From Candidatus Falkowbacteria bacterium (GTDB lineage Bacteria > Patescibacteriota > Patescibacteriia > Patescibacteriales > WJLG01): a stretch of 64,000 nt of DNA. This document shows positions 1 through 64,000 of the stretch, one piece after another. The notes under the pieces are model-generated. The model searched no databases, had not been told where the DNA came from, and saw only the letters and a program-made list of their open reading frames with translations. Both the position numbers and the translations under genes were made by a program. The stretch covers positions 389,618-453,617 of the forward strand of contig CAVVFV010000010.1 in assembly GCA_963747695.1 (NCBI GenBank). Direction: 5' to 3'. Position 1 is the stretch's first letter, and the number at the start of each line of letters is the position of its first letter.

Positions 1-404
1 ACCTCGGTCCCTGCAAGTCATTTCTTATCTTAAAAACTCTTTATCAGAATAACAAGAATGTTTTAAATTCAGAAGTTTTTGGAAAGCCACTAACTCGATC
101 TACGCTGAATAATGAAAAGTGTCTAGAATGCGAAGCGCTAGGAATATGTGGTGGTGGATGTGCGTACGAGTCATTTGTTGAAGTTGGAAAATATGATGAA
201 ATATCAGAGAAGGGTTGTCTTATTTCTAAAACTCTCCTGTCACAATTGTTGAAATATCTGTATGAGCTAAATAAGAAAGAAATAGGGGCTGGGATAAAGA
301 ATAACGGTTTCTATTATATTAGCAATTCAGACAGAGAGAAGATTTATGGAAAAATAAAAACAAAACAAGGAACATTGGCATATTCTGTCGGGCATGTAGT
401 TTAA
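1..404 (+). CDS. radical SAM / SPASM-domain protein, C-terminal fragment (5' end outside window)
   Basis: Frame is open from the window edge to TAA at 402-404. Translation contains the Cys-rich stretch CLECEALGICGGGCAYES, typical of SPASM/twitch auxiliary Fe-S domains. Absent from the ORF track because no start codon lies in the window. Confidence 0.5.
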   Translation, partial: LGPCKSFLILKTLYQNNKNVLNSEVFGKPLTRSTLNNEKCLECEALGICGGGCAYESFVEVGKYDEISEKGCLISKTLLSQLLKYLYELNKKEIGAGIKNNGFYYISNSDREKIYGKIKTKQGTLAYSVGHVV

Positions 405-436
405 ATAGATCATTTAAGAAGTTAAAATAAGAAGAT

Positions 437-1714
437 ATGTTAGATATAAAATTTATTCGTGAAAACATAGAGTTAGTCAAAAGCAACTGTAAGAATAGGT
501 TGTCTAATGTTGATATCGACAATTTTATAGAATTGGATAAGAAAATTCGAAAAATAGAGACAGAAATAAATGAGTTACGCACGAAAAGGAATGCTACATC
601 CAAAACAAAACCATCAGCTGAGCAAATTGAAGAGATGAAGGTGGTGGGTAGTAAGATTAAAATAATGGAGGAAGAATTAGCTTTGTCTAGTCAGAAAATC
701 AGAGAAATATGGCTGGCTATTCCAAATATGACGCATCCGGATGTAATTGTCAGTATGGACGAAAATGACAATCCAGTAACTGAGACTTTTCTAGAACCGA
801 CAAATTTTAGTTTTGATTCGCGGGATCACATACAACTCGCAGAAATTAATGACTTGATTGATTTTGATCGTGCGACAAAAGTTAGTGGTGCAAAATTCTA
901 TTATCTAAAAAATGAGTTAGCATTGATGGAGTTTGCGTTAATTCAATATGCACTAGAGACCGTGATACGACACAATTTTATTCCATTTTCTACGCCAGAT
1001 CTGGCAAGAAGAGAGGTTCTTGAAGGATTAGGATTCAATCCAAGGGGTGAATCCACTCAAATATATAATGTTGAAGGCACTGACTTAAGCTTGGTTGGGA
1101 CAGCTGAAATAACAATGGGTGGTTATCATATGGATGAAGTTTTGAATGAAAGTGAGCTACCAAAAAAATATGTCGCTGTTTCACATTGTTTTAGAACGGA
1201 GGCTGGTTCATACTCGAAATTCTCCAAGGGTATTTTTAGAGTACATCAATTTACTAAGATTGAGATGTTTCAATACGTGATGCCTGACAAAAGCGAAGAG
1301 GCTCATAAAGAACTATTGGCAATAGAAAAAGAAATTTTTGAAGGATTAAAAATACCCTTTAGGGTTGTGGATCATTGCACGGCCGACTTAGGAGCTCCGT
1401 CTATACGCACATATGACCTAGAAGCTTGGATGCCTGGCAAGCCAAATAAAGAGGGTGGCATGGGTGATTGGGCAGAGATTACCTCCACCTCAAACTGTAC
1501 AGATTATCAGGCGCGTGGTTTAAATATTAAATACAAGGCGCTTGATGGAAAAAAAGATTATCTTCATATGCTAAATGGGACGGCAATTGCAGTTAGTCGG
1601 GCAATTATTGCTATTGTAGAAAATTATCAACAAGAGGACGGAAGTATATTAATTCCTGACGCGTTAAAAAAGTTCATGCCTAATAATATCGAGATAATTA
1701 AAAGAATGCGCTAA
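437..1714 (+). CDS. serS: seryl-tRNA synthetase
   Basis: 425-aa ORF with an N-terminal coiled-coil arm (MLDIKFIRENIELV...) followed by a class II aaRS core (FRTEAGS, GTAIAVSRAIIAIVEN). Confidence 0.93.
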   Translation: MLDIKFIRENIELVKSNCKNRLSNVDIDNFIELDKKIRKIETEINELRTKRNATSKTKPSAEQIEEMKVVGSKIKIMEEELALSSQKIREIWLAIPNMTHPDVIVSMDENDNPVTETFLEPTNFSFDSRDHIQLAEINDLIDFDRATKVSGAKFYYLKNELALMEFALIQYALETVIRHNFIPFSTPDLARREVLEGLGFNPRGESTQIYNVEGTDLSLVGTAEITMGGYHMDEVLNESELPKKYVAVSHCFRTEAGSYSKFSKGIFRVHQFTKIEMFQYVMPDKSEEAHKELLAIEKEIFEGLKIPFRVVDHCTADLGAPSIRTYDLEAWMPGKPNKEGGMGDWAEITSTSNCTDYQARGLNIKYKALDGKKDYLHMLNGTAIAVSRAIIAIVENYQQEDGSILIPDALKKFMPNNIEIIKRMR

Positions 1715-1759
1715 ATCAGAAAATGAGATGAATCAATAGGTCTCCATTTTCCATAACAT

Positions 1760-2626
1760 ATGTTATATTCGGCATTACTGGGTAATCCAGTTGATCATAG
1801 TGTTTCGCCTGTGCTTTTTAGAATTTTTGCTGAAAAAGCAAACATTGAGTATGCGCATTTGAAAATAAATGTACCATCCAAGGATAGGCTCCATGATTCT
1901 CTAGCGAATTTAAAAAAGCTAGGTTTTTGCGGTATTAATATTACATTACCCTATAAGTTGGATATTAAAAACGAACTGAATGAAATAAGCGTGGAAGCAA
2001 GAAAAATAGGGGCGGTAAATACTGTAGTTTTCAAAAAAAACAAAATGATTGGTTATAATACTGATGCTAAGGGTGCGCTATTAACAATAGAAAAAAAATT
2101 AAGGCCAATATTGAAAAGTGATAAGATTTTGGTTATTGGCGCTGGGGGCGCGGCTAGAGCTGTTATTTTTGAATTGTTTAAGAAGTGTAAAAATGTGACA
2201 ATTTTGAATAGAGATATTGAAGAGGCTAATAAGGTATCTAGCGACTTTTCCTTTGGAGCAAATGAAATAAATGTTGAAATTTTAAGTGATGAGAATTTGA
2301 AAAAAAATTTGAAAGAATGTAATTTTATTATAAATACAACTCCAGTGGGCATGTATCCCCAAAATGATGATAGAATTATAAGTAAAAAAGTATTTAGTCA
2401 ATTTAAGGATTTAAAGGGTAAATATTTTTTCGATGTGATATTTAATCCCTATAAAACAACATTTCTAGTAGACGCAGAAAAGAGGGGTGCTAAGATTAGT
2501 TCAGGCACTTACATGATGATTTATCAGGTAATATATGCCTTTAAGCTTTGGACTGGGATTGATTTAAAAAGATTGAATATTGAAGAGATAAATAATGAGT
2601 TAATTGTTGCTTTGCAACGACACTAG
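1760..2626 (+). CDS. aroE: shikimate 5-dehydrogenase
   Basis: 288 aa with GNPVDHSVSP and NITLPYK substrate motifs and a GAGGAARA Rossmann motif. Confidence 0.85.
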   Translation: MLYSALLGNPVDHSVSPVLFRIFAEKANIEYAHLKINVPSKDRLHDSLANLKKLGFCGINITLPYKLDIKNELNEISVEARKIGAVNTVVFKKNKMIGYNTDAKGALLTIEKKLRPILKSDKILVIGAGGAARAVIFELFKKCKNVTILNRDIEEANKVSSDFSFGANEINVEILSDENLKKNLKECNFIINTTPVGMYPQNDDRIISKKVFSQFKDLKGKYFFDVIFNPYKTTFLVDAEKRGAKISSGTYMMIYQVIYAFKLWTGIDLKRLNIEEINNELIVALQRH

Positions 2627-2629
2627 ACT

Positions 2630-4456
2630 ATGAGCAAAATATCAATAATAAATGATGAGATAAGTGATGATATTAAAGAGGTAGTCCGTTTTCTGAAAGA
2701 GCATAATCTTAATTATGTTGAATTGAGATCTATCAATAAAGAGAATATAATAAACATTCCGTTGCCGAAGATAAAGGAATATGCGAAATATTTGCAGAAA
2801 AATAAGATTAATGTATCATGCATATCCTCCCCATTACTGAAATGGCATCCAAAGAATGTAAAAAGTGCAGTTGATAGAAATTCAAAAGTCGATCAGTTTA
2901 ACTTTAAAGAAAAAGTTAATAATGCCCATGAAACAATTTTTCAAATCGCAGATATCTTCAAGGTTAAATATATTAGAATTTTTTCTTACTTAAAGTACGA
3001 GGATTTTAAATTAAGTCATCTTAATTTTGAGCTAGAGGAATTGATTGATTTAGCTGAGAAATATGATAAATTATTGCTGATTGAAAATGAACCGGTTTGC
3101 AATATTGATACCATCGATGAATTAGCGGCGTTTGTCGCTGTTTGCAAAAGCGATCGAGTGCAAATTCTTTTTGATCCAGGTAATTTATATAAACAAGGAA
3201 GCGATATAAATTATGATAAATTATCAGAGATAAAGAATAAGATTAGATATGTTCACGCAAAAGATTATTCTTTGATGCAAAAAAAGTATGTGATTTTTGG
3301 GCATGGCGATATTAATTATAAAAAACTTGTTTCATTCTTTACGAATTCTATTGATGGCAATGACGATTTATTTTATTCAATTGAGACGCATGCCGGTGGC
3401 GATGATAAGTATAGCAATTCTTCAATTTCAGTGAATAATCTTAAGGAGATGCTAGAAACCCAAAGGGTTAAATACGGTATTGTTGGCTGCGGAAGAATAT
3501 TTAAAAAACACGCACTATCAATCAAGGATGATAAGAATTCCGAATTAGTCGGAATATTTGATATTGATATCCAAAAGGCAAAAGAAAAGGCCAGTGAATG
3601 GGGTTGTAGCTGCTATGGTAGTTTGGATGAATTGATTAATAGTGTTGATGTCGTAAATATTTGCACTCCGCATAATACACACACTCAAATAATCGAAGAG
3701 GTTTTAAAAAATGGGAAAAAGTGCTTATGTGAAAAGCCAGGATGTATTAATGTCGCTGACATGAGCAAGATAAAAAAATATAAAAGATATAAGAGTGATG
3801 CATTTGTTGTTTATCAAAATCGCTTTAATAAACCCGTACTAGAATTTAAGAAGTTTATTGAAAAAAATAAGCTTGGTGAGTTGCTGTATGTTTTTGGCAG
3901 TGTGAGGTGGTTCAGGGATCGTGAATATTATGCTAATTCGTGGCAGGGTAAGAAACATATAGAGGGCGGAATGTTGTTCAATCAGGGTACTCACCTTATT
4001 GATATAATGATGCAGCACTTTGAATCAAATAAAAAAACTGAGATTTTAAGTTCTTTTCGAGAAAAAATATATCATAAAAACATTGATACAGAAGATATAT
4101 TTTTGGCTCAGTTTAGGTCTGGAAAATCAATTTTTAATCTTGAAGTGATGGTTTCGGCTGCGCCTTGCAATCTTGAAAGTAGCCTGTTATTTATTTTTGA
4201 AAAAGGAAGGGCTATAATTGGTGGTAATTCATTGAATGGCTTTTTGAACATTCATTTATTTGGTAATGATAATAAGGAATTTATCTACGATACTGAAATT
4301 AGTGACAGTGTCTATGGATATGGGCACAAAACATTAATAAAAAAGTTATCGGAATATGTGTTAGGTGGAAAGAGGGATAATGATCTTGTTGATTTTGAGG
4401 AAGCGTGTATGCGTGTCAAATTCATGAATGAATTATATGATGCGTCTGATAGATAG
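2630..4456 (+). CDS. fusion protein: xylose-isomerase-like TIM-barrel sugar-phosphate isomerase/epimerase domain + Gfo/Idh/MocA-type oxidoreductase domain
   Basis: 608 aa. The N-terminal half resembles AP-endonuclease-2/xylose-isomerase-like TIM barrels. The C-terminal half opens with a GIVGCGRI dinucleotide-binding motif and a Gfo/Idh/MocA-like layout. Confidence 0.55.
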   Translation: MSKISIINDEISDDIKEVVRFLKEHNLNYVELRSINKENIINIPLPKIKEYAKYLQKNKINVSCISSPLLKWHPKNVKSAVDRNSKVDQFNFKEKVNNAHETIFQIADIFKVKYIRIFSYLKYEDFKLSHLNFELEELIDLAEKYDKLLLIENEPVCNIDTIDELAAFVAVCKSDRVQILFDPGNLYKQGSDINYDKLSEIKNKIRYVHAKDYSLMQKKYVIFGHGDINYKKLVSFFTNSIDGNDDLFYSIETHAGGDDKYSNSSISVNNLKEMLETQRVKYGIVGCGRIFKKHALSIKDDKNSELVGIFDIDIQKAKEKASEWGCSCYGSLDELINSVDVVNICTPHNTHTQIIEEVLKNGKKCLCEKPGCINVADMSKIKKYKRYKSDAFVVYQNRFNKPVLEFKKFIEKNKLGELLYVFGSVRWFRDREYYANSWQGKKHIEGGMLFNQGTHLIDIMMQHFESNKKTEILSSFREKIYHKNIDTEDIFLAQFRSGKSIFNLEVMVSAAPCNLESSLLFIFEKGRAIIGGNSLNGFLNIHLFGNDNKEFIYDTEISDSVYGYGHKTLIKKLSEYVLGGKRDNDLVDFEEACMRVKFMNELYDASDR

Positions 4457-4462
4457 TGTTGC

Positions 4463-4693
4463 ATGAAAAAAACAATTGTAAAATTATTAATACCTGGCAT
4501 ACCATATAAAACTAAACATGGTGGTTTTGGGTATTGTTCAGTCTCCTTGATTAGTGATGGTGATGACATGATTCTTTTTGACACTGGTCACTATGCGGTC
4601 AGGAACGAAGTATTGAAAATATTAGAAAAATATAAAATAAACAAAGTTTTCATATCACACTTGCATTACGATCATTGTTTGAATGTTGTATAG
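4463..4693 (+). pseudogene. metallo-beta-lactamase-fold hydrolase, N-terminal remnant only
   Basis: 76-aa ORF ending in the HLHYDH (HxHxDH) motif. The rest of the MBL fold is missing. The stop codon lies at the boundary of the IS element and of the composition break. Confidence 0.5.
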
Positions 4694-4724
4694 TGGTCCA
4701 GTTTGTCAACACAATATTTTGAGA

Positions 4725-5690
4725 TTAAATAGTTGGGTTGGTCAGGACGGCATTTAAATTAAAGCTTGGTATATTAAGCTGCTCTGTAAAGGCAGTTTTT
4801 TTGTTTTGGCCGAAATAGGCTTCGGCGGGAGTAAGGTAGTTGAGCGACTGATGCGGACGGTAATTGTTGTAGCTGTCAAAAAATTTCGTTAAGCCGGCTC
4901 GGCATTCAGCCACCGATTCGTAGTGCTTGATGTAAACATCCTGCTGTTTAACTGTCCGCCACAATCGCTCAATGAAGATATTGTCCAAACAGCGGCCTTT
5001 GCCGTCCATGCTGATTTTGACGCCTTTTTCCAGACTGGCGGCGGTGAATTTCGGACTGGTAAAATGGCTGCCCTGATCAGAGTTGAAAATCTCAGGGATT
5101 GCCAAGGCATAGGCTCGCTCTTGAACTCGCAAGCAAAAATCGATATCTAATGTGTTAGACAATTCCCAGGCAATGACATAGCGCGAATGCCAATCGATGA
5201 TAGCCGTTAAATAGCAGAAGCCGTGTTCTAATCTGATGTAGGTGATATCCGTGCTCCAAACCTGATTCGACCTGGTGATTGATAGTCCGCGGAGCAGATA
5301 CGGATAAATTTTATGCTGTTTGTCCGGCTGGCTCAAATCCCTCTTTTTCTTCGGATATATCGCCGTAATACCCATCTTGATCATTAGCGTCCGGACATGT
5401 TTTTTACCAACCGGAATTTTATGGTCGCGCCTGATAATGGCCGCTATCGTCCTCTTGCCGTAGCTTGGATTTTCCGTATATATTTCATCAATCAGATTCA
5501 TAATGAGCAGATCCCTCTCGCTGACTTCGGTCTGGTAATACAGGCGGGAGCGGGAGATGTCCAGCAATTCAGTCTGGCGGGTCAGAGTGATATCAGGATT
5601 TTCTCGGTCGACCAATTTTAGCCGGTCGATCATCGTCAAAGATTGATAATTTTTTTTTGAGCCAGTCGAGCTCAATGTCTCGCTGGCCAA
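4725..5690 (-). CDS. IS3-family transposase OrfB (DDE integrase core)
   Basis: DDE triad context is visible (WSTDITY, NSDQGSHFTS, DNIFIERLWRTVK). Probably expressed as an OrfAB fusion. Confidence 0.88.
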   Translation of the reverse strand: MASETLSSTGSKKNYQSLTMIDRLKLVDRENPDITLTRQTELLDISRSRLYYQTEVSERDLLIMNLIDEIYTENPSYGKRTIAAIIRRDHKIPVGKKHVRTLMIKMGITAIYPKKKRDLSQPDKQHKIYPYLLRGLSITRSNQVWSTDITYIRLEHGFCYLTAIIDWHSRYVIAWELSNTLDIDFCLRVQERAYALAIPEIFNSDQGSHFTSPKFTAASLEKGVKISMDGKGRCLDNIFIERLWRTVKQQDVYIKHYESVAECRAGLTKFFDSYNNYRPHQSLNYLTPAEAYFGQNKKTAFTEQLNIPSFNLNAVLTNPTI

Positions 5691-5931
5691 CCAATTTATA
5701 CAGCCTGTCTACCAGTTGTTCTTGCTCTTGAAACTTGTCTTTTTCAATCTTATTGCGCTTGTCTTCAAACAGCTCGGCCATGCTTTCGGTGGCTGTCTGT
5801 TTCCAGCGGGTTATCAGGTTGGGATGAACACTGTATTGCGCCGCAATCTCGCTGACAGTCTTTTCGCCCCGCAGGACGGTTAGAACGATCTTAGCTTTCT
5901 CTTCTTTGGATACTTTGTTTTGTTTACTCAT
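5593..5931 (-). CDS. IS3-family transposase OrfA (HTH domain)
   Basis: 112 aa. The sequence ...EEKAKIVLTVLRGEKTVSEIAAQYSVHPNLITRWK... is typical of IS3/IS911 OrfA. It overlaps orfB. Confidence 0.85.
   Translation of the reverse strand: MSKQNKVSKEEKAKIVLTVLRGEKTVSEIAAQYSVHPNLITRWKQTATESMAELFEDKRNKIEKDKFQEQEQLVDRLYKLVGQRDIELDWLKKKLSIFDDDRPAKIGRPRKS
5650..5658 (-). promoter_or_regulatory. putative programmed -1 ribosomal frameshift site (A9 run on the coding strand) joining orfA and orfB
   Basis: T9 on the + strand equals CTC AAA AAA AAA TTA in the orfA frame. The orfB frame reads TCA AAA AAA AAT. It lies inside the orfA/orfB overlap, as in other IS3 members. Confidence 0.6.
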
Positions 5932-6087
5932 ATGGGGTTATTATACCACCCCGAATCCAACTTTTTAATGGGTCAAAATGTGTGCAGGATTCCTGGACCA
6001 TTATAGTTTGACGCCGGCCGATATTTCTGATAGTTTCAAGATATAAATTGTATCTTTGAAAATTCGTAAACAATCAAAGGGAGGCAT

Positions 6088-6921
6088 ATGGATAATGATT
6101 GTCAGTATTCCGATATTCTGGCTCGTTTCGTGGCGCTGCAGGACAAAGTTTTTGTTCTGAGGATCAGCGGCAAGATTTTTGCCAGTCAATTTATTACCGA
6201 AGTGCTTGATAATGTGGCGAATTTTCTCTATTCCGGAGTTCGGCTGATTATCGTGCTTGACGTCGAGGATCAGGCCGAGGAAAAAATGAAAACCGCCAAG
6301 ATTGAGATCATTAAAAATGACCGAGTCATAGTCATGCAACCGGCGGCCATTCCGCTAATCGAAAGCGCCTACGTAGAAATGCGGGTCAAGCTGAGGGAAA
6401 TCGAACAGAACTTGAAGAACAAGCCGAGGGTCGCCTGGGCCGACGAAGCGGTCCTGGCCGAGTCGTACGGCGAGGGATACCAGAGTACCGGCAAAGTCGA
6501 AGCGATCGATGCCCGAGTTCTCTCTCCCTGCCCCTCCGAATTGCCGTACGTGCCGAAATTGTTCATTGTGCCGACGCTCTGCAAATCAACCGTCGGTGAA
6601 TTTTATTATGTCGATGCCAACGAGGTTGCCGCTTCCTTAGCCGTTAATTTGGGAGCTAAGGAATTAATTCTTGTCAGTGAAAGCGGCGTGACCAACAAGG
6701 GCGATAAGACCGTTTTTTCGCGGCTTTCGCTGGAGCAGGCCGAAGGCTTGATCAAAAAATCCGACACGCCCGATGACTTGGCCTTGGAATTGAGAGCCGC
6801 CAAAGCAGTACTGACTAATAAGGAGACTTCTAAGGTCGAGAAGGTGTGGATCATCGGCCCGAAAGAACTCGCCGCCTGCATATTTTCCGTCATCGGAGCG
6901 GGGACGATAATCGAGGGTTGA
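6088..6921 (+). CDS. amino-acid-kinase-fold protein (N-acetylglutamate-kinase-like)
   Basis: 277 aa with a GGAGG RBS upstream. It opens with VFVLRISGKIF, has an NAGK-like central block (...FYYVDANEVAASLAVNLGAKELILVSESGV...) and ends ...GAGTIIEG. The usual HGGG motif is not evident. Confidence 0.45.
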   Translation: MDNDCQYSDILARFVALQDKVFVLRISGKIFASQFITEVLDNVANFLYSGVRLIIVLDVEDQAEEKMKTAKIEIIKNDRVIVMQPAAIPLIESAYVEMRVKLREIEQNLKNKPRVAWADEAVLAESYGEGYQSTGKVEAIDARVLSPCPSELPYVPKLFIVPTLCKSTVGEFYYVDANEVAASLAVNLGAKELILVSESGVTNKGDKTVFSRLSLEQAEGLIKKSDTPDDLALELRAAKAVLTNKETSKVEKVWIIGPKELAACIFSVIGAGTIIEG

Positions 6922-7097
6922 AATTTGCGGCTAAGCGGTTAAGTAGTCTTATATGGGGCGTAGCATTAAGCTGCGCCTCTCTTCATTTATAAAGTCCAGC
7001 CGGGCTTTTTTTGTTTGTCCGCTTCATTCGCCAACGGTAAATTGGAAATAATTTTTTTGAATTCTTGCAGATTGACTAAAATTACCAGGATGGTATA

Positions 7098-7577
7098 TTG
7101 AAATCCTTGATTCGCACACCAATCACCAAGGAGGAAAAGTTGAAAAGGAAAAAGTTCGTCAAATTGGTCAAGAAATTGCCAAAAAAGAAGTATCTGAAAC
7201 GCGTTAAGAAGCCGGAGAAGCTAGTCTCCGCCTGGCAAAAAATCCACCTGGCGGAAGGCCGCCAAAGCGGTGAAGGTCTCAAGCGGCTGAAAGATCTGCA
7301 GCGGCTGGCTATAGCAAGAATGGACAAGCTTTTGGAGAAATTTTCGAAGGATGAGGACGTCTTAAAAGTCGCTGCGCTGTGGCGCAAAGCGGTAGCCGCT
7401 CCGCCCTTGCAAAGGATCATTGAGACAAAGCTGGTCGAGCTTTTTAACGCCTGGGAGCCGACTACCAGGGAAAAATTGCCCCAATGGTTCATTGATTTGA
7501 CGATGGGCCACAAGCCGATTCCGACACCGCTGGAAGATAATTTCAACAGCATAATCATGCAAATCAAAAAGTCATAA
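7098..7577 (+). CDS. hypothetical Lys-rich protein
   Basis: 159-aa ORF from a TTG at 7098. A more convincing start is the TTG at 7140, preceded by AAGGAGG at 7128-7134. No recognisable domain. Confidence 0.5.
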   Translation: MKSLIRTPITKEEKLKRKKFVKLVKKLPKKKYLKRVKKPEKLVSAWQKIHLAEGRQSGEGLKRLKDLQRLAIARMDKLLEKFSKDEDVLKVAALWRKAVAAPPLQRIIETKLVELFNAWEPTTREKLPQWFIDLTMGHKPIPTPLEDNFNSIIMQIKKS

Positions 7578-7627
7578 GAAAGGCAATTCATCAGTGCCGC
7601 GCCATCATTGGCAGGCACTTTTTTTAA

Positions 7628-7656
7628 TTGACCAGCGCGCCGCAAATTGATAAAAT
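7628..7656 (+). promoter_or_regulatory. sigma70-like promoter upstream of the PGM/PMM-like gene
   Basis: TTGACC (7628-7633), 17-nt spacer, TAAAAT (7651-7656). Confidence 0.45.
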
Positions 7657-7722
7657 ACCATTAGTCAGCGATTATTTTTTAATATTTTTCTCGACTAAGC
7701 TCTTGAGTAAACATAGAAAACA

Positions 7723-9385
7723 ATGAATGAAACAGGAAAATTATTTTTAAAACAAGAACCCGTGCCGTTGAAATTCGGCACGAGCGGGATGCGCGGGCTG
7801 GCGACTGATTTAACGGATTTGGAATGTTATCTTAACATTCTGGGCTTTCTCGACTATTTAAAAAGCATCAGTGCGGATCGAGGGCGGCATCAAAGCAGGC
7901 GCGGTAATTTTTTTGGCCGGAGATTTTCGGCCGAGCACGCGGAGGATTATGAAGGCCATCACTAAAGCGATTAAGGATTCCGGGTGCACGATCAAGGATT
8001 GCGGAAATATGCCGTCGCCGTCCGTGGCCTATTGCGGCTTGCGCCAAAATTGCGCCAGCATCATGGTTACCGGCAGCCATATTCCCGAAGATCGCAACGG
8101 CATCAAGCCTAATAAAGCCAATGGGGAAATCTTGAAAGCCGACGAGCCGGTGATGTTGCAACACGTTGCCGAGGCCAGGGAAAAAATTTATGCCACGTTG
8201 GGAATATCCGGTGGCTTATTTGATCAAGCCGGAATGCTCGTCGAAGATGTGGTAATGCCGGAAGTCGATCGTGAACAAACTGAAATGTATATCAAAAGAT
8301 ATACCGAAGTATTTCCGGAGAATTGTCTTCAAGGAAAGAAAATCGTGGTTTACCAGCATTCATCGGTGGGCCGGGATATTGTCACGGAAATATTCAGGCG
8401 GTTGGGAGCGGAAATCGTGGTTGAAGGCCGGACGGATAAATTCGTTTCCGTCGATACGGAAGCTTTGAAAGATGAAGATTTGAAATTAATGAAAGAGTGG
8501 GCGGAAAAGAATAAACCTTTCGCTTTGATCTCATTCGACGGCGACTGCGATCGGCCGTGGCTGTCCAATGAATTGGGTGAATTTTTACCCGGAGACCTGT
8601 TGGGCGGGCTGACCATGCTGCATTTAGGGGCTGATTTCGGGGCTGTCCCGATAACCTGCAATGATGCGGTTGATCAGATTTTGGCCGGTAAAGCCAAATT
8701 GGTTAAGACAAGAATCGGTTCTCCGTTTGTGATCAGAAGCATGATGGACGCGGCCGAACAGGGGTTTAAAAGAATTTCCGGCTGGGAAGTTAACGGCGGG
8801 TTCCTGACTTACACGTGATTTTAAAATGTATGGAAAAAAACTTACGGCTCTACCCACCCGCGACGCCGTTCTGCCGCTGCTTTGCGTCGTGCTTTTGGCC
8901 GATTGAAAAAAATATCACTCTTTCGGCGATAATGAATGGTTTGCCGAAAAGATATACCAATAGTAATAAAATAAGAGAGTTTCCCGGTCGAGATTTCGGA
9001 AAAAATAATCAATAAATATTCTCCGGAAGATAACACGATTGAGAAGATGGAATTCGGCGCTGAAGAAATAATTGTCGTTAGAATAGACGGAAGCGCGGAA
9101 AAGGTGAAAAACGATTCATCTTTTGGGAAGGAATGGCAGGAAAAGAAAAAAACTTTCGAGGAAAAATATTTTATTCCCAATGGCATTGCCAAAATTATTT
9201 CTTTTAATTATGTGGAGGGATTAAGGATTATGACCGAAAATAAAGAAGTGGTTCACCTGCGCGAGTCGAGTAATGCGCCGGAGATGCGCTGTTATGCCGC
9301 CGCGGATTCTAACGCCCGCGCCGTTGAATTGGTTCACATCGTTTTGACCAAGGTAGTCCCTGAGTTAAGAACCGATCTGGGTTAA
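7723..9385 (+). pseudogene. phosphoglucomutase/phosphomannomutase-family gene split over at least five reading-frame segments
   Basis: FGTSGMRG N-terminus, TGSHIPEDRNGIK active-site loop and ALPTRDAVLPLL domain-IV motif all occur in order but in different frames. Frame changes lie near 7860, 8815, 8900 and 8988. Confidence 0.75.
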
Positions 9386-9536
9386 AATATCTTATATTAC
9401 AGTAAGATTTGAAGCTTTGGGAAAAAAAGTGTATAATGAATTTGCCTGAGCCTTTCAAATTTGACTCATTTGGGCTAAAGCGTTACTGTATTGGCAGTCA
9501 AGAATAATCGGTAATTACTAAGCAAAACATTTATTT

Positions 9537-10094
9537 ATGCGTCATCACTGGCAGAGATTCAAACCAAAAGAGGAAGTAAAGGAATACGTGGCCAACGATA
9601 AAATCCGGGTCCCGGAAGTTTTTTTGATTAACGATGAAGGCGTCAGTGTCGGACGGATATCGACCGCCGAAGCTTTGAAGATGGCCGCTGACGCTGATCT
9701 GGATCTGGCGATTATGAACCCCAAAGCCGAGCCGCCGGTAGCCAAGATGGTCAATCTGGGCCAATTGAAGTATGAGTCGGAAAAAAAGGCGCACCGGCAG
9801 AAAGTGGCGCAAAAGAAGATCGACACCAAGGAAATCCGTTTATCAGTGCGGATTGGCGAACACGATTTTAATTTCCGTCTGAATCAAGCGATTGATTTTT
9901 TAAAGGAGGGCGACAAGATTAAGCTGGAAGTGGTTTTAAAGGGGCGCGAAAGACAGCATCCGGCCAAGGCGGAAGAGGTGATTTATAAATTCATTGATTT
10001 ATTAAAGGCCGCCCCCGGGATTAATGCCGCCGTCGAACAGAACTTGACAAGAATGGGCGGAAGGTATAATCTTGTGATAATGAATAAAAAGTAA
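9537..10094 (+). CDS. infC: translation initiation factor IF-3
   Basis: 185 aa: ...NDKIRVPEVFLINDEGVSVG...IRLSVRIGEHDFNFRLNQAIDFLKEGDKIKLEVVLKGRE. The start codon is uncertain because infC often uses non-ATG starts. Confidence 0.9.
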   Translation: MRHHWQRFKPKEEVKEYVANDKIRVPEVFLINDEGVSVGRISTAEALKMAADADLDLAIMNPKAEPPVAKMVNLGQLKYESEKKAHRQKVAQKKIDTKEIRLSVRIGEHDFNFRLNQAIDFLKEGDKIKLEVVLKGRERQHPAKAEEVIYKFIDLLKAAPGINAAVEQNLTRMGGRYNLVIMNKK

Positions 10095-10103
10095 TCGCCT
10101 ATT

Positions 10104-10125
10104 TCAGGCTTGCCGCCTGATTTTT
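10104..10125 (+). terminator. intrinsic terminator/attenuator hairpin after infC
   Basis: TCAGGC-ttgcc-GCCTGA followed by TTTTT. Confidence 0.55.
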
Positions 10126-10154
10126 GTATTCAGCAAAAAAATAATAAAAATATA

Positions 10155-10211
10155 CCGATTATTCGCGTTATTTGCGGCATTCGCGCTCATTCGCGGATTC
10201 GCATCATATAT
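10155..10211. repeat. ATTCGC/CGAATA palindrome family, half-copy (infC|rpmI spacer)
   Basis: ATTCGCGttATTTGCGgcATTCGCGctcATTCGCGgATTCGCATCATATAT, ending at the rpmI ATG. Confidence 0.7.
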
Positions 10212-10409
10212 ATGCCGAAAATTAAGACTCATAAAGCCACTGCGAAAAGATATTTCATCACCAAAAAAGGATCGGTAAAGAAGCGCAAGGCCGGCCAGGA
10301 CCATTTTAATGCCAAAGAAACAGGCAATATGGGCCGGAACAAGCGCCGTGATGTTAAAATCCATAAAACCGAAACTCGGAATATTCAGAGTTTCATCCCT
10401 TATAATTAA
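10212..10409 (+). CDS. rpmI: 50S ribosomal protein L35
   Basis: MPKIKTHKATAKRYFITKKGSVKKRKAGQDH... The tracked ORF (10110) over-extends through the upstream repeat. Confidence 0.92.
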   Translation: MPKIKTHKATAKRYFITKKGSVKKRKAGQDHFNAKETGNMGRNKRRDVKIHKTETRNIQSFIPYN

Positions 10410-10414
10410 ATCAT

Positions 10415-10762
10415 ATGTCCAGAGTAAAAAGAGGAACCACTCACGTTAAAAAGAGAAGAAAGCTTTTCCGAAAAGCCAAAGGCTTCAAATGGAATCGTAA
10501 AAATACCATCCGGACCGGCGCTACCGCCGTCGTCAAGGCCGGCGTGCATGCTTTTACCGACCGCCGCCGCAAAAAAAGAGTCAATCGCGCGCTTTGGCAG
10601 ATCAAGATCAGTGTGGCCGCCAAAGAATCGGGAATGTCTTATTCCAAATTTATCGGCGCTCTTCATGCCAATAAAATAGATTTGGACAGAAAAGTTTTAG
10701 CCGATCTGGCCGAACACAACCCGGAAATTTTCCAAAAGATTATCGAAGCGGTCAAGAAATAA
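10415..10762 (+). CDS. rplT: 50S ribosomal protein L20
   Basis: MSRVKRGTTHVKKRRKLFRKAKGF..., in the classic infC-rpmI-rplT order. Confidence 0.95.
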   Translation: MSRVKRGTTHVKKRRKLFRKAKGFKWNRKNTIRTGATAVVKAGVHAFTDRRRKKRVNRALWQIKISVAAKESGMSYSKFIGALHANKIDLDRKVLADLAEHNPEIFQKIIEAVKK

Positions 10763-10767
10763 TTCCG

Positions 10768-11019
10768 TTGAAAATATTTTCTGAAGGTTTTTTGTCTATA
10801 ATTATGTTTTTATTAAAGATACTCCAACTCGTCGTTGCCGTTTTGCTGATGCTGGCCATTTTATTGCAAAATAAAGGGGCGTCGCTTTCAGGCATCTTCG
10901 GCGGCTCAGGCAATGTTTATCTCTCCAAGCGAGGTTTTGATAAAGTTCTCTTTTACGGCTCGATTGTCTTAGCCGTCATTTTTTTCGCGGTCTCTCTAAT
11001 TATATTTTTTCTTTTGTAA
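10768..11019 (+). CDS. secG: preprotein translocase subunit SecG
   Basis: Small two-TM protein with LLQNKGASLSGIFGGSG. The TTG at 10768 or the ATG at 10804 may be the start. Confidence 0.75.
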   Translation: MKIFSEGFLSIIMFLLKILQLVVAVLLMLAILLQNKGASLSGIFGGSGNVYLSKRGFDKVLFYGSIVLAVIFFAVSLIIFFLL

Positions 11020-11033
11020 TCTTACCTCTCAAC

Positions 11034-11137
11034 ATAATCCGAACCCACGAAATATCCAAATACCACGAACGTTTTACGAATTTTTTCGGTTTGTGGAGTT
11101 CGTTGTATTCGGGCACAATTCGTAGTATTCGGATTAT
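11034..11137. repeat. ATTCGC/CGAATA palindrome family copy (secG|SBP spacer)
   Basis: Outer arms ATAATCCGAACCCACGAAAT... and ...ATTCGTAGTATTCGGATTAT. Confidence 0.8.
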
Positions 11138-11160
11138 ATATTGACCCCGATTTTTAAATT

Positions 11161-13161
11161 ATGGATTTATTCAAGAGTAAAATTTTACCGTTTTTTTCCA
11201 GAGCAAGAAAATTTTTGGTCGGCTTTTTTTCATTCGTCGGCAAGTTTTTTGGCCCGCGAGCGCCGAAGCTTAGCGCCGATAATGCCAAGTTGGATAAGAA
11301 GCTGGTCTATTCTTTGTCGAAGTCAAAGTTTCCTAATTTCCGCCAGCTAAAGCATTTGGGCAAGACGCTCGGCAAGCGGGAAGTGTGGCTGATTAATTTT
11401 TTAATTTTTTTCATCATTTTGAATTTAGGCTGGCTGGGGTTTAATGCGGCGCAAAAACATTTGCGCATCGTGCCGGTTTCGGGCGGCCAATATACTGAAG
11501 GTTTGATCGGCTCGCCGGTGCATATCAACCCTCTCTATGCAACGCTCTCCGACGCGGACAATGACATTGCCCATTTAGTCTATTCATCTCTCTTTAAATA
11601 TGACGTCAACGGTCAGTTGGAAAACGATTTGGCGGACAGTTATCAGATCAGCCCGGACGGCAAAACGTATACGATAAAATTGAGAAGCGACGCCCGCTGG
11701 CAGAATGGCGAGAAAGTTACCGCCGATGACGTTATTTTTACTTTCGAGGACATTACCAACCCGGCGTATAATTCGCCCTTGCGTTTCGGTTTCAACGGCG
11801 TGGACGCCAACAAACTGGATGACCAGACGGTGGTTTTCACCCTGTCGGAAAATTATGCGCCCTTTTTAGGTCTATTGACCTTTGGCATTTTGCCGCAGTC
11901 GGTTTGGGGCGATGTCGCGCCCGAATCTGCGCCGGTGGCCGAGCCGAACTTGAAGCCGGTCGGTTCCGGACCTTATCAATTCAAATCATTAGTCAAAGAT
12001 AAAAGCGGAAATATCAAGAGTTATACCTTGACGGTCAATAAGGATTATTACGGCAAGAAACCTTATTTGAAGGAGATTATTTTTAAATTTTATCCGGACT
12101 CCACCGAAGCCCTCGGCGCTTTGAACGATAACAGCGTCGACGGGCTGAGCTATCTGGCCAATTCCGATCGGGAAAATCTAATCGCCAAGAATTCCTGGAA
12201 TTTTTTTCAGCTTGATTTGCCGCAACTCAAAGCGATTTTTTTCAATCAGAGCAAGAATCCTCTTTTGAAAGACGTCAAAGTCCGGCAAGCATTGTCTTAT
12301 GCCACGCCGAAGCAGCAGATCATCGACCAAGCGGAAGGCGGCGCTGCCAGAATCGCCGACGGGCCGATCCTGGATAATAATTACGCCTATAATCCGAACA
12401 TTCAAAAATATGATTTTGATCCGGCGAAAGCCGCTTCCGTCTTGGACGCCGCGGGCTGGAAAAAAGATGTGGTAACCGACGAGCTGATTGCCGCCTTGAA
12501 TGCCAAAAATGCCACGACGACTAAAAACGTTTTGACCGATATTGAAAAAACCGAGCTGGCGCTGGGTACCGGCACCTGGCTTTATCAAGAGCCGGCTCCG
12601 GCCAAAACCGGCACGGCAAAAACGACGACTCCGGCAGTCCGGAATTATTTGATTATCAATCTGACGATCGTCGATGACCAAGAAAGCGGCCAGATCGCCG
12701 GGATCATCAAAGATAGTTGGGCAAAGATCGGCGTCAAAGTCGCCATCACTCCGATTCCGGTCAAGGAAATTCAGTCTAGCGCGGTCAAGCCGAAAAATTA
12801 TGAAGCATTGCTATTTAGTGAACAAGTCGGCAATGATCCGGATGTTTATGTTTTTTGGGATTCGACTCAAGCCGGTACCGATGGCCTAAACCTATCCAAT
12901 TATAAGAATGAGGATGCCGACAAAGCTTTGGAGGACGGCCGCACCAGTCTGGACCAGAATCAGCGCATCGCCGATTATCAGCAATTCCAGACTCTGTTGA
13001 CCAATGACGCGCCGGCGGTTTTTCTTTTTTCGCCTTATTATACTTACGTGCAAAATAAAAAGATCAAAGGCTTCGCGGTCAAGAGCATCTCCTCGCCATC
13101 CGACCGCTTTTCTGACATTGCCAATTGGTATGTGAAAACGGGAGAAAGGTTGGAATGGTAA
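11161..13161 (+). CDS. ABC transporter substrate-binding protein, peptide/nickel (family 5, OppA/DppA-like), membrane-anchored
   Basis: 666 aa with an N-terminal TM helix, then SBP_bac_5-like sequence (...YTIKLRSDARWQNGEKVTADDVIFTFE...). Confidence 0.75.
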   Translation: MDLFKSKILPFFSRARKFLVGFFSFVGKFFGPRAPKLSADNAKLDKKLVYSLSKSKFPNFRQLKHLGKTLGKREVWLINFLIFFIILNLGWLGFNAAQKHLRIVPVSGGQYTEGLIGSPVHINPLYATLSDADNDIAHLVYSSLFKYDVNGQLENDLADSYQISPDGKTYTIKLRSDARWQNGEKVTADDVIFTFEDITNPAYNSPLRFGFNGVDANKLDDQTVVFTLSENYAPFLGLLTFGILPQSVWGDVAPESAPVAEPNLKPVGSGPYQFKSLVKDKSGNIKSYTLTVNKDYYGKKPYLKEIIFKFYPDSTEALGALNDNSVDGLSYLANSDRENLIAKNSWNFFQLDLPQLKAIFFNQSKNPLLKDVKVRQALSYATPKQQIIDQAEGGAARIADGPILDNNYAYNPNIQKYDFDPAKAASVLDAAGWKKDVVTDELIAALNAKNATTTKNVLTDIEKTELALGTGTWLYQEPAPAKTGTAKTTTPAVRNYLIINLTIVDDQESGQIAGIIKDSWAKIGVKVAITPIPVKEIQSSAVKPKNYEALLFSEQVGNDPDVYVFWDSTQAGTDGLNLSNYKNEDADKALEDGRTSLDQNQRIADYQQFQTLLTNDAPAVFLFSPYYTYVQNKKIKGFAVKSISSPSDRFSDIANWYVKTGERLEW

Positions 13162-13162
13162 G

Positions 13163-13203
13163 TTTGTTAGTCAATTAGTTGATTAGGTACTTAGTTGTTG
13201 TGC
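13163..13203. repeat. TTAGT/ATTAGG heptamer-periodic repeat (after SBP gene)
   Basis: TTTGTTAGTCAATTAGTTGATTAGGTACTTAGTTGTTG. Same word family as 39377-39408 and 39989-40085. Confidence 0.55.
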
Positions 13204-13369
13204 TTTCCAGTTTTTTGTCGTCCCGAGCGCCTCGCGAGGGATCTATATTGCAAAAACCAGGGATTTCTTCATTCAAAATTTTGCACGGCTTCCCTGTCCC
13301 GCCAGAGGCGGTGATACGCTGCGTGATCACGGAAATTTTCCAAGGCGCGCTATAAGGAAATTAATTGAT

Positions 13370-13789
13370 ATGGAATATACGATTAAACCGGCTACAATTA
13401 AGGATTTCGATAACACACTTAATTGCGAATGGACATTTAGCAAGGACGGAGAGGAATACTTTAAAGAACATCTTACTAATGAAAATTATTGTGTCTTTTT
13501 GGCTTATTGTGACAACCAGATTGTTGGTTATTTAGCCGGGGGTCTCGCAAAAAAAGGGTCGAAGAGAATAATTAATAATTTAGCCGAACTGGGGAATATG
13601 ATGGTGCTAGAAGAATTCAGAACTAAAGGAATTGGCGCAAAGCTTTATCAGGCTTTTTTAGAGTGGTGCAAATTAAAGGGGGTTGGCAGGTTGCGCGTAG
13701 TTGCTTCGGCGCAAAATTTGCGCGGTATAAATTTTTACAGGAAAAACGGTTTTACCGACTATGACTTGATTTTAGAAAAGAATATATAA
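13370..13789 (+). CDS. GNAT-family N-acetyltransferase
   Basis: 139 aa with an acetyl-CoA motif (...FRTKGIGAKLYQAF...). The gene is locally AT-rich. Confidence 0.75.
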   Translation: MEYTIKPATIKDFDNTLNCEWTFSKDGEEYFKEHLTNENYCVFLAYCDNQIVGYLAGGLAKKGSKRIINNLAELGNMMVLEEFRTKGIGAKLYQAFLEWCKLKGVGRLRVVASAQNLRGINFYRKNGFTDYDLILEKNI

Positions 13790-13795
13790 CTTGGC

Positions 13796-13823
13796 GGCAG
13801 AGTCCGCTTCGCGAGACTCTGCC
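13796..13823. repeat. GCAG(C)AGTC-CGCTnnCGCGA-GACT hairpin family copy (after GNAT gene)
   Basis: GGCAGAGTCcgcttcgcgaGACTCTGCC. Loop and stem resemble 33937-33966. Confidence 0.55.
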
Positions 13824-13850
13824 GGAGCCAAATTTCCCAAAAAATTAATT

Positions 13851-13876
13851 AACAATATAGCAATATAACAATATTA
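13851..13876. repeat. short tandem octamer array upstream of rnj
   Basis: AACAATAT AGCAATAT AACAATAT. Confidence 0.5.
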
Positions 13877-13937
13877 ATCTAAGCAATCTAATAAATATTT
13901 GAACTCTAAAAATATTTACTCTCTTTGCTTCTAATTT

Positions 13938-15764
13938 ATGAACAACAAGTACAAACCAAGAACTTCGCGTCCGCGGCCGTCCGGCCCGGAGGGAGATCGG
14001 AAGAAGTTTTTCACTTCTTTTAACGGGCCGCGTCCGGGTCCGGCGGCGATGAAACCGCCGACGGAAAAAATAATCGAGAGCGCTGATGGAAAACTCCGCG
14101 TCATCGTTTTGGGCGGACTCGAAGAAGTCGGACGCAATATGACGCTGATTGAATATGAACGAGAGATCATTATCATCGACATGGGCCTCCAATTTCCCGA
14201 AGAGGACATGCCGGGCATCGATTACATCATTCCCAACATCACTTATCTCAAGGACAAGGCCGAATGGATCAAGGGCGTGATCATTACCCACGGCCATTAC
14301 GACCATATCGGCGGTATCCAGCACATCATGGGCGAGATCGGCAATCCGCCGATTTTCATGGGCAAACTTACGGCCGCTTTGGTAAAGAAAAAATGCTCGG
14401 AATATAAAAGCTGTCCTCAGCTTCACGATTCGCTGATCGACGAGAATACCGTGTTGCGGCTGGGCCGCTCATTCCGCGTCGGATTTTTGCGCGTTAATCA
14501 TTCCATTCCGGATTGCTTTGCGGTGATCGTCGACACTCCGGTCGGCCGCATTATCCACACTGGAGATTTTAAAGTTGATTATTCTCCCGTCAATGACAAG
14601 CCGGCGGATCTGCAGCGGATCGCCCAAATCGGCTCGGAAGGAGTGTTGCTTCTGATGTCCGATTCCACTGACTCGACTCATCCTGGCTACCAGATTTCCG
14701 AATCGGCGATCGGCACGGAGATGGACAAGATCTTTGAAAAGATCCAGGGCCGCATTATCATCGGCACTTTCGCTTCGCAATTGGCCCGCGTCCAAAAATT
14801 ATTCGACTTGGCGGAAAAGCACGGCCGGCGCATCTATCTGCAAGGCCGGAGTATGAACGATAATGTCGAGATCGCCCACCAGATCGGCTATATGAAATTC
14901 AATCCGCGCATTTTGGTGACCGACAATGAATTGAGCCGCTTGCCCGATAACAAAGTGATGATCATCGGTACCGGCGCCCAGGGCGAATCCAACGCCTTCT
15001 TGGCGCGCGTCGTTTCGCATGAGCACAAGACGATCGAATTGAAAGAGGGCGATACGGTGATTTTTTCCTCTTCGGTTATTCCCGGCAACGAACGGACAAT
15101 CCAGAGTTTGATGGACATGATCACCCGCCAGGGAGCAGACGTCATTAATTATGAGATGATGGACGTCCATGCCGGCGGCCATGCCAAACAGGAAGATTTG
15201 AAACTGATGATGCGCTTACTGAAGCCGGAATATATCATGCCGATCGAAGGCAATCATTATATGTTGAAAGCCGAGGGGGCGCTGGCGGAAAAAGTCGGCA
15301 TTCCCAAGGAAAAAATATTCATTGCTGATAACGGCCAGGTGGCCGAGTTCAGTAAGAATGCGGCGGGAATTACCGTCGGCCGCCTGACCCGTGAAAAAGT
15401 GATGACTGATTATGTGATGGTCGATGGTTTGGGCGTCGGCGACGTTTCCAATATCGTCCTGCGCGATCGGCGGGTGATGGCCGAAGACGGGATGATCGTC
15501 ATTATCGCGACGATCGATTCCGAGCACGGCAAGACGATCGGCAACCCGGATATTATTTCCCGCGGCTTCGTCTATATGAAGGACAGCCGCGAACTGATTG
15601 AAGCGACCCGGATGAAGGTTAAAAAATTGGTAGAGTCGCATGATTCGCGCACTTCCGCCGATGTCGATCATATCAAGAACCGCATCCGCGACGAGGTCGG
15701 CCAATTCTTATTCAGTAAAACTAAGCGCCGCCCGATGGTCTTACCAGTAGTTATAAAAGTATAA
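13938..15764 (+). CDS. rnj: ribonuclease J (beta-CASP metallo-beta-lactamase RNase)
   Basis: 608 aa with VIVLGGLEEVGRNMTLIEY and ITHGHYDHIGG, followed by beta-CASP and C-terminal domains. Confidence 0.9.
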   Translation: MNNKYKPRTSRPRPSGPEGDRKKFFTSFNGPRPGPAAMKPPTEKIIESADGKLRVIVLGGLEEVGRNMTLIEYEREIIIIDMGLQFPEEDMPGIDYIIPNITYLKDKAEWIKGVIITHGHYDHIGGIQHIMGEIGNPPIFMGKLTAALVKKKCSEYKSCPQLHDSLIDENTVLRLGRSFRVGFLRVNHSIPDCFAVIVDTPVGRIIHTGDFKVDYSPVNDKPADLQRIAQIGSEGVLLLMSDSTDSTHPGYQISESAIGTEMDKIFEKIQGRIIIGTFASQLARVQKLFDLAEKHGRRIYLQGRSMNDNVEIAHQIGYMKFNPRILVTDNELSRLPDNKVMIIGTGAQGESNAFLARVVSHEHKTIELKEGDTVIFSSSVIPGNERTIQSLMDMITRQGADVINYEMMDVHAGGHAKQEDLKLMMRLLKPEYIMPIEGNHYMLKAEGALAEKVGIPKEKIFIADNGQVAEFSKNAAGITVGRLTREKVMTDYVMVDGLGVGDVSNIVLRDRRVMAEDGMIVIIATIDSEHGKTIGNPDIISRGFVYMKDSRELIEATRMKVKKLVESHDSRTSADVDHIKNRIRDEVGQFLFSKTKRRPMVLPVVIKV

Positions 15765-15769
15765 AAAAA

Positions 15770-15802
15770 ACAAAAAACCGCCCCGCCGGGGACGGTTTTT
15801 TT
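15770..15802. terminator. bidirectional intrinsic terminator between convergent rnj and trpB2
   Basis: GC-rich hairpin CCGCCCC-gcc-GGGGaCGG flanked by an A-run upstream and a T-run downstream. Confidence 0.7.
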
Positions 15803-15827
15803 GTTGGCGAATTTAGCGGAATGATTG

Positions 15828-17120
15828 TTATCCCATGTCACCAGTCAGATATTTTTCATATCCCGCCATATCGAAATGGCCATGGCCGCTCAAATTGAAG
15901 AGGATGGTTTTGGCCTCACCAGTTTCGCGGCATTTGATTGCTTCATCGATCGCGGCTTTGATGGCATGGGCGGATTCCGGAGCCGGGATGATTCCCTGGT
16001 TCTTGGCGAAAAGAATGGCGGCGGCGAAAACTTCATTTTGTTCGTAAGCCCGCGCCTCGATGATTTTTTTATGAAGCAAGTGGCTGACCAGCGGCGCGGC
16101 GCCGTGATAGCGCAAGCCGCCGGCATGGATCGGATCGGGCATAAAGTCCTTACCCAGCGTATACATCTTCATCAATGGCGTCAGACCGACCGCGTCGCCG
16201 AAATCATATTCGTATTTTCCTTCGGTAAGCGACGGGCAAGATTTCGGCTCGACGGCGATGGCGCGCAATTTTTTTCCCAAGGTCAGCTTGTCAGCCAGGA
16301 AAGGGAAAGCGATGCCGGCAAAATTACTGCCGCCGCCATGGCAGCCGATGACGATATCGGGATAATCGCCGGCGAGCGCCATTTGTTTTTTGGCTTCCTG
16401 ACCGATGATCGTCTGATGCAAGAGGACGTGGTTCAAAACCGAGCCGAGCGCGTATTTATTGTGGGCGTAACTAGCCGCTTCTTCAACGGCTTCGGAGATC
16501 GCCATGCCCAGACTGCCGGTCGTCTCCGGATCGGCGGCTAAGAATTTCCGGCCGGCCGCGGTCCGGTTCGACGGGCTGGAAAAACATTTTCCGCCGTAAA
16601 TGTTCATCATGGTTTTGCGGTACGGTTTGGTCTCGAAACTGGTCCTGACCATATAGACTTCGCAATCCAGCCCGAAATAATTGCAGGCAAAACTCAAAGC
16701 CGATCCCCATTGGCCGGCGCCGGTTTCGGTGACTAATTTCTTAACGCCCTCGCGCTTGTTGTAATAAGCCTGGGCCAGAGCGGTATTCAATTTATGGCTG
16801 CCGACCGGGCTGGCTCCCTCGTATTTGTAATAGATCTTGGCTGGTGTTTTCAATTCTTTTTCAAGGCGACTAGCGCGGATCAACGGCGTCGGCCGATAAA
16901 GCAGATAAGCCTCGCGGACCGGAGCCGGTATTTCAATCTCCCGCTCCTGGCTCATTTCCTGCTCGATCAGCGCTTGGGGAAAGATCGGCGCCAGGTCGGC
17001 GGCCGCGACCGGTTTCTTGGTGCCGGGATGGAGCGGCGGCGGGGGCGGCTCGGGCAGATCGGGCATGATGTTGTAATAATGGGTGGGAATTTCTTTTTGG
17101 TCTAAATTATAGATTGGCAT
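15828..17120 (-). CDS. TrpB2-type tryptophan synthase beta-chain-like PLP enzyme (stand-alone)
   Basis: 430 aa with the N-terminal ...[22 protein letters not shown]... extension typical of TrpB2 and a PLP-lysine context GSHKLN. No trpA is adjacent. Confidence 0.85.
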
Positions 17121-17207
17121 AAATCAATTGATTAAGTGAATAATAAAACTCGAGCGATAACTTCGCCAGAATTCCCGGCCGCGAGTTTTGAAATAAAATT
17201 TACTCAT

Positions 17208-17480
17208 AAAAATAAAACCTCCCATCCCTTCGTCCGAATTAAAAAATTCGGACAAAAGGACGGAAGGTTATTCCGCGGTGCCACCTTTGTTATCTGGAAG
17301 ATCGGCGTGGCGGATAAAAAAATAATCCGCCAGTGACGGATCTCGAAGATCTCTTTCACTGACTCAAGGCTCTGCCCGAGGCAGACGACATCAGTTATCC
17401 TTTGGTTACGGAGGAAGCCGGACCGCCACTAACGCAGCGATCTTCTCGAGTCTTAATGACTCAAAGCGCGCCCAACCCCC
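17208..17480 (-). promoter_or_regulatory. T-box riboswitch leader (tRNA-sensing antiterminator) upstream of trpB2
   Basis: The minus strand reads AAAGGUGGCACCGCGGAAUAACCUUCCGUCC (core at 17273-17285), matching the T-box consensus GGUGGNACCGCG...CGUCC. A long terminator hairpin (17218-17267) plus U-run (17208-17217) follows immediately, and its 5' half overlaps the T-box. Confidence 0.8.
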
Positions 17481-17536
17481 GGAAAAAATTCCCGAGGACG
17501 CGCCGAAAAGAATTTGTAATTGTTAAAGATGATTGA

Positions 17537-17565
17537 ATCATAGGCCGATCATCACGAATTGTCAA
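17537..17565 (-). promoter_or_regulatory. near-consensus sigma70 promoter driving the T-box leader
   Basis: Minus strand: TTGACA (17560-17565), 17-nt spacer, TATGAT (17537-17542). Confidence 0.65.
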
Positions 17566-17616
17566 GCCGATGATCGAGCCGACGATGAAAACTGATTTTT
17601 TCCCGACAGTTAAAGA

Positions 17617-17907
17617 TTATTCTTCCTCGGCTGTCTCTTCTTGCTCTTCGCCCTTTTCTTTCCGCGTCGCTTCTTCCTCATCGCTTAATTCCCGTTCTTC
17701 CACTTCGCCGTCTTCAACCTCGTTGTACATTTCCATCAACTCTTCGGTGAGCGCGTCCAGATCGTCTTCTTCGGAAAGCCGGCCGATCTCGTAATAATAT
17801 TCGATGCTTTCTTCGATAAAGTCGTGGAAAGCTTCCCGGCTGAAATTACCGGCTTCTCGCATTTTGGTTTTGGCTAGTTCTAAAATAAGTTGAGCTATTT
17901 CGTCCAT
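17617..17907 (-). CDS. hypothetical highly acidic protein
   Basis: 96 aa with a Glu/Asp-rich C-terminal half. It lies directly downstream of the receiver gene, with no obvious T-tract terminator between them. Confidence 0.5.
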   Translation of the reverse strand: MDEIAQLILELAKTKMREAGNFSREAFHDFIEESIEYYYEIGRLSEEDDLDALTEELMEMYNEVEDGEVEERELSDEEEATRKEKGEEQEETAEEE

Positions 17908-17974
17908 AGTTTTTGGCGATTAATTTTAATAAAATCATCGATCCGCCGGCGCCGGCCGGACAAGATCGAATATT

Positions 17975-18361
17975 CTAATCGACTTTGACGATTTTTTTGA
18001 CTTCATCCAAAAGCAAATCCTTGCCAAACGGTTTTTCCAGCACGCCCTTGACCATATGGGTTTCATTGAATTCTTCCAAAAGTTCGTGCAATTCCGGGGA
18101 GGTGACCGGCAAGGCTGAGATCAATAAGACCGGAATTTTTTTCATCCGATCATCCTCGCTCATCGCCTTGCAAACATCAAGACCGCTCATTCCCGACATC
18201 ATAAAATCGAGGATCAAGAGGTCGTAATCCGGGCTCTGTTCAATTTTCTCCATTCCTTCCCGCCCATTGTAAGCGAAATCGATCTCATCAGTCAACTCCG
18301 TCAAGAAGGCCTTGATAGTTGTGACGACGTTTGATTCATCGTCGATGATTATGATTTTCAT
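17975..18361 (-). CDS. single-domain response regulator (CheY-like receiver, no output domain)
   Basis: MKIIIIDDESN...DLLILDFMMSGMSGLDV...KPF. The ATG at 18361 is preferred over the tracked 18391. Confidence 0.85.
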   Translation of the reverse strand: MKIIIIDDESNVVTTIKAFLTELTDEIDFAYNGREGMEKIEQSPDYDLLILDFMMSGMSGLDVCKAMSEDDRMKKIPVLLISALPVTSPELHELLEEFNETHMVKGVLEKPFGKDLLLDEVKKIVKVD

Positions 18362-18459
18362 AAGGTTATAATTATAATTATTTCTCGGCAAAAATTTTAT
18401 TTTTTAAACTAGGCGCGAAGAGCGATTACTTTAAACCGCTGTCGGGAAAAAGGCGAAGA

Positions 18460-20097
18460 TTATTTCGGCGGCGGATTCTTTTTAACTTTCGCCGGTTTTT
18501 TAGTTTGCTTGATCGCCGTCTTCTTGCCCGGCAATTCCGCTACTTCGGTTTTCTTCACGTATTCCAGCGGCAAGGTAAAATAGAAAGTCGAACCTTGACC
18601 GGATTCGCTGGTAACGCCGATATGGCCGCCCAGGAATTCAATATTTTGTTTACAGATGTAAAGGCCGAGCCCCATGCCTTCTTGGGAACGGGAAGCGGAA
18701 GGTTCGAGCTGGGAGAATTTCAGGAAAAGCATATCTTGGAGTTCCGGGGCGATGCCCTTGCCCTGATCGGTTATTTCCACCTTGACCGATTTATCGTCAG
18801 GCTTGGATAAGGCGATCGTGATCGTCTGGCCGGCTGCACCATATTTTACCGCATTGTCTACCAGATTGTAAATAACTTGGGAGATCCTTTCCCGGTCACT
18901 GGTTACCTGGACATTGGCGGCATTTATTTTGAATTCGATCTTCGAATCGTTCCGCTTAGCCAGTTCTTTCAGCGGAAGTTCCTGGGCTAAAATGAATTCG
19001 TCGAACTTGAAAGTATCTTGCGGTATTTTATTTTCGACGTTTTTGCTCCGTGTGGCGGTGAGTATTTGTTTGATCAGATTGGTAAGTTTGACCGCTTCCT
19101 CGTGAATTATATCGACGTAGCCTTGAAATTCCGTGGGCAGGGTGTCCTTTTTTTGTCCCATTATTTCGGACAAACCCATGATCGGGATCAACGGCGTTTT
19201 CAGCTCGTGAGTGACGATATTCATAAATTCATCTTTCATCGTATTGATCTCTTGCAATTGGCTGATCCTGGTTTCGCGGTCGACGACTATCCGCTTGGTC
19301 TTGATCAGCGCCTCATTGTATTCCCGCAACTGCTTGATGTTGTCTCGCAAGGCGTTGACCATGGTGCTGAAAGAGTTGGCTAAGCTGGCGACTTCATCAG
19401 TGCCAACCAGCAGGTCGGCTTCCACGGTGGCATTAAGATTCCCCTTCTCGATAATTTTGGCGAGCCGGGTGAGCTTGATCAGCGGTGAAATCAGCCGGCG
19501 GGAAAAATTGAACGAATACCAGATGCAGCCGAGCATCACCAGGATGAAGAGAGCGACGCCGACGATTTCGCTGATCAGCTGGTTGCGGGCGATATCAGCT
19601 TGTAATTTTTCGGTGGATTGGAGCTCGGTCAAAATTAGTGTAGCCGTATTTTGCTGGACAAATAAATTTTGATGATTTGCATCGTTATAATCGGTTGTCA
19701 CGTCGGTAAGATTTCCCTGGGAAACCGAATTGACCCCGCTGTCGCAGTAGCTTAAGACCGTATTGACCGTATTTTTCAGGCCAACAAAGGCGATTTGGCT
19801 GTCCGGGTTGGTAATTGTTGTATCCAGTTTGCCCAGGAGAGCGACCAGCGTAGCCCGGTTAGAGTTGTATTCATCCAGCCGTTCTTTGTAGTTAACGTAT
19901 TTTATCAAGTTGTTAAAAGACGAGATCAGGTTGGAAGTATCCTCGATGATCTGATATTCCGAGACCATATTTTCGGTAATGTCCTGATATTTTTTGATGG
20001 TCAAAAAGTGGATGGCCACGAAAAAAACTTCGGAAATGAACAGAACCGAAATGACGATCAAAAATGCCGTTAATATTTTATACTTGATGCTTTGCAT
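18460..20097 (-). CDS. sensor histidine kinase (two TM helices, extracytoplasmic helical domain, HAMP, HisKA, HATPase_c)
   Basis: 545 aa with H-box FMNIVTHELKTPL, N/G boxes (NLVDNAVKY, GMGLGLYICK) and a Lys/Pro-rich tail. Confidence 0.9.
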   Translation of the reverse strand: MQSIKYKILTAFLIVISVLFISEVFFVAIHFLTIKKYQDITENMVSEYQIIEDTSNLISSFNNLIKYVNYKERLDEYNSNRATLVALLGKLDTTITNPDSQIAFVGLKNTVNTVLSYCDSGVNSVSQGNLTDVTTDYNDANHQNLFVQQNTATLILTELQSTEKLQADIARNQLISEIVGVALFILVMLGCIWYSFNFSRRLISPLIKLTRLAKIIEKGNLNATVEADLLVGTDEVASLANSFSTMVNALRDNIKQLREYNEALIKTKRIVVDRETRISQLQEINTMKDEFMNIVTHELKTPLIPIMGLSEIMGQKKDTLPTEFQGYVDIIHEEAVKLTNLIKQILTATRSKNVENKIPQDTFKFDEFILAQELPLKELAKRNDSKIEFKINAANVQVTSDRERISQVIYNLVDNAVKYGAAGQTITIALSKPDDKSVKVEITDQGKGIAPELQDMLFLKFSQLEPSASRSQEGMGLGLYICKQNIEFLGGHIGVTSESGQGSTFYFTLPLEYVKKTEVAELPGKKTAIKQTKKPAKVKKNPPPK

Positions 20098-20115
20098 CGG
20101 GGCTTCTTTACAGAC

Positions 20116-21168
20116 CTATTGGGTCGCCGACGTCATATTATAGACCTCGCCGTAAGTATGATAATTATCTTTGATGACTGTGTCCATCATATTAGCTTTC
20201 GTCACCAAGGTCGGGGTGATCAGATAAGAAGGTACGTCGACTTTGCCGTTGTTAGTACTGCCGGTAGTCGCCGGCTGTTCACCCTCGGCCATTTCCATGG
20301 CAACTTCCGCTGCTTCATTGGCTTCCAGACTAATTGGTTTATAAACGGTGGATGTTTGTGTGCCGGCAATGATTCTTTGACAAGCGGAAAGTTCGGCATC
20401 CTGGCCGGAAACGGGCACCTTGCCATCGAGTTTTTTTTCATGCAAAGCTTGGATCACTCCGAAAGCGGTGCCATCATTCGCCGCGACTACGGCGTCTACC
20501 GTTTTTCCCGTATCCAGGTAGGCTTTGAGATTTTTATAAGCGATTACCGGATCCCAATCGGGAGTAAGCTCGTTTACCACCAGTTTGATATCGCCGCTCT
20601 GAATTTTGGGATTTAAAACGCTCATCGAACCTTGCTGGACCAGCAAGGCGTTGTTGTCCGTTGGCGCGCCGCCGATATAAGCGAAGTTCCCTTTATCCAC
20701 TACCGCTAAAACGCTGGAAGCTTCCAGTTCCCCCACTTTGACATTATCGAAAGAAACATAAAAATCAACGTTGCTGTTATTGATCAGGCGGTCATAGGCG
20801 ATAATTTTAACGCCCGCTTTATCAGCCTCGTCGACAGCCGGAGCGATGCCGGAGGAATCGGCCGCGACCACGACGATTACTTTTATTCCCTGGCTGATCA
20901 TGTTTTCAATCTGGGAAATCTGGGTGGGAACGTCATAATCCGTACTGGCCGCCGTAACCACTCCGCCCAGCTGCTGGACTTTTTGCGTGAATAAAGCCTG
21001 ATCGGTTTGCCATCTTTCTTCGCGAGTCGCACCCAAGGAAAAACCGATGACGGGAGGAAGAACTTTGACCTTAGCTTCATTTTTAGAACCGGTTAGTCTG
21101 ATGCTAAGATAGACAATGCCGGCGACCACCACGACGAGCAAGGCGACAACGATGATGATTTTTTTCAT
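20116..21168 (-). CDS. periplasmic sugar-binding protein (XylF/RbsB-type, type I PBP fold), membrane-anchored
   Basis: 350 aa with an N-terminal TM/signal. IGFSLGATREERWQTDQALF...IKVIVVVAADSSG...KIIAYDRLI is typical of D-xylose/ribose-binding proteins. It ends 18 nt before the kinase start. Confidence 0.75.
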   Translation of the reverse strand: MKKIIIVVALLVVVVAGIVYLSIRLTGSKNEAKVKVLPPVIGFSLGATREERWQTDQALFTQKVQQLGGVVTAASTDYDVPTQISQIENMISQGIKVIVVVAADSSGIAPAVDEADKAGVKIIAYDRLINNSNVDFYVSFDNVKVGELEASSVLAVVDKGNFAYIGGAPTDNNALLVQQGSMSVLNPKIQSGDIKLVVNELTPDWDPVIAYKNLKAYLDTGKTVDAVVAANDGTAFGVIQALHEKKLDGKVPVSGQDAELSACQRIIAGTQTSTVYKPISLEANEAAEVAMEMAEGEQPATTGSTNNGKVDVPSYLITPTLVTKANMMDTVIKDNYHTYGEVYNMTSATQ

Positions 21169-21349
21169 AAATTATAGCTAATTAAATAAAGATATTTCCC
21201 ATGAATATTCATAATTATACCACAGTTATTTGCTCTGTGCACGGCCGGATTGCGGGCTGAAAATAACCGGAAAAACAGGATAAATCGTTTGCTTTTTTCC
21301 AGCGGTTAATATAAGATTATTTTGAATTAACAGTCTTAATTTAGTCGGT

Positions 21350-22414
21350 ATGTCTTTATCGATCGGCATCGTCGGTTTGCCTAACGTCGGCAAATCCACT
21401 CTGTTTAATGCGATTACCAAAAAACAGGTGGCGGCGGAGAATTATCCTTTCTGCACCATCGATCCTAATGTCGGCGTCGTCAAGGTTCCTGACCGGCGGC
21501 TTTTGGCATTGGCGGAGATTTCCCATCCGGCCAAGATCATCAATACGACGATCGAATTTATCGACATCGCCGGATTGGTTAAAGGAGCCAACGAAGGCGA
21601 AGGCCTCGGCAATAAATTTTTATCGCACATCCGGGAGTGCGACGCGATCTGTGAAGTGGTGCGGGATTTTGAAAATTCCGACATCATCCACGTCGCCGGA
21701 AAGATCGCGCCCGATGAAGATCGGGTTACAATTGATACCGAACTGATACTCGCCGATTTGACCGTCGTGGAAAAACTTTACCGCAATGCCGAAAGCGGCG
21801 CTAAAAGCGGCAACAAGGATCAAATAAAATTGAAAGAATTATTCGGCAAAGTCAAAGCGGCCTTGGAAGCCGAACAGCCGATCCGTAAGTTTGAATTAGA
21901 CGAAGAGGAAAAAAAGATCGTCAAACAGAATTGTTTCCTGACGGCCAAGCCGATTATGTATGTCTTGAATATTTCCGACACGGAAACCGCCGTGGATTTG
22001 AACCAATGGCCGCAAAACACCATTAAATTAAATGTGAAATTGGAGCAGGAGATTGCCGCCTTGCCGGAAAACGAGCAGGCGGAGTATATTAAAGAACTGG
22101 GATTGAACGAAAGCGGTCTGGATAAATTAATCCGCGAGGCCTATCGGTTGCTCGGCTTGATAACTTTCTTCACTACCGGTCCAGATGAAACTCGCGCCTG
22201 GACCGTCCATAAGGGGGCGACAGCTCCTGTTGCTGCCGGCAAAATTCATTCTGACATCCAGGAAGGCTTTATTCGCGCCGAGGTTATCAGCTGGAAAGAA
22301 TTCGTCGCGATCGGTTCGGAAGTCAGCGCTCGCGAGAAGGGCTTAATCCGCACCGAAGGCAAGGAATATATCGTTCAAGACGGGGATATTTGTAATTTTT
22401 TACATAATAATTAA
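21350..22414 (+). CDS. ychF: ribosome-binding ATPase YchF
   Basis: 354 aa with IGIVGLPNVGKSTLFNAIT and a C-terminal TGS-like ...KEYIVQDGDI. Confidence 0.93.
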   Translation: MSLSIGIVGLPNVGKSTLFNAITKKQVAAENYPFCTIDPNVGVVKVPDRRLLALAEISHPAKIINTTIEFIDIAGLVKGANEGEGLGNKFLSHIRECDAICEVVRDFENSDIIHVAGKIAPDEDRVTIDTELILADLTVVEKLYRNAESGAKSGNKDQIKLKELFGKVKAALEAEQPIRKFELDEEEKKIVKQNCFLTAKPIMYVLNISDTETAVDLNQWPQNTIKLNVKLEQEIAALPENEQAEYIKELGLNESGLDKLIREAYRLLGLITFFTTGPDETRAWTVHKGATAPVAAGKIHSDIQEGFIRAEVISWKEFVAIGSEVSAREKGLIRTEGKEYIVQDGDICNFLHNN

Positions 22415-22454
22415 TCAAGATCTTTTCCTTAAATACTCAAAGAAAGGGTGAGAA

Positions 22455-22859
22455 ATGGAAACAACAATTCTGCTGCAGGAAGTTGTCGCCGATCTGGAAA
22501 CTTTGCCCGCCGATAATTTGAAGCCGCCCCCGATCCCCAAGCCGCCGAAGCGGAGTATCGCCAAAAATCTAGGCAAGGCGATCCCCGAATTACAGCGCCT
22601 TTATTCCCTGAACGAAACGTATCTAAACCGGATCGGATCATGGAAAACGGCGCTCGTCCTGGCCGGAGAAAATAAAACGATATTTTTGGCCGGGAAAAGG
22701 CAAACGGTGCAGAAGGTAGAAGCGGAGTTGCCTCGTTTGGAAGGCAAGCAGAAGATCGCCTTAGCTTCATTGGAAGTGCTAAGGGAAGGCCAATATCACG
22801 GAGACCAGGTAATGATTTGCGATGATTGGGATGTGATAGTCATGAAAAACGGGATTTGA
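22455..22859 (+). CDS. hypothetical protein
   Basis: 134-aa ORF with a weak RBS and a clean terminator downstream. No recognisable motif. Confidence 0.45.
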   Translation: METTILLQEVVADLETLPADNLKPPPIPKPPKRSIAKNLGKAIPELQRLYSLNETYLNRIGSWKTALVLAGENKTIFLAGKRQTVQKVEAELPRLEGKQKIALASLEVLREGQYHGDQVMICDDWDVIVMKNGI

Positions 22860-22895
22860 GAGAACGGGTAAAATTCAAAGACGGTCAAAAAATCA

Positions 22896-22928
22896 AGACG
22901 GTGGAGGTCACCGTCTTTTATTTTTTTC
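22896..22928 (+). terminator. intrinsic terminator
   Basis: AGACGGTG-gaggt-CACCGTCT followed by TTTTATTTTTTT. Confidence 0.75.
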
Positions 22929-23061
22929 AGAAAAATTATTTGCCGCAAAACTTTTTGGCGGCACGGCACTGATTGACTTAATAGAATAAAAAGAGTACTT
23001 TATCCGAATGACAGAGTTTGTAATTTTAAATGCTAAATAAACTTTCATCACGGAGGCGATA

Positions 23062-23481
23062 ATGGGCACCTTACAAAGGCTTTTGGCTGATCAGCGGCGG
23101 ATTCTCGCCCGCGGCTGGAAAAGAAAGCTTGACCATGGTTATTGTGGGGGAGCGGTGGAAAATATGGACCGCGGTACCTTTCGGATCGTGGGTCGAGTTC
23201 CGATCAAACTCCGGGCCATTTATTTACTCAGTTTTCTCTACGCAGAAAAATTGAGAGTTGCCAGACAGTCTCAGTCAGAAGAAAGAGAGATAGAGTTTTA
23301 TGCCTTAGAGCAGTCGGCTGAGTTTCTCTGGGGGAAGAAATATGGCGAGTATTGTCGAAAAATGAAGTTCGACGGGAAGTACATTGAATCGAAAGACAAA
23401 CGGTTTCTTTCCCGCGGCTATTTGGCGATTATGCATAACTGGTTAATAGTGGTGATAAGGCCGCCAGCGAAAAGAGGATAA
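23062..23481 (+). CDS. hypothetical protein
   Basis: 139-aa ORF with a GGAGG RBS 5 nt upstream. No recognisable motif. Confidence 0.45.
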   Translation: MGTLQRLLADQRRILARGWKRKLDHGYCGGAVENMDRGTFRIVGRVPIKLRAIYLLSFLYAEKLRVARQSQSEEREIEFYALEQSAEFLWGKKYGEYCRKMKFDGKYIESKDKRFLSRGYLAIMHNWLIVVIRPPAKRG

Positions 23482-23526
23482 GGCAATAGACACAAGTTCA
23501 CAAAAGCGATGGGAGTCCACCGCTTT

Positions 23527-24777
23527 TTATTTTTTTATTAAGACGACTATTTCCCGCCAGACTTTTTGACCGGGGCGGCCGTAGACGATGGTTCCCCGCC
23601 GGGTGGTGTGAAGAATTTCGCGCAAGTTTTCCGGCAGCGGATTGATTACTTGCCAACCGTCCAGATTGGGATTGAGAAAATGAAAATCCGGACGAGACCC
23701 CTCAGTGCGGACCGGAAAGATCATCACGACCCGGCCGTCCGGTTTCAAGATCTTTTTAAATTCCCGCAAAGCCGATGAATATAACTTTTCCAATTTGATC
23801 TTGGTTTTCACCGGATCAGGATTGCCTCTTTGCGGCCCGAGATATGGTTCAGTAACGACGGCATTAATGGAATTAAATTTTATTTTTTGCGAAATTTCGG
23901 TCGCGGAAATATTAAATAATTGGAAATTGGAAATTGGAAATTGGAAATTTGTTTTTAGCCACGCAATATTGTTCTTCGTATCAGAAATCGCTTTTTCGGA
24001 AATGTCGGAACCGATAATATTTTTTATTCCCATCAAGGCTGCTTCCATTAAGATCGTACCCGATCCGCAAAAGGGATCAAGCAGGCTTGGTAGGAACGCA
24101 ATATTTTGCGTTCTGTCCGGCGGGAACGCAAGGCATTGCGTTCCTACGGCGGGAATTTTTCTCGAAAGGTTTAACATGATCTGCGCCAGTTTTGGTGGGA
24201 TCATCCCGGAGGCATCGTCGCGCTCGGGCCGACCGAAATCGCGGAAGGATAATTCTTTGAACGGCTGCACCGCTTCGGTATAGCCTAAATGCATCGTGCC
24301 GCCATCCTCGATCAAGACGATCTCAATCCCCTGCCGGGTCAAGCCGTTCTGCTCGACCACGACGCTCGACAAGGTTTTTTCTTTGCTGGTCACCAGGCGG
24401 CAGCTTACTCCTTTTTGTTTGAGGATTTTTTTGATCGTCAGACCGATGGGAAAAACCGGCAATTTGCTCGCGCCGTAATGGGAAAGGCCGAAGCAGTATT
24501 TATTGGCCTCGGCGCGCTCGGCCAGATCGTCGTCGATTATCTTAAGAATCGCGGCCTTAATCCGATCATTATTATGGCGGTCGACATCCTCGGTAATAAC
24601 GCCGATCTTGATCGTTCCGCCCAGCCGTTTGATCAGTGCCGGAGAGTCCGTGGCCGGATTTTCCAACAGCAAAATATTGCCCGCTACCATGCGAGTTTCC
24701 GCCTCCGGTCGTAAGGCTGAGATTATTTCGGCGGCCGAAAGAGCCGGGTTAGTGCCTAGAACAAAAAAATATTTCAT
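23527..24777 (-). CDS. Trm11/UPF0020-like SAM-dependent (tRNA guanine-N2?) methyltransferase carrying two in-frame repeat insertions
   Basis: 416 aa with a THUMP-like N-terminal half, motif I LLDPFCGSGTILMEAAL and motif IV VVTEPYLG. Repeat-derived peptides are [21 protein letters not shown] and FQFPISNFQLFNI. Confidence 0.75.
   Translation of the reverse strand: MKYFFVLGTNPALSAAEIISALRPEAETRMVAGNILLLENPATDSPALIKRLGGTIKIGVITEDVDRHNNDRIKAAILKIIDDDLAERAEANKYCFGLSHYGASKLPVFPIGLTIKKILKQKGVSCRLVTSKEKTLSSVVVEQNGLTRQGIEIVLIEDGGTMHLGYTEAVQPFKELSFRDFGRPERDDASGMIPPKLAQIMLNLSRKIPAVGTQCLAFPPDRTQNIAFLPSLLDPFCGSGTILMEAALMGIKNIIGSDISEKAISDTKNNIAWLKTNFQFPISNFQLFNISATEISQKIKFNSINAVVTEPYLGPQRGNPDPVKTKIKLEKLYSSALREFKKILKPDGRVVMIFPVRTEGSRPDFHFLNPNLDGWQVINPLPENLREILHTTRRGTIVYGRPGQKVWREIVVLIKK
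23920..23950. repeat. tandem heptamer tract (TTGGAAA x4 plus partial) inside the methyltransferase CDS
   Basis: ttggaaattggaaattggaaattggaaattt, translated on the minus strand as ...FQFPISNFQLF... Confidence 0.85.
24090..24147. repeat. GTAGGAACGCAA double-hairpin palindrome, copy inside the methyltransferase CDS
   Basis: GTAGGAACGCAATATTTTGCGTTC-tgtccggcgg-GAACGCAAGGCATTGCGTTCCTAC. The left arm is identical to the 27214-27237 copy. Confidence 0.85.
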
Positions 24778-24882
24778 TTACTATATTATATAAGTAATTG
24801 TCAGTATATTCAAACGATCGCGTTTATAGTTTTGTTAAAAAAACTCCGCGCCGAAACGCAGAGTTATTCAGATCGTTAAGTC

Positions 24883-25254
24883 TTAAGAACTGATTATCTC
24901 CAAGGCGTTGGCAAAATTCTTTCCGTAATTTTCCGGTTCGCCTTTGTTGACCAGAAACAAGTTTTTCGCGAATCGTTTCACGTCTTTGTCCAATCTGCCC
25001 CAGAGGACCACGAATTTGACCTTCGAAAAGTTCATTGCCAAGATTCTGGCCCGGAAGACCATCGACCGGCTGATGAACATTACCGCGGAAATATCGCCGT
25101 TAACGATTTTGGTTTCCGCATCCACGGATGACTCAATCACTTCGTAATCGACTCTATTTTTCAAATAAGCAGCCAACTCGTCAATAAATGGACGGTAAAG
25201 AGCGGGATCAACATTATGATCGCTGACAACCTCGGTAACAATAAGCAGTTTCAT
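24883..25254 (-). CDS. hypothetical protein
   Basis: 123 aa with an AAAGGAG RBS and its own terminator (hairpin at about 24842-24870 followed by a U-run on the minus strand). Confidence 0.5.
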   Translation of the reverse strand: MKLLIVTEVVSDHNVDPALYRPFIDELAAYLKNRVDYEVIESSVDAETKIVNGDISAVMFISRSMVFRARILAMNFSKVKFVVLWGRLDKDVKRFAKNLFLVNKGEPENYGKNFANALEIISS

Positions 25255-25376
25255 TGGTTTCTCCTTTCGAAACGCTGAAAGTTTAACCTTATCTAATCAT
25301 AAGATGATTAATTTGTCAATGATGAAAAACGCCCCCGACTGGTGAATCGGAAGGCGAAGCGTGACTTATCGATAGA

Positions 25377-25565
25377 TTAGCAAGTTTGGCCGGTCTTGTT
25401 ATTCCTGGACTTTTTTTGGGGAGGCGTCCAGACTCGAATTCCTCCGGAATAATTACTGCAGATGATTGATTGAGGCTTGCGCTCATGACGGATCTCGTAA
25501 TTGATGTCAGCTCGGTTGAAGTTCAGTTCGCGGCGGTTCTTGTCGTCAAGCGGGCGCTGGCACAT
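25377..25565 (-). CDS. hypothetical small protein
   Basis: 62 aa from the ATG at 25565, preceded by a GAGGAG RBS. The tracked 107-aa version runs into the upstream terminator. Confidence 0.35.
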   Translation of the reverse strand: MCQRPLDDKNRRELNFNRADINYEIRHERKPQSIICSNYSGGIRVWTPPQKKSRNNKTGQTC

Positions 25566-25707
25566 GGCATCTCCTCGAAGTTTGGGTTGATGATCGGGCA
25601 AAGGGACAAAGGCATAATAATATACTGGCACAAAATTAATTTTTTGGCAAAAAATTAGCCCCGCCGATCTTGATGATCGTCGGGGCCATGAGTTAAACAT
25701 AGGGAGC

Positions 25708-26187
25708 TCAGGCGAAAGTGCAGTCGAGATGCCGCACGTTCTTTGGGTTCGGACTGCTGGTGACCCTGTCCATTTCCCTGAACAAGTTGTTCACCATCCT
25801 CCGGTAGCCTCTGTTATTCTTTCTCTGCTTTTTTTGGAGAAGGTAATCGCCGTAACAGAATGGCTGAGGGATCATTCCTTCGCGTTCCTTGTTCTCTTTG
25901 GCGAACCTTTCCGCGGCTTGCGGCGTCGGAACATCGTCGATGAATTCTCGGTTGTCGTGCCCGAGTATTCGTTTGTTGCTCCTGAAGAAAGAAGAAACCA
26001 CCTTGTCCCAGGGGCGGGAGCTGTCGGAGACTTCAAGGTTGATGTCACCGACTATCGTCGCACTATCGTCGTCGTCGACGGCGATTTCAGCACCGTCTCT
26101 GAAACAGATTCCGGCGTCGACATCAGCCGCGTTTTCGCGGCCATCGTCGAAAAAATTACCGGGACGCGGAGAATTGAGGGATTTCAT
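25708..26187 (-). CDS. hypothetical protein
   Basis: 159 aa from the ATG at 26187 (AAAGGAG RBS 7 nt upstream). A hairpin GCCCCGACGATC...GATCGGCGGGGC plus U-run follows. No recognisable domain. Confidence 0.5.
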   Translation of the reverse strand: MKSLNSPRPGNFFDDGRENAADVDAGICFRDGAEIAVDDDDSATIVGDINLEVSDSSRPWDKVVSSFFRSNKRILGHDNREFIDDVPTPQAAERFAKENKEREGMIPQPFCYGDYLLQKKQRKNNRGYRRMVNNLFREMDRVTSSPNPKNVRHLDCTFA

Positions 26188-26542
26188 GGCAGACTCCTTT
26201 TTGGTGTATGGGTTGAAAAATAGCAATCAGTTTTATATTAATATATTAGCATATTATGCGAGCTTTGTCAATATAAAAAGTAGTATTTAGCCAATAAAAT
26301 TGCTAATATTAAATAACAATTTTTCATTTATAATTTTTAATTTATAATTGATTAGGCCCTCTTGCTTTATTTCTCTGTTTCTGATAATCTTTAAACAACA
26401 AATAAAATATCGCCTTTTCCATAGTTCCGCCTTGAGTGGGACTGGTTGCGCCTCGGGCGTGATCATTGGCAACCAAAAAGAAATCTCTTGTTTGGCTGTC
26501 TTATGGATTCAAGGCAGACAAACAAGAGATTTTATTTATCAC

Positions 26543-26649
26543 ATAATCCGAACCTACGAAATACCCGAATACTACGAACATTTTATCGAACGCTTGTTCG
26601 GTTCGTAGATTTCGTAGTATTAGGATATAATTTGTAGTATTCGGATTAT
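26543..26649. repeat. ATTCGC/CGAATA palindrome family copy (upstream of rpsF)
   Basis: ATAATCCGAACCTACGAAATACCCGAATACTACGAAC...TTTGTAGTATTCGGATTAT. Ends 6 nt before the rpsF ATG. Confidence 0.8.
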
Positions 26650-26655
26650 ATTTTT

Positions 26656-27207
26656 ATGTCTAAGGTCAAAAAAATCGAAAACTCACATTACGAATTGCTT
26701 TTCATCATCCCGAATAAATTTACCGAGGATGAAGCCAAGGCGATCGATGCCAAAGTCAAGCAACAGATCGCCGCAGCCGGCGGTGAAGTTACTTATGCCG
26801 AAGATTGGGGGAAAAAGAAATTGGCCTATGAGATCGGCGGCTACAATCATGGCTATTATAAATTGGCCGAGTTTGATCTGGCCGGCGAAAAATTGGCCGA
26901 GTTGGATAATTCCTTGCGTTTATCTAATGATGTTTTGAGACACCAAATCATCAGAACGCCCAAGCGGACCCTGGAGCAAATCGCGGCTGACCGGAAAAAA
27001 TCGGAAGATTTGGCTGCGGCCAGGAAGCGTCTTAAGGAAGGTGGATCGGAAAAGAAAGAAGTGACCGAAGAAAAAACGGCCGGTCTGGTGGCAGAAGAAA
27101 AGAAAGCCCCAGCGGTGGAAGAACGTAAATCTTTCAAAAAGAAAACCGAATTGAAAGATTTGGATGCCAAGCTTGACGATATTCTGGACACCAAAGATTT
27201 GATTTAA
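26656..27207 (+). CDS. rpsF: 30S ribosomal protein S6 with Lys/Glu-rich C-terminal extension
   Basis: HYELLFIIPNKFTEDEA...WGKKKLAYEI...GYYKLAEF, in rpsF-ssb-rpsR order. Confidence 0.9.
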   Translation: MSKVKKIENSHYELLFIIPNKFTEDEAKAIDAKVKQQIAAAGGEVTYAEDWGKKKLAYEIGGYNHGYYKLAEFDLAGEKLAELDNSLRLSNDVLRHQIIRTPKRTLEQIAADRKKSEDLAAARKRLKEGGSEKKEVTEEKTAGLVAEEKKAPAVEERKSFKKKTELKDLDAKLDDILDTKDLI

Positions 27208-27212
27208 TAAAA

Positions 27213-27276
27213 CGTAGGAACGCAATATTTTGCGTTCAAATAACGCGCACCGAACGCAAAATATTGCGTTCCTACG
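27213..27276. repeat. GTAGGAACGCAA double-hairpin palindrome, intergenic copy (rpsF|ssb spacer)
   Basis: cGTAGGAACGCAATATTTTGCGTTC-aaataacgcgcacc-GAACGCAAAATATTGCGTTCCTACg. Confidence 0.85.
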
Positions 27277-27286
27277 CATCAATTAT

Positions 27287-27799
27287 ATGACTCTCAACAA
27301 AGTAATGCTTATCGGCAATCTGGGCCGCGATCCGGAAATCCGGAATACCGCGACCGGCAAAACCGTCGCTTCTTTTTCCGTCGCCACCAGTATGGTCTGG
27401 AAAGACCAGTCCGGAGCTAAACAGGAAAAGACTGAGTTTCATAACATCGTCGCTTGGGGAAAGTTGGCAGAAATCTGCGGCCAGTATTTGAAGAAAGGTT
27501 TGAAGGTTTATATCGAAGGCCGTTTGCAGACCAGTGATTGGACCGGTCAGGACGGCGTGAAAAGATACCGCACCGAGGTTATCGCCGAAAATATGATCAT
27601 GCTTTCTCCGAAGGGCGGCTACTCGGGTGGTCAATCATCCGGAAGCAATTATGCTCCCCGCGCCGCCGCACCGGCGATGGGTGGCGAGCAACCGTTTGCT
27701 CCGTCTGAACCGATCATCGATATCGACAATCCGTCCGCGGGAGGCAATAACGGCGCTCCGGAGGAAGAAGAGATCAGAGTAGAGAATATACCTTTTTAA
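27287..27799 (+). CDS. ssb: single-stranded DNA-binding protein
   Basis: [19 protein letters not shown]... OB fold, Gly-rich linker and an acidic tail ending ENIPF. The tracked start (27230) lies inside the upstream palindrome. Confidence 0.92.
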
Positions 27800-27806
27800 T
27801 AATTAA

Positions 27807-27903
27807 GATGCTAATCCGCAAATGAAGGCGAATGCCGCGAAAACCGCGAATAGTTTATTCGCATTTTTCGCGGCATTCGCGACTAATTCGCGGCATTCGC
27901 ATC
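27807..27903. repeat. ATTCGC/CGAATA palindrome family copy (ssb|rpsR spacer)
   Basis: GATGCTAATCCGCAAATGAAGGCGAATGCCGCGAAAA...TTTTCGCGGCATTCGC..AATTCGCGGCATTCGCATC. Ends 6 nt before the rpsR ATG. Confidence 0.8.
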
Positions 27904-27909
27904 ATATTT

Positions 27910-28134
27910 ATGTATAACAACCAACCAAAAAAAGAAAAGAAGTGCTTCTTCTGCTCCAACCAAGTGGGAGATGTTGATTACAAAGATACCCGGCTCTTGC
28001 GCGGTTTCGTGAATTTTCATATGAAGATTCTTCCTGCCAAGCGCACCGGAGTTTGTTCCTGGCATCAAAGAAAATTAGCCCAGGCCGTGAAACGTTCCCG
28101 CATCATGGCGCTTTTGGCCACCACTCATCAATAA
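27910..28134 (+). CDS. rpsR: 30S ribosomal protein S18
   Basis: ...CFFCSNQVGDVDYKDTRLLRGFV...KILPAKRTGVCSWHQRKLAQAVKRSR. The tracked start (27832) lies inside the repeat. Confidence 0.92.
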   Translation: MYNNQPKKEKKCFFCSNQVGDVDYKDTRLLRGFVNFHMKILPAKRTGVCSWHQRKLAQAVKRSRIMALLATTHQ

Positions 28135-28217
28135 TCGAAGCTTGAAAAACGAAATAAGGGATAAGATTAGCGATAGTCATATTTCAAGTTTATTTTTTCA
28201 CGTTTCCCGCAAATAAA

Positions 28218-28781
28218 ATGTTATCAATGGGCGATATCAAAGTCGGCAAGATCATCTTGAATAATGGTCAGCCGTACTTGGTCATCAAGACCGATCATCT
28301 GAAAGTTGCGATGCGCGGCGCAGTTTTGAAAGTCAAAGCCAAGAATCTGATCACCGGGAATATCCTGGACGACAGCATCCATGGCGCGGAAAAGATGGAG
28401 GAAGCCGATATTACGACGAAGAAAGTGAATTATCAATACCGCGATGAGCGCAATGCTTATTTCATGGACAATGAGACTTTCGAAACTTTCGAATTGCCGC
28501 TGGAAAATCTGGGTGGCAAAGAAATTTATCTGAAAGACGGCACGGATGTGAAGATGATGTATTTCAATGACAAACCGATCAATCTGGAATTGCCGATCAA
28601 GATGGATTTCAAAGTCATCCAGGCTCCGCCGGCCGTCAAAGGCAATACCGCGGGCAACATCACCAAGCCGGTCGAACTCGAAACCGGCGCCAAGATCGAT
28701 GTGCCGATTTTCATCAACGAGGGCGACGTCATCAAAATCAATACCGAATCCGGAACCTACGTCGAGAGAGTCAATCAGTAA
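28218..28781 (+). CDS. efp: elongation factor P
   Basis: 187 aa with a three-domain EF-P layout (...YQYRDERNAYFMDNETFETFELP...). The loop that normally reads KPGKG reads KVAMRGA. Confidence 0.88.
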   Translation: MLSMGDIKVGKIILNNGQPYLVIKTDHLKVAMRGAVLKVKAKNLITGNILDDSIHGAEKMEEADITTKKVNYQYRDERNAYFMDNETFETFELPLENLGGKEIYLKDGTDVKMMYFNDKPINLELPIKMDFKVIQAPPAVKGNTAGNITKPVELETGAKIDVPIFINEGDVIKINTESGTYVERVNQ

Positions 28782-28798
28782 GTTTCAAAATATGAAAA

Positions 28799-28822
28799 AC
28801 ACGCCCTCGGAGCGTGTTTTTT
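28799..28822 (+). terminator. intrinsic terminator after efp
   Basis: ACACGC-cctcgga-GCGTGT followed by TTTTTT. Confidence 0.75.
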
Positions 28823-28937
28823 GTTTCTATTGACATAACTCAGTTTTTTTGTTAGTGTAATTGGTTCGTCCTTTAGAAAATCCAATATTTTCAGTTTTTT
28901 TCATCTATCAACTTCACCCCTATAAAGGAGCGTTTTT

Positions 28938-29225
28938 ATGGATCCTTTGCGCATGTATCAGGTTCAGATTTTCGGATTCGTCGGCACGGTAGTTGTGGTT
29001 TTGATCATCGAAGGCCTTGTCCGCTATTTCATGAAATTCGCCGATGGCGAAAAAGAGGAGAAAGCCATCGTCAAAACATGGATTGGTCGCGTCCGCAACA
29101 TCGTAATCGTTCTGGCGCTGATTGGCTTTGGCTGGTCGGCCATAAGCATGGCGACTCAAAACCAGATCCCCCGCAAAGTTCTCGACCGTTCCGGTCTGCA
29201 GGATCAGATCAATAAAGATCGTTAA
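28938..29225 (+). CDS. hypothetical small membrane protein (two predicted TM helices)
   Basis: 95 aa with a GGAG RBS and hydrophobic segments FGFVGTVVVVLIIEGL and IVIVLALIGFGW. Confidence 0.5.
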   Translation: MDPLRMYQVQIFGFVGTVVVVLIIEGLVRYFMKFADGEKEEKAIVKTWIGRVRNIVIVLALIGFGWSAISMATQNQIPRKVLDRSGLQDQINKDR

Positions 29226-29272
29226 GGCGTTCTAAGAAAAATATCACCAATAACTTTTTCCAGGAGGTTTAG

Positions 29273-30133
29273 ATGAAGTCGTCTCGTTATTTTTCGCTAG
29301 CGGTTGTCGCGTTTATTTCGTTTATGTTTATGGGCTGCGCGGAAATCAAAAATGTTCCCGGCGGATATGTGGCAGCTCTTTTGACGCCTACCGGCTGGGA
29401 TGGTCAGATCCGCGAAGCAGGTCAGATCGATATTGGTCAGCTCGATGGTAGCGGCAGGGGCAATACCATGGTTCTGATTGAATCAACTTCCAAAACTATC
29501 AAGGAAACATTTGTTAAGGAAGCCGATCGGGATGACCGCATCTATACCAAGGATCTGAAGATGCCGCTCAATGCTGACCTTTATTTCAATGTGGCGGTAA
29601 ATGTCGATCAGGCCGGCCATATCAGCGATAAGGCGATTAAGTATATTTTGGCGACGATTACTCCTGCAAATACTAGCGACCCGCGGGTTAAGGAGATTAC
29701 GGTAGATATGATTTATCAGAATCTGGCAAAAATGGCTGTCAGGGGAAGAACCCGCGATCTTTTCACGACTTATAGGGATCATCAGGAAGTGCTTGCCAAT
29801 CAGGCAAAAATCAGCAAGGACGCGGAAAAAGTTGTTCAGATAGTCTTTGAGGCCAATCACGTTCCTATGTCGGTCGTCAATGTTCAGTTGAGTAATGTTA
29901 AACAGGATAAGGACATCGTTGAAGCGCAAACGAAGCAAATAGCGGCCAACGCTGATTCGATTCGGATTGTTCAGGTCGGTCCGGCTTTGCAGAAATATCC
30001 GGAGGCCCAAATATTATTTATCGTGGATGCAATAAAAAATGCTCCTCAAGGTTCCGTGATACTCATTAACGTTGGCGGAGATCAGAGAGACGCCAATGTC
30101 TGGGCGGCCGCTAAGAAATTCGCCAAACAGTAA
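29273..30133 (+). CDS. SPFH/band-7 (prohibitin-like) domain lipoprotein
   Basis: 286 aa with a lipobox FMFMGC and SPFH-like pattern (...ITVDMIYQNLAKMAVRGRTRDLFTTY...VPMSVVNVQLSNVKQDKDIVEAQ...). Confidence 0.5.
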   Translation: MKSSRYFSLAVVAFISFMFMGCAEIKNVPGGYVAALLTPTGWDGQIREAGQIDIGQLDGSGRGNTMVLIESTSKTIKETFVKEADRDDRIYTKDLKMPLNADLYFNVAVNVDQAGHISDKAIKYILATITPANTSDPRVKEITVDMIYQNLAKMAVRGRTRDLFTTYRDHQEVLANQAKISKDAEKVVQIVFEANHVPMSVVNVQLSNVKQDKDIVEAQTKQIAANADSIRIVQVGPALQKYPEAQILFIVDAIKNAPQGSVILINVGGDQRDANVWAAAKKFAKQ

Positions 30134-30269
30134 AGAGACCTCAGTATTAAGTCGAAATCAATCCTCTTATTCGCAATCGCGGGTGAGAGGATTTTTATTT
30201 GTCGACAGCTATTAAAAAATAAAACAAAAAGAGATCGTTGTGCACGACTCCTTTTTTATTTTCTATAAT

Positions 30270-31334
30270 TTATGCCGTTTCAGCCATTTCTTTCGCTTTG
30301 GCTTCAGCGACGATCGCTTTCTTGATATCTTTCATTATTTTGGGATTCTGCTTGAGGAAGGCTTTGGCGTTCTCGCGGCCGACGCCCAGTTTATTTTCGC
30401 CGAAGGCGTAAGAGTTGCCGAGCTTTTTGACGACGCCGAGTTCGGTGCCGAGATCGATCATATCGCCGGCAACGGAGATACCTTCGTTATACATGATATC
30501 GAATTCGCAGGCGCGGAACGGCGCGGCGACCTTGTTCTTGACGATCTTGGCTTTGACGCGATTGCCGATGATCTTCTCGCCTTGCTTGATCTGCGCGGCT
30601 CTTCTGACTTCGATGCGGACCGAGGAATAGAATTTCAGCGCGACGCCGCCGGTGGTCGTTTCCGGATTGCCGAAGAAGACGCCGATCTTTTGGCGGATCT
30701 GGTTGATGAAGATAACGACGGTTTTGGTTTTGGAAACCACGCCGGTTAATTTTCTCAACGCTTGGGACATCAATCTGGCTTGCAAACCCATATGTGAATC
30801 GCCCATATCACCTTCGATTTCTTTCTGTGGAACCAGCGCGGCAACTGAATCGACTACGACGACATCAACGGCATTGGAGCGGATCAAAGTTTCCAAAATT
30901 TCCAAAGCCTGTTCGCCGGTATCGGGCTGGGAGATCAAAAGATTATTGACGTCGACGCCGATCTTCTTGGCATATTCCGGATCCAGCGCGTGTTCGGCAT
31001 CAATGAACGCGGCAATGCCGCCGGCCTTTTGCACTTCGGCGATGATATGCTGGGCGAGCGTGGTTTTACCCGATGCTTCCGGACCGAAGATTTCAATAAT
31101 GCGTCCGCGCGGTACGCCGCCGATCCCCAAAGCCAAATCCAGCGAAACGCAGCCGGTGGAAACCGCGTCGACATCGGATTTCTTGGCTTCGCCGAATTTC
31201 ATAATGGCGCCATCGCCGTACTTTTCCTTGATCTGCGCCATGGCCAGCATCGCCGCGTCCAGCTTGGCCTTCTTATCACCGTCTTTAATCTCGTCACCTA
31301 TTACTTTTTTTTCGTCTGACATAAATATATTCAA
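30270..31334 (-). CDS. recA: recombinase RecA
   Basis: 354 aa with [20 protein letters not shown] and [19 protein letters not shown]. Confidence 0.97.
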
Positions 31335-31395
31335 TTAAAAATTAAAAATGAAAAGTTAAAAATTACCCTTACATTATAATCCATAATAAAAATAA

Positions 31396-31470
31396 GGGCT
31401 ATATTGACGACTAATTATTTTTATGGCCTTAACCTTGATTTTTTGCAGGGGGGGGTAATATTGAAATATA
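31396..31470 (+). repeat. copy 1 of a ~75-bp shared upstream (promoter) module
   Basis: GGGCTATATTGACGACTAATTATTTTTATGGCCTTAACCTTGATTTTTTGCAGGGGGGGGTAATATTG. About three quarters identical by eye to 33101-33175. Contains CTTGAT...TAATAT. Confidence 0.6.
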
Positions 31471-31526
31471 ATAAATAAGTGAATAATTTATTAATTCACT
31501 TAAAATATCAAGGTAATAAAAAAAAT

Positions 31527-32747
31527 ATGAAAACCCCAGAACAATTCAATCCACACGATTTAGCGTATAAAAAGGTCGAAGATTTGCCAGAGGAAGAACA
31601 AAAAAATTATGAAAATGTTGAGGGCGGGTTTGTTGATAAAGACGCTGTAAAAACTTTGAAGGAAGCTGAGGAGGAAGCTGCACTTTCGCGGCGCGGCATA
31701 GGGTGGGGGGCCACATCAACAATGGATCGTCTCCAAGAATCAGCTATCCATGAAAATTTTGAGCGAGAAATTATTCCGCTAGAGAATAAAGAAAAAGAAC
31801 GAGGAACAATGGAAGAACACAATGTGCTGTGTTTTACCGCCAAAGGAGCTGGTTTACAAGATACTAAATTCGTCAGAAGCAATGGGGGTTATAATGACAA
31901 ACTTAAAATATTTACTTTATTAAAAAAAATCGGTACCGAATTTGTCCCTGATAAAAATAAAAAGGTTGCGTTTTGGAACCATTCTGAATGGGAAATAAGA
32001 GATGAATTTCCGGGACTTAACAAAACTGTAAAATCCTATATTCTTTATAATCCCAACAATAAAATGGGGTTTATTAATAACAGAAGTAATTATGATTATG
32101 TAGAAATTTTTACCGACACTTTGTTGCCAGGTAAAAATGAACATGGAGAATTACCGCCGGAAGATAAATATGCTCGCGGCTTAATGTCTGCCGGATCCAC
32201 AGAAAAGATAACTGATTTTCCTTGGCCATCCAGCGGCTCAGAGGAATATTTGAAAAGATTAAAAGAAAGGGCGGGTAACATCACTTCGAAAAACAAACAA
32301 GAGATTGAATTGCTGGAAAAACAAAACGAGGAAAAAGAAAGGGAAAAAGGAATGATCGATAAAGCCAATATTCTTTATGTTACTTTATCCGACAAAGAAA
32401 ACGATAAGATTTTATGGCACCTTCCTATTCACGGGGAAGCCAAAATGTACAAAACCTACATTACAAATGACAAAACCCAAGAAAAGAAAGAAATTATAGA
32501 AGTTGAATTTTTGGGAAAAATATTTCGATTTAAGGACAAGGGGGAAGGCTTAAACGGCTCGGTTGAAACATGGCAATTAACTGATAAAAATTGGCAATTT
32601 CCACAGTGGGGATTGTATACAGATAAACCTACCGGCAAAAAATATTCTCTTGATCCTACTCCCGCAATAGATCGTCAACATCTTGACGAATCGGAGAAAG
32701 AATATATCACTTCACTTCTTAAAAAAAGTAAGGAGGAAAGTTTATAA
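31527..32747 (+). CDS. hypothetical protein (AT-rich gene)
   Basis: 406 aa from the ATG at 31527 (the tracked GTG is at 31479). Lys/Glu-rich with no recognisable domain. Confidence 0.5.
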   Translation: MKTPEQFNPHDLAYKKVEDLPEEEQKNYENVEGGFVDKDAVKTLKEAEEEAALSRRGIGWGATSTMDRLQESAIHENFEREIIPLENKEKERGTMEEHNVLCFTAKGAGLQDTKFVRSNGGYNDKLKIFTLLKKIGTEFVPDKNKKVAFWNHSEWEIRDEFPGLNKTVKSYILYNPNNKMGFINNRSNYDYVEIFTDTLLPGKNEHGELPPEDKYARGLMSAGSTEKITDFPWPSSGSEEYLKRLKERAGNITSKNKQEIELLEKQNEEKEREKGMIDKANILYVTLSDKENDKILWHLPIHGEAKMYKTYITNDKTQEKKEIIEVEFLGKIFRFKDKGEGLNGSVETWQLTDKNWQFPQWGLYTDKPTGKKYSLDPTPAIDRQHLDESEKEYITSLLKKSKEESL

Positions 32748-32830
32748 TCAACTTGCAAAAATTCTTGGCAAATCGCTATCTTTCCTGGCAAGGATTCTTT
32801 ACGTTTAGTTTAAGATAAATATTTGGTTCC

Positions 32831-32862
32831 GCAGCAGTCTCACGCAGGGGCTGCTGCTTTTT
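32831..32862 (+). terminator. intrinsic terminator, member of the GCAGCAGTC hairpin family
   Basis: GCAGCAG-tctcacgcagggg-CTGCTGC followed by TTTTT. Near-identical to 33887-33920. Confidence 0.75.
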
Positions 32863-32902
32863 GTTAGTACAAATTTATAAATAAATAAAAATTTTCTTTG
32901 TA

Positions 32903-33052
32903 GCGCGCATTGGAAAATTTTGGATAAGACGCACAGCGTAGAAACCGTGCAAAATTGCGTTGTCCGAAGGCGGCGAGGCATCAGCCGAGCCGACAAGTAT
33001 AGCAATTTTTCTAGGTTTCTTAGCGGAGCGTCCCAAAATTTGTCCAGCGCGC
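32903..33052 (+). repeat. 150-bp rod-like imperfect palindrome followed by a T-run (possible structured RNA)
   Basis: The 5' arm GCGCGCATTGGAAAATTTTGG...AGAAACC...AAAATTGC pairs with the 3' arm GCAATTTTT...GGTTTCT...CCCAAAATTTGTCCAGCGCGC. TTTTTT lies at 33055-33060. Confidence 0.5.
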
Positions 33053-33100
33053 AGTTTTTTGTGCCACTTTTTTTAAAAAAAGTGGCAAAGTTTTTGAAAC

Positions 33101-33175
33101 GGGCTATATTGACGGCCGATAATTTTTATGGCGCCCCTTGATTTTTTATGGATGGAGGGTAAGATTAAACTATAT
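33101..33175 (+). repeat. copy 2 of the shared upstream (promoter) module
   Basis: GGGCTATATTGACGGCCGATAATTTTTATGGCGCCCCTTGATTTTTTATGGATGGAGGGTAAGATTAAAC. Confidence 0.6.
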
Positions 33176-33198
33176 TTTAAAGATAACTTAACAAAAAT

Positions 33199-33873
33199 AT
33201 GAAAAAAGCCTTAATTTTTCCGTTATTATTTTCGATTCTATTTTTGGGCGGCTGCGCCGGCTATTATTCCCAAAATCAAGTAAACGGTTTGATCAAGCAG
33301 GAATCGGCGGCGCATCAAGCGGAGATTAATAATTTAACTCAGCAAATTGGCAATTTAGAGAAAACAATTAATGATTTGATGCAAAATGCCAGTACGACCG
33401 TAGCGCAGTTAGGGTTACCCGCGGCAAATAAACAGGTGCCGGTTCCGGTCGCGGTCAGCAGTACTCCGGTCACCGGAACTGTAAGCAGCTCGGCAGTGAA
33501 AGGTAAATATGTCACTTATTTGGTTTCCAAGGAAAGTACTCTGAAGTATTGCAACGGAGGAGACGATAATAGCGATGCTTATCGCCAAACAATCACTACC
33601 GAAGTGGAATCCAATATTCTTTCCGCCAACGTAACTTCCGGGGCGATTTCGCAGGCCAATTTAGTCAAACAAATCTTGGCGTTAGCAGTTGATTGCGGTC
33701 AGGCAAATTTAAACTCCCTGGACATAAAGGTGGTGAATGGCGTCGTTGAAATTCCTCCGATTGATGGCTGGGCGGGAATTTCCATCGCGATGTGCAGCTG
33801 TATTCCCCAAGTTGAAGTGAATCTTCTGCGTTTGCCGGGCATTACTAAAGTCGTTTGGGAGACCGGTCAATAA
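33199..33873 (+). CDS. hypothetical lipoprotein
   Basis: 224 aa with a signal peptide and lipobox LFLGGC, then a coiled-coil-like segment. Confidence 0.6.
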   Translation: MKKALIFPLLFSILFLGGCAGYYSQNQVNGLIKQESAAHQAEINNLTQQIGNLEKTINDLMQNASTTVAQLGLPAANKQVPVPVAVSSTPVTGTVSSSAVKGKYVTYLVSKESTLKYCNGGDDNSDAYRQTITTEVESNILSANVTSGAISQANLVKQILALAVDCGQANLNSLDIKVVNGVVEIPPIDGWAGISIAMCSCIPQVEVNLLRLPGITKVVWETGQ

Positions 33874-33886
33874 ATTATTTTGCTGT

Positions 33887-33920
33887 GCGGCAGTCTCCTA
33901 ATAAGGGGCTGCCGCTTTTT
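33887..33920 (+). terminator. intrinsic terminator, GCAGCAGTC hairpin family
   Basis: GCGGCAG-tctcctaataagggg-CTGCCGC followed by TTTTT. Confidence 0.75.
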
Positions 33921-33936
33921 GTTTGGCAGAAGATGG

Positions 33937-33966
33937 GCAGCAGTCCGCTAATCGCGAGACTGCTGC
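33937..33966. repeat. GCAGCAGTC-CGCTnnCGCGA-GACTGCTGC hairpin
   Basis: GCAGCAGTCcgctaatcgcgaGACTGCTGC, 17 nt after the lipoprotein-gene terminator. Confidence 0.55.
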
Positions 33967-34139
33967 ATGGCAAGCTTACGATATTCTTAATTCCTAAATC
34001 TTGATTCATAATTCTGTTAATAATCTGGGTAAAACCTTTGATATAAAACCAGGATGGGCAGCATATCGGTGTAATTATTGTTTAATTTTAGCCAATTTAT
34101 AATTAATAATTTATAATTCATAATTTTAGCCGAAATCTC

Positions 34140-34168
34140 TTGACATCTTTTTCTTTTTCCTATAATAT
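34140..34168 (+). promoter_or_regulatory. candidate rRNA promoter
   Basis: TTGACA at 34140-34145, then TATAAT at 34161-34166 (15-nt spacer) or TAATAT at 34163-34168 (17-nt spacer). About 320 nt upstream of mature 16S. Confidence 0.55.
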
Positions 34169-34269
34169 TAACAACATTGAACAGACTACAATTTATTTAG
34201 GGGGGAGGCAAACAGGATATAAATCTTTTATGTCGCTGTTTTTTTCTCACCTAAATTGCACTCTGCTCA

Positions 34270-34282
34270 TGCTCTTTAAAAA
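34270..34282 (+). promoter_or_regulatory. boxA-like antitermination element in the 16S leader
   Basis: TGCTCTTTAAAAA compared with the rrn boxA consensus TGCTCTTTAACAA. Confidence 0.55.
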
Positions 34283-34486
34283 ATATTAAATAATCTATTC
34301 TTTTTGACGCTAGTAGGCGTCAATTCACAAAAAAAGCATCCCGCCTCGGCGGGATCCTAAAGTCGTCCTGATTTCATACTCAGGGCGCACGTACAGTATA
34401 TAGTCTTGAGAAATCAAGATTCTCTATATTTGGTAATCGGACTTCGGTTCGAGTTTACCCTTCGGCAACGAAGTAAAATTTTAAAA

Positions 34487-36474
<1,988 letters not shown>

Positions 36475-36667
36475 AGGGAGATGTAATATAAATCGGTGAG
36501 CGATTTATAGTTTAGTCGGCTTTCTTCAAGGTCCTTCAGAATTTCTAAAGGAAACCGGTAGAAGGAGAATTGACGCCTGCTAGCTGCAAAAAAATAGATT
36601 ATTTTATAGCAAGAGAAGATCTTCAACAGGTCTTTTTTTGTTGGCAAAATATATTTTTTCTCCAACT

Positions 36668-36703
36668 AAAAAAGCCTTGAAGACGACGAGGTCGCTTCAA
36701 GGC
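36668..36703 (-). terminator. intrinsic terminator of the 36709-37185 gene
   Basis: The minus strand reads GGCCTTGAAGcgacctcgtcgtCTTCAAGGC followed by TTTTTT. Confidence 0.75.
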
Positions 36704-36708
36704 CTATA

Positions 36709-37185
36709 TCAACCAGTTGCTGATCCCTCCTTGGGTAAATGTTCGGGATGTTTTCCGTAATATGCTTCCAAGCCTCCGTTCAGGACGTAATGTTTGAATT
36801 CGTCCCAAACGTCCGGCTGGCTATTGATCTCTTGCCAGGTTACTGACTCGTTGAACGAACCGGTAACCTCGTCTCTGATCTCGGGAAATTTCTTTTCACC
36901 GAGCAGTTTTGCTCCGAGAGCCTGGGCGCAATAGTAGCTGCCCATCTTGTCGGCGTCTGGTCGGCCGTTTTCGCCGGTGGCGCCGATACAATTCAAGCAG
37001 GAAAGCATTTCGATTTTGTTCAGACATATCCTGATCAGGATGAAAAAATCGAAATCCCTTTGCTTTAGGTTGGGGTCTTTTCTTATTTTTTCGATTTTTC
37101 CCTCGAAGGCGGAAAATATTTCTTTTTCCAATGACGTCTTATCTTTAAAAGGACAGCTTTCGCAGATCACTGGGTTTTTAGTCAT
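36709..37185 (-). CDS. hypothetical Cys-containing protein
   Basis: 158 aa with an N-terminal CESCPF and an internal CLNC. No recognised domain. Possibly co-transcribed with trpS. Confidence 0.5.
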   Translation of the reverse strand: MTKNPVICESCPFKDKTSLEKEIFSAFEGKIEKIRKDPNLKQRDFDFFILIRICLNKIEMLSCLNCIGATGENGRPDADKMGSYYCAQALGAKLLGEKKFPEIRDEVTGSFNESVTWQEINSQPDVWDEFKHYVLNGGLEAYYGKHPEHLPKEGSATG

Positions 37186-37221
37186 TATAGCCTCCTTCGA
37201 AAAAAAAGTGACAAACCCATC

Positions 37222-38214
37222 TTAAATTATACCGATCTTATTTTTGATATCCTTAATCTTTACCTTCGCTTGCTTTTGCAGCTTTCTTCCTCCCTTTCCA
37301 AGGATATTTATGGCTGCATTGTCGCTTATATTATAATACCTTTTCTGGAATTCTGTCAAGAATGATTTGACTATTTCGGCTAATTTTCCCTTAAATTCTC
37401 CATAGCCGGAATTGGCAAATTCGGCCTCGATATCGGATATTTTTTGGTCAGTCAATAAAGCATAAATATTCAGCAAATTGGAAATTCCCGGTTTGCTTTC
37501 TTTATCAAATGTAATTCCCGAACCGGAATCGGTGGTGGCACGCATGATTTTTTTAGCGGCTTTCTCCGGGTCATCCAAAAGATAAATACAGTTGGCATCG
37601 CCGCCTTCGGATTTGCTCATTTTCTTTAGTGGATTTTCCAAACCCATGATGCGAGCGCCTTCTTTCAGCGTTTCCGCTTTGGGGATTCTAAAAGTTTCAC
37701 CGAATTTATTATTAAATCTTTTGGCCAAGTCGCGTGTCAATTCCACATGCTGAACCTGGTCTTCGCCGACCGGCACCACGTCAGCATCATATAATAAAAT
37801 ATCGGCGGCCATCAGGACCGGATAATCAAAAAGCCCGACGCCGGGATTTTCCTGTTTAGCGGCTTTATCTTTATATTGCGTCATGTTTTCCAAATCGCTC
37901 ATGCGGGCGGCGGTACAATTCAAAATCCAAGCTAACTCAGTATGCTCTTCGATGTCTGACTGCTGGAAGATGATCGATTTTTTCGGATCAATGCCGGCCG
38001 CCAAATATATTTTAGCAATCTCAATCGTGCGCTCGGCTAATTCTTTCGGATCCTGCGGCACGGTGATGGCATGATAATCGACCACGCAAAAAATGCAGTT
38101 ATTATTTTCCTGCATCGCCACCCATTGTTTGATCGCACCCAAATAATTTCCTAAATGCAGATTGCCCGACGGCTTAATGCCGGAGAAGATCGTCTTTTTG
38201 GTTGGAGTATTCAT
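37222..38214 (-). CDS. trpS: tryptophanyl-tRNA synthetase
   Basis: 330 aa with IFSGIKPSGNLHLGNYLG (HIGH-type) and KMSKS. Confidence 0.95.
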   Translation of the reverse strand: MNTPTKKTIFSGIKPSGNLHLGNYLGAIKQWVAMQENNNCIFCVVDYHAITVPQDPKELAERTIEIAKIYLAAGIDPKKSIIFQQSDIEEHTELAWILNCTAARMSDLENMTQYKDKAAKQENPGVGLFDYPVLMAADILLYDADVVPVGEDQVQHVELTRDLAKRFNNKFGETFRIPKAETLKEGARIMGLENPLKKMSKSEGGDANCIYLLDDPEKAAKKIMRATTDSGSGITFDKESKPGISNLLNIYALLTDQKISDIEAEFANSGYGEFKGKLAEIVKSFLTEFQKRYYNISDNAAINILGKGGRKLQKQAKVKIKDIKNKIGII

Positions 38215-38355
38215 ATAAGATAAGTTTAGCTTTAATGTTCACGAAAATCAAGGGGAATAAAGCATTGAACTATTATGAAATTGACATAAAATATGGCCGG
38301 GATTAACATGGTGATAAGAGAGTCGGGTTCTTTAAAATTTACCAAGGAGGACACT

Positions 38356-39204
38356 ATGCTCAAGCGAATCAGCTCTTGGTATGTGCTATGTGTTCTAAAT
38401 CAGGTGAATTATTTATCCCATTTTGCCGCTTTGATGTTAATTTACATTTTTGTCGCGACTCTGGCGGGATTATTTGACGCTTTTGGTATTCATTTTGAGC
38501 GTTTGATCTGGTTAACCGCCTTAGGGCTGGAGGTGATGGTTATTTTCAGCTTGGTCGCTTATCACTGTTTGAAGGAAAAGATTATCGTGCACTATCGCAG
38601 CGGCGATGAAGAATGGGAAAGATTTTTTCTGGGCGTCGACGCCGTAAGCGGAGAAGTGATGTTCTTGAAACAAATGGATTTTATTATGCTTCCGAAATGC
38701 GAATGCTCCCTGATTGATTTTGCCATGCCGGTATTTTTTGCGGAAGATAAATTCGATGAGGACCACGTGCTCGCCAAGCTGGTGGAAACGGTGGAAATTC
38801 CCGCCCCTTCTTTTGATGAAAGTTTTAACGTCGACATCATCGTTTATTATACCGATGAACCAGATCTTAATACTCTCGTTGATTTTGTCTGCCGGGAATA
38901 TCGCGATTCCCACGGCCGGTATGAGTATGGCGGGTATGAAGATTATCTGGCGCAGTTATTAATGGAGTTTTCCCCGGGCTGGATCTGCGAGGCGGAAAAA
39001 GATTGTACCAATCGGGTTTTGGCTTCGGGCAAGCCTGACAAGATGATCAGCTTGGACGAGGTAATCGACAAATATCTGCAACTGAAAAATGAACGGTTTA
39101 AGCCTGCCTATCTGCCGAATATCCGCCGGGTAGAAATCAGGCTTTCCAAACCAGGGCAGGAAGCTACTATCACTGTCGCAAAACAGTCCGAGGAATCGGA
39201 GTAG
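38356..39204 (+). CDS. hypothetical membrane protein
   Basis: 282 aa from the ATG at 38356 (AAGGAGG 5 nt upstream). Three N-terminal hydrophobic helices, then a soluble domain of unknown function. Confidence 0.55.
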   Translation: MLKRISSWYVLCVLNQVNYLSHFAALMLIYIFVATLAGLFDAFGIHFERLIWLTALGLEVMVIFSLVAYHCLKEKIIVHYRSGDEEWERFFLGVDAVSGEVMFLKQMDFIMLPKCECSLIDFAMPVFFAEDKFDEDHVLAKLVETVEIPAPSFDESFNVDIIVYYTDEPDLNTLVDFVCREYRDSHGRYEYGGYEDYLAQLLMEFSPGWICEAEKDCTNRVLASGKPDKMISLDEVIDKYLQLKNERFKPAYLPNIRRVEIRLSKPGQEATITVAKQSEESE

Positions 39205-39300
39205 GAAATGCCGGAAATAAATTTATTCCGGATCTTGAAAGAGATCCGGAATTTTATTACCACCTTGGCTCCCGCAGAGTCTCAAATAGGGGCAAAAGAT

Positions 39301-39328
39301 GGGTTACGTGGTATGAGTTATGTGTTAC
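39301..39328. repeat. degenerate heptamer array (GGGTTAC-type x4) just upstream of the clpP promoter -35
   Basis: GGGTTAC GTGGTAT GAGTTAT GTGTTAC. Confidence 0.65.
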
Positions 39329-39335
39329 GCGATTT

Positions 39336-39364
39336 TTGACTTTTCCTTAAATTTTTTATATAAT
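39336..39364 (+). promoter_or_regulatory. consensus sigma70 promoter of clpP
   Basis: TTGACT, 17-nt spacer, TATAAT. Confidence 0.7.
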
Positions 39365-39376
39365 CCATATTACCAA

Positions 39377-39408
39377 AACTAATTAACCAACTAACTAATC
39401 AACTAATT
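39377..39408. repeat. heptamer-periodic AACTAAT-type array abutting the clpP start codon
   Basis: AACTAAT TAACCAA CTAACTA ATCAACT AATTTT, then ATG. Confidence 0.6.
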
Positions 39409-39410
39409 TT

Positions 39411-39989
39411 ATGCCTTTAATACCAACAGTTATCGAAAAATCCGGCAATTACGAGCGGGCGTATGATATTTATTCCCGCTTGCTCAAAGACCGAATTATC
39501 TTTTTGGGCGAGCCGATTGACGATCATGTCGCCAATATCGTCATTGCCCAGCTTTTATTTTTGGACGCGGAAGGAAGCGACAAGGATATCAAATTCTATA
39601 TCAATTCTCCGGGCGGATCGGTGACGGCCGGCTTGGCGATTTACGACACGATGCAATATATCAAAAGCAATGTGTCGACGATCTGTGTCGGGATGGCCGC
39701 GTCGATGGCGGCGATGCTTTTGGCCGCCGGCACCAACGGCAAGCGTTTTGCTTTGCCCAACAGCGAGATAATGATCCACCAGGTTTTGGGCGGCGCCGAA
39801 GGTCAGGCCTCCGACGTCAAAATTCGCGCCGAGCATATCTTGAAGCTGAAAGATAAGATGAATAATTTGCTCGCCTTTCACACCAAGCAGGACATTAAGA
39901 CTGTTGAAAAGGACACTGACCGCGATTATTTCATGTCGGCTGAAGAGGCAAAGAAATATGGTATAATTGATAAAGTAATAAAGAAGTAA
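39411..39989 (+). CDS. clpP: ATP-dependent Clp protease proteolytic subunit
   Basis: 192 aa with ...[24 protein letters not shown]...[19 protein letters not shown]...GMAASMAA... Confidence 0.96.
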
Positions 39990-40085
39990 ATTAGTCGATT
40001 AGGCACTTGGGTACTTAGGCGCAACGAGAATAAGCGCTCAAGGTAGAATTCCTAAGTACCTAATTAACTAAGTACCTAATTTACT
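39989..40085. repeat. imperfect palindrome with TTAGG/CCTAA heptamer-periodic arms (clpP|trxA spacer)
   Basis: ATTAGTCGATTAGGCACTTGGGTACTTAGG...CCTAAGTACCTAATTAACTAAGTACCTAAT. The right arm ends 6 nt before the trxA ATG. Confidence 0.7.
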
Positions 40086-40397
40086 ATGCTCGAGCTCAAC
40101 GACTCAAATTTTGATAAAGAAGTCTTGGAGGCTTCTAAGATCAAGCCCGTCCTCGTTGATTTTTACGCCACCTGGTGCGGCGTCTGCAAGATGATGGCGC
40201 CGATCTTCGAGGAAGTGGCCAAGGAAAATAGCGATAAGGTTATTTTTGCCAAGGCCAACGCCGATGAGACGGCGGCCGCGACGGAAAAGATCGAAATTCT
40301 TTCCTTGCCCACCTTCGCCCTCTTCAAAGACGGCCAAATGGTTAAATCGATTTCCGGTCCGCAGGCAAAAGAAATGATTTTAGATCTTCTGAAATAA
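40086..40397 (+). CDS. trxA: thioredoxin
   Basis: 103 aa with active site WCGVCK. Confidence 0.92.
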   Translation: MLELNDSNFDKEVLEASKIKPVLVDFYATWCGVCKMMAPIFEEVAKENSDKVIFAKANADETAAATEKIEILSLPTFALFKDGQMVKSISGPQAKEMILDLLK

Positions 40398-40417
40398 CAA
40401 TTTTATTCAAATAAAAA

Positions 40418-40445
40418 ACGTCTGGCAAGAACCAGGCGTTTTTTA
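40418..40445 (+). terminator. intrinsic terminator after trxA
   Basis: ACGTCTGG-caagaa-CCAGGCGT followed by TTTTTT. Confidence 0.75.
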
Positions 40446-40500
40446 ATGTAAAATGCAAATCTCAAAATGTAAAATAATTTTGTATTTTGAGATTTTAATT
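40445..40500. repeat. AAATGTA/AAATGCA heptamer-periodic palindrome (trxA|ROK kinase 3' ends)
   Basis: AATGTAAAATGCAAATCTCAAAATGTAAAATAATTTTGTATTTTGAGATTTTAATT. Contains an 11-bp perfect stem AATCTCAAAAT/ATTTTGAGATT. Confidence 0.7.
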
Positions 40501-41349
40501 TTAAATTAATAATGCTGCCCCGATCGCGCCGGCATCCAGGCCAAGTTTTGATTTTAATATTTTCGTCTTGCCTTGGGTTTTGACGACTTTTTCGTCAATA
40601 GTTTTTTTCAACTCCGGAAGAAATAAATCAGCCGAGGCCATCACGCCGCCGCCGAAGACAATCGCTTCCGGGTCCAATAGATTGATGATGTTGGCGCAGG
40701 CTAACCCGAGGAAATGGCCGACTTCGGTAAAAGCGCGGCGGGCAAGTTCATCGCCATGGTAATTTTCCATCGCCAAGTTTAAAGGATTATTCTGAGTTAA
40801 TTTTTGATAAGAATCTTCCAGATTTGTCTGCTCATTGAAATTAACGATCATCCGGCCTGGTTCGGAAAAGCCGTGGGCGCCGTAATAAATATTGCCATTG
40901 AACCACCAGGCGCCGCCAATTCCGGTCCCGATCGTAATGCCGTAAATATTTTTATATTTGGCGGCCGAGCCGAGGGTGGCTTCGGCGCGCAAAAAACATT
41001 CCGCATCATTATCCATCTTCACGGGCAGATTGATCCGTTTTTCCAAAATTTCCGCCAATTTGATGCCGTTAAGCAAAGGTAAATTTTTTGCGCCCAATAC
41101 TTTGGCGCCGTACGGATCAACAACTCCGGGAACGCCCAGGCCGACGCCTTTGAGCTTAACTTTATCTTCCTCGGCTTTTTTCGAGAGCGGCTCGATGAGT
41201 GCGAGTATCATAATGATGAGATGTTCGAGCGAATCTTTCGGCGTACCCAAAGAATAATCCATCACGACCTGCTCGCCATCAAAGAGCACGGACTTGATGT
41301 TCGTGCCGCCGATGTCAATTCCTATTGAATAAGTTTTTTTATTGCTCAT
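40501..41349 (-). CDS. ROK-family sugar kinase (glucokinase-like)
   Basis: 282 aa with IGIDIGGTNIK and GITIGTGIGGAW. Confidence 0.85.
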   Translation of the reverse strand: MSNKKTYSIGIDIGGTNIKSVLFDGEQVVMDYSLGTPKDSLEHLIIMILALIEPLSKKAEEDKVKLKGVGLGVPGVVDPYGAKVLGAKNLPLLNGIKLAEILEKRINLPVKMDNDAECFLRAEATLGSAAKYKNIYGITIGTGIGGAWWFNGNIYYGAHGFSEPGRMIVNFNEQTNLEDSYQKLTQNNPLNLAMENYHGDELARRAFTEVGHFLGLACANIINLLDPEAIVFGGGVMASADLFLPELKKTIDEKVVKTQGKTKILKSKLGLDAGAIGAALLI

Positions 41350-41450
41350 AAATTTAAAATGTAAAAGTCAAAATGAAAAATTATTCGAGTCCGCCGCGGG
41401 CGGACGAAATTCATTAATTTTTATTTTTGAGATTTACATTTTGCATTTTC
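41350..41450. repeat. AAATGTA/AAATGCA heptamer-periodic palindrome (ROK kinase start | GH gene end)
   Basis: AAATGTAAAAGTCAAAATGAAAAAT...central TCCGCCGCGGGCGGA hairpin...ATTTTTGAGATTTACATTTTGCATTTT. Confidence 0.7.
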
Positions 41451-42457
41451 TATCTTCCAAACAGCGTTTTCGCATAATCCCAATAACTGGAATTTCCTTT
41501 CACGTCTTTTTCCCACGCCCACCATTCCACGCCCCAGAGATAAAAATCTTTGAAGCCGGCTTGTTGGCCGAAATTGATGATATATTTGAATTTATCCAAG
41601 GTCATAGTTTTCGCCATATCCGTAGCGCTCAACTGGTCGACTCCGACCGGACCCCAAGGCTCGCCCTGCATTTCAATGACGATCCAGTCTTTCGGATGGG
41701 CGAAGAGGCTGACAATATTTTTTTTGAAGCGGAAGAATCCCGGCAAGATCGGATAATGAAGATAGCTTTTCAGTTCGCTGGAATAGGTATTGAGATACAT
41801 GCTCGTACCGAAGATGTCGGACCGCGAGGCCGACGGAACCCAGATGGAAAGTTCCCCCGAATCGGTAATGATCACCGGGCGGGAATCAAGACTCTTAACC
41901 AAGGCGATCTCTTTGTCCAAAAAAGCCGGATCGAAAGGCGGGCATTCGCCGAAGAAGGTAAGAAAAGGTTCGTTCTCCACCTGCCAGGCCACAATCTGAT
42001 CTTTGTCTTTGTATCTTTCGATGGTCGTCCGGAGATAGTCAAGCGTGTCTTGCTGCTTTTGCGCCGCCGATAAATTATCCGCCCAGGTCGGCAAATGGCA
42101 TTCGGGCCAGCGGGGCAGCCGATAGCCGACGGCGAGAATTATCGTCGCGTTCCTTTTGCCTGCTTCGTCGATCTGCCAATCCAGCGCCGAGTAATCATAA
42201 TCTTTTGAATCCGTGGCTTGGATTTCGTCCCAATAAGCCGGAATCCGCAATTTCCGTACGCCCAGATCATCCAAAATTTCCGTGTAGGTTTTTTTCCAGT
42301 CCAAACCTAAAAATTGCGCGTAAGGTTGGGAGAAAGTCACCCCGTAAGATAACTCGGACTGGGGATAAATTTTCCCCTGGGAAAGGATGATGGCGATGAA
42401 GATTATCACCACCAAGACGACCAGGATTTTTTTTATTATTCTTAGTGTAGTCCACAT
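41450..42457 (-). CDS. membrane-anchored clan GH-A (TIM-barrel) glycoside hydrolase-like protein
   Basis: 335 aa with an N-terminal TM helix and a WQVENEP acid/base-type motif. The GH family is not resolved. Confidence 0.55.
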   Translation of the reverse strand: MWTTLRIIKKILVVLVVIIFIAIILSQGKIYPQSELSYGVTFSQPYAQFLGLDWKKTYTEILDDLGVRKLRIPAYWDEIQATDSKDYDYSALDWQIDEAGKRNATIILAVGYRLPRWPECHLPTWADNLSAAQKQQDTLDYLRTTIERYKDKDQIVAWQVENEPFLTFFGECPPFDPAFLDKEIALVKSLDSRPVIITDSGELSIWVPSASRSDIFGTSMYLNTYSSELKSYLHYPILPGFFRFKKNIVSLFAHPKDWIVIEMQGEPWGPVGVDQLSATDMAKTMTLDKFKYIINFGQQAGFKDFYLWGVEWWAWEKDVKGNSSYWDYAKTLFGR

Positions 42458-42460
42458 ATA

Positions 42461-42889
42461 TCAGCTGTCACAGATGAATTGAGAGGTTGCGCCGATTAAG
42501 CAGCCGGCGACAAAACTGGTAATGGCATAAGCCGCTAAGACGATGGCCAAGCCGATAATGGCGGAAACGATCTGTCCCTTGGACTTGGTGATCTGTTCTT
42601 CGTCGCCCATGCTGGTCATATACTTAAAACCGGCAATGATGATCAGCACGATAAAAATTGTTCCTAAAAGACCCAGCACCGCGACGATGATGTTGGCGAC
42701 GATGATCCGGATGTCGGTCGGCGCGCCGCTTTGGCCGAAGGCGTGAGAAATAGCGCCGGTGCCGTTTTCAAACCCTTGCTGGCTGTTGATGTCCACCGGG
42801 CTGGCGGCGAGTGCCGCCGGCATCAAAGCTGCTGCCGATAAATTAAGCAAGAAGAGCGGCAATACCAGATAAAAAATGATTTTCTTCAT
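42461..42889 (-). CDS. small membrane protein resembling TrbC/VirB2-type (T4SS) pilins
   Basis: 142 aa from the ATG at 42889. Signal peptide ending ALAASP, then two long hydrophobic helices separated by ...KYMTSMGDEEQITKSKGQ... The tracked start (42931) runs into the heptamer array. Confidence 0.45.
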   Translation of the reverse strand: MKKIIFYLVLPLFLLNLSAAALMPAALAASPVDINSQQGFENGTGAISHAFGQSGAPTDIRIIVANIIVAVLGLLGTIFIVLIIIAGFKYMTSMGDEEQITKSKGQIVSAIIGLAIVLAAYAITSFVAGCLIGATSQFICDS

Positions 42890-42890
42890 A

Positions 42891-42925
42891 AACATGGAAC
42901 ATAGAACATGGAACATAGAACAGGT
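42891..42925. repeat. tandem heptamer array (AACATGG/AACATAG x5) abutting the start of the VirB2-like gene
   Basis: aacatggaacatagaacatggaacatagaacaggt, beginning 2 nt from the ATG at 42889. Confidence 0.8.
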
Positions 42926-43116
42926 TGCCAATGAATGCCCCGAGGAGCTGATAAATGGCAGCTTGTGTTATGGCTGATGTTTTATGCCTTGATTAGTATG
43001 ATATAATTAAGGTAATCTATTTTAATTATAGCAGGAAGTAAAGAACATTAGAACAAGGAGCTAATAAACAGCTGACCGGTGAATTTTTTGAGAAATTGAC
43101 TGCTTTGGCCCTGATT

Positions 43117-43145
43117 TATGCTCTATGTTCTTATGCTCTATGATA
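43117..43145. repeat. inverted-orientation partner array (TATGCTC/TATGTTC) abutting the flippase-like gene start
   Basis: tatgctctatgttcttatgctctatgata, then ATG at 43145. It is the reverse complement word family of 42891-42925. Confidence 0.7.
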
Positions 43146-44661
43146 TGCAGCTTGGCACTAAAGTCGCTTACAATACGATAATCCAGGTAGTGAGCAAAAT
43201 CGTCACTACCGTGCTGGGTCTTTTGGCGGTGGCGATTATGACCCGCTACTTAGGGACTTCTGGTTTTGGTGAATACACGACGATTATTACCTTTCTGGCG
43301 TTTTTCGGGGTGATGGCCGATTTAGGTTTGACTTTGGTTACGGTGCAGATGATCAGCCAGCGTGGCGCCGACGAAAATAAGATTTTAAATAACCTTTTCA
43401 GCTTGCGGTTTCTGACTGCCGCGGTTTTTTTGGGGCTGGCGCCGGTGGCGGCCTGGTTTTTCCCATATGGACGGGATATCAAGCTGGGAATAACGATCAC
43501 GGTTTTTTCTTTTTTCTTCATCGCGCTGAATCAGATCTTTACCGCGATTTTCCAAAAATATTTGCGGATGGACAAGGTTTCCTGGGCCGAGTGTTTAAGC
43601 CGGGTGGTATTGCTCGGCGGAACTATCGCGGCGGTCCGCTGGAATTTCGGACTAGAGGGTATGATGGTTTCGATTGTTGCCGGCAGCTTCGCTCAATTCG
43701 TACTGCTTTATCTGTTTTCAAGAAAATTCGTCCGCGTCGGTTTTGCTTTGGATTTTTCTCTCTGGCGCGAAGTGGCCCGAAAATCCTGGCCGCTGGCCGT
43801 GACCATTTTTTTTAATCTGATCTATCTGAAGACCGACACGCTTGATCCTTTCTTTGATTAAAAGCCAATCCCAAGTCGGCATTTACGGCGCCGCTTATAA
43901 GGTGATCGACATTTTGACGACTATCCCTTTTCTTTTTGCCGGCGTGGTTCTGCCGATCCTCACTGCTGATTGGTCGGCTCATGCCGAAGAGCGGTTCAAA
44001 AAAATCCTACAGAAGTCTTTTGACCTGATGGTGATTCTTGCCGTCCCCCTGGTAGTCGGCACCCAGCTGCTCGCCGGTCCGGTGATGGTTTTAGTGGCGG
44101 GTTCGGATTTCGCGGCGGCCGGGACGGTACTCAAAATCTTGATTTTTGCCGCCGGCTTCGTTTTTGTGAGCAGTTTTTTGGCGCACGTGATGGTCGCTTT
44201 GAATAAACAGCAAAAGATAATTCCCGCTTACATTTTTACGGCGATAACTTCGGTCATCGGGTATCTAATATTTAATTCCGCGCTGGTCTTATTATTCGGG
44301 GCGGCCGGAGTTACGGTTTACAGCGAGGCGGCAATCACTCTGTTTATGATTTTTTACACTTGGCGCTATGCGAAATTTTTTCCCGACGCTGAACATTTTT
44401 TTCCGCTCGGTCATTGCCGCCTTGGTCATGGGGCTGGCATTGGCCATTCCGTCGCCGGTTTTTTATCAGCACGACTGGTATTTGCTCTCGGCAATCGTCG
44501 GGGCCTCGATCCTTTATTTCGCGGTTTTATATCTGGTACGCGGCATCAGCCAGAAAGACCTATGGCCTTATTACTTAATCAGGAACCGCAAGAGAGCGAA
44601 TTTCTTTAGAATTTATCAGCATGGCGAAAATATTAATCATCAATTCGGCAAAAAAATTTGA
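43145..44661 (+). pseudogene. MOP-superfamily (Wzx/polysaccharide-biosynthesis) flippase-like gene split into three frames
   Basis: Continuous multi-TM homology runs across ORFs 43118-43861, 43842-44609 and 44368-44661. Frame changes lie near 43838-43845 and in the T-run at 44375-44380. Confidence 0.7.
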
Positions 44662-45739
44662 GCGGCCCTTGGCGGACTTGTTCAATGACTCGGGCAAAGG
44701 CAATACTTTTCTGGCTTGGGTTGCTGATCGCGAGTTTTGCCGCCGGTCTGGCGCCGAAAGCAGGACCGAAAAAAGATTTTTCGGCCCGGAAACAAAGGAT
44801 TTTTTCGGTGTCGCAGGCTTTCTCCTTTTGCTGCCGGTTCTTTGGCTGGGGTATCTTTTTTTCCTCTCGGCTCTCCAGCGGCGGGAGAAGATCGACAAGA
44901 TCCTCTGCGTCGCCGAGCGGGAGAAAATAATTTTTACGCCGCTGGCGCGGATTTTGCGGATCGATGTCTATTGGCTGGAATTGCCCGAGCGGGACCGGCG
45001 GCGGTTGAAAAATGCGCGGCGGTTGGTGGCGCGGCCGGCTAAGCTGATCGCCTTCACTGCCCAAGACGCGGAAAACTTGGCGCAGGACGGATTTGCCAAA
45101 GAAAAAATTTATAATATTTCCTTGGGAGTCAATCTGCGATCGGTCGAACGGCAGGACGATCTTTTTTCCAGTTTGGCAAAGGCCGACAAGCCGTACAGTT
45201 TTTATAAAAATTTCAGCGTCGGCGTGGTAGCGGAGTCGGGCGACCGGCGCCGCCTGGAAATCCTCCTGCAGGCGGTCAAAGGCTGTGTTAACCTTATTCC
45301 CAATTTCCGTTTGGTGGTCATCGGTCAGGGCCCGGAAAGCGGGAATCTCAATTGGCTGATCAAAAAATTGGGTCTGGAACGGCGAGTCTGGCTGGTGGGT
45401 GAACAAAAAAATCTGATCCAATGGCTCGATGATCTGGATCTCTATGTCGTGCTGGCGGAAAAACCCGGCTTGAGCGATCTGGAGAAAGCGCTGGCCGCCG
45501 CATCCCGGGGCGTGCCGCTTCTGGGGTTCCGGCATAAAAACTTATCTGATATCATTATCGAAGGGCAGAATGGATTGCTGAATTCGTCAGGTGGCGCCGA
45601 AGAGCTTGCCCGGCAGATCATCGCCATCGAAGCTGACGAACCGGCGCGCAAGAAGATGGGCGCCAACGGCCGGCAGCTGGTCTATCAGAACTTTGACCGG
45701 CAAAAACAACTTCAGCGTTTGAGAGAGATAATAGGATAG
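44621..45739 (+). CDS. glycosyltransferase, GT-B fold (GT4-like)
   Basis: 372 aa. The C-terminal half (...LVVIGQGPE...LDLYVVLAEKPG...GVPLLGF...IIEGQNGLL) is typical of family 1/4 glycosyltransferases. Confidence 0.75.
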   Translation: MAKILIINSAKKFERPLADLFNDSGKGNTFLAWVADREFCRRSGAESRTEKRFFGPETKDFFGVAGFLLLLPVLWLGYLFFLSALQRREKIDKILCVAEREKIIFTPLARILRIDVYWLELPERDRRRLKNARRLVARPAKLIAFTAQDAENLAQDGFAKEKIYNISLGVNLRSVERQDDLFSSLAKADKPYSFYKNFSVGVVAESGDRRRLEILLQAVKGCVNLIPNFRLVVIGQGPESGNLNWLIKKLGLERRVWLVGEQKNLIQWLDDLDLYVVLAEKPGLSDLEKALAAASRGVPLLGFRHKNLSDIIIEGQNGLLNSSGGAEELARQIIAIEADEPARKKMGANGRQLVYQNFDRQKQLQRLREIIG

Positions 45740-45742
45740 AAT

Positions 45743-45859
45743 ATGATGCGAATACTACGAATTTTTCGCGAATACCGCGAACTACTTATCAAATTAACAT
45801 ATCATAATTCGTTAAATCTATTTTTAGTATTCGCGGATAATTTGTAGTATTCGCATTAT
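45743..45859. repeat. ATTCGC/CGAATA palindrome family copy (GT|rluD-like spacer)
   Basis: ATGATGCGAATACTACGAATTTTTCGCGAATACCGCGAAC...TAGTATTCGCGGATAATTTGTAGTATTCGCATTAT. Confidence 0.8.
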
Positions 45860-45870
45860 GTAAAATTTTT

Positions 45871-46824
45871 ATGAAGTATAAAATAACCAAGGAAAATGTT
45901 GGAAGCCGTTTGGATTTATTTTTGGTGAAAAAAATTAAAAAAACCCGCGGGCAGGCGCAAAAGATGATTGCGGGCGGACAGGTTTTTGTTAATGGGAAAA
46001 TTTTGAGCAATCATTATGCCTTGAAAGAAGGAGAAATGATAGAAGTTAAAAGTGCAAAGTTAAAAGTTAAAAGTAAGCAAGAAAGAGATTTTAATGTTCG
46101 AGTTGTTTATGAGAATCGGGAATTTATTGTCGTGAATAAGCCGGCTGGGCTGATCGTTCACGGCGCGCCCCACATCAAGGGTCCGACGCTGGCCGATTGG
46201 CTGGTTAAAAAATACCCCGAACTTAAAAAAGTCGGGGAGGATAAAACACGGCCCGGCATTATGCATCGCTTGGATAAAGATGTCAGCGGTCTGCTCGTTA
46301 TCGCCCGGACCAACGAATCATTCGCTAATCTGAAAAAGCAATTTCAAAAACGCCAAGTGGAAAAAATTTATACCGCCCTGGTTTACGGCGCGGTGGCCAA
46401 GGAAAACGACCAGATCAATTTTTCGCTTAAGCGCGCGGCGGGCGGACACCGGCAGGCGGCGGTACCGGAAGGTTATAATTTTAAGGAAAACTTTTTGGAA
46501 TTGCGCGAAGCCTTTACCGAATTCCGGGTTTTGCGCCGCTTCGTCAATTATACTTTGCTTGAGGTGAAAATAAAAAGCGGACGCAAACATCAGATTCGCG
46601 TCCATCTCTTCGCTTACGGCTATCCGCTCGTCGGCGATAACCTCTACTCGACCAGAAAAACCCGCGAGGCAAACCGGAAATTCGCTCTGGGCCGGATTTT
46701 CTTGGTATCCAGCCAGCTGTCTTTTTCGGATTTGGCCGGCAAAAGGCATTCTTTCCGTATCGAGCTGCCGCCGGAATTGTCTGATTTCTTATTGAAGCAG
46801 ACGATCATTGGAAAGGATCAGTGA
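45871..46824 (+). CDS. RluA/RluD-family 23S rRNA pseudouridine synthase with S4 domain
   Basis: 317 aa with an S4-like N-terminus (RLDLFLVKK...) and catalytic HRLDKDVSGLLVIA. Confidence 0.88.
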   Translation: MKYKITKENVGSRLDLFLVKKIKKTRGQAQKMIAGGQVFVNGKILSNHYALKEGEMIEVKSAKLKVKSKQERDFNVRVVYENREFIVVNKPAGLIVHGAPHIKGPTLADWLVKKYPELKKVGEDKTRPGIMHRLDKDVSGLLVIARTNESFANLKKQFQKRQVEKIYTALVYGAVAKENDQINFSLKRAAGGHRQAAVPEGYNFKENFLELREAFTEFRVLRRFVNYTLLEVKIKSGRKHQIRVHLFAYGYPLVGDNLYSTRKTREANRKFALGRIFLVSSQLSFSDLAGKRHSFRIELPPELSDFLLKQTIIGKDQ

Positions 46825-47068
46825 CCAGGCTGGCCGCCGATGAAGAGGAAGTTTTTTGGGAAATAGTTTTGACCAGATTGTTGAATTTATTGATATCCAC
46901 GGTTTGGACGGCCATATTCCTTTGCAGCGCAAAAACCGTTTGCGAACCGGTCAGGGCGGGAGACAGATCATATTGCCAAAAATAATAAACATAACCCGCC
47001 GCCGCGAGCAAGGCGACCAGCAGCAGACCTTTGACATAAGGGCTGATTTTTTTTGCGGTAATAGCCAT
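46805..47068 (-). CDS. hypothetical small membrane protein, last gene of the pilus operon
   Basis: 87 aa with one TM helix (LLLVALLAAAGYVYYF). Overlaps the convergent rluD-like 3' end by 20 nt. Confidence 0.45.
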   Translation of the reverse strand: MAITAKKISPYVKGLLLVALLAAAGYVYYFWQYDLSPALTGSQTVFALQRNMAVQTVDINKFNNLVKTISQKTSSSSAASLVTDPFQ

Positions 47069-47099
47069 ATGATTATTTAATCGCCGGTGTAAAACCGGT

Positions 47100-47687
47100 T
47101 TAATTCGAAGTTTCCCAATAGGTAGTGGCGGAAATATCCGCCTTCAAAAATTTTTCCGGAGTGCTCGTCCCGATTTTAATCGACTCATCCGAGACTTGGG
47201 GTGAGATTTGCAGCGAATTGATGTTGATATATTTTTTTAGGTTTTCCAGGGCGGTGATAAAGCCGACCAAGCCGCGGAAGCCGCCATTGACGGTTAGCTG
47301 CAGGGGGATTTGGTCGTAAGAGTTTTGCAGCGGAGTCGGCGACCCCAAATTAGCGTTTTCCGTGACCTGATTTTCTGCGGCCGCCGTTTCCAGCGATGTC
47401 ACGAAAGATAAAGAGTCGTTCTGGTTGACAAAGATCTGCTCGATTTCGCCGACGCGGGGTTCCACGGTGTTGATGCTGTCTTTTAATTTTTTCAAATTCT
47501 GTCCCTGCGCGTAATCCCTTTGCGCCGCCAAGCTTTGATTTTCCATTTGGATCCTAGTCGCTTCCACGCTACTCACCGCCGGAATGATCAACCAATAGAC
47601 CAAAGCGAAAACCGCGGCCACGAAAATTAAGATGCTTAAAGCGATTTTATTAGGGTAGTCCATTTGAAAATTTTTTTTATCATTCAT
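47100..47687 (-). CDS. pilO: type IV pilus assembly protein PilO-like
   Basis: 195 aa with an N-terminal TM helix then a coiled coil. Position after pilN. Confidence 0.55.
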   Translation of the reverse strand: MNDKKNFQMDYPNKIALSILIFVAAVFALVYWLIIPAVSSVEATRIQMENQSLAAQRDYAQGQNLKKLKDSINTVEPRVGEIEQIFVNQNDSLSFVTSLETAAAENQVTENANLGSPTPLQNSYDQIPLQLTVNGGFRGLVGFITALENLKKYININSLQISPQVSDESIKIGTSTPEKFLKADISATTYWETSN

Positions 47688-47693
47688 AAAATT

Positions 47694-48239
47694 CTAGGAA
47701 GCGGGGATTTTGGTGACATCGAATCCCATATCAATGTCAAAATTAATATTCGTTTGGCTGAAAATTTCATTGGGAGGGACGTTGACGTTGACCAGCCAGG
47801 CGGCATCCTTGAGATTTTTTTCCATACCCAACAGGTCGTCTCGGGTCGGAGCCAGTCCCAAGATTCTGATCGTTTTGGCGGATGAATCGATGCCGAGATG
47901 AGAAAGATGAACGTTCTCTGGGATTAAATTGATGAGCTGGCTGAGAATTAGCGAGTAAGAAGTGTAACCGCTTTCGATTTGAGTCACGGCCGCCATTTTA
48001 TCATTTAACTCTTTGGCTTTGACGTTGTAATCGGCGCTACTGGCGTTGATCAGCCTGGCCGTTTCCTGACTCGCTTGATAAATGTTGGCGGAAAGGATTT
48101 TTTCCGCCGCGAAGACGATCGCCCCGACGACAACAACAAGGATAATCAAAATGATCTCCGCTTTTAGAAAAAGGAAATATAGCCGTTGATATTTTATGTT
48201 TTGTTTTGCCTCTTCGGCAATCAGATTCAAGCGAAGCAT
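47694..48239 (-). CDS. pilN: type IV pilus assembly protein PilN-like
   Basis: 181 aa. N-terminal LRLNLIAEE (INLLP-like PilM-binding peptide), then a TM helix. Confidence 0.65.
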   Translation of the reverse strand: MLRLNLIAEEAKQNIKYQRLYFLFLKAEIILIILVVVVGAIVFAAEKILSANIYQASQETARLINASSADYNVKAKELNDKMAAVTQIESGYTSYSLILSQLINLIPENVHLSHLGIDSSAKTIRILGLAPTRDDLLGMEKNLKDAAWLVNVNVPPNEIFSQTNINFDIDMGFDVTKIPAS

Positions 48240-48339
48240 AATTAATAATTCGAAATTGGAGATTTTAAATTAGTCATTTTTATATTAGTTCTGACCGAGC
48301 CGCAACCATCTCTTTGAGTAAAAAAATTTACTGGGAAAA

Positions 48340-49506
48340 TTATTCATCAATAAATATTCCGCGGAGGGCCAGGCCGATGGCCGTAACGTAACACAGACTG
48401 ACATCCTGGGAAATTTTAACCGTGCGGCTTTCCTTAACCCTGGTTTTTTTATTTTGTTCGGTGGAGAGAATGTCAGTGTTCAGCCCGAAGGTGCGGCTGA
48501 ACTGGCTGAAAAAACTCTTTTTGTTGCCGCGGAAATTGATAAATACGTCGCCGCGGCTGGTTTTGATACCGGTTTCCTTCTGGATCAGTTTATCCAAATC
48601 CTTGATGTTGGCGCCGCCGCCGCACAAAATGATCTGCTCGATCGGTCCCCAGGCGGAAAAATGATGGTTGAAGAAAGCTAAGGCCTCCGTGCATTTGATT
48701 TTCAGATTATCGGCAAGATCATCGATGATTTTTTTTGCCGCCGTTTCCTGGGTATTATTGACCAGTCCGTAAAGAATTTTTACCTTTTCCGCCTGTTCAT
48801 GATCGATCTCCAGCACCGTTGCTATTTTCTGGGTTATTTCTTCTCCGGAAATGGGCAGGGAAACTGAAAAAAGGATAGTGTTCTTCGAATAAAAAGTCAG
48901 GCTGGCGTCAGTCGCGCCGATATCGACTATCGCGCTGTTTTTTTGATCGCCGCCCCGGGAAGCCGGACTTTCCGAGTCCAAGAGACAGCGACAAACGGAA
49001 ACCGGCTCGGTTTCCACGACGGCGGTTAAAAGATGAGCTTCGCGCAGGAGTTCCTGGTGGTCAGTCACCAATTTTTTGGGGGCAGCCCCGATCAGAACCA
49101 GGTGCGAATGTCCGGAGTCGCCGATGATTTGCCAGTCAAACAATAATTCGTCGACCGGCAAGGGTACGTGTTTTTCTAATTCGTTTTTGATGGCCCGGTT
49201 CTTGTCCTGAATTTGTTTGTCGATCTCCACGATCTTAAGAAAAGTTTTTCCTTCGGGAAGGCAGATCGCCGCTTCCCGGCTGGTTACTTTGCCAAAATCC
49301 GGATGGGCAATTAATTTTTTAATGAATTTTACCAATTCTTTCTGGTTGACGATCTCGCCGTTTTCCAAAAGACCCCGGGGAAGATCGACTTTTCCCAAAG
49401 CTTGAATTTTTATCTTATTGCCGGATTTTCTCAGCTGGACCAATTTGATCGATAAGTCCGAAATGTCCAGCCCGACCGGGCTGATTGAACTGGCAAAGAA
49501 TGACAT
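48340..49506 (-). CDS. pilM: type IV pilus assembly protein PilM (actin-like ATPase fold)
   Basis: 388 aa with VGLDISDLSIKLVQL, IVDIGATDASL and ILCGGGANI. Confidence 0.85.
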   Translation of the reverse strand: MSFFASSISPVGLDISDLSIKLVQLRKSGNKIKIQALGKVDLPRGLLENGEIVNQKELVKFIKKLIAHPDFGKVTSREAAICLPEGKTFLKIVEIDKQIQDKNRAIKNELEKHVPLPVDELLFDWQIIGDSGHSHLVLIGAAPKKLVTDHQELLREAHLLTAVVETEPVSVCRCLLDSESPASRGGDQKNSAIVDIGATDASLTFYSKNTILFSVSLPISGEEITQKIATVLEIDHEQAEKVKILYGLVNNTQETAAKKIIDDLADNLKIKCTEALAFFNHHFSAWGPIEQIILCGGGANIKDLDKLIQKETGIKTSRGDVFINFRGNKKSFFSQFSRTFGLNTDILSTEQNKKTRVKESRTVKISQDVSLCYVTAIGLALRGIFIDE

Positions 49507-49519
49507 AAAACTTGATTAC

Positions 49520-49629
49520 ATAATGCGAATACTACAAATTTTACGCGAATACAACGAATGATTTAACAAATTTTAATTCGATTCGCAGAGTTCGCGGTAT
49601 TCGCGAAAAATTCGTCGTATTCGTATTAT
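49520..49629. repeat. ATTCGC/CGAATA palindrome family copy (pilX-like|pilM spacer)
   Basis: ATAATGCGAATACTACAAATTTTACGCGAATACAACGAAT...GTTCGCGGTATTCGCGAAAAATTCGTCGTATTCGTATTAT. Confidence 0.8.
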
Positions 49630-49659
49630 ATCATATTGGAAATTGTTTAGGTATGAACT

Positions 49660-51153
49660 TCACTGTATTTCCTGCCAGGACATCGTGGTGTATTGGTCGG
49701 AAGTTTGCGGGAAACTGGGTGGCGGCGACAAGAGCAAGTTGCCGTCATAATTTAAGTTTCTGATCAGGTAGCCGGTGTTAACGCTGCCGCTATAGGCAAA
49801 ACCGTAGCGGACGTTGGAAGCGATCATCCCGTTCAAAGTAAGTTTTGATCTGGTGTCGTAAGGGCTGCAATTGGCCGAGTAAGTATGGCCGCTGCCCGAA
49901 GCTGGGTAATAATAATAGCGGCCGACGCGGCCGTTTTCGGCGATCAGCGCCGCCTCGATCGTCAAAGTGTCCTGGCTGTACATTCCGACGTTGACATTAT
50001 TTTGGGCGATCAAAGAAATGACATCCTGTCCGTCGTGATTAGTGTAAAGCAGATTGTTATTGACTGTGATGCTTTTCCTGGTCAGGGGGTCGTCGGGGAA
50101 AACGGCGGCGGCAATGGTTACCCGGGCTTTGTTGATCTGTCCCTCGACAAAAACATTGTCTTCCAAGAAAATTATTCCATTGGCGGGCAGAGGGTAGTTG
50201 TTGATGCCGGTTGAGGGATTATTGATCGGGGTTTCCGAGTTGACGCTCCAGGTTCCCCAGCCGGCTTGATTCGTGGCGTTATTGTTGATGACACAACCTG
50301 AAGGAGCGGCTTTCCAGGCGGTGACTTTGTAGAGGTCAAAAGTGCCATCGGTTTTTAAAATCACATTGTAGCCCATCGCGCCGGAGCCAGCGAGATAAAA
50401 ACCGTTGGCCTTGGCATCGGTTTTCATTTGCGAAAGGTCGGCGGTCAGTCCGGTAAAGTCGATTGCCGGCACCGGAAATTGCCTCCCGACGACGAAAACA
50501 CTGGGGTGAGACGGAACGGCGGCCGGCGGATAAGGATCGGCCGGAGCAACTTGAGTATAGACGCCGAAGACGGGACGCGCCGGGAAATCAGGATCGGTAT
50601 AAGTGGCCATAGCGCTAGTCACCAGGTTATGGGCGATGCCGTCGAAATGAATGCCTTTATTGGAGCTGATCGGCCCGGTTACTTCGGTGCCGGCGCCAAA
50701 GCGCATATTGTCATTGGCGGCGACGGCGAATTTGGCCAGCGAAGGTTTCGCCAGCTTAGTTTCGATTATTCTCGAACTAAGAAAATTCCCCACGGCTTTT
50801 CCTTCCGAACGGACGATGACGATGGTTGAGCCGATCAGCGGCGGCGTAATGGTCAGTGAAAAACTGCCGATCGGATTGCCGGCCTGATCATAAAATTGAT
50901 GAACGTATGGTCCAGCCACACTAGTCCCGTCCTTATAATCGGTCGGAGCATGCGCCAGATGCCAGCGATAATATTCATTGCCGGATTCGGCGATCTGGAA
51001 AGCCTTTTCGCGGTCGACCGCTTGGCGCGACGCCCGCAGATTGATCATCGTCCAACTGACGATTCCGCCCAGAATAATAATGGCAATCGTGCCAAAAACA
51101 AGCACCAGCGGCAAAATCATCCCCTCCTCATTATTTATTAATTTTCTTTTCAT
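49660..51153 (-). CDS. PilX-like large pilus-associated protein
   Basis: 497 aa from the ATG at 51153. N-terminal EEGMILPLVLVFGTIAIIILGG hydrophobic segment as in PilX N-terminal domains. The remainder is beta-rich. Confidence 0.5.
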   Translation of the reverse strand: MKRKLINNEEGMILPLVLVFGTIAIIILGGIVSWTMINLRASRQAVDREKAFQIAESGNEYYRWHLAHAPTDYKDGTSVAGPYVHQFYDQAGNPIGSFSLTITPPLIGSTIVIVRSEGKAVGNFLSSRIIETKLAKPSLAKFAVAANDNMRFGAGTEVTGPISSNKGIHFDGIAHNLVTSAMATYTDPDFPARPVFGVYTQVAPADPYPPAAVPSHPSVFVVGRQFPVPAIDFTGLTADLSQMKTDAKANGFYLAGSGAMGYNVILKTDGTFDLYKVTAWKAAPSGCVINNNATNQAGWGTWSVNSETPINNPSTGINNYPLPANGIIFLEDNVFVEGQINKARVTIAAAVFPDDPLTRKSITVNNNLLYTNHDGQDVISLIAQNNVNVGMYSQDTLTIEAALIAENGRVGRYYYYPASGSGHTYSANCSPYDTRSKLTLNGMIASNVRYGFAYSGSVNTGYLIRNLNYDGNLLLSPPPSFPQTSDQYTTMSWQEIQ

Positions 51154-51196
51154 AAAATGATAATGCAAACTAATGGCAGCCGAACATTGTAAATAT

Positions 51197-51327
51197 AAAA
51201 TCCGAAGCACGAAATCATAAATCCGAAACAAATTCAAAAGTTTAAAATTAAAAATTCAAAACTTTTGAGTTTTTGTTATTTGAATTTTGAACTTGTTTCG
51301 GATTTATTGCTTAGGATTTCGGATTTT
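51197..51327. repeat. 130-bp imperfect palindrome with AAATCCG heptamer-periodic arms (pilin-like gene | PilX-like gene spacer)
   Basis: AAAATCCGAAGCACGAAATCATAAATCCGAAACAAATTCAAAA...TTTTGAACTTGTTTCGGATTTATTGCTTAGGATTTCGGATTTT. Confidence 0.8.
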
Positions 51328-51376
51328 TTAAGTCCGGATCATTAGTAAAAAATTCAATCTATAGTTACCAATATTT

Positions 51377-52009
51377 TTATAAATTATCTTTGAGGTTGCG
51401 GATTGAGACTTGGGTGGAAAAACTTATGGCGACCGGTGGCTTGGTCGGATCATGATCGATGAGGACATTGATCTTGATGAGCCGTACGGCCGGGATATTT
51501 ATCGGCACCGGCAAAGCCGCCGTTGATCCGTTATAAGAACTGTCGAAGTAGGAAAAGATCGGCGTTGCCACCGGGTTGGCCACGTCACTAATCAAAGCGG
51601 ATATTTTTTCGTTAGCCGCAACATAGACTGGCGGATTGCCGGTCGGCTTGATTACCCCCATCTTTAAAGTATTACCGCTCAAAAAATAGCGGACTTTTTC
51701 TTTTATACCGTCATTGTCGATGTCTGAATAAAAAGCGAAATAGGTGGAGCTGGCGGTATCGATGGTGTAGGCGCCGGCAGCCGAAGGAGAAGCGCTGCGG
51801 ATGTAGCTGAGCATTGATCGAAAAGCTTCTCTGATCTCCAACTGCGCATTAAGATTTCCGGTTAAGGCATTGTTGGTATTAATCGTATCATTATATAAAT
51901 TCAAAGTGCCCACCAGGACTATTAAAAAAATAATTAGGGTGATGAGAGTTTCCACCAGAGTAAAACCTGACTCGGCCTTAAGGGCTTTGGGTAAAAAAAG
52001 TTTGTTCAT
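51377..52009 (-). CDS. prepilin-type N-terminal cleavage/methylation domain protein (minor pilin-like)
   Basis: 210 aa with the class III signal ...KAESG|FTLVETLITLIIFLIVL. Confidence 0.8.
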   Translation of the reverse strand: MNKLFLPKALKAESGFTLVETLITLIIFLIVLVGTLNLYNDTINTNNALTGNLNAQLEIREAFRSMLSYIRSASPSAAGAYTIDTASSTYFAFYSDIDNDGIKEKVRYFLSGNTLKMGVIKPTGNPPVYVAANEKISALISDVANPVATPIFSYFDSSYNGSTAALPVPINIPAVRLIKINVLIDHDPTKPPVAISFSTQVSIRNLKDNL

Positions 52010-52120
52010 AATATTTTAACGTTTATTTTCGAGCGAGCGATGATAAATCCCTCGTCCGGTTGCGCGCGAGGACCCTTTTAGGAAAGATAGCTTCATGGCA
52101 AAATCCGCGGTCGAGACCAT

Positions 52121-53920
52121 TCATTGCGGATTCAAGGTTACCTCGTATTTCTGCCAAGGCGATGAAATATTGACTGCGTCATCGCTGGTTTGAAAACCGG
52201 CTTTGGAAATGTCGATCATGTAATCGCCGGGAGTTAAACCATCGAACAATACCTGTCCGGAAGGCACGCATTGCGAGGAAAAAGTGACGATTACTTCGCC
52301 GACGTCGGGCGTAAAGGTCGAGCTGGCGGTGGACAGATAAATTTTGTAGCGGAAATAGCGGTTGCCATTATTAATTTCACTGATATTGGTGTCGGTGGCC
52401 GTGTAATATGTGGAAGCGGTGCCGTCCGGCCCTTTAAAATCCCAAGTCAACTTGTCATTATTGGAGGCAAACTGCAGCCGGACGCTCGAAGTTCCGGCGC
52501 TCTCGGGCTGATCAGTCGGAGAGAATTCCAGCTCATAAAAAAAGCTGGCCGAGCCGGCATCGAAGGTAGAAGAAGTCAGATCCCCGGCTGCGACAAACAA
52601 GCCGGCGTCGTTTTTTAATTTTATTTCTCCGGTCGGATGGGCCGTTTCAATATTGCCGTCTGAGCTTTCGTAGGCAGTTTGATCGATCAAATTTTCCTGG
52701 CCAGAACCGCCCATCCAATCAGATTGGCGCAAAAATCCCCGGCCGGTCATCAATTGTTGGGTCGAAGTTCCCTGGGTCAATTCCACGGTGGCGCCGGCCA
52801 GCGCCAGGGTCGTACCGCCCTGGATCACACTGACCAACAGGCTGTCGGGATTTTTGGGAACAGCGATGATCTTGACGTCTTGGATACTGCCGGGAGCCAA
52901 GGAGAGCGGAATCGGAGAGATCGAGCCCGCCAGATCGCGGGTGGTATCGGTAAAAGTGAGGGTATAAGTGTCCGCTTCAAGATCGTTGAGGACTTTCGAT
53001 CCGGACGAGTCAGTATTGAAGGTACTTTGATATTTCAAAACATCGGGTGTGCCGATCAATTTGCTGCCTCGTAGAGAGAAATTGATCCCGGGTACCGGAG
53101 CACAAGTTTCAGTAACGCTTTCAACATCAAGCTCGGAAGTCTGGTCGATGACAAAACTGGTTTGGGTAACTTGCTGGACCGCGACGGTGGCGTCCGGCAT
53201 GACGGGATTGGGATTAGTTGAAGAGCCTACCGGGTATGTCCGGTCCTGCGAATATCCCGGTTTGGAAATTTTGATCGAGTAAGCGTTTACGCCCGGCGGC
53301 ACATCGACGATTTCGAGCATGCCTTTGTTGTCGGTGACGTCGTTGACCACGGTCGGCGGTACGGTCTGGTCGTTCTCAATGTGAGCGTTAGCTTGCGGCA
53401 CCGGCTGACCGCTGGCGTCAATAACTTGGATAAAAAGCGCGCCGTTGGTGGTGGAATTTTCCAAATTTTTCGGAGCGATAAATTCCGTAAAAGTCTGCAC
53501 CGGGAAACGGGAATTGCCGGGTACGGAGATTTTCACCTCCATCTGCTTATAGTCGGCCGGCGAAGTATCTTTCGGAGTTCCGCTCAAGGTTCCGTCAAAC
53601 GGATCGTCGATGTTGCGGATCGTCGTTTCCACCAGAAAATTAAAATTATCGCGGGTGATATTTTGCAGTTGCGCTATTTTTCCCGCCGGTATGCCGCCGG
53701 CGATGCCGACATCGGAGTACGGCATATTGTGGGCGATTTCGAATTGTTCGTTGGCTAAAGAGGCAGCGGTGACCAGCAGCCGCGAAGTTTCGACCAGCTT
53801 AGTGGCGCCGCTAAACGCGCCGTAAATGCCGGCGGCGATCACGGAAAAAACGGCAATACCGACCAGAGCTTCGATCAGGGTGAAACCGGCGGAATTAAAT
53901 TTCGGTTTATTTATTTTCAT
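52121..53920 (-). CDS. large pilin-like protein (prepilin N-terminus + carboxypeptidase-regulatory-like beta-sandwich repeats)
   Basis: 599 aa from the ATG at 53920 with ...NSAG|FTLIEALVGIAVFSVIAAG. The tracked start (53995) reads through the heptamer array. Confidence 0.8.
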   Translation of the reverse strand: MKINKPKFNSAGFTLIEALVGIAVFSVIAAGIYGAFSGATKLVETSRLLVTAASLANEQFEIAHNMPYSDVGIAGGIPAGKIAQLQNITRDNFNFLVETTIRNIDDPFDGTLSGTPKDTSPADYKQMEVKISVPGNSRFPVQTFTEFIAPKNLENSTTNGALFIQVIDASGQPVPQANAHIENDQTVPPTVVNDVTDNKGMLEIVDVPPGVNAYSIKISKPGYSQDRTYPVGSSTNPNPVMPDATVAVQQVTQTSFVIDQTSELDVESVTETCAPVPGINFSLRGSKLIGTPDVLKYQSTFNTDSSGSKVLNDLEADTYTLTFTDTTRDLAGSISPIPLSLAPGSIQDVKIIAVPKNPDSLLVSVIQGGTTLALAGATVELTQGTSTQQLMTGRGFLRQSDWMGGSGQENLIDQTAYESSDGNIETAHPTGEIKLKNDAGLFVAAGDLTSSTFDAGSASFFYELEFSPTDQPESAGTSSVRLQFASNNDKLTWDFKGPDGTASTYYTATDTNISEINNGNRYFRYKIYLSTASSTFTPDVGEVIVTFSSQCVPSGQVLFDGLTPGDYMIDISKAGFQTSDDAVNISSPWQKYEVTLNPQ

Positions 53921-53930
53921 AACGCACATC

Positions 53931-53993
53931 ACGTAACACGTAACACGTAACACGTAACACGTAACACGTAACACGTAACACGTAACACGTAAC
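53931..53993. repeat. perfect tandem heptamer array (ACGTAAC x9; GTGTTAC on the coding strand) 10 nt upstream of the large pilin-like gene start
   Basis: 63 bp of uninterrupted 7-bp periodicity. Confidence 0.9.
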
Positions 53994-54074
53994 AATAAAC
54001 TCTGCTCGATAAATTAAAAAAACACCTTAAATTTAAAAAAAGTCAATTATTCGGAAAGATATCGAATTAAGGTC

Positions 54075-54108
54075 TTGTTACGCGCTATGTGATAGGTGTT
54101 GCGTGAGG
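54075..54108. repeat. degenerate inverted partner of the 53931-53993 array, just after the pilC stop
   Basis: cttgttacgcgctatgtgataggtgttgcgtgag carries GTTAC/GTGAT-type words in the opposite orientation. Confidence 0.5.
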
Positions 54109-55254
54109 TTAGACTGTCGAGGTAAGATCGTACATCGGCATGATGATGGCGATGGCGATCGCACCGACGCCGACGCCGAGCAAGAGGATGAGAACCGGTT
54201 CAATGATCGAAGGAAGATTTTGCATGATCTGGTCGACTTCGCCCTCATAGAATTCCGCCAGATCGGACAAAATATTGCTCACCTCGCCGGTTTGTTCGCC
54301 GACCGTGATCATCTGCGTGACCATCGGCGGAAAAAAATTCGGATAATTCTTGATGATCTCGTTGATCTGTCCGCCTTTTTTTATTTGTTCGCTGATTTCC
54401 ATGATCACCCGGCGGTAATGCAAGTTGGAGACGACGTTGGCAGTGATGCGGAAAGCGTTGACGATCATCACATCGGTTTTTAAAAGTGAACCGGCGGTCC
54501 GGGAAAAGCGGGCCAGATTGACTTTTTTGACGATTGGCCCGAAGATCGGTAGCCGGAGAATCATCCCCTGATAAATATATTGGCCTTTTTCCGAGTGGAG
54601 AAAAGTCCAAACAGCTGAAATCAAGACGAGAGCGCCGACCAAAGATAATAGCCAATTATTGGCCAGGAAGTTGCTAGTGCCGATCAGGATACGGGTGGAA
54701 AGCGGCAACGGAACATTGCTGTCGGTAAAAACCGAAGTTATTTTGGGAATGACGAAAACCATCATAAAGATTCCGATGGCGACCATGGCGATGACGACGA
54801 TGGTCGGGTAGATCAGGGCGCCCTTGATCCGCGAATTCAATTCGTATTGTTTTTTGGTTTGCAAATAAAGCTGTTTGAGCACGTCTTCCAATTTTCCGGA
54901 AATTTCTCCCGAACCGACCATATTAATGAAAAGTTCGTTAAAGACTCGGGGGTATAATTTCAGGCTGTCGCTCAGACTGGAGCCTTGTTCCAGCTTCAGG
55001 GCGACTTGTTTGAGGATGCGGGAAAAATTCTTGCTTTCGGTTTGTTCGGCCAAAGTGCGGAAAGAAGCCAGCACCGGTATGCCGGACTTGATCATTACCG
55101 AAAGATTCTGGATGAAAACCAGTTTTTCGCGGATGCTGACGCCCAAGATGCTATACCAAAGATCCTCCAGCTGCTGGGAGAATGATTTTTTTTCTTCGGC
55201 GCTTGGTCCCAAATTTTCCGGTTTGATTTTTTTGTCGGGCTTGATAGTAGGCAT
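54109..55254 (-). CDS. pilC: type IV pilus inner-membrane platform protein PilC (GspF family)
   Basis: 381 aa with two T2SSF repeats and three TM segments. Confidence 0.88.
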   Translation of the reverse strand: MPTIKPDKKIKPENLGPSAEEKKSFSQQLEDLWYSILGVSIREKLVFIQNLSVMIKSGIPVLASFRTLAEQTESKNFSRILKQVALKLEQGSSLSDSLKLYPRVFNELFINMVGSGEISGKLEDVLKQLYLQTKKQYELNSRIKGALIYPTIVVIAMVAIGIFMMVFVIPKITSVFTDSNVPLPLSTRILIGTSNFLANNWLLSLVGALVLISAVWTFLHSEKGQYIYQGMILRLPIFGPIVKKVNLARFSRTAGSLLKTDVMIVNAFRITANVVSNLHYRRVIMEISEQIKKGGQINEIIKNYPNFFPPMVTQMITVGEQTGEVSNILSDLAEFYEGEVDQIMQNLPSIIEPVLILLLGVGVGAIAIAIIMPMYDLTSTV

Positions 55255-55260
55255 CGAAAT

Positions 55261-55350
55261 TAAGTTAAAAGAAAAAACTAATAAGTAATAAGTAAAAATA
55301 AAAAAATAGTTAAAGCAACTTCCAATTTTTTACTTTTTATTTTTAACTTA
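55261..55350. repeat. AT-rich imperfect palindrome with AATAAGT/TTACTTT words (pilB stop | pilC start spacer)
   Basis: TAAGTTAAAAGAAAAAACTAATAAGTAATAAGTAAAAATAAAAAAA...TTTTTTACTTTTTATTTTTAACTTA. Confidence 0.65.
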
Positions 55351-57084
55351 TTCTTGTGTTACTCTCATCACTTCTTCGAGATTGGTCAGGCCGCTGACCG
55401 CTTTGATGAAGCCGTCTTCCACCAGGCTAAGCATGCCCTGTTTTTCCGCTTGTTTCCGCAAGGCGGCGGTGTCGACCGTGTTGGTGATGATCTCGGCCAT
55501 TTCCGGAGTCATTTCCAAAGTTTCGTAAACGCCGATCCGACCTTTGTAGCCGGAGTTATTGCAGCGATTGCAACCGGTGCCGCGATAGAAAGTGATCGAT
55601 TCCAGGCTGTCTTTGGATTCGATGGTTTTTCCGCGTTCGAGCCGGGCCAGGATATCGGTGATGTCCAGTTGCTTTTCAATATCTTCGACGGCTTTTTTGG
55701 AAAGGTGATACGGCTGCTTGCAGTATGGGCAGACTTTTCTGACCAGACGCTGGGCGATGATCAGATTGGTCGTCGAAGCGATCAGAAAGGAAGGGATCCC
55801 CATCTGCGCCAGGCGGGGTAAAGTGGTGACGGCGTCGTTAGTGTGCAGAGTGGATAAGAGCAAGTGGCCGGTCATCGCGGCGTTCACTGAAATTTTGGCG
55901 GTTTCTTCATCGCGAATCTCGCCTACCATAATAATGTTGGGATCCTGGCGCAACAGCGAACGCAGCCCGGCTTCAAAACCGAAACCGATCTTGGGGTTGA
56001 TCTGCGATTGATTGATGTGCGGAATGCGGTATTCGATCGGATCTTCGATGGTGGCGATATTGACTTTGGGAGTATTCAAGACGCTTAAAATAGTATAGAG
56101 CGTGGTGGTCTTTCCCGAACCGGTCGGCCCGGTAACGATGATCATCCCGTGCGGTTTTAGGATATTCTTTTTGACGATCTCCAGCGAGCTGGATAAAAAA
56201 CCGAGATTTTCCAGACTGAGCGCTTGGGCCTTTTCATCCAATAATCTGATGACGACTTTTTCTCCGTCAAAAGTAGGAATGATCGAGACGCGGCAGGAAA
56301 CGCGGTATTTGTCCGTGTCGATCTTAAAGCGTCCGTCTTGCGGCAAGCGGTGTTCGTCGACTTTCAGATTGGAAAGGATCTTGATTCTGGCGATGATGCC
56401 GGGCTGGACATTCTTGTCTAGCGTCATTACGTTATAAAGGATGCCATCGATGCGATAGCGGACGATCACGTCTTTTTCTTCCGGTTCGATGTGGATGTCG
56501 GAAGCGTCGCGGAACATTCCGTATTCCAAGAGATCGTTGACGATGCGGATGATCGGCAGATTGGCCGCGATTTTTTCCAGCTCTTCCGGCTCGGTGACGT
56601 CGAAGCCGTCCGCTTGCTTTTTCGGTTCGCAGAAATTCTTGATCTCGTTATTGATGGTTTCGCGGTATTGTTTCAGCCCTTCCTTGATGCTTTCCGGCGT
56701 CGTCAGATTGACCTCGATCTCGTAGCCGGTTTTTTTCTTCAAGAAATCAAAAATTTCCAGATCTTCCGGGTCGAGCACGGCGATCTTCAGCACTTTGCCG
56801 GTCAGATTGAAAGCGATCAGGTCATGGGCGACCGCGATCGGTTCCGGAACGTTGAGCAAGGCTTCTTTCTGGATGGTCTGCTCTTTCAGATTGACGAACG
56901 GAACCTTGAAGTAGATGGCCGTTTCTTTGGCCAGATCTTCCGGGGCGATGATCTTCTTTTCGGCCAAAATATCTTCGATCCGTTTGTCGTTTTCCTTGGC
57001 TTCGCGGGACAATTTATCGAATTCTTCGGCGGTGATGATCCCGGCGCAGGTCAGGATATTCTTTAATTGTTGTTCGTTGAACAT
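55348..57084 (-). CDS. pilB: type IV pilus assembly ATPase PilB (GspE family)
   Basis: 578 aa with Walker A GPTGSGKTTTLY, an Asp box, a His box and tetracysteine CPYC...CNRC. Confidence 0.93.
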   Translation of the reverse strand: MFNEQQLKNILTCAGIITAEEFDKLSREAKENDKRIEDILAEKKIIAPEDLAKETAIYFKVPFVNLKEQTIQKEALLNVPEPIAVAHDLIAFNLTGKVLKIAVLDPEDLEIFDFLKKKTGYEIEVNLTTPESIKEGLKQYRETINNEIKNFCEPKKQADGFDVTEPEELEKIAANLPIIRIVNDLLEYGMFRDASDIHIEPEEKDVIVRYRIDGILYNVMTLDKNVQPGIIARIKILSNLKVDEHRLPQDGRFKIDTDKYRVSCRVSIIPTFDGEKVVIRLLDEKAQALSLENLGFLSSSLEIVKKNILKPHGMIIVTGPTGSGKTTTLYTILSVLNTPKVNIATIEDPIEYRIPHINQSQINPKIGFGFEAGLRSLLRQDPNIIMVGEIRDEETAKISVNAAMTGHLLLSTLHTNDAVTTLPRLAQMGIPSFLIASTTNLIIAQRLVRKVCPYCKQPYHLSKKAVEDIEKQLDITDILARLERGKTIESKDSLESITFYRGTGCNRCNNSGYKGRIGVYETLEMTPEMAEIITNTVDTAALRKQAEKQGMLSLVEDGFIKAVSGLTNLEEVMRVTQE

Positions 57085-57128
57085 AAAATTGAGGCGGCAT
57101 AGGTTGCCCCTTATATTATTCTTACTTT

Positions 57129-57137
57129 ATTATAACA
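57129..57137 (-). promoter_or_regulatory. extended -10 promoter candidate for pilB operon
   Basis: The minus strand reads TGTTATAAT (TGnTATAAT), about 45 nt upstream of the pilB ATG. Confidence 0.45.
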
Positions 57138-57166
57138 TATTTCGCGCCGTAAGTAATATTCATGGC

Positions 57167-57236
57167 GTAACTCATAACTCATAACTCATAACTCATAACT
57201 CATAACTCATAACTCATAACTCATAACTCATAACAA
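57167..57236. repeat. tandem heptamer array (ATAACTC x ~10; GAGTTAT toward pilB) upstream of the pilB promoter
   Basis: gtaactc followed by eight perfect ataactc units and ataacaa. Confidence 0.9.
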
Positions 57237-57303
57237 CTAACCTTACTGGTTATATTAAAATTTCAAAAACGATAATTATTTTGAAAAAAGTTTGATATTC
57301 ACC

Positions 57304-57324
57304 GTGTTACGGGTTACGGGTTAC
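57304..57324. repeat. tandem heptamer array (GTGTTAC GGGTTAC GGGTTAC) upstream of the LTD-protein gene promoter
   Basis: Same G(N)GTTA(C/T) word as the pilB-side array but in the opposite orientation, so each array points toward its own gene. Confidence 0.8.
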
Positions 57325-57400
57325 GAGATAAATTCATGTGTTGCGTCTCGCATTGCTTGCTTGATGACAAAAATTTTTATTCTTGCTAAAATAGTTTGGT

Positions 57401-60160
57401 ATGAAATATTTAGGAGGGAAAATATTTTTTATCTTGGGCTTTTTGTTGTGCTCAGGATTTTTTTATTGTCAAAATTGCCAGGCGGCCGCGGCCGGAGCGG
57501 TGGTGATCAACGAGATCGCCTGGATGGGAACGGTGAACAGCCCTAACGATGAATGGCTGGAATTGGCAAACCGCGGGGATGAAGATGTAGTTATTGAAGG
57601 CTGGACGTTAACTTTTGGGACCAGTACGCCGAAAAAAATTGCCAAATGCCAGATCGTCCAGCCTTGTACCGTTCCGGCGGGAGGATTTTTTCTGCTGGAG
57701 CGAACCGATGATACCAGCGCACCGCCGCCGGCCGATTATATTTATACCAGCGCTTTGAATGACAACGGCGAAGTCTTGGAATTAAAAGACGATTCGGGAG
57801 CGCTGATCGATCGCCTTGATGCTTCGGCAAAATGGCCGGCCGGAAATAAGGATTCTCGGCTGACTATGGAACGCGCGGCTGACGATTCCTGGTGCTCAAG
57901 CCAGTCAGCCGGCGGCACGCCCAAAGCGGCCAATGATTGTGCCGACCAGAACTCAGCGGCGAATTTGTCGGCCAATCCGGCAACGCCCGCGGAAACCGGC
58001 GGCGGCTCGGCGCCGGGTTATCGTTACGGTGATGTTTTAATCAATGAATTCGAAAGCGATCCGCCGGCGGGCGAAAACGAATGGGTGGAATTATATAATC
58101 CCGGCGGCGGAGCTATCCCGTTGACTGGCTGGACGATTGCCGACGGCTCGGGCAAAGAAACGCCGCTCGCCGGCGGTTTCGATGAAAATAATTATTTTTT
58201 CTTCACGGCGGAAAAATTCAAAGGCGCTTTGAATAATGACGGCGATGGGATTTATTTGTATAACGGCGCGCACGCCTTGATTGATGAAGTCGCTTATGGA
58301 AAATTCGGCGACCAGCCGGATAATAACGCGCCGGCGCCGGGGAAAGGCCAGTCAACGGCTTTAAAGATCGACGGTAAAAAAGCCTTGTTTGATAAAGACA
58401 GCTACGCCGTGACCATTACTCCGACCGAAGGCGGAACAAATATCATCACCGCTCCGGCCAGCCAGACTGATGATAGCTCGACTTCCAGCGCTGCCATCCC
58501 GGGCGATATCTCGATCACGGAAATTTTTCCCAATCCGGCCGGTTCGGATCGCAGCGGCGAATTTATCGAACTTTATAATAATTCGGATGCGTTGGTCGAT
58601 CTGACCGGTTATCGGATCGATATTGTCGGCGGGCGCAGTTTTGAATTCGGCAAATTTTTCAATCCAACCCATTCCTTGCCGGCGGGAGGATATTTTGCGC
58701 TATACCGCTCCGCAAGCAATCTGGTTTTGGATAATAACGGCGGCACGATAAAGTTGTACGCGCCGGGGAAAACCCGGGCGGCGCAAAGCTTACAATATGA
58801 TCAAGCCGAGGAAGGTTACAGCTATTGCGACACGGCTCAGCTTGATTTGAGAAACGCCAATAGCGCGACGAAAAAATTTTTAAATAATTCTTTATTGCTT
58901 TCCCGCTGGGTTTGGAGCGCTACTCCCACGCCGGGAGCGGCCAATCAGATCAAGACTCCCAATAATCCGCCGCGGCCGAGTTTTTCCGCGCCGGCTAAGA
59001 TCATTGCCGGCGTCGCGGTTGATTTCGACGCTTCGGATAGTTTCGATGAAGACGGCGATCCGCTTTCTTTTGCCTGGGATTTCGGCGATGGCGGCCGGCA
59101 GATCATCGAAGATCCTGTTCACACTTTTCTCACCCCGGGAAATTATCAGATCAAATTGGCCGTGAGTGACGGCGAGGATTCGGCGACTGTGGCTAAAATT
59201 ATCAAAGTCGGCGGAATTTCACCGGCGAGTTTTGCCGCCGCCGCGGGCGCCGCGGCGGTCGGTTCCGGATCAGCGATAAATTCCACTCAGGCTAAAATCG
59301 CCGTCAACAGTCCGCCGCCGGCTTTGCCGAAAAATTCCGGCAAAACGTTGATAGCAAAAGCGGCAAATCCGATCGAGGCTAAAATAAAAGTTGCCGCGCT
59401 CGCGCCAATGCCGGTAAGTTCGGCGGCGATTGACCGGCTAAAGCTGGGCGCGGCGTGGAAAATCACCGGTACGGTTATCGTCTTGCCCGGGAATTTCGGC
59501 ACGCAATATTTTTATGTCAGCGCCGGTACCAGCTCGCCGGCGGTGAAGATCTATAATTACTATCACGATTTTCCGGTGTTGAAGATCGGCGACGTGATTG
59601 AAGCCGCTGGAGTGATTGGCGGATCAGCCACGGATAAATATTTAAAAACCAAAACCGCGGCGAACGTCAAAATTTTAAGCCAGAAGGATCCGCCCGCTCC
59701 GGAGCAGATCACTGCCGCGGGATTTAAGGAAGAAAATTTGGGAAAATTCGTTCAGACTGAAGGCGAAATTGAAAGCAAAAACGGCCAGCTGGTCACCTTG
59801 TTCGACGGTTCGGCGGATTTTGCCGTTTATCTTAAGGCCGCCGCCAATGTCTCTGCCGCCGATTTTAAAGTGGGGCAGAAGATTTCCGTCACCGGATTAT
59901 TGACCAAGGTCGCCAATAATTTAGCCGTTATGCCCCGATCTTCGGCTGATCTGGCCTTGTCCGCTTCGACATCTCCTTCGGCTGATGATAATTCCGGATC
60001 AGTGCTCGGTGCCGCCACCGGTTCTTCAGCCTGGACCTTGCCCGCGCCAAAAAATAATTCTCAAGCTCTGATTTATCTTTTGATCGCGGCGGGAGGAGCG
60101 ATTATTGTTTTAGCCGGCTGGATTAGCAAAAAATATTTTTTCAAGAAAAAGGCGGGATAA
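57401..60160 (+). CDS. secreted, C-terminally membrane-anchored protein with three lamin-tail domains, a PKD domain and OB-fold-like repeats
   Basis: 919 aa with a signal peptide. LTD signatures are VVINEIAWMGT..EWLELAN, VLINEFESDP..EWVELYN and ISITEIFPNPAGSDRSGEFIELYN. PKD signature is DASDSFDEDGDPLSFAWDFGDG. A C-terminal TM helix is followed by KKYFFKKK. Confidence 0.75.
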   Translation: MKYLGGKIFFILGFLLCSGFFYCQNCQAAAAGAVVINEIAWMGTVNSPNDEWLELANRGDEDVVIEGWTLTFGTSTPKKIAKCQIVQPCTVPAGGFFLLERTDDTSAPPPADYIYTSALNDNGEVLELKDDSGALIDRLDASAKWPAGNKDSRLTMERAADDSWCSSQSAGGTPKAANDCADQNSAANLSANPATPAETGGGSAPGYRYGDVLINEFESDPPAGENEWVELYNPGGGAIPLTGWTIADGSGKETPLAGGFDENNYFFFTAEKFKGALNNDGDGIYLYNGAHALIDEVAYGKFGDQPDNNAPAPGKGQSTALKIDGKKALFDKDSYAVTITPTEGGTNIITAPASQTDDSSTSSAAIPGDISITEIFPNPAGSDRSGEFIELYNNSDALVDLTGYRIDIVGGRSFEFGKFFNPTHSLPAGGYFALYRSASNLVLDNNGGTIKLYAPGKTRAAQSLQYDQAEEGYSYCDTAQLDLRNANSATKKFLNNSLLLSRWVWSATPTPGAANQIKTPNNPPRPSFSAPAKIIAGVAVDFDASDSFDEDGDPLSFAWDFGDGGRQIIEDPVHTFLTPGNYQIKLAVSDGEDSATVAKIIKVGGISPASFAAAAGAAAVGSGSAINSTQAKIAVNSPPPALPKNSGKTLIAKAANPIEAKIKVAALAPMPVSSAAIDRLKLGAAWKITGTVIVLPGNFGTQYFYVSAGTSSPAVKIYNYYHDFPVLKIGDVIEAAGVIGGSATDKYLKTKTAANVKILSQKDPPAPEQITAAGFKEENLGKFVQTEGEIESKNGQLVTLFDGSADFAVYLKAAANVSAADFKVGQKISVTGLLTKVANNLAVMPRSSADLALSASTSPSADDNSGSVLGAATGSSAWTLPAPKNNSQALIYLLIAAGGAIIVLAGWISKKYFFKKKAG

Positions 60161-60167
60161 TCGGCGG

Positions 60168-60212
60168 GAGATTCTGACCGGGCCAGCGGAGGGATGGTTT
60201 GGTCAGAATTTT
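60168..60212 (+). terminator. hairpin terminator after the LTD gene
   Basis: GATTCTGACC...GGTCAGAATTTT. Confidence 0.5.
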
Positions 60213-60299
60213 CCACCGGGGATTCTGCCGCCGCATAATTTAAGCGGCTTGCAATTTTCGGAAAAAAGTATAAAAATATAGATTATAATCCATTATTTT

Positions 60300-60758
60300 A
60301 TGAAAATGATCGAAGGGGTGGTAATCAAAGAAATCCGGGAGAATACGGATGAGCGCGGCTGGCTGGCCGAGGTTTTTCGCCATGACGAAACGGATTTTCG
60401 GGAAACGATGTGCTACGTCAGCTTGACCAAACCGGGCGTTGTCCGCGGTCCGCATGAGCATGTGCATCAATCGGATTGTTTTGTTTTTCTCGGACCGGGA
60501 GAGTTCGCTCTGCATCTTTGGGACCGTAGAGCCGATTCTCCGACAGCCGGCGAACATTTTACAACGACGGTGGGCGAAAATAATCCGACTTTGGTGATCA
60601 TTCCGCCCGGAGTGGTGCACGGCTATCAATGCGTTTCCAGCGAACCGGCCTGGTGTTTGAATTTTCCTGATAAGTTATACGCCGGCGCGGGGAAAAAAGA
60701 AGCAGTCGACGAAATCCGCTGGGAAAAAGATCCTGGTTCGCCGTATAAGATTAATTAA
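60300..60758 (+). CDS. dTDP-4-dehydrorhamnose 3,5-epimerase-family cupin (RmlC-like, short)
   Basis: 152 aa with ...DERGWLAEVFR...GVVRGPHEH...DRRADSPTAGE...IPPGVVHGYQ. Confidence 0.7.
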   Translation: MKMIEGVVIKEIRENTDERGWLAEVFRHDETDFRETMCYVSLTKPGVVRGPHEHVHQSDCFVFLGPGEFALHLWDRRADSPTAGEHFTTTVGENNPTLVIIPPGVVHGYQCVSSEPAWCLNFPDKLYAGAGKKEAVDEIRWEKDPGSPYKIN

Positions 60759-60855
60759 AAAATGTCCCCTCCTCGGGAGGGGTGCCCGGATCCCGCTTTA
60801 GCGGGAGGAGGGCGGGGAGGGTCTATTCCTGACATTGTAAATTTAAAAATCGCCG

Positions 60856-61719
60856 TTAGGCGATTTTTTTGATGTATTCTTGCAAAGCGTCTTGATAATT
60901 TCGCAAGGGCGGCAGCTTGGTGTTAAGCAGCGTCGAGTTGGCCGGCCGCCGGGCTGGCCGAGGAAATTCCGCGCCGGTAACCGGAATGACTTTAGAGCGA
61001 ACGTCGGCAATCTTAAAAAGTTCCAGGCAAGCTTCGTACCAGGTGGCCGAGCCGGGATTAATGATATGATAAACGCCGAAAGGAATCTGATAGTCAATTA
61101 ATTTTTTGGTCGCTTGCGCCAAGTCCGGCGTATAGGTAAAACAGCTTTTTTCCTCGTCGACCGCCTTCACCTCGCTATTTTTTTTAGCCGCGGAGAGCAT
61201 CAGATCGAAAAAACTCGGTTTGGCCGCCGGGGAGGGGCCCTGCGGCCCAAAGAGTTTGGAAGTCCGGATCAAATAATGCCGCGGTCCGGTTAAACCGGCC
61301 ATCAATTGCCGCTCGCCGGCTAATTTGCTGATTCCGTAATTATTGATTGGGCAGGGCAAAGCGGTCTCATCGTATCCGCCGGCGCTGGTGCCGTCAAAAA
61401 CATAATCAGTGGAGTAATGGACGATGGTCGCGTTGATTTTTTCCGCGGCCTGCACCAGATAGCCGATCGCCTCGGCATTGATTTTTTTGGCCAGCGCAAA
61501 TTCAGCGGCATCAGTTTCGCATTTGTCCACGGCATTGTAGGCGGCGGCGTTGATGACGAGCTGCGGCCGAAGACTGATTATTTTTTTAATCAGATCATCG
61601 CCCTGGGTGATATCAACATCTTCTTTATCCCACCCGACCGTTTCCGAACCGCCCGCCGAAAAGACCGCCGCCAACTGCGCCCCCAAATTTCCCTTAGCTC
61701 CTAAAATTAAAACCTTCAT
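60856..61719 (-). CDS. rmlD: dTDP-4-dehydrorhamnose reductase
   Basis: 287 aa from the ATG at 61719, with MKVLILGAKGNLG and YGISKLAGE (YxxxK). Confidence 0.88.
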   Translation of the reverse strand: MKVLILGAKGNLGAQLAAVFSAGGSETVGWDKEDVDITQGDDLIKKIISLRPQLVINAAAYNAVDKCETDAAEFALAKKINAEAIGYLVQAAEKINATIVHYSTDYVFDGTSAGGYDETALPCPINNYGISKLAGERQLMAGLTGPRHYLIRTSKLFGPQGPSPAAKPSFFDLMLSAAKKNSEVKAVDEEKSCFTYTPDLAQATKKLIDYQIPFGVYHIINPGSATWYEACLELFKIADVRSKVIPVTGAEFPRPARRPANSTLLNTKLPPLRNYQDALQEYIKKIA

Positions 61720-61785
61720 AAAATAGTAACTATTAGTATTGAATAAATTTAGCATAAAGTTCGCGCAATGTTAAATAAATTTTAT

Positions 61786-61813
61786 CCGTAACCCGTAACC
61801 CGTAACTCGTAAC
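61786..61813. repeat. tandem heptamer array (CCGTAAC x3 + TCGTAAC) in the rmlD/ftsK divergent spacer
   Basis: ccgtaacccgtaacccgtaactcgtaac. Confidence 0.8.
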
Positions 61814-61910
61814 GCCTTTAGCAAATCCGCTTTTTTTAATGTTTTTTCTGTGTTATCATTAAGGTAACAAGGGGGATAATTCATATCTCTGATTTTGATT
61901 ATTGAATTTT

Positions 61911-61938
61911 TTACTTATTACTTTTTACTTCTTACTTC
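61911..61938. repeat. tandem heptamer array (TTACTTN x4) ending 4 nt before the ftsK ATG
   Basis: ttacttattactttttacttcttacttc. Confidence 0.75.
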
Positions 61939-61942
61939 TTTT

Positions 61943-64000
61943 ATGGCTCGCCGCAAAAAATCCAAAAATCCGTTTGATTACGTAGAGTTTCCCGACCTGG
62001 AGATCAGCTCGGAAACCAAGAAAAGCCTGATGATCTTATTCATCTTGATTTTAGCCGTACTCTGTTTGCTCGGCTTGTTCGATCTGGCGGGCACGCTTGG
62101 CCAATATCTGGCGCAAGGCCAGACGCTCGCTTTTGGCTGGGGCAAGTGGCTTTTCCCGCTGTTACTCTTCTGGTGGAGCTTCTTATTATATAAGAGGGAC
62201 AGGAAATATTTCCGCGGTGCCGGAATACTCGGAATTTTTCTGGCTTTCATCACTCTGCAAGCCTTCTTCCAGATTTTTATTCCCTTGTCCGAATGGAACG
62301 ATTCGGTGAAGAACGGTTCCGGCGGCGGTTATGTCGGATTATTTTTAGCTTCCAATTTTATTAAAATTTTGGGTTTTTGGGGCGGCTTGGTCGTATTAGT
62401 AGCTTTGTTGATCGTCGCTGGTTTGCTCATCTTCAATACTTCTCTCCTCAAATTGATCGGCGGGGAAAGCATTTTCGCCAAGACCGCCCATCCTTTCCGG
62501 GCCGTATTCGGCCGGCTGTTCGGCGGCAAAGAAGTTGAAGAAGAAGTCGAGGAAGAAGAGCAAGCCGAGGAAAAGAGCCAGGACAATCTGTTCACTAAAA
62601 AAAGCATCGTGGAAGAAACCGCCTTCGCTGAAGCTGCGGCGGTCGAGGGCGGCGAAGCTGAAAAGGAAGATGAGGAAGTTTTTACCGCCAAGGAAGAACA
62701 ACCGGCGCGGCGGATGACGGAAAGGGAGATCTGGAAAACCAATCGGATCAAAATCGACCTGCCGCTGGATCTGCTGGATAGCAATTCGAGCAAGCCGACC
62801 TCCGGTGATATCAAAAATAATTCTCTGATCATCCAACGGACGCTGGAAAATTTCGGCATTCCCGTGGGCATGGGCGAAACCCAGGTCGGTCCGACCGTTA
62901 CTCAATATACTTTCCGGCCGGCCGAAGGTGTCAAGCTTTCCAAGATCACTACGTTAAGCAATGATCTGGCTTTGGCTTTGTCGGCCCATCCGATCCGGAT
63001 CGAAGCGCCGATCCCGGGCAAGCCGTTAGTCGGCGTGGAAGTGCCGAATAAGACCAAGGCAATCGTCGGTTTGAAAGAAATTCTCGAATCGGCCGAATTT
63101 AAAACCAGAAAAAATAATCTGACCATCGCCTTGGGCAAAGATGTTTCCGGCGCTTCCTGGTGCTACGATATCACCCGCATGCCGCACTTGCTGGTTGCCG
63201 GCGCCACTAATTCGGGAAAATCCGTCTGTCTGAATTCGATCGTCATTTCGCTTTTATATCAGAATAATCCGGAAGATTTGCGTTTCATCATGGTCGATCC
63301 GAAGCGGGTCGAGCTGACTGTTTATGACGGCATTCCGCATCTGTTGACGCCGGTAATCACCAATGTGCCGAAGACGATCAATGCTTTGCGCTGGTGTCTG
63401 AATGAGATGGATCGCCGCTTCGAAGTCTTGCAGAATTTCAAGAAACGCAATATCCAAGCCTATAATGCGGTAGCCAAAGACCCCGCCGAGGGCGGGGCAA
63501 GCAAGATGCCTTATATCGTCTTCATCGTCGATGAATTGGCGGATCTGATGGTGGCGGCCGGGCGCGATATCGAAGCCTCGGTGATCCGCTTGGCGCAGAT
63601 GGCTCGCGCCGTAGGCATCCATCTGGTTTTAGCGACGCAGCGCCCTTCGGTCGACGTCATCACGGGCCTGATCAAAGCCAATATGCCGGCCCGGATCGCT
63701 TTCTCGGTCGCTTCGGGCGTGGATTCAAAAACTATTTTGGATTCGCTCGGCGCGGAAAAACTGCTGGGTAAAGGCGATATGCTTTTCCAGACTCCGGAAA
63801 TTTCCAAGCCGAAACGCGTCCAGGGCGCTTACGTTTCCGATAATGAAATAAAAAGGATCGTCGATTATATCAAAGAGAAGGGCGGCGATTTCGAATATGT
63901 CGAAGGCGTCACCGAGAAACAATCGGTGCACGGCATCGCCTCGGTCGGGATCGACGGCCAGACCGGCGACGAAGACGAATTATTGGCTGAAGCCCGGGAA
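61943..64000 (+). CDS. ftsK: DNA translocase FtsK (3' end outside window)
   Basis: Open frame from the ATG at 61943 to the window end. N-terminal TM helices, an acidic linker, then a motor domain with GATNSGKSV and IVDELADLM. Absent from the ORF track because there is no stop codon. Confidence 0.92.
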   Translation, partial: MARRKKSKNPFDYVEFPDLEISSETKKSLMILFILILAVLCLLGLFDLAGTLGQYLAQGQTLAFGWGKWLFPLLLFWWSFLLYKRDRKYFRGAGILGIFLAFITLQAFFQIFIPLSEWNDSVKNGSGGGYVGLFLASNFIKILGFWGGLVVLVALLIVAGLLIFNTSLLKLIGGESIFAKTAHPFRAVFGRLFGGKEVEEEVEEEEQAEEKSQDNLFTKKSIVEETAFAEAAAVEGGEAEKEDEEVFTAKEEQPARRMTEREIWKTNRIKIDLPLDLLDSNSSKPTSGDIKNNSLIIQRTLENFGIPVGMGETQVGPTVTQYTFRPAEGVKLSKITTLSNDLALALSAHPIRIEAPIPGKPLVGVEVPNKTKAIVGLKEILESAEFKTRKNNLTIALGKDVSGASWCYDITRMPHLLVAGATNSGKSVCLNSIVISLLYQNNPEDLRFIMVDPKRVELTVYDGIPHLLTPVITNVPKTINALRWCLNEMDRRFEVLQNFKKRNIQAYNAVAKDPAEGGASKMPYIVFIVDELADLMVAAGRDIEASVIRLAQMARAVGIHLVLATQRPSVDVITGLIKANMPARIAFSVASGVDSKTILDSLGAEKLLGKGDMLFQTPEISKPKRVQGAYVSDNEIKRIVDYIKEKGGDFEYVEGVTEKQSVHGIASVGIDGQTGDEDELLAEARE

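Follow-up and report, generated by a model that had tools for sequence, protein, structure and literature searches.

In the 64-kb window (the whole stretch of DNA that was analysed), trpB2 was located at 17120-15828 on the minus strand, which also carries every other feature described below, and encodes a TrpB-like PLP enzyme of 430 aa. The product matched NF009057 with 733 bits and TIGR01415 with 658 bits, in agreement with the TrpB2-type enzyme named in a preliminary description of this DNA. All of its named close homologues were from Patescibacteria, which fits the CPR-like genome proposed there. No trpA or other trp gene was found in the 64-kb window, and the earlier view of a stand-alone enzyme lacking a trpA partner holds for that stretch. 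The gene trpS lay elsewhere in the window (38214-37222); as had been stated, it carried no T-box in the ~140 nt upstream, and the class-specific models introduced below had no match there. Genes of the Trp_repressor family adjoined trpB2 in several relatives. A terminator-like hairpin with a U-run (15801-15772) closed the trpB2 transcription unit.

A sigma-70-type promoter was present upstream of trpB2 at 17565-17537 (TTGACA at 17565-17560, a 17-nt spacer and TATGAT at 17542-17537). It matched the consensus at 11 of 12 positions and is the near-consensus minus-strand element that had been reported before. The start of transcription inferred from it, at ~17530, gives a leader of approximately 410 nt. 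A leader of ~400 nt had been described previously; the leader was indeed present, but its final ~85 nt formed a conserved small ORF and not untranslated RNA. Promoters resembling that of the window were found in 48/64 related leaders and were separated from the outer helix of Stem I by a median of 33 nt, a distance with which that in the window agreed. The promoter sets the limit of the RNA on its 5' side, and leaves no space for a long Stem I. From the basal helix of Stem I to the end of the antiterminator, the structured part of the leader spanned ~260 nt.

A class of related leaders

The Rfam T-box model RF00230, proposed earlier as a check on the leader, gave no match at its curated threshold; the gathering score is 93, whereas the window leader reached 32.2 bits, with E = 3e-5 when 900 nt were searched. 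At gathering, 0 matches were obtained in the window and in 20 class loci. Annotation at the Rfam threshold misses the whole class, and T-box censuses consequently under-count it. When the search was permissive, RF00230 aligned the 3' core of the window leader with high posterior probability, and the placement of Stem I in that match was rejected as wrong. The class-specific covariance models matched one site only in the 64-kb window with filters off. Model R1 of the 5' domain scored the window leader at 56 bits (E ~2e-14), the next best score in the window being 13.9 bits. Model R2 of the 3' domain gave 67 bits with default filters and 43.8 bits with filters off (E 2e-8; next best in the window 14.5 bits).

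More than 100 related leaders were found, some of them on contigs annotated as Patescibacteria. They had in common a K-turn or three-way junction, a truncated Stem I, a UGG-G bulge, a short Stem II, a Stem IIA/B pseudoknot, an extra covarying hairpin, Stem III, the T-box and a terminator. In alignments that were built with covariance models, and so lean toward the model structure, 98.2% of the cells of the 5' domain were paired (87 distinct leaders) and 266 cells were doubly changed, compared with 71 ± 7 in shuffles (0/500 reached this count) and 51 or fewer in slid registers. The corresponding value for the 3' domain was 92.9% paired (82 distinct leaders), with compensatory changes at 18/22 pairs (versus 11.1 ± 1.4) and 356 doubly changed cells versus 91 ± 18 in shuffles. 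Covariation of the antiterminator was counted on the covariance-model alignment A4; an anchored pseudo-alignment was set aside because its pairing partner had been chosen by maximising pairs.

The genes downstream of the class leaders encoded TrpRS at 23 loci and TrpB2 at 16 loci, and further TrpE, GATase, TrpD-like, IGPS and TrpA proteins as well as several uncharacterised families. No T-box was present at 76 trpB2 loci of other phyla. Small Cys-rich, zinc-binding ORFs followed many class T-boxes in relatives; they were rejected as Anti-TRAP (PF15777; best score 11.3 bits, cut-off 32) and scored 17-19 bits against DnaJ_CXXCXGXG (cut-off 32.7).

Discriminator, terminator and mini-ORF

The T-box core (AAAGGUGGCACCGCGGAAUAACCUUCCGUCC) was found at 17288-17258. 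It was preceded by a purine string, GAAAGAG (17357-17351), which fits RRRxG (AAGAG at 17355-17351), an enlarged Stem III (17350-17292) and AA at 17291-17290, the three parts by which the RRRxG-Stem III-AA discriminator motif is defined (PMC7583486). The antiterminator (17288-17255) was formed by helix A1, in which AAAGG (17288-17284) paired with CCUUU (17259-17255), and helix A2, in which GCGGAA (17276-17271) paired with UUCCGU (17265-17260) with G17276.U17260 at its base. The 7-nt T-box bulge UGGCACC (17283-17277) lay between the 5 bp of A1 and the 6 bp of A2, and all 11 of the 11 antiterminator pairs formed in the window. In the 3' domain alignment A1 and A2 were respectively 97% and 93.5% paired and covaried, and the basal pair of A2 was G.U in 52/82 class leaders. 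The variable base of the UGGNACC bulge was C in 47 and U in 43 of 91 leaders, the remaining one being a variant.

An intrinsic terminator at 17269-17208 consisted of a 25-bp hairpin (17269-17216) followed by the U-run UUUUAUUUUU, and its folding energy was -40.3 kcal/mol (z = -9.8). The antiterminator folded with -8.3 kcal/mol, which was not better than shuffles. The 5' arm of the terminator is the 3' half of the antiterminator (17269-17255 being shared), and the two folds are mutually overlapping alternatives, confirming the terminator that had been described as overlapping the core. An equivalent terminator was found in 89/91 distinct related leaders. The architecture was not that of a sequestrator helix over the SD/start codon; a terminator was present instead, 88 nt before the trpB2 AUG.

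The interval from the terminator to trpB2 held a conserved mini-ORF (17207-17124), which encoded the candidate leader peptide MSKFYFKTRGREFWRSYRSSFIIHLIN, with the motif KxRGxEFW. It contained a single, invariant Trp codon at 17168-17166, and its TGA stop (17126-17124) was 3 nt before the trpB2 AUG. The mini-ORF was present in 16/20 T-box-linked trpB2 loci and absent from the trpB2 loci of other phyla, its sequence variation was coding-like, and its length ranged from 13 to 33 codons. Its conservation was independent of its distance from the T-box. No credible match to the peptide was found in NCBIfam, and structure in 17210-17121 was not significant (z = -0.66). Unmasking of the ermC type was considered and rejected, as the unpaired probability of the start region was 0.59 to 0.71, with no consistent gain in accessibility.

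A second layer of control, acting at translation and responsive to the supply of Trp-tRNA, is probably provided by the mini-ORF. One way in which it could do so is known from B. subtilis rtpA, where a Trp T-box is followed by the leader peptide rtpLP and the gene (PMC2311275; PMC10327191, citing Chen and Yanofsky 2003, 2004). When Trp-tRNA is plentiful, ribosomes would complete the mini-ORF and the terminating ribosome would occlude the trpB2 start; when it is scarce, the ribosome would stall at the UGG of 17168-17166 and leave the start free. The same order of parts (Trp T-box, Trp-codon leader peptide, gene), the coding-type conservation and stop-to-AUG gaps of 3 nt in the window, 1 nt in L185 and 6 nt in L089 are consistent with this explanation. 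However, across the 16 mini-ORFs the gap ranged from 1 to 115 nt (median 31.5), and in 13/16 loci the stop was 18-115 nt from the AUG, which is too distant for occlusion. Furthermore, the mini-ORF has one Trp codon versus three in rtpLP, and the stop position was not conserved; conservation was seen instead in the part of the peptide that precedes the Trp and in the distance from W to the AUG (39-57 nt). Action of the mini-ORF in the manner of rtpLP is therefore doubtful. The strong conservation of the peptide sequence points to an arrest peptide, which would act as a nascent chain, or to a functional micro-protein.

The whole switch could also be a decayed relic, with a constitutive or inactive terminator and with trpB2 expression governed chiefly by the mini-ORF, another regulator (e.g., the Trp-repressor family, given its genes beside trpB2 in relatives) or a translational switch. 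The low Rfam score, the lack of K-turn GA dinucleotides and of an evident S-turn in the window copy and the conservation of the mini-ORF irrespective of T-box distance would agree with a relic. Yet the helices were kept by compensatory changes in >100 leaders, and so were the UGGNACC bulge, the G.U pair at the base of A2 and the terminator, while the antiterminator of the window itself still pairs throughout. Compensatory changes together with the retained bulge, A2 base and terminator indicate purifying selection on the whole switch, and decay is very unlikely.

Stem I, Stem II and the probable match to tRNA-Trp

The Stem I domain (17512-17443) formed a three-way junction of a basal helix, Stem I proper and an inserted hairpin. 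The basal helix paired U17512-C17510 with G17445-A17443, and these pairs covaried among 87 distinct leaders; the inserted hairpin, GAGUC-AUUAA-GACUC in the R1 alignment, occupied 17462-17448. In many relatives the junction was replaced by a K-turn, which in the seed leaders had the form ACC-UAU-GA-A...G-GA-GGU at the base of Stem I. The K-turn GA dinucleotides were not visible at the base of Stem I in the window copy, where the three-way junction was present instead. Stem I itself was truncated (17503-17466). Its outer helix, in which GCGCG (17503-17499) paired with CGCGC (17470-17466), was followed by U17498, and in the covariation count of related leaders it was 96% paired with compensatory changes at 5/5 pairs. 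Above the specifier stood an inner hairpin of 6 bp with an 8-nt loop (17497-17477); in the class this part was a hairpin of 6-10 bp or, in some relatives, a bare loop of 7-8 nt. The distal platform for the tRNA elbow (AG bulge and distal loop, interdigitated T-loops) was absent from Stem I of the window, and in the RF00230 alignment 84 Stem I consensus positions were reduced to 3 nt.

The specifier bulge, G-U-UGG-G, was located at 17476-17471, with the Trp codon UGG at 17474-17472 and the following purine at G17471. This is the canonical site, at the 3' end of the Stem I internal loop and followed by a purine and then the basal helix. UGGG in this bulge was invariant across ~85 parsed distinct leaders, in which the two preceding bases varied (GU, AC, GC, GG, AU, GA, AA). 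In class members L092, L094, L125 and L132 the specifier was in the terminal loop. A point against the reading proposed below is that Stem I can shift register in its MFE fold, which places the GG of UGG in a pairing with the 5' UCC. The two UGG triplets that had been put forward as candidates before proved to be base-paired, that at 17428-17426 in the 3' strand of Stem II and that at 17332-17330 inside Stem III.

Downstream of Stem I, a short Stem II (17442-17421) had 9 pairs, including an invariant U.G, G.U and C-G, a GUUA loop and an invariant UGC...AGUG. The helix was 98.8% paired in the 5' domain alignment, with compensatory changes at 5 pairs. A canonical GAA/AGUA S-turn was not evident in Stem II; in the RF00230 alignment AGUG matched the AGUA half and the GAA half was deleted. 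The invariant U.G, G.U, C-G tip may be a different motif. The missing K-turn GA dinucleotides and the lack of an evident S-turn in the window also count against that reading, as known T-boxes with a short Stem I are those in which K-turn and S-turn are regarded as important (PMC7583486).

The Stem IIA/B pseudoknot (17420-17398) comprised Stem IIA (CGG 17420-17418 with CCG 17411-17409), the F-box-like CCGUAA (17411-17406; F-box consensus CCGUNA) and a pairing of the loop UCCU (17415-17412) with AGGA (17401-17398). Stem IIA and 3/4 of the pseudoknot pairs were fixed by the pattern used in the metagenome search, so their invariance is uninformative. The pair that was left free was U-A in 74 leaders, G-C in 9, C-G in 3 and U-G in 1, and was never unpaired. 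An extra covarying hairpin (17394-17359) followed between the pseudoknot and Stem III. It had no counterpart in the Rfam T-box consensus, appearing as an insertion of ~40 nt in the RF00230 alignment. Its closing helix paired CUGAU (17394-17390) with GUCAG (17363-17359), and its inner part was CUGCC-UCG-GGCAG (17384-17372). The closing helix was 94% paired and covaried (C-G 37 and U-A 33 at one pair, U-A 36 and C-G 35 at another).

An ordinary class I T-box would have a full-length Stem I, which might have been overlooked, with the specifier in one of the two previously named UGGs or in the hairpin after the pseudoknot. The leader is long enough to invite this explanation (~410 nt), and the flanks of that hairpin, UGA...GAG, resemble the Rfam Stem I base gCgaUGAa...gGAGc. 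However, the promoters found in 48/64 related leaders and in the window end so close to the first, short hairpin that there is no RNA upstream from which a long Stem I could form. The later hairpin was also considered as a Stem I that had moved and kept a K-turn, and was rejected: the covarying closing helix of 5 bp leaves a purine loop of 3x3 and not a K-turn, and the hairpin loops are variable and carry no conserved triplet. The sole invariant unpaired triplet in the class leaders was the UGG of the first hairpin. We give an overlooked long Stem I hardly any credence.

The specifier could also be read in another register, one base upstream as Leu (UUG/CUG) or one base downstream as Gly (GGG), with tRNA-Leu or tRNA-Gly as the ligand. 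Bacterial tRNA-Leu has A73, and tRNA-Gly has U73. The window and three GTDB relatives carry UUG or CUG before the last G, and GGG is invariant to the same degree as UGG. However, all four bases are found ahead of UGG in the class (AUGG, GUGG and AAUGG occur), which leaves no Leu codon conserved, the canonical order of codon, purine and helix fits UGG-G, and the regulon is Trp-specific. The discriminator base points in the same direction, since A73 or U73 would face a bulge C or U. The tRNA-Trp genes on contigs carrying class leaders had the anticodon CCA and G73 in 5/6 cases. In one same-contig pair, L187, a bulge C stood opposite a mismatched A73. No tRNA genes were found within the 64-kb window. 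The UGGC bulge had been taken to predict a tRNA with G73, as in tRNA-Trp, and the tRNA-Trp genes of these relatives mostly bear this out. U opposite G73, as in the leaders with a bulge U, is a known wobble of Trp T-boxes (TBDB, PMC7778990). A Leu or Gly register is thus most improbable.

Proposed mechanism and comparison with known T-boxes

We conclude, with a probability of roughly 0.88, that the leader is a tRNA-Trp-specific, transcription-attenuating T-box of a large Patescibacteria subclass without the distal platform of Stem I, in which antitermination leads into the mini-ORF and trpB2. The analysis itself establishes how the leader is built, its conservation and covariation, the identity of its specifier, its terminator and its regulon. 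The preliminary description had likewise proposed a tRNA-Trp-sensing T-box with an antiterminator/terminator switch in control of TrpB2, and the invariant UGG, the Trp regulon and G73 support it. By analogy with the established T-box mechanism, tRNA binding, discrimination of charging and read-through would proceed as follows. Transcription would begin at ~17530, and the nascent leader would fold into a compact tRNA-decoding module, composed of the truncated Stem I presenting UGG, the short Stem II and the IIA/B pseudoknot, followed by the extra hairpin and the canonical discriminator (purine string, Stem III and UGGC bulge). By default, the 25-bp terminator would form and transcription would halt at the U-run. 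When uncharged tRNA-Trp is bound, its anticodon CCA would pair with UGG, while UGGC would be bound by the free G73-CCA of its 3' end. This pairing would stabilise the otherwise weak antiterminator, and RNA polymerase would read into the mini-ORF and trpB2. The extra hairpin and the invariant tip of Stem II are candidates for holding the tRNA without an elbow contact.

The structure is a variant build of the T-box riboswitch, with a very short Stem I and an extra hairpin, that is common in Patescibacteria/CPR and apparently undescribed. No description of a T-box in CPR, Patescibacteria or Parcubacteria was found in the literature searched, which is not proof of novelty. Tentatively, the leaders may represent an undescribed structural class of T-box in Patescibacteria/CPR that is transcriptional and Trp-specific, lacks both the elbow platform and a canonical S-turn and has gained an extra helix. 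In that class the extra helix or the Stem II tip may be a new tRNA contact, and the trpB2 T-box would be coupled to a Trp leader peptide, possibly an arrest peptide; we regard this combination as possible but hold it with less than even confidence.

In the current view, transcriptional T-boxes need a long Stem I for fast capture of the tRNA via anticodon and elbow, whereas a truncated Stem I belongs to the slower, translational ileS switches of actinobacteria, which rely on the Stem II S-turn (PMC7583486, PMC7778990). A large, covarying, terminator-type T-box family without the platform or an obvious S-turn tests this view. The class also offers a compact natural sensor of tRNA-Trp. It extends T-box regulation to CPR/Patescibacteria, whose genomes are minimal and for which few regulators are known, and defines for them a Trp regulon (TrpRS, TrpB2, TrpE/G/D/C/A and several uncharacterised families). 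A further layer of regulation is suggested by the mini-ORF with its conserved Trp codon; if this is true, a T-box and a Trp-containing leader peptide would together let minimal genomes sense the charging of tRNA-Trp at two levels.

Like class I T-boxes (RF00230; e.g., those of the B. subtilis tyrS/trpS type, Trp family), the leaders place the specifier at the 3' end of the Stem I internal loop before a purine, and have the F-box/IIA-B pseudoknot, RRRxG-Stem III-AA, the UGGNACC bulge and the G.U at the base of A2. Both pit an antiterminator against an intrinsic terminator and both control Trp genes, and U frequently stands opposite G73 here, as it does in known Trp T-boxes (PMC7778990). Unlike class I, the present class lacks the AG bulge and the distal-loop platform, its Stem I is drastically cut, its 9-bp Stem II has no recognisable S-turn, and an extra hairpin is added. 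It also scores far under the RF00230 gathering value (32 versus 93 bits) and belongs to a different host lineage, Patescibacteria.

The translational ileS T-boxes of actinobacteria (M. tuberculosis, N. farcinica; TBDB class II) also have a truncated Stem I without an elbow platform and, as here, Stem II and the IIA/B pseudoknot beside the specifier; their 'ultrashort' Stem I has a terminal-loop specifier, as in the four class members named above. They are Ile-specific and translational, with a sequestrator over the SD and an elongated Stem II whose S-turn clamps the codon-anticodon duplex (PMC7583486). In contrast, the present class has terminators (89/91), Trp specificity, a short Stem II with a UGC/AGUG tip and the extra hairpin. 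T-boxes of the glyQS type are also transcription attenuators of reduced architecture; however, they lack Stem II and IIA/B, whereas their Stem I is retained at full length together with its elbow platform, which is the reverse of the reduction seen here.

The leader of B. subtilis rtpA (anti-TRAP) resembles the mini-ORF loci in layout, as a T-box terminator, a short ORF with Trp codons and the gene follow one another in tandem sensing. The stop of rtpLP, which has ~10 codons including three for Trp, overlaps the rtpA SD, whereas the mini-ORFs of the present class are 13-33 codons long with a single Trp and have a conserved peptide motif and a variable stop position.

Promoter, terminator switch and regulated gene

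The 430-aa ORF at 17120-15828 (minus strand) encoded a TrpB2-type enzyme, as proposed in the preliminary description (NF009057, 733 bits; TIGR01415, 658 bits). Its ATG was preceded by a leader of about 410 nt, and the near-consensus promoter described ahead of a leader of roughly this length (~400 nt) was recovered on the minus strand with 11/12 consensus matches (TTGACA, 17565-17560; 17-nt spacer; TATGAT, 17542-17537). The T-box core was located by sequence match at 17288-17258 (minus) and was overlapped by a terminator consisting of a 25-bp hairpin (17269-17216, minus) and a U-run ending at 17208. When folded, the terminator reached -40.3 kcal/mol (z = -9.8 against shuffled sequence) and the antiterminator alone -8.3 kcal/mol, not above shuffled sequence. 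The overlapping alternative folds claimed earlier were therefore present, and the strong terminator against a weak antiterminator indicated the expected T-box logic, with termination by default and tRNA needed to stabilise the antiterminator. The trpS gene (38214-37222, minus; Pfam tRNA-synt_1b; 63% identity to T-box-controlled TrpRS genes elsewhere) was preceded by an intergenic stretch of just ~140 nt, in which no T-box was found, in agreement with the earlier reading. No Trp-pathway gene beyond trpB2 and trpS was present within the 64-kb window, so trpB2 lacked a trpA partner there, as described; tRNA genes were also absent from the window. A short 16S rRNA gene lay at 34481-35893 (plus); it spanned 1413 nt, compared with 1533 positions in the model, and showed several helix deletions. 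After it, the window contained neither 23S nor 5S nor tRNA genes and trpS began about 1.3 kb downstream, indicating that the rRNA genes appear unlinked.

No match to the Rfam T-box model RF00230 was observed in the window at the gathering score. In a permissive scan, the leader scored 32.2 bits where the threshold is 93 (E = 3e-5 in 900 nt); alignment was good in the 3' core, 84 Stem I consensus positions were reduced to 3 nt, and an insertion of about 40 nt separated Stem IIA from Stem III. The Rfam check suggested earlier was thus equivocal by itself, favorable in the 3' core and below threshold overall, and this class of leaders is missed by Rfam-threshold annotation.

Architecture, covariation and specifier of the leader class

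All leader features were on the minus strand. The Stem I basal helix (17512-17510 with 17445-17443) closed a three-way junction into which a hairpin (17462-17448) was inserted. Many relatives carried a K-turn in place of this junction (ACC-UAU-GA-A...G-GA-GGU); no obvious K-turn was seen at the Stem I base of the window copy. In the truncated Stem I, an outer helix of 5 bp (17503-17499 paired with 17470-17466) was followed by a conserved U (17498) and then by a short inner hairpin (17497-17477); the 3' side carried a specifier bulge, G-U-UGG-G (17476-17471). Stem II was a 9-pair hairpin with an invariant UGC/AGUG tip (17442-17421) and no recognisable S-turn, followed by a Stem IIA/B pseudoknot with an F-box-like CCGUAA (17420-17398) and an extra hairpin that is not in the Rfam consensus (17394-17359). 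The purine string, enlarged Stem III and AA of the 5' discriminator part (17357-17290) fitted the RRRxG-Stem III-AA motif (PMC7583486), and the antiterminator with its UGGCACC bulge occupied 17288-17255. In 48 of 64 leaders a promoter ended at a median distance of 33 nt from the Stem I outer helix, and the spacing was similar in the window; promoters placed just upstream of Stem I indicate that the short Stem I is genuine and not a missed detection.

R1, a covariance model of the 5' domain built from 18 compact leaders, assigned 56 bits (E ~2e-14) to the window leader; with filters off, no other window site exceeded 13.9 bits. Although alignments derived from covariance models are biased towards the model structure, 98.2% of cells were paired in the 5' domain of 87 distinct leaders, and doubly changed cells numbered 266 versus 71 ± 7 after shuffling (0/500) and at most 51 in any slid register. 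The search pattern fixed Stem IIA and 3/4 of the pseudoknot pairs; the sole pseudoknot pair free of it was U-A in 74 leaders, G-C in 9, C-G in 3 and U-G in 1, and was never unpaired. The 3'-domain model, R2, gave the window leader 67 bits with no second site within the window. Across 82 distinct leaders, 92.9% of 3'-domain cells were paired, with 18/22 compensatory pairs (11.1 ± 1.4 shuffled) and 356 doubly changed cells (91 ± 18 shuffled). Strong covariation was also seen in the helix that closes the extra hairpin (C-G 37/U-A 33; U-A 36/C-G 35). In 89/91 distinct leaders a terminator (median -26 kcal/mol, about 20 bp) started within the antiterminator's 3' half.

The Stem I bulge ended on its 3' side in UGGG, which was invariant in about 85 parsed leaders, and the two bases before it varied (GU, AC, GC, GG, AU, GA, AA). 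A Gly register (GGG) was ruled out by discriminator logic and gene content, and a Leu register (UUG/CUG) by the variable preceding bases. The two UGG triplets put forward previously did not hold as specifiers, since 17428-17426 sits in the Stem II 3' strand and 17332-17330 within Stem III. In four loci (L092, L094, L125, L132) the inner hairpin was absent and UGG lay in a 7-8 nt terminal loop, recalling the 'ultrashort' actinobacterial T-box form. At the variable T-box bulge position, 47 leaders had C and 43 had U; of the tRNA-Trp genes on contigs of the class, five carried G73 and one carried A73. Among the five contigs with both bases readable, C faced G73 in one (Watson-Crick), U faced G73 in three (G.U wobble) and C faced A73 in one. 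This last mismatch, the only exception, was at locus L187 (T-box at ~6721 with UGGC; tRNA-Trp at 8917-8993 with A73 and encoded CCA). Pairing of U with G73 has been documented as a special trait of Trp T-boxes (46% in TBDB; PMC7778990).

Host lineage, downstream genes and the mini-ORF

When GTDB representative genomes were scanned with the window TrpB2 protein, the UGGCACC core was found upstream of trpB2 only in the three closest of 80 loci (L001-L003, 74-75% identity; L003 is annotated 'Patescibacteria group bacterium'). A conserved block common to their leaders, CCGGnnnCCUCCGUAACCnnAGGnUAA, retrieved at least 120 loci in a metagenome scan; among the matches listed, a T-box core lay 80-280 nt downstream in 106/125 occurrences. 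Both T-box domains were present in four more Patescibacteria-annotated loci (L203, L205-L207) and in none of 76 trpB2 loci of other phyla. Every close TrpB2 homologue with a named source was annotated Patescibacteria, Candidatus Falkowbacteria or Candidatus Buchananbacteria, which is the basis of the 'CPR-like' attribution. In L203, L205, L206 and L207 (3880-5172), trpB2 was followed directly by trpS under one shared T-box of the class; in the window the two genes were 20 kb apart, and T-box control of trpS was lost or never present. In a Candidatus Falkowbacteria locus (L201:273-3799), a trpB1-like gene, trpA and trpB2 were consecutive, showing that TrpB2 is not stand-alone in every CPR member; neither a T-box nor a mini-ORF of the window type was found in the 2.5 kb available. 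A second T-box discriminator (L001:57-149, plus; bulge UGGU; R2 38 bits), its 5' domain beyond the locus end, preceded an ArgA-like N-acetyltransferase gene (NF005840, 126 bits), a hint that T-boxes in CPR extend to other specificities.

The genes downstream of the class encoded TrpRS (23 loci), TrpB2 (16), an uncharacterised, distantly YbdK-like family (16), GATase (8), TrpD-family proteins (7), TrpE (5), Trp-repressor-family proteins (5), IGPS (4) and TrpA (3). The YbdK-like family (~255-283 aa, motif VGVEREC) was the first gene after the Trp T-box in its 16 loci (including L082, L097, L110, L114, L132, L145, L146, L149, L158 and L174). It had no Pfam match and a distant, sub-threshold likeness to YbdK-type carboxylate-amine ligases (45 bits), and may be an uncharacterised Trp-related enzyme. 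A small Cys-rich zinc-ribbon ORF (40-90 aa) directly followed 23/91 distinct T-boxes of the class (L001:2530-2652, L086, L092, L094, L104, L109, L117, L122, L125, L133, L142, L194, L198, L199, L203:2176-2349 and others). Some had four CxxCxGxG motifs, as in DnaJ and anti-TRAP, and several a GWG motif; membership of Anti-TRAP was ruled out (Pfam score 11 bits, cut-off 32). A gene for a small Trp_repressor-family protein (PF01371) adjoined trpB2 in Patescibacteria loci (L135, second after the T-box; L208:1947-2243; three others) and may add a third regulatory layer.

Directly 3' of the terminator, a mini-ORF (MSKFYFKTRGREFWRSYRSSFIIHLIN*; 17207-17124, minus) preceded trpB2. Homologues with the motif [YF][FIL]xK[NT][KR][GAS]xE[FY]W occurred in 16/20 T-box-linked trpB2 loci (besides the window, L001-L003, L089, L119, L121, L135, L154, L165, L169, L185, L203 and L205-L207); their one Trp codon, in the motif KxRGxEFW, was invariant. 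They always adjoined trpB2, even when the T-box was 0.5-1.3 kb further upstream, and were not found at trpB2 loci of other phyla. Differences numbered 298 at third codon positions versus 192 and 166 at the others; amino-acid identity was greatest in the ORF frame, which was free of stops. Judged from these alignments, the variation is coding-like. The Trp codon was 39-57 nt from the trpB2 AUG in 13/16 loci, and the stop position was not conserved. We hypothesize that the mini-ORF encodes a Trp-tRNA-sensing leader peptide or a nascent-chain arrest peptide. The order T-box, mini-ORF, trpB2 parallels that of B. subtilis rtpA, where RtpLP, a leader peptide with Trp codons, comes after a Trp T-box and, when translated completely, blocks RtpA translation (PMC2311275; PMC10327191). 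Among the mini-ORF loci, stop-codon occlusion of the rtpLP kind was compatible with three only (the window, L185 and L089), and ermC-like unmasking was not supported. A small terminator-like hairpin (GGCGA-AGUUA-UCGCU with a U-rich run; 17153-17167, minus) started inside the mini-ORF Trp codon; a ribosome paused at this UGG would cover its 5' arm, and the hairpin could act as a second, weak attenuator or could have arisen by chance. In L208 (~2340-2410) another kind of small ORF, containing tandem Trp codons (…MSWWREM…), lay 90 nt upstream of a trpB2 gene that had no T-box within 2.5 kb; this ORF may encode a classical Trp-codon leader peptide.

Proposed mechanism and comparison with known T-boxes

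The comparisons established the conserved architecture of the class as well as its specifier, terminator and regulon. By analogy with the established T-box mechanism, the anticodon of uncharged tRNA-Trp would pair with the UGG specifier and its NCCA end with the UGGC bulge; the two pairings together would stabilise the antiterminator and allow read-through. No paper on T-boxes in CPR, Patescibacteria or Parcubacteria was found in the literature searched, and an earlier description elsewhere is possible.

K-turn and S-turn are considered important in known short-Stem-I T-boxes (PMC7583486), whereas the window element had no obvious K-turn or recognisable S-turn. Speculatively, the invariant tip of Stem II and the extra hairpin are candidate substitutes for the elbow platform, S-turn and K-turn in holding the tRNA. 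Unlike class I T-boxes (RF00230), the element did not reach the Rfam threshold and had no Stem I distal platform; unlike the actinobacterial translational class, it had no sequestrator, the defining feature of that class. The features that define the T-box family at its core were all present, namely the bulge, the specifier, the motif of the discriminator, the pseudoknot and a switch between terminator and antiterminator. The element would act as a T-box, and the most fitting description is a structurally new variant of transcriptional type in which Stem I is truncated and a helix is added.

Follow-up and report, generated by a model that had tools for sequence, protein, structure and literature searches.

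An inverted REP dimer and a heptanucleotide repeat tract lie in frame within a Trm11-like methyltransferase gene of a Patescibacteria genome

Results

A Trm11-like gene carries two repeats in its reading frame

The window, by which we mean the whole 64-kb stretch of Candidatus Falkowbacteria DNA that was analysed, contains a gene for a 416-residue protein that matches UPF0020 in a Pfam profile search (PF01170; E 1.9e-13, 51 bits against a cut-off of 22.3). The protein carries DPFCGSG (SAM motif I) and TEPYLG (motif IV), both of which are invariant across the family. Its AF2 model (pLDDT 87.6) has the two-part architecture of archaeal Trm11, in which an N-terminal THUMP-type module is joined to a Rossmann methyltransferase domain. 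In a Foldseek search of the PDB the best matches are all archaeal Trm11 (6zxw, 6zxv and 5e71; TM(target) 0.78-0.81) and the top match is the A. fulgidus enzyme (6zxw; TM(target) 0.81, E 7.5e-24). Against TIGR01177, the equivalog for archaeal Trm11, the protein scored 72 bits with a cut-off of 316, and a score this far below the cut-off indicates a distant relative, for which Trm11-like is the safe name. The protein is thus Trm11-like, and its role as a tRNA methyltransferase is predicted from sequence and model. Roughly 3,600 homologues are on record, and orthologue loci keep the same neighbors, with rpsF-ssb-rpsR-efp and ychF around the gene.

An earlier model-made reading of this DNA from its letters (hereafter the sequence-only reading) had placed a double hairpin and a heptamer tract in frame within the gene. 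We recovered both elements (Table 1), and the positions it gave for the tract (23920-23950) and for an intergenic palindrome (27213-27276) proved accurate to within 1-2 bases.

Table 1. Features of the Trm11-like locus and of the intergenic palindrome, in coordinates of the window.
Feature	Coordinates	Strand	Basis or detail
Host gene, 416-aa THUMP-plus-Rossmann methyltransferase, Trm11-like	23527-24777	minus	ORF and Pfam UPF0020
Heptamer tract without mismatches, coding strand (AATTTCC)x4.6, encodes N277-L287	23918-23949	minus	TRF
REPIN-like inverted REP dimer within the gene, GTAG feet at its outer ends, residues 211-229	24090-24147	.	Sequence and frame
REP unit 1: GTAG foot 24090-24093, 8-bp stem GAACGCAA/TTGCGTTC, 4-nt loop TATT	24090-24113	+	Sequence
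Spacer TGTCCGGCGG, 10 nt, codes for PPDR on the coding strand	24114-24123	.	Sequence
REP unit 2, inverted: hairpin 24124-24143 and CTAC foot 24144-24147	24124-24147	minus	Sequence
Intergenic REP dimer between rpsF and ssb	27213-27276	.	Arms 25 nt, 100% complementary; 14-nt spacer

The palindrome is an inverted pair of GTAG-tagged REPs

The 58-bp palindrome within the gene (24090-24147) reads GTAG-GAACGCAA-TATT-TTGCGTTC-TGTCCGGCGG-GAACGCAA-GGCA-TTGCGTTC-CTAC. The loop of its second unit is GGCA on the + strand, and the CTAC foot (24144-24147) is GTAG on the minus strand. In the gap between rpsF and ssb, the intergenic dimer starts 6 nt past the rpsF stop (27207), and its last base is 11 nt upstream of the ssb ATG (27287). 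Positions 27214-27275 read GTAG-GAACGCAA-TATT-TTGCGTTC-(14 nt)-GAACGCAA-AATA-TTGCGTTC-CTAC, with the arms at 27213-27237 and 27252-27276 and the feet at 27214-27217 (GTAG) and 27272-27275 (CTAC). As the sequence-only reading had pointed out, the two copies share a 24-nt arm, identical between 24090-24113 and 27214-27237. GTAG feet, an 8-bp stem, a 4-nt loop, inverted pairing and short spacers (10 and 14 nt) are all present, and the palindrome is an inverted dimer of two GTAG-tagged REPs in the REPIN or "head-to-head" layout. GTAG REPs and head-to-head (HH) dimers were defined by Di Nocera 2013 (PMC3733652).

Both dimers fold stably as RNA (-33.6 kcal/mol, z -7.8 for the coding copy; -40.9 kcal/mol, z -10.5 for the intergenic one), and the minimum-energy fold of each pairs the two REP units with each other. 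Within the window the hairpin GAACGCAA-N4-TTGCGTTC occurs 4 times against 0.39 expected. None of 100 shuffles reached this count, and chance similarity was rejected as the source of the palindrome. The copy number is 2 dimers per 64-kb window; classic REPIN populations comprise tens to hundreds of copies. An Rfam search of the whole window matched only a 16S rRNA, with neither the palindrome nor the heptamer tract covered by any family. CCGCC flanks REP unit 1 on both sides, which may be chance.

The same REP recurs in other genomes, in places beside RAYT-like genes

Among GTDB representative genomes, GTAGGAACGCAA-N4-TTGCGTTC matches 36 loci, as singletons and as dimers, and several Patescibacteria MAGs have 2-4 loci each. 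With the 4 hairpins of the window, these bear out the expectation that further copies of the palindrome exist both within genes and between them. An identical 12-nt stem is shared by MAGs from at least six assigned phyla. Some copies in other MAGs sit at the tips of longer palindromes, and others run in frame through long ORFs, which we take, from reading the peptides by eye alone, to encode ValRS, LeuRS, MurD and MnmA.

Five of the 36 loci are associated with RAYT genes. The hairpin lies within a RAYT-like gene in L009 and L003 and 23 nt beyond the stop codon of one in L021, and in L029 and L032 it adjoins matches to the same RAYT-like protein. These proteins bear NHIH, WQ and YIxNNP, the motifs (NH[IFV]H / WQ / YIxNNP) of TnpA_REP subclass 2.4, and their sole PDB match is E. 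coli TnpA_REP (4ER8). They match NCBIfam NF047646, "REP-associated tyrosine transposase", with E-values of 5e-17 to 5e-15 and scores of 56-62 bits, under the equivalog cut-off of 80; with Pfam Y1_Tnp they score 18.9-20.9 bits, under the gathering threshold of 23. "Double foot" REPs go with subclass 2.4 RAYTs, whose own gene can also contain REPs in frame (PMC6006769, Quentin 2018). Together these matches indicate that the REP family is spread over Patescibacteria and other MAGs, and that its partner enzyme is probably a RAYT (TnpA_REP, a Y1 HUH transposase) with subclass 2.4 motifs.

In the genome studied here the dimers would presumably have been mobilised by a RAYT. A tblastn search with the L009 protein found no RAYT gene in the 64-kb window, the best matches being REP-coded peptides only. 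IS200-type transposition produces no target duplication, and when the flanking bases of ~25 REPs were compared by eye, no target consensus was seen. Literature searches with the stem sequence, or with the peptides that the element encodes, yielded unrelated primers and shRNAs and nothing else, and those combining REP or RAYT with Patescibacteria/CPR returned nothing specific and no description of REPs in Patescibacteria.

The dimer is inserted in a linker that many orthologues fill with repeats

The dimer follows the first helix in the methyltransferase domain and precedes SAM motif I, and here the protein reads ...KLAQIMLNLSRKIPA, then 19 inserted residues, then PSLLDPFCGSG.... The reading frame is one of the two stop-free frames through the dimer (GTA GGA ACG CAA = VGTQ). 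Removal of the 19 codons (57 nt) leaves a 7-aa linker, which is the basal length of the family: 31 of 104 homologues have a linker of 7-8 aa, and 37 of 104 have one of basal length without any insert motif. Excision in silico also raised the UPF0020 match from 51 bits over profile positions 31-167 to 65.9 bits over positions 8-167, and the match now spans the junction. Residues 211-227, the only ones with pLDDT <50, form the sole low-confidence, disordered segment of the AF2 model. The palindrome is therefore an in-frame insertion into a surface linker. The sequence-only reading had proposed just such an insertion of about 20 residues, and had supposed it lineage-specific; the insertion and its position stand, however, the site is not private to this lineage. 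Some short hairpin or repeat occupies the linker in ~70 of 104 orthologues (about two-thirds). The occupants fall into at least six unrelated sequence families, some of them unstructured heptamer tracts, and the encoded peptide is hypervariable across the family. Other GTAG REPs sit at the same codon, directly after a GCC codon, in orthologues that are just 49-51% identical. On the sequences compared, the linker is a phylum-wide hot spot for repeats.

Two orthologues, L001 and L043, carry the same insert at the same codon. Since these are independent assemblies (ENA and JGI, respectively), an assembly artefact is ruled out. The element is identical to that of L001 at 53/57 bases and to that of L043 at 54/57. 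All four differences from L001 fall in the two loops, and the 10-nt spacer is unchanged in L001 and has a single substitution in L043. Outside the element, identity at third codon positions is 48-54%; within it, 18/19 are identical (P = 2e-5 and 1.5e-4). We also considered whether the linker could be the former intergenic spacer of a gene fusion. This was rejected because the preceding helix belongs to the UPF0020 profile, and it is further contradicted by archaeal Trm11, which has the same layout.

The heptamer tract is shared by orthologues and of a kind common in this genome

TRF reports the tract as period 7, 4.6 copies and 100% matches, (AATTTCC)x4 + AATT on the coding strand, encoding NFQFPISNFQL(F). 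As RNA it is unstructured (0 kcal/mol). In the AF2 model its residues close helix 261-278, pass through a loop and enter strand 284-288 (pLDDT ~85), so that part of it codes for a core beta-strand. Comparison with orthologues contradicts the lineage-specific insertion that the sequence-only reading had suggested for the tract. Period-7 arrays of 4.6-5.6 units stand at the same codons in 6/9 orthologues compared as DNA, with the window's own gene counted, and a peptide equal to three identical heptamers occurs in 35/120 proteins against ~0.4 expected, with at least 14 different units. L039, L040, L041, L042 and L044 bear arrays at this site, as does L045, where the orientation is opposite. The units are lineage-specific, and orthologues with the tract range from ~49% to 76% in protein identity. 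The tract is missing from L038 and interrupted in L001 and L043, in both of which small hairpin inserts lie within it with heptamer units on either side. The second-site double hairpin of L001 (GCCGAC..GTCGGC + TCCCGAG..CTCGGGA) has no copy in the window. Every retrieved orthologue keeps an open frame through the tract, with no out-of-frame allele seen in a sample that is biased to intact ORFs by its collection through protein search. We conclude from these comparisons that the tract is ancestral to the orthologue family at this position and no recent insertion. A protein-level repeat of 7 aa was rejected, since its halves differ structurally (helix end and loop against strand) and the four DNA units are identical even at synonymous positions.

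Period-7 repeats are over-represented well beyond this gene. Tracts of at least 3.5 units number 7 in the window for period 7 and 0 for periods 5, 6 and 8-12, with 0 in shuffles, and across 404 kb (the window and the fetched loci) there are 65 period-7 arrays against at most 19 for any other period. The 64 kb of the window contain 18 such arrays, the majority in intergenic DNA immediately ahead of start codons or promoter boxes (those at 41350, 31333, 55261 and 34094 are examples, the last of which precedes the 16S gene). Array lengths peak at 30-33 nt (26/65 arrays), a peak that the score threshold of TRF may have produced. Beside the intragenic tract there is no strong promoter-like site.

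Discussion

Tolerated repeats as the probable explanation

Both elements belong to known kinds, the intragenic REP and the heptanucleotide repeat. Taken as a whole, the explanation we favor, and consider probable, is that the palindrome is a RAYT-family REP dimer tolerated in a loop and that the tract is an ancestral heptanucleotide repeat. One REP dimer would have landed, or been maintained, in a 7-aa surface linker, adding 57 nt and 19 disordered residues. It would survive because its frame is free of stops and the loop tolerates changes in length, and such tolerance is presumably why the dimer has persisted. The tract would be a simple-sequence repeat of the kind abundant in this genome, mostly upstream of genes. 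Slippage or conversion at the DNA level would keep its units uniform within the limits set by an open reading frame; of the two, slippage is presumably what homogenises them. Homogenising heptamers within a coding region requires out-of-frame intermediates unless the steps are of three units. The opposite orientation of the tract in L045 is also beyond what slippage alone can produce.

Simple tolerance poorly explains why about two-thirds of orthologues have inserts, because in L038 and L039 the motif of the linker insert does not recur in the 10 kb to the left or right of the gene. It also leaves the spacer unaccounted for. This stretch is not palindromic, yet it is kept like the stems despite saturated synonymous sites, which points to selection on DNA or RNA, or to repeated conversion.

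Possible selection at the nucleic-acid level

These difficulties bear on a second explanation, in which the dimer is kept as a nucleic-acid element and its peptide is incidental. It could act as an mRNA hairpin of about -34 kcal/mol (ribosome pausing, or a mark for an RNase) or as a DNA site for a host protein. The near identity of the element in L001 and L043 beside diverged third positions would fit such a role, as would the confinement of the L001 changes to the loops, the conserved spacer, and the high stability of the RNA hairpin. Some hairpin is present at the same linker in most orthologues, and the encoded peptide is predicted to be disordered and is hypervariable family-wide, which makes constraint at the protein level unlikely. 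However, the 37/104 orthologues of basal length without an insert motif imply that a hairpin at the linker is dispensable. The occupants are moreover of at least six unrelated families, some of them unstructured heptamer tracts, which is easier to reconcile with a landing site that is permissive or targeted than with a single conserved function. The same conservation could result from RAYT-dependent maintenance or from conversion against other REP copies. We consider this explanation unlikely for the dimer.

A broader version, which we rate as slightly more doubtful still, holds that both repeat spots have long served as landing pads throughout the phylum, and that selection acts on their occupants as nucleic acid. 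Patescibacteria would renew the element from genome-wide repeat pools, and candidate roles would be translation pacing between domains, controlled mRNA cleavage, or a RAYT-dependent process. Three observations are compatible with this reading: stems, feet and spacer are conserved against saturated synonymous sites; GTAG REPs recur directly after the GCC codon in orthologues 49-51% identical; and the heptamer tract keeps its codons while its units change, with one flip of orientation.

Other explanations of the tract and the palindrome

For the tract, it is improbable that it is kept for binding or regulation as a member of a genome-wide set of heptamer-periodic cis elements upstream of start codons and -35 boxes. 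Such a set would account for the 18 arrays in the window, most of them intergenic near gene starts, for the peak of array lengths at 30-33 nt, and for a tract held at the same codons family-wide with lineage-specific units. For TAACTGA repeats, an analogous class that also precedes start codons, a role as binding sites of regulators has been put forward (PMC4679880). The units themselves, however, are not conserved (at least 14 across orthologues, and many within the window), so a single sequence-specific binder is unlikely. The length peak is possibly a TRF-threshold artefact, L038 does without the tract, L001 and L043 have it interrupted, and no strong promoter-like site lies beside it.

The sequence-only reading had suggested that gain or loss of one 7-nt unit could flip the methyltransferase on and off, which we now regard as very unlikely. 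The unit length is no multiple of three, and four identical units imply recent slippage or conversion and hence mutability; heptanucleotide repeats are slippage-prone according to the account of Mrazek 2007 given in PMC4679880. The identical, non-triplet units in frame are those of a contingency locus, however, variation of unit number out of frame is not seen in six orthologues. These keep 4.6-5.6 units and an open frame from ~49% to 76% identity, albeit in a sample biased to intact ORFs, and so near-invariant a number weakens the idea of a switch, as that reading itself had allowed. In addition, 4.6 units is short for a contingency locus, the tract codes for a core beta-strand, and the gene is a syntenic one of housekeeping type, neither a surface nor a restriction gene.

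It is less probable again that GAACGCAA-N4-TTGCGTTC is the operator of a dimeric transcription factor acting on rpsF-ssb, with the coding copy a second site or a coincidence. The perfect 20-bp dyad, present twice per site and just upstream of ssb, would suit an operator, but the same footed hairpin runs in frame through many unrelated genes in several phyla, forms the tips of longer palindromes, and occurs within RAYT genes or next to them. Its loops vary freely while its feet are conserved, which is the pattern of a REP and not of an operator. Chance similarity or an assembly artefact, for which only the shortness of the element speaks, has a negligible probability given the 0/100 shuffles and the same insert in the independent ENA (L001) and JGI (L043) assemblies.

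Significance

Most descriptions of REP/REPIN and RAYT systems come from Proteobacteria, Cyanobacteria and Bacteroidetes. Our results extend the REP system to the small, gene-dense genomes of Patescibacteria, where hairpins end up translated in core genes. If the tolerated-repeat explanation is true, a known phenomenon gains one more case, in a host group new to it; if the landing-pad reading is true, a core gene carries a functional element in its mRNA or DNA, in the form of a stable hairpin or heptamer array. With at least six families of insert at a single codon position, the ~100 orthologues are a natural data set for distinguishing targeted from tolerated insertion, and the same set can address nucleic-acid selection on hairpins within coding regions. 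There are also consequences for annotation. Inserts of this kind break domain-model matches, here at the cost of 15 bits of UPF0020 score and the first 23 profile positions, and they yield recurring "junk" peptides in metagenomic proteins (VGTQNLAFL, VETRHCLVST, SPLLSKEG and others).

Comparison with known repeat systems

Rickettsia palindromic elements (RPEs) are said to insert in frame into protein genes, as Ogata reportedly described in 2000, and RPE-1 is ~100-150 bp long. The sequence-only reading had likened the palindrome to these elements, and the likeness holds for the mode of action. Both are in-frame palindromes in housekeeping genes that add a peptide at a tolerated surface position, and both have intergenic copies too. 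It fails for the family, since ours is not an RPE but a GTAG REP dimer, of a family linked to a RAYT in other genomes. The present element is much shorter than RPE-1, has no sequence relation to RPEs, resides in another host group, and belongs to a family for which a candidate transposase partner exists. Its tag is GTAG, whereas RPE-4 and RPE-6 carry CGTC and are classed as CGTC REPs (PMC3733652).

The closest likeness is to GTAG REPs and REPINs with their RAYTs, for which we compared PMC3733652, PMC6006769 and PMC3116915 (Bertels & Rainey 2011). Shared with these are the layout of two inverted units, which a short spacer separates and which can fold together into a single long hairpin, the in-frame copies within genes, where dimers encode ~20 aa, and, in other genomes, the occurrence of the hairpin in or next to a RAYT gene that bears NH[IFV]H / WQ / YIxNNP. 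The present case differs in its Patescibacteria host, in an apparently low copy number (2 dimers per 64 kb) with no RAYT in the window, and in the recurrent occupation of one gene linker across a phylum. REPs are described as species-specific, in contrast to the identical 12-nt stem found here in MAGs of at least six phyla. Intragenic REPs have also been described in Opitutus terrae, Thauera, Xanthomonas and others (PMC3733652), where singletons and dimers likewise lie in frame in tRNA-related and DNA-repair genes. Recurrence at the same site is there a single recB example, whereas here it extends to ~70/104 orthologues and at least six repeat families.

The Nostoc small dispersed repeats (SDRs), which Elhai reportedly found embedded in heptamer repeats in 2008, resemble the small hairpin inserts flanked by heptamer units in L001 and L043, but differ in host group and sequences. 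For the tract, the comparators are the TAACTGA repeats of Beggiatoaceae, Cyanobacteria and Bacteroidetes (PMC4679880), the cyanobacterial STRR, and long simple-sequence repeats to the extent that PMC4679880 reports them from Mrazek 2007. As with TAACTGA and STRR repeats, period 7 dominates and is over-represented, the arrays are mostly intergenic just upstream of start codons with few in ORFs, and the RNA is unstructured. Those systems have one dominant unit, whereas here each genome has many, and the array is held at orthologous codons of an enzyme phylum-wide, with lineage-specific units and one flip of orientation.

The palindrome-bearing gene encodes a Trm11-like methyltransferase

The 416-residue ORF that carries both repeats (see table) matched UPF0020 (PF01170) in a Pfam search with an E value of 1.9e-13, from residue 231 and profile position 31 only. 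The NCBIfam match to TIGR01177 was weak: it scored 72 bits where the cut-off is 316, too low for equivalog-level identity with archaeal Trm11. Modelling with AlphaFold2 from 39 homologues gave a mean pLDDT of 87.6, and the closest solved structures to the model were the archaeal Trm11 entries 6zxw, 6zxv and 5e71 (target-normalised TM-score 0.78-0.81), a match that takes in the Rossmann domain as well as the N-terminal module. Among 3,597 homologue matches, orthologues are frequent in Patescibacteria, with several sources named Patescibacteria, Parcubacteria or Falkowbacteria, and synteny is kept, with rpsF-ssb-rpsR-efp divergent from the methyltransferase gene and ychF downstream. Given the UPF0020 match, the Trm11 fold relatives, the orthologue spread and the conserved synteny, the "housekeeping-type, Trm11-like" label of the sequence-only reading is fair.

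Table. Coordinates of features in the window, followed by repeats of other loci
Feature	Location	Strand or reading	Details
Methyltransferase ORF	23527-24777	minus	416 aa; ORF call
Heptamer tract	23918-23949		TRF: period 7, 4.6 copies, 100% matches
Intragenic palindrome	24090-24147	plus-strand reading	GTAG GAACGCAA TATT TTGCGTTC TGTCCGGCGG GAACGCAA GGCA TTGCGTTC CTAC
Second palindrome copy	27214-27275		same stems and feet as 24090-24147; loops TATT, AATA; spacer 14 nt
Further period-7 arrays (17)	starts 26318, 31333, 34094, 39299, 40445, 41350, 42887, 43117, 46043, 51230, 53930, 55261, 55327, 57168, 57306, 61786, 61911		units diverse
Long perfect array	53930-53994		CACGTAA x9.3
Long perfect array	57168-57234		TAACTCA x9.6
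Arrays in inverted pairs	40440-40512, 51194-51330		
TTCG/CGAA-rich family	11032-11142, 26541-26654, 45736-45864, 49516-49636, 10160-10213, 27799-27908		
16S rRNA gene	34481-36474		Rfam match stops at 35893; true 3' end GGATCACCTCCTTTC, 36460-36474
Borders of apparent 16S insertion	35820-35829, 36342-36351		CTTGTACTCA, CGCCCGTCAC
Array, same gene site	L039		AATTTTC, 4.7 units, 100%; TRF period 7
Array, same gene site	L040		4.9 units; TRF period 7
Array, same gene site	L041		AATTTCC, 5.6 units; TRF period 7
Array, same gene site	L042		AAATATC, 4.6 units; TRF period 7
Array, same gene site	L044		AATCGAC, 5.4 units; TRF period 7
REP and ~190-aa gene	L009 (Patescibacteria single-cell genome)		two hairpins within the gene, reading DIVGTQDFAFIQS and TQNVGTQNVGTQNLAFL
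REP and ~190-aa gene	L003		VGTQNVGTQNVGTQNFASLQ within the gene; full hairpin ~525 nt beyond the stop codon
REP and ~190-aa gene	L021		hairpin 23 nt past the stop codon
REP and ~190-aa protein match	L029, L032		hairpins adjoin the matches

The palindrome is a GTAG REP dimer

Direct reading of the sequence and TRF confirmed the palindrome and the heptamer tract as first described, with coordinates right to 1-2 bases. Each half of the palindrome is a hairpin with an 8-bp stem, a 4-nt loop and GTAG on its outer foot, and the halves are inverted so that the GTAG feet point outward. This fits the GTAG-tagged repetitive extragenic palindrome (REP) in head-to-head dimer defined by Di Nocera et al. 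2013 (PMC3733652), and it is the same arrangement as the REPIN layout of Bertels and Rainey (PMC3116915). The pattern GAACGCAA-N4-TTGCGTTC occurs 4 times in the window against 0.39 expected, a count reached in 0 of 100 shuffles. In the second copy, between rpsF and ssb, the 25-nt arms (27213-27237 and 27252-27276) are 100% complementary. RNA folding gave -33.6 kcal/mol (z -7.8) for the intragenic copy on the coding strand and -40.9 kcal/mol (z -10.5) for the intergenic copy.

Searched with GTAGGAACGCAA-N4-TTGCGTTC, a set holding a single genome for each species gave 36 loci (L002-L037). Several Patescibacteria MAGs hold 2-4 loci each, and the remaining matches lie in MAGs labelled Gammaproteobacteria, Bacteroidota, Ktedonobacteraceae, Bdellovibrionales and Saccharibacteria. 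The loci include dimers like that of the window and single hairpins flanked by GTAG on one side and CTAC on the opposite side; the latter are the "double foot" REPs of TnpA_REP subclass 2.4, derivable from an inverted dimer through a central deletion (Quentin et al. 2018, PMC6006769). In several non-Patescibacteria loci (L011, L016, L021, L027) the hairpin forms the tip of a longer, locus-specific palindrome. REPs are usually regarded as species-specific; the identical 12-nt stem GTAGGAACGCAA was present in MAGs of at least six assigned phyla, with contig mis-binning possible.

Five of the 36 loci have the hairpin inside, adjoining or at most ~0.6 kb from a gene of ~190 residues (see table). 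The encoded proteins bear NHIH, WQ and YI(I/Q)NNP, the HuH, W and Y motifs given for subclass 2.4; they match NF047646, "REP-associated tyrosine transposase" (RAYT; NCBIfam, E 5e-17 to 5e-15), their sole PDB match is E. coli TnpA_REP (4ER8), and Pfam Y1_Tnp is found in them below threshold only. Mutually they are only 48-61% identical. The 64-kb window contains no RAYT-like gene, so mobilisation of the REP by a RAYT in this organism is something we can only infer.

The dimer is inserted in frame in a disordered linker

Among the 104 homologues with locatable flanking motifs, the linker from ...AQIMLNLS to LLDPFCGSG is 7-60 residues long, and 7 or 8 residues in 31 of them. The window's linker has 26; without the 19 REP-coded residues (211-229) it is RKIPAPS, 7 residues. 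In silico, this removal made the UPF0020 match continuous over the junction (profile 8-167 at 65.9 bits vs 31-167 at 51 bits), and pLDDT in the model falls below 50 solely at 211-227, between helix 195-204 and the motif I strand 231-234. Excision to the basal length, the continuous domain match and the predicted disorder together bear out the proposal that the palindrome is an in-frame insertion. The palindrome is a GTAG REP dimer, of a family tied elsewhere to subclass-2.4 RAYTs, inserted in frame in a disordered linker of a Trm11-like protein.

GTAG places a stop codon in one frame, and the remaining two read VGTQ..AFL or RNA..CVPT. Both open frames were found among in-frame REP copies in long ORFs of other genomes, where the host ORFs resemble, by eye, ValRS, LeuRS, MurD and MnmA. 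In a protein that reads like MurD, this REP sits at an identical position in two different MAGs (L010, 1783-1802; L026, 5928-5947; peptide ...ICDKKK[T/V][R/G]TQNFAF[L/P]PK...), a further same-site occupancy in orthologues.

The linker is repeatedly occupied and the dimer is conserved as nucleotide sequence

Sorted by peptide pattern, 37 of the 104 linkers are of basal length without any insert motif, 15 hold GTAG-REP-type peptides (VGTQ..AF, VETRH..., VETQNLASL...), 18 are of the SPLLSKEG / SPCQGEG type, 12 of the HC.C...QCP type, 6 of the HPSQEG type, 3 are heptamer-coded and 13 hold other inserts. At the DNA level, the orthologous locus L039 (51% identity) has a different GTAG REP, GTAGAGACGAGG-CACTG-CCTCGTCTCTAC, directly after a GCC codon and followed by tandem 51-nt units, each with a partial hairpin copy. 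L044 (49% identity) has GTAGGAACACAA-GATT-TTGTGTTCC, likewise after CCC GCC, with a G:C to A:T change on both sides of the stem relative to the window. The linkers of L038 and L041 contain CCCCTCCTT..AAGGAGGG-type hairpins, that of L040 contains no hairpin, and the insert motifs of L038 and L039 have no second copy within 10 kb either side of the gene.

At the codon where the window's gene has the dimer, the closer orthologue L001 (81% protein identity, ENA assembly) has it too. Nucleotide identity between these genes is 75% overall and 48.5% at third codon positions outside the element; inside it 53 of 57 nucleotides are identical, all 4 differences falling in the two loops, and 18 of 19 third positions agree (P = 2e-5). 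Third-position identity peaks gene-wide in the 20-codon window over the element. In L043 (77% identity, JGI assembly) the element is 54/57 identical to that of the window and has an extra 30-nt in-frame duplication comprising one hairpin plus spacer. The 10-nt spacer is still conserved, despite lying outside the palindrome and being unlike the spacer of the intergenic copy.

The repeated occupancy of the linker and the nucleotide-level conservation of the dimer each go beyond a simple "tolerated insertion". Recurrent occupancy may mean that the site is exceptionally tolerant, that an existing hairpin is targeted, or that a structured element is selected for. We consider it unlikely that selection acts on the occupants of this linker, or of the heptamer site, as nucleic acid.

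The heptamer tract is a family-wide repeat

On the coding strand the tract reads AAT TTC CAA TTT CCA ATT TCC AAT TTC CAA TT(A), encoding NFQFPISNFQL. It had been proposed as a second lineage-specific insertion, which does not hold: same-site period-7 arrays are present in L039-L042 and L044 (see table), and in 35 of 120 homologues, judged from proteins alone, a 7-residue peptide corresponds to exactly three identical heptamers in three frames (~0.4 by chance). Nearly all of these peptides lie ~43 residues past DPFCGSG; at least 14 different units are represented among them. L045 (1140-1175, gene of P0112) has the window's heptamer at the same gene position, reversed relative to the coding strand (AATTGGA / ATTGGAA), so that ATTGGAA x3 encodes GNWKLEI in place of NFQFPIS; L038 lacks a heptamer tract. 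In the model, the residues encoded by the tract close helix 261-278, pass through a short loop and form strand 284-288 (pLDDT ~85), and at this point the methyltransferase family as a whole has about six residues more than archaeal Trm11.

A protein-level origin of the periodicity is rejected: the 7-residue halves differ in structural role and the four DNA units do not differ even where changes would be synonymous, so the periodicity is a property of the DNA. Units are alike within a lineage and different between lineages, which would imply repeated slippage or conversion with selection for an open frame. The sequence-only reading also saw a potential on/off switch, in which gain or loss of one unit shifts the frame, and counted an invariant unit number against it. 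Neither an out-of-frame allele nor any large shift in the number of units turned up among the orthologues examined, which weakens the idea. We take the tract for a heptanucleotide repeat shared across the family and long retained at fixed codons, and not for a demonstrated switch.

Two orthologues have small hairpin inserts within the tract, with heptamer units on either side: GCCGAC-GTAAA-GTCGGC and TCCCGAG-CTTGC-CTCGGGA in L001 (~1600-1640), and an insert encoding FLRQAQDGQF in L043 (~380-410). A third length-variable spot, at residues ~355-365 after strand 344-359 (window gene; homologues P0045, P0066, P0086), holds the heptamer-coded peptides SSFKLQA and HGTWNMEH in some homologues.

Heptamer arrays and other repeats in the window

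Period 7 is the sole enriched tandem period in the window, with 7 tracts of at least 3.5 units against 0 for periods 5, 6 and 8-12, and 0 in shuffles. Across 404 kb, made up of the window and the fetched loci, period-7 arrays number 65, and those of any other period at most 19. TRF placed 18 in the window, where the methyltransferase tract alone lies deep within a gene; the rest are found between genes or at the very start of ORFs. Most lie immediately upstream of a start codon (41350, 31333, 55261, 53930) or of a promoter-like box, as does the 34094 array, which a distance of 13 nt separates from the TTGACA box that precedes the 16S gene. Array length peaks at 30-33 nt (26 of 65), a tentative peak because shorter imperfect arrays would miss the TRF score.

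The 16S rRNA gene has an apparent ~510-nt insertion near E. coli position 1395-1400, and no 23S gene follows in the next kilobases. The window also contains another dispersed family of repeats, rich in TTCG/CGAA, whose arms of 45-60 nt occur as inverted pairs and would fold into long hairpins. Both rpsF and rpsR are closely preceded by copies, and the orthologous rpsF-ssb spacer of L041, which folds at ~-59 kcal/mol, contains the family as a long hairpin.

Comparison with known repeats

The REP dimer and the heptamer tract are known kinds of repeat in a host group, Patescibacteria, for which our literature search found no earlier description of REPs or such tracts. In Nostoc, small dispersed repeats are embedded in heptamer repeats, and the hairpin-in-tract arrangement of L001 and L043 is alike. 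The window's arrays match the pattern described for TAACTGA repeats in Beggiatoaceae, Cyanobacteria and Bacteroidetes (PMC4679880), as well as the general heptanucleotide excess of Mrazek 2007 in the form summarised there. Intragenic GTAG and CGTC REPs are already known, with dimers coding 20-30 residues, and Rickettsia RPE-4 and RPE-6 are intragenic CGTC REPs (PMC3733652). Because such cases are documented, the analogy first drawn with the Rickettsia palindromic elements stands as a mode of action, in-frame insertion, but does not extend to the family, since RPE-4 and RPE-6 are CGTC REPs and the window's palindrome is a GTAG REP.

Follow-up and report, generated by a model that had tools for sequence, protein, structure and literature searches.

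Heptamer and octamer repeat palindromes in the intergenic spacers around clpP, trxA and a ROK kinase gene of a Candidatus Falkowbacteria bacterium

The clpP, trxA and ROK kinase spacers

Within the 64-kb stretch of DNA analysed here (hereafter the window), clpP and trxA are followed by a convergent ROK-family sugar kinase gene, upstream of which lies a co-directional gene with a weak glycosyl hydrolase family 5 (GH5)-like match (Table 1). The heptamer units noted just upstream of clpP were recovered as a GTTAYGN array ending 6 nt before the –35 hexamer. The clpP promoter, which the first-pass annotation had called perfect, does carry the TTGACT-17-TATAAT arrangement, but matches the consensus at 11 of 12 positions. 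The ensuing clpP leader contains no G, lacks a Shine-Dalgarno motif, continues into the ATG and is predicted to be unstructured (RNA fold MFE of 0 kcal/mol), while its repeat, previously described as heptameric, follows a period of 8/16 (or 4/12) nt according to TRF.

The clpP|trxA spacer is indeed a single palindrome (arms of 35 nt each, 77% complementary, separated by a 31 nt gap; RNA fold –32.1 kcal/mol, z = –3.1), although its units likewise have period 8/16 rather than the proposed 7, so that two of the four elements initially labelled heptameric are in fact octameric. Its right arm reaches the trxA ATG, also serves as a Shine-Dalgarno-less trxA leader, and is 77% identical to the clpP leader. 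For both arms of this palindrome and for the clpP leader, TRF retrieved units of 16 nt (94%) and of 8 nt (75–80%), with CTAANNNN/TTAGNNNN as octamer words. The proposed sharing of arm words with a distant locus held as well, since these TTAG/CTAA octamers are common to the clpP leader, the trxA leader and the single-arm array at 13163–13203.

AT-rich palindromes were confirmed at both ends of the ROK gene. The one between trxA and ROK, adjoining a bidirectional terminator, has arms (40440–40475 and 40477–40512) that are 83% complementary around a 1-nt loop, with fold z-scores of –5.0 (minus strand) and –8.3 (plus strand). The one upstream of ROK has arms (41350–41383 and 41415–41448) that are 82% complementary around a 31-nt gap in which a GC hairpin (41389–41405) is held. 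As had been noticed, each palindrome has complementary stretches in the other, at the opposite end of the gene (38 nt at 82% and 31 nt at 84%), and the upstream element is an inverted paralogue (i.e., a copy) of the downstream one, with the GC hairpin added in its loop.

Table 1. Coordinates of the genes and repeat features in the window
Feature	Position	Strand	Evidence
Single-arm (TTAGNNNN)4 array right after a stop codon	13163–13203	+	TRF period 16; word family as clpP|trxA left arm
GTTAYGN heptamer array, 4 degenerate units (GTTACGT GGTATGA GTTATGT GTTACGC)	39303–39329	+	TRF period 7; pattern GTTAYGNGTTAYG matches
clpP promoter, TTGACT-17-TATAAT	39336–39364	+	11/12 match
clpP 5′ leader	39365–39410	+	Period 8/12/4 at 39377–39408 = (AACTAATN)4
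clpP coding sequence	39411–39989	+	Orthologues 87–97% identical, with PF00574
Left arm of clpP|trxA palindrome, (ATTAGNNN)-type octamers, begins on clpP stop codon	39985–40019	+	Inverted-repeat search, TRF, fold
Right arm of clpP|trxA palindrome, (CTAAGTAC CTAATTAA)2, period 8/16	40051–40085	+	Inverted-repeat search; TRF period 16, 94%
trxA coding sequence	40086–40397	+	Orthologues with PF00085
Bidirectional intrinsic terminator (A-tract, GC stem, T-tract), common to convergent trxA and ROK	40412–40445		Inverted repeat 14 nt, 93%; fold
AT-rich palindrome, AAATGYA/AAATCTC heptamer-type units, overlaps ROK stop codon	40440–40512		Inverted repeat; TRF period 7; fold
ROK-family sugar kinase coding sequence	40501–41349	–	P0001 100% identical, with PF00480
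Stop-to-start palindrome upstream of ROK	41350–41448		Inverted repeats; fold z = –4.3
Upstream co-directional gene, weak GH5-like match; stop codon adjoins palindrome	41450–42457	–	ORF, similarity match
(GTTACGT)9.3 perfect array, GTTAYGN family, leader of large pilin-like gene	53930–53994	–	TRF, pattern match
(GTTATGA)9.6 perfect array, GTTAYGN family, upstream of pilB promoter	57166–57234	–	TRF, pattern match
(GTTACGG)3 upstream of LTD/PKD surface-protein gene	57306–57325	+	TRF, pattern match
(GTTACGG)4 upstream of rmlD	61787–61813	–	TRF, pattern match

Periodicity in the window and turnover among relatives

In pooled intergenic DNA, self-matching reached z = 9.0 at lag 7, z = 5.6 at lag 14 and z = 3.8 at lag 8 against dinucleotide shuffles, whereas the coding DNA of the window showed period 3 only, without lag-7 self-similarity. 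The intergenic lag-7 excess was also found in each of seven relatives tested singly (z 2.5–9.6). When 21-nt windows scoring at least 15/21 were counted, 313 positions emerged at period 7 and 217 at period 14, compared with 0–54 for every other tested period, and period-7 tracts reached a density of 3.9 per kb, ca. 50-fold that of a set of 77 unrelated bacterial loci (0.08 per kb). The generalisation drawn from the locus withstood these comparisons, and the filling of intergenic gaps by 7- (sometimes 8-) nt tandem repeats, often as mirror-image arms, is a real and lineage-wide feature.

Nevertheless, the bracketing described for this locus does not extend to every gene. Inverted repeats exceeded shuffles at p ≤ 0.02 in 8 of the window's 41 spacers, and period 7 did so in 5 (ca. 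14 at p ≤ 0.07), so that the share of spacers with periodic or palindromic elements lies at just ca. one fifth to one third. RNA folds of the palindromic spacers had z-scores of –3.1 to –8.3, and their arms began 0–13 nt from the stop codon and finished 0–10 nt from the start codon. Single-arm arrays were common, several arrays showed a higher-order period of 14 nt (TRF), and dozens of different unit sequences, octamers besides heptamers, were encountered within 64 kb. The window further contains a TAACTCA ×9.6 array, a methyltransferase ORF with an in-frame (AATTGGA)4.6 array, and a separate palindrome family (R20) of 4–5 copies; the sole transposase found in it is IS3-like (4728–5690).

The words at the clpP/trxA/ROK locus are not locus-specific either, since for each element relatives occur at other places in the window (i.e., the GTTAYGN arrays, the TTAG/CTAA octamers and the ROK-flank copies). 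The GTTAYGN pattern has 26 matches in the window vs. 0.46 expected, with five further sites besides the clpP array, and its arrays lie upstream of five genes, always in sense orientation (clpP, the pilin-like gene, pilB, the LTD/PKD protein gene and rmlD). The perfect array in the pilin-like leader has a degenerate inverted partner at 54075–54105, while the long-range "inverted repeat" between the (GTTACGG)3 and (GTTACGG)4 arrays only arises because the LTD/PKD gene and rmlD face opposite ways.

Periodic leaders differed from others in their ribosome-binding signals. None of 31 contained a Shine-Dalgarno motif, vs. 21 of 96 other leaders (Fisher p = 0.002), making periodicity and Shine-Dalgarno motifs mutually exclusive in leaders. 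Pyrimidines outnumbered purines in 23 periodic leaders and the reverse was true in 6, and their periodicity did not lower structure below the level expected from base composition (mean MFE –1.9 vs. –1.8 kcal/mol). Moreover, spacers did not fold more stably on the sense strand than on the antisense one (9 vs. 10 spacers; mean difference –0.4 kcal/mol), i.e., a strand signature of RNA-level selection is absent.

Four orthologous spacers were compared in 10 syntenic Patescibacteria relatives (ROK identity 56–89%). Most again held periodic palindromes, built from different words and with word families swapped in a mosaic pattern, so that the layout of gene end, periodic palindrome and next start does recur with other words. 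Specifically, the trxA|ROK spacer reads arm / A-tract / GC hairpin / T-tract / arm′ in 9 of 11 genomes with at least five word families, and L088 has a homologous terminator in which a T·G wobble and a C-G pair are exchanged at two adjacent stem positions. Within each of L081, L083 and L087, one word family occupies two spacers. The clpP promoter (TTGAC[T/A]-17-TATAAT) was kept in all 10 genomes with sequence there (the window and 9 relatives), and on this comparison position and promoter are conserved while the words turn over. Behind this promoter, the distance from the –10 hexamer to the ATG steps by 7 (50/43/36) in the heptamer clade (50, 50, 50, 49, 43, 43 and 36 nt), while the octamer clade has 46 nt in each of three cases. 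At the –35, the GTTAYGN array numbers 4 units in the window, 3 in L094 and 2 in L089.

That orthologous spacers hold periodic palindromes of different words suggests a common process that generates them, a structural preference, or both. As for the structural requirement initially suggested, the clpP|trxA spacer of L087 is 11 nt long (73–171 nt elsewhere) and the ROK-upstream spacer of L090 10 nt, both without an element, which indicates that the structure, and any function, is dispensable. Two near-identical strain pairs (1 mismatch in 2935 nt and 19 in 16182 nt) had no indel in any array, suggesting that slippage is not fast. Compensatory pair changes were few (1/20, 1/27 and 0/32 pairs), owing to the tiny homologous sets.

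Origin and possible roles of the arrays

The reading we favour, at about even probability, is that palindromes of simple repeats grow by slippage, are copied from spacer to spacer, and end up in transcripts as leaders lacking a Shine-Dalgarno motif, as hairpins reaching from stop to start codon and as extensions of terminators. An element is a short tandem array of 3–10 mostly AT-rich units of 7 (sometimes 8) nt that gains and loses whole units, probably by replication slippage, and whole elements have been duplicated in inverted orientation, copied among nearby spacers and replaced wholesale between species. Most of this origin part (unit-wise change, copying and replacement) is established: the restriction of periodicity to intergenic DNA, the palindromes and the unit-step length differences are observed, and slippage is the probable cause of the latter. 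Among long simple repeats, heptamers form the most frequent class in many bacteria, with polymerase slippage proposed as their source, according to the summaries of Mrazek 2007 in PMC4679880 and PMC4692102.

In the presumed transcripts, one arm between promoter and ATG would yield a leader that is rich in pyrimidines, poor in G, unstructured and devoid of a Shine-Dalgarno motif (clpP), whereas two arms from stop codon to next ATG would fold into an extended AU-rich hairpin, as at clpP|trxA and GH5|ROK. The latter might be a 3′-end or processing hairpin and would couple downstream translation to unwinding by the terminating ribosome, while arms beside a GC hairpin would lengthen a bidirectional terminator (trxA|ROK). 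A role in stability, processing or coupling is conceivable, with the periodicity itself probably being a mutational footprint and not a functional requirement. Slippage alone, however, does not account for the unit length of 7 or 8 nt, the joint change of both arms, or the constant orientation of GTTAYGN arrays towards their gene.

It is unlikely, though worth weighing, that the palindromes represent minor mobile elements of a non-autonomous kind (REPIN- or MITE-like) which insert into intergenic DNA and belong, in each genome, to several mutually replacing families, with periodicity being secondary. Spread of a mobile sequence had been argued against from the outset, yet whole elements have been copied (the ROK flanks, the families shared between spacers in L081, L083 and L087, and R20); families recur inside 64 kb and in different spacers of different genomes, the element upstream of ROK is an inverted trxA|ROK copy with extra loop sequence, orthologous junctions are either empty or filled, and some leaders surpass the adjoining protein in conservation (the clpP leader is identical at 44/46 nt in the window and L094). 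Transposition nevertheless does not predict arms made of tandem arrays with length steps of 7, nor do the common single-arm arrays, the mere 75–85% likeness of copies, or the exact stop-to-start span without visible target-site duplications or defined termini fit it well, and in the window no RAYT/IS200-type gene was found beside the IS3-like transposase. Somewhat more doubtful still is that the arrays are in-register binding sites of a protein reading ca. 7 nt per subunit, either on RNA (a cold-shock-domain or S1-type protein on Shine-Dalgarno-less leaders; cold-shock domains cover 6–7 nt) or on DNA (an omega-type ribbon-helix-helix repressor on heptad operators beside promoters; the omega repressor binds 7-bp heptads). 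The abundance and sense orientation of the GTTAYGN arrays, the retention of the one next to the clpP –35 in L094 and L089, and the periodic leaders in place of Shine-Dalgarno motifs are in line with such a reader, as is the single gene-relative orientation of each word family (TTACTTN 2/2, ATGTTCY 2/2; CTAANNNN before starts and TTAGNNNN after stops), although these counts are small and partly non-independent. S1, Csp or CsrA has in fact been proposed for TAACTGA repeats (MacGregor, PMC4679880). With dozens of unit sequences, and with the word at one orthologous site fully changed between species, no sequence-specific reader could however cover all; in addition, heptamer and octamer arrays coexist, and csp, rpsA, csrA and ribbon-helix-helix genes were not found in the window.

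We consider it very improbable that the arrays are contingency loci in which frequent unit gain or loss toggles or adjusts expression (phase variation), in the manner of the 7-bp repeats upstream of the Haemophilus hmw genes (PMC12721329). Both perfect arrays of 9–10 units beside type IV pilus genes, (GTTACGT)9.3 and (GTTATGA)9.6, and the in-frame array of the methyltransferase ORF would suit this, but the elements around clpP, trxA and ROK are short (3–4.6 units) and degenerate (68–85% matches), neighbour housekeeping genes (clpP, trxA and a sugar kinase), and lack indels between the near-identical strains.

Comparison with known repeat systems

REP/BIME and REPIN elements of Enterobacteria and Pseudomonas are extragenic imperfect palindromes of ca. 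70–150 nt with several families per genome, situated between co-transcribed or convergent genes and able to stabilise upstream mRNA. The elements described here resemble them in size, extragenic placement between genes and number of families, but in REPs the family sequence is conserved, bears a GTAG end and is served by a cognate RAYT transposase, and internal 7-nt periodicity is lacking; for the clpP/trxA/ROK elements no REP-type GTAG end or RAYT gene was found in the window. The order of gene end, long stem and next start codon on a single transcript also recalls translational-coupling hairpins and the intercistronic RNase III hairpins in the early mRNA of phage T7. Each T7 site is a conserved structure in its own right and has defined internal loops, whereas processing of the present elements is at most predicted.

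In Haemophilus influenzae, (ATCTTTC)n is transcribed into a long 5′UTR hairpin cut by RNase III (PMC12721329), the sole heptamer-repeat hairpin that is experimentally dissected. A heptamer array as hairpin arm is common to both, with transcription here presumed; hmw, however, is one virulence locus where phase variation has been demonstrated and where the partner of at least 11 perfect repeats is a G-rich arm that is not itself repetitive, as opposed here to many housekeeping loci with short degenerate arrays, two repetitive arms and no copy-number variation seen. The Xanthomonas GGGAATC arrays (Rehm 2015, PMC4692102) are likewise intergenic heptamers, typically of 4 units and with some inverted pairs between convergent genes, but are G-rich, quadruplex-prone and of one consensus unit, whereas those described here are AT-rich with many units. 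The TAACTGA direct repeats of marine Beggiatoaceae (2–6 copies directly upstream of start codons; MacGregor 2015, PMC4679880), nearly identical in unit to the TAACTCA array of the window, share the sense orientation, the rarity of canonical ribosome-binding sites in repeat spacers and the lack of a functional theme downstream; there, one unit is used genome-wide and 1 of 170 repeat sets is inverted, while here units are many and palindromic pairing is common.

Similar 7-nt tandem units concentrated in non-coding DNA are known from the cyanobacterial heptanucleotide repeats (Calothrix/Nostoc STRR, GGGGAYT and P6b; PMC4692102, PMC4476775), which differ in having a few dominant units per genome instead of dozens in 64 kb plus octamers, whereas the present elements fill whole stop-to-start spacers, flank terminators and reside in a small-genome Patescibacterium. 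In the P6b stem of the Nostoc trnL intron, which belongs to tRNA-Leu(UAA), both arms consist of 7-nt motifs, indels of 7 or 14 nt affect both arms, and motif classes are repeatedly replaced in place (PMC4476775), as with the words exchanged here. The elements around clpP, trxA and ROK are, in sum, a form of a known bacterial repeat class and not a new kind of system.

Repeat elements around clpP, trxA, and the ROK kinase gene

The degenerate heptamer array in front of clpP, the clpP promoter, the repetitive clpP leader, and the three palindromes described in the first-pass annotation are all present. They make up four elements, i.e., the clpP promoter/leader arrays, the clpP-trxA spacer, the spacer between trxA and the ROK-family sugar kinase gene (trxA-ROK), and the spacer upstream of the kinase gene (GH5-ROK, the next gene having a weak glycosyl hydrolase family 5-like match). 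RNA folds of the spacers were far better than those of dinucleotide shuffles (z = –3.1, –4.3, –5.0, and –8.3), and the palindromes are real. Moreover, the two palindromes flanking the kinase gene are complementary to each other, so that the inverted repeats proposed to span this gene do exist; these flanking elements are in fact copies (82–84% identical) in opposite orientation. The clpP leader is repetitive and G-free, reaches the ATG, and has no predicted fold (MFE of 0).

Intrinsic terminators (i.e., a GC-rich stem followed by a U-tract) were identified at two sites only. Neither the AT-rich palindromes themselves nor the GC hairpin in the loop of the ROK-upstream copy, which has no U-tract, belongs to this type. 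No internal promoter was predicted in the clpP-trxA spacer, and the search of the ROK-upstream spacer yielded only a 9/12 plus-strand match and no convincing candidate. At gathering score, Rfam 15 matched only the 16S rRNA in the window, and a permissive scan of 39100–41600 gave chance-level terminator look-alikes (all at 17–28 bits, versus thresholds of 55–128).

Features of the clpP-trxA-ROK locus and other repeats and genes in the window
Feature	Position	Strand	Remarks
clpP	39411–39989	+	syntenic orthologues carry PF00574 (ClpP)
trxA	40086–40397	+	syntenic orthologues carry PF00085 (thioredoxin)
ROK-family sugar kinase gene	40501–41349	–	protein 100% identical to the product carries PF00480
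Upstream gene co-directional with ROK	41450–42457	–	
Degenerate heptamer array	39303–39329		GTTACGT GGTATGA GTTATGT GTTACGC; ends 6 nt 5′ of TTGACT
clpP promoter	39336–39364		TTGACT-17-TATAAT
clpP leader array	39377–39408		
clpP-trxA spacer			one palindrome; arms 35 nt, 77% complementary, gap 31 nt
Palindrome downstream of ROK			AT-rich; arms 36 nt
Palindrome upstream of ROK			arms 34 nt, gap 31 nt
GC hairpin	41389–41405		
Intrinsic terminators	39225–39252, 40412–40445		
(GTTACGT)9.3	53930–53994		perfect
(GTTATGA)9.6	57166–57234		perfect
(AATTGGA)4.6	23918–23949		perfect
Methyltransferase-domain ORF	23530–24777	–	contains (AATTGGA)4.6
R20 copies	11020–11160, 26609–26655, 27867–27908, 45740–45870, 49507–49659		
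(ATGTTCY)n	42889–42924, 43117–43142		starts of divergent T4SS_pilin and Polysacc_synt genes
(TAATTNA)5	34093–34127		
16S rRNA	34481–36474		
303-aa ORF	38293–39204		between trpS/tyrS and clpP; no Pfam match
Long ORF, probably ftsK	61943–64000	+	MARRKKSKNPF..., membrane N-terminus; runs past window end
IS3-like transposase gene	4728–5690	–	rve, HTH_21

The 7-nt period that had been attributed to all of these elements holds for the array at 39303–39329 and for the ROK-flanking arms, whereas TRF returned a period of 8/16 (or 4/12) for the clpP leader and the clpP-trxA arms (e.g., CTAAGTAC CTAATTAA, 2.2 copies at 94%). The corresponding octamer words are CTAANNNN 5′ of start codons and TTAGNNNN 3′ of stop codons, and one octamer family joins the clpP leader, both clpP-trxA arms, and the region 13163–13203, with which shared words had indeed been noticed. 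The idea that each locus has words of its own was not borne out: words recur elsewhere in the window, as seen for GTTAYGN (six sites), the octamer family, and the ROK-flanking copies.

Heptanucleotide periodicity of intergenic DNA

When pooled intergenic DNA was compared with dinucleotide-preserving shuffles, an excess of self-matches was found at lag 7 (z = 9.0), lag 14 (z = 5.6), and lag 8 (z = 3.8); coding DNA displayed the codon period only, without lag-7 excess. Sliding 21-nt windows with at least 15 of 21 self-matches likewise yielded 313 positions at lag 7 and 217 at lag 14, versus 0–54 at each of the other lags from 2 to 15. All seven relatives with gene calls showed the intergenic lag-7 excess (z of 2.5–9.6) and a weaker one at lag 8 (z of 2.1–4.1), with none in coding DNA. 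Period-7 tracts number 3.9 per kb here; in a set of 77 unrelated loci from bacteria, the density is 0.08 per kb and multiples of 3 are the dominant periods.

At the level of individual spacers (41 with a length of 50 nt or more), eight had an inverted repeat exceeding that of shuffles, some of these being ordinary terminators, and five had a period of 7 (both at p ≤ 0.02; ca. 14 of 41 for period 7 at p ≤ 0.07). The proposed recurring architecture, in which a gene end is followed by a palindrome of 7-nt units and then the next start, is thus supported by significant intergenic periodicity and by orthologous junctions that are filled likewise, but concerns only a subset of spacers. Overall, the original observation is real, if partly mis-described, and its generalisation is backed by both statistics and comparison.

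About 20 period-7 arrays with many different units were identified in the window by TRF, among them the perfect (CACGTAA)9.3 and (TAACTCA)9.6. Within the 64 kb, 12 or more different canonical units were counted; GTTAYGN, with six sites, is the largest word family. GTTAYGNGTTAYG had 26 matches at six window sites, versus 0.46 expected. A common consensus hidden across all units (e.g., TTA-N4 or TAA-N4) was rejected as indistinguishable from AT-richness.

The (GTTACGT)9.3 array ends 12 nt 5′ of the ATG of a gene for a 599-aa pilin-like protein (N_methyl motif), and (GTTATGA)9.6 lies just 5′ of the pilB (T2SSE) promoter within a type IV pilus cluster; both are candidates for phase-variable expression. 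The (AATTGGA) array is in frame within its ORF, so that adding or deleting a single unit would cause a frameshift. R20, a separate dispersed palindrome family (core GTAGTATTCGCATTATGT, period of ca. 20–21 nt, arms of ca. 30 nt), occurs in 4–5 copies whose right arm always lies just 5′ of an ATG (solute-binding protein, rpsF, rpsR, pseudouridine synthase, and pilM), and the ATTCGTA palindrome in the ROK-upstream spacer of one relative (L094) is related to it. Among non-repeat features, the Rfam match of the 16S rRNA stops at 35893 and its canonical 3′ end (AAGTCGTAACAAGG...GGATCACCTCCTTTCT) lies at 36421–36474, indicating an insertion of ca. 500 nt in the 3′ domain, without ORF; in two relatives (L081 and L094), the corresponding site harbours an ORF for a LAGLIDADG endonuclease. 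The first 4.7 kb of the window have a GC content of 0.30–0.37 (ca. 0.48 elsewhere) and are followed by the IS3-like transposase gene, and the segment 1–5690 may have been laterally acquired.

Orthologous junctions and leaders in related genomes

Relatives were found through the ROK protein, which has many close homologues (77–89% identity). The eleven further loci (from ten distinct related genomes) all share the order pilin/hypothetical/ROK/trxA/clpP. Relatives retrieved through ClpP place the organism in the Patescibacteria (candidate phyla radiation); being too distant, non-syntenic, and devoid of signal, they were rejected as comparison set in favour of the ROK-based one. Strong heptamer arrays are patchily distributed across bacteria, as seen in unrelated ClpP-retrieved loci with about 30 units of (AGGTGGT) (L021, 1358–1565), many AT-rich arrays throughout the locus of another Patescibacterium (L028), or (CTTGTGC)8 in Fretibacterium (L057, 4975–5034).

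The clpP promoter is kept as TTGAC[T/A]-17-TATAAT in all ten genomes with sequence there (the window and nine relatives), a reliable landmark relative to which the leader arrays would lie within the 5′UTR. At the four orthologous junctions, periodic and mostly palindromic elements were found again, with different words (see the table of words). In 9 of 11 genomes, trxA-ROK reads arm, A-tract, GC hairpin, T-tract, and complementary arm, with at least five word families (AAATGYA, AAAAGAA, AAGAGAT, AAGAATT, and GGTAATT). The architecture is therefore conserved and the sequence is not, with elements sometimes absent. Since the groupings of genomes change from spacer to spacer, the pattern is mosaic, and the same family often occupies two spacers of one genome (the window, L081, L083, and L087). 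The junction between trpS/tyrS and clpP is itself variable: both are directly divergent in L081 and L087, and other relatives have ORFs inserted that differ from the one in the window.

Words at orthologous junctions of the window and its relatives
Junction	Word	Genomes
clpP leader	AACTAATN	window, L094, L088
clpP leader	AATTCTT	L081, L089
clpP leader	AATTNAT	L083, L085, L087, L093
clpP-trxA	ATTAGNNN	window, L085, L089
clpP-trxA	AAATCTCA-type family	L081, L093
clpP-trxA	CATGTAG	L088, L094
clpP-trxA	AATTTTT	L083
clpP-trxA	GGTAGTT	L086
clpP-trxA	only 11 nt	L087
ROK upstream	AAATGTA	window
ROK upstream	ATTCGTA	L094
ROK upstream	AATTTTT	L083, L086, L093
ROK upstream	GAAATTN	L085
ROK upstream	only 10 nt	L090
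ROK upstream	only 27 nt	L091

The distance from the clpP –10 box to the ATG is 50, 50, 50, 49, 43, 43, or 36 nt in genomes with a heptamer leader and 46 nt in the three with an octamer leader, and the steps of 7 indicate that whole units are gained or lost. GTTAYGN units at the clpP –35 box number four in the window, three in L094, and two in L089. In several arrays the 14-nt period is the stronger one, which duplication of two-unit blocks would be expected to produce. Whether arms are conserved or turn over between strains had been proposed as a check; words are replaced between species, and no array indels separate the near-identical pairs L081/L082 (1 mismatch in 2935 nt) and L083/L084 (19 mismatches in 16182 nt, with none of the 19 SNPs in arrays), in a comparison where assemblies hide minority variants and the 9–10-unit arrays lie outside the loci. 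The lone strain-pair SNP not outside the arrays is a substitution in the ROK-upstream spacer of L081/L082. Turnover thus appears slow on this scale, and hypermutable copy number is unlikely for these arrays. The first-pass view that the elements do not reflect spread of one mobile sequence finds no support, as the ROK-flanking pair and the paralogous spacers in relatives show whole-element copying. Within the 64 kb, the ROK-flanking family has two copies, the TTAG family 3–4 arms, and R20 4–5 copies at 72–86% identity.

Leaders were examined for those 127 gene starts of the window and seven relatives that are preceded by a spacer of 40 nt or more. A Shine-Dalgarno-like motif is present at 21 of these (about 17%), namely at none of the 31 periodic and 21 of the 96 non-periodic leaders (Fisher p = 0.002; partly compositional); the anti-Shine-Dalgarno sequence is present in the 16S rRNA. 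Periodic leaders are mostly richer in pyrimidines than purines (23 versus 6) and in C than G (19 versus 8), with orthologues counted and therefore not fully independent. Compared with composition-matched shuffles, the leaders show no reduction in structure, which rejects selection of the periodicity for unstructured leaders and attributes their lack of structure to AT-richness and G-poverty.

Within each word family, the orientation with respect to the gene is constant. GTTAYGN lies in sense upstream of clpP, the large pilin-like gene, pilB, an LTD/PKD protein gene, and rmlD; TTACTTN in sense 5′ of pilC and the ftsK-like gene; and ATGTTCY at both starts of a divergent gene pair. Long-range inverted repeats (e.g., 57306 versus 61787) are explained by genes in opposite orientation having a leader or upstream array in common. 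Sense RNA folds are no stabler than antisense ones (9 versus 10 spacers in a G·U test). In appearance, the palindromes are symmetric repeats at the DNA level instead of RNA stems maintained with G·U pairs. Homologous palindromes (sets of 2–3 sequences) keep their pairing, with only two compensatory pairs.

Several ORF starts in the window were over-extended into arrays by ORF calling. The ATG in every ATGTTCY unit makes the start codons of the divergent pair ambiguous (an orthologous array exists in L086). The ORF at 61943–64000, whose ATG adjoins (TTACTTN)5, was not listed by the ORF caller, which called several spurious minus-strand ORFs instead. The (TAATTNA)5 array lies 13 nt 5′ of TTGACA (34140), the –35 hexamer of what is likely the 16S rRNA promoter, in UP-element position.

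Possible origin and relation to known repeats

We give about an even chance to the elements being simple-repeat palindromic spacers that are grown by slippage, duplicated in inverted orientation, copied, and transcribed as leaders, hairpins, or terminator extensions. Slippage would add or remove whole units, and elements would be inverted and duplicated, copied between nearby spacers, and replaced between species. Given where they lie with respect to the conserved promoter and between stop and start codons, they would be transcribed once present. Single arms would then yield unstructured leaders without Shine-Dalgarno motif, and paired arms long AU-rich hairpins that would extend the bidirectional terminator (trxA-ROK) or span the whole intercistronic gap (clpP-trxA and GH5-ROK). 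The intercistronic palindromes start at the stop codon or no more than 13 nt from it, and their second arm extends up to the ATG; a ribosome terminating there would unwind such a stem, which makes translational coupling or processing plausible. We take the 7-nt period to be a mutational footprint; nothing here accounts for 7 or 8 as the number.

Recurring families, mosaic distribution, and empty sites could also stem from mobile palindromes akin to REPINs or MITEs, which we deem unlikely given that no termini, target duplications, or RAYT/IS200-type transposase were found in the window and that lengths change in unit steps. The GTAG/CTAC terminus of REP/REPIN sequences is absent from all four elements, and the MITE class was rejected, as the elements abut stop or start codons with no flanking direct repeat (target-site duplication). 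Genes for RAYT/Y1_Tnp, RNase III (rnc), Csp, S1, or ribbon-helix-helix proteins were not found among ca. 60 ORFs scanned, a result that says little for a window of only ca. 64 kb. Integron attC sites or cassettes were dismissed, with spacer ends (ATTAG...TTACT and AAATT...ATTTT) lacking R″/R′ core sites (RYYYAAC ... GTTRRRY) and the genes being housekeeping genes that are syntenic in ten relatives, with ROK inverted relative to trxA. A protein that reads the register on RNA or DNA would suit the fixed orientation of the words and the GTTAYGN arrays at promoters (the only family with at least two contiguous 7-bp units of the same consensus by promoters, as in Omega-type heptad operators), but is a quite improbable explanation for words so diverse and turning over. 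Contingency loci, finally, are plausible for the two perfect 9–10-unit pilus-gene arrays and the in-frame methyltransferase array, yet implausible for the short degenerate arrays considered here, and very unlikely to be the general answer.

Beyond the spacer reading, we see a slim chance that periodic Shine-Dalgarno-free leaders and stop-to-start hairpins are a general gene-expression punctuation in this Patescibacteria clade, upheld by a dedicated process. By analogy with Haemophilus hmw, this may involve transcription- and RNase III-dependent repeat dynamics, albeit genome-wide, or it may be a protein reading 7–8 nt per subunit whatever the word. Such a process, if true, would explain the joint change of arms, the fixed orientation per word family, and an architecture that outlasts sequence turnover. 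With small genomes, syntenic genes, a promoter landmark, and different words at the same four junctions, the clade is an unusually clean comparative system, in which more genomes or metatranscriptomes could separate slippage, inter-spacer copying, and hairpin selection as drivers, and could show how translation works in a lineage with so few Shine-Dalgarno motifs and whether the elements matter at all. In practice, ORF calling is led astray by the arrays, and predictors of repeats or terminators could likewise err on candidate-phyla-radiation genomes. The value of the finding lies in a clean comparative system for an old question, and not in a new mechanism.

Intergenic over-representation of heptanucleotides has been known for decades (cyanobacterial STRR and the 2007 survey of long simple-sequence repeats), and we know of no accepted mechanism for the number 7, nor of any function shown other than at one Haemophilus locus. 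Like this LSSR/STRR class, the elements have head-to-tail 7-nt repeats of at least 2–3 copies (two of the four being octameric) and a non-coding excess beyond base composition (intergenic lag-7 z = 9.0), but with at least 12 units they lack the one or few dominant units per genome (STRR1-3, TAACTGA, GGGAATC). They thus fall outside the one-dominant-unit feature of STRR- and TAACTGA-type repeats and outside the REP, MITE, and attC definitions. The 2007 survey, as summarised in two later papers, ranked heptamers as the most frequent type of long simple repeat in many bacteria and put forward polymerase slippage (PMC4679880, PMC4692102). Beggiatoaceae TAACTGA repeats lie directly 5′ of start codons without ribosome-binding sites (PMC4679880), and Xanthomonas GGGAATC arrays are species-variable at conserved junctions, sometimes as inverted pairs (PMC4692102). 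The sole dissected mechanism is that of Haemophilus hmw, where the (ATCTTTC)n 5′UTR hairpin is cut by RNase III (PMC12721329); the clpP array is positioned between a conserved promoter and the ATG as such a transcribed repeat requires, a likeness of position only. In the P6b stem of the Nostoc trnL intron, both arms consist of 7-nt motifs with 7- or 14-nt indels on both sides, and one motif class is repeatedly replaced by another (PMC4476775). No description of such repeats in Patescibacteria was found in our literature search. Nearest in kind are the cyanobacterial heptanucleotide repeats, including Nostoc P6b, from which the present elements differ by their many word families per genome, octamers beside heptamers, repetitive sequence in both arms, whole stop-to-start gaps being filled, and their Patescibacteria host.
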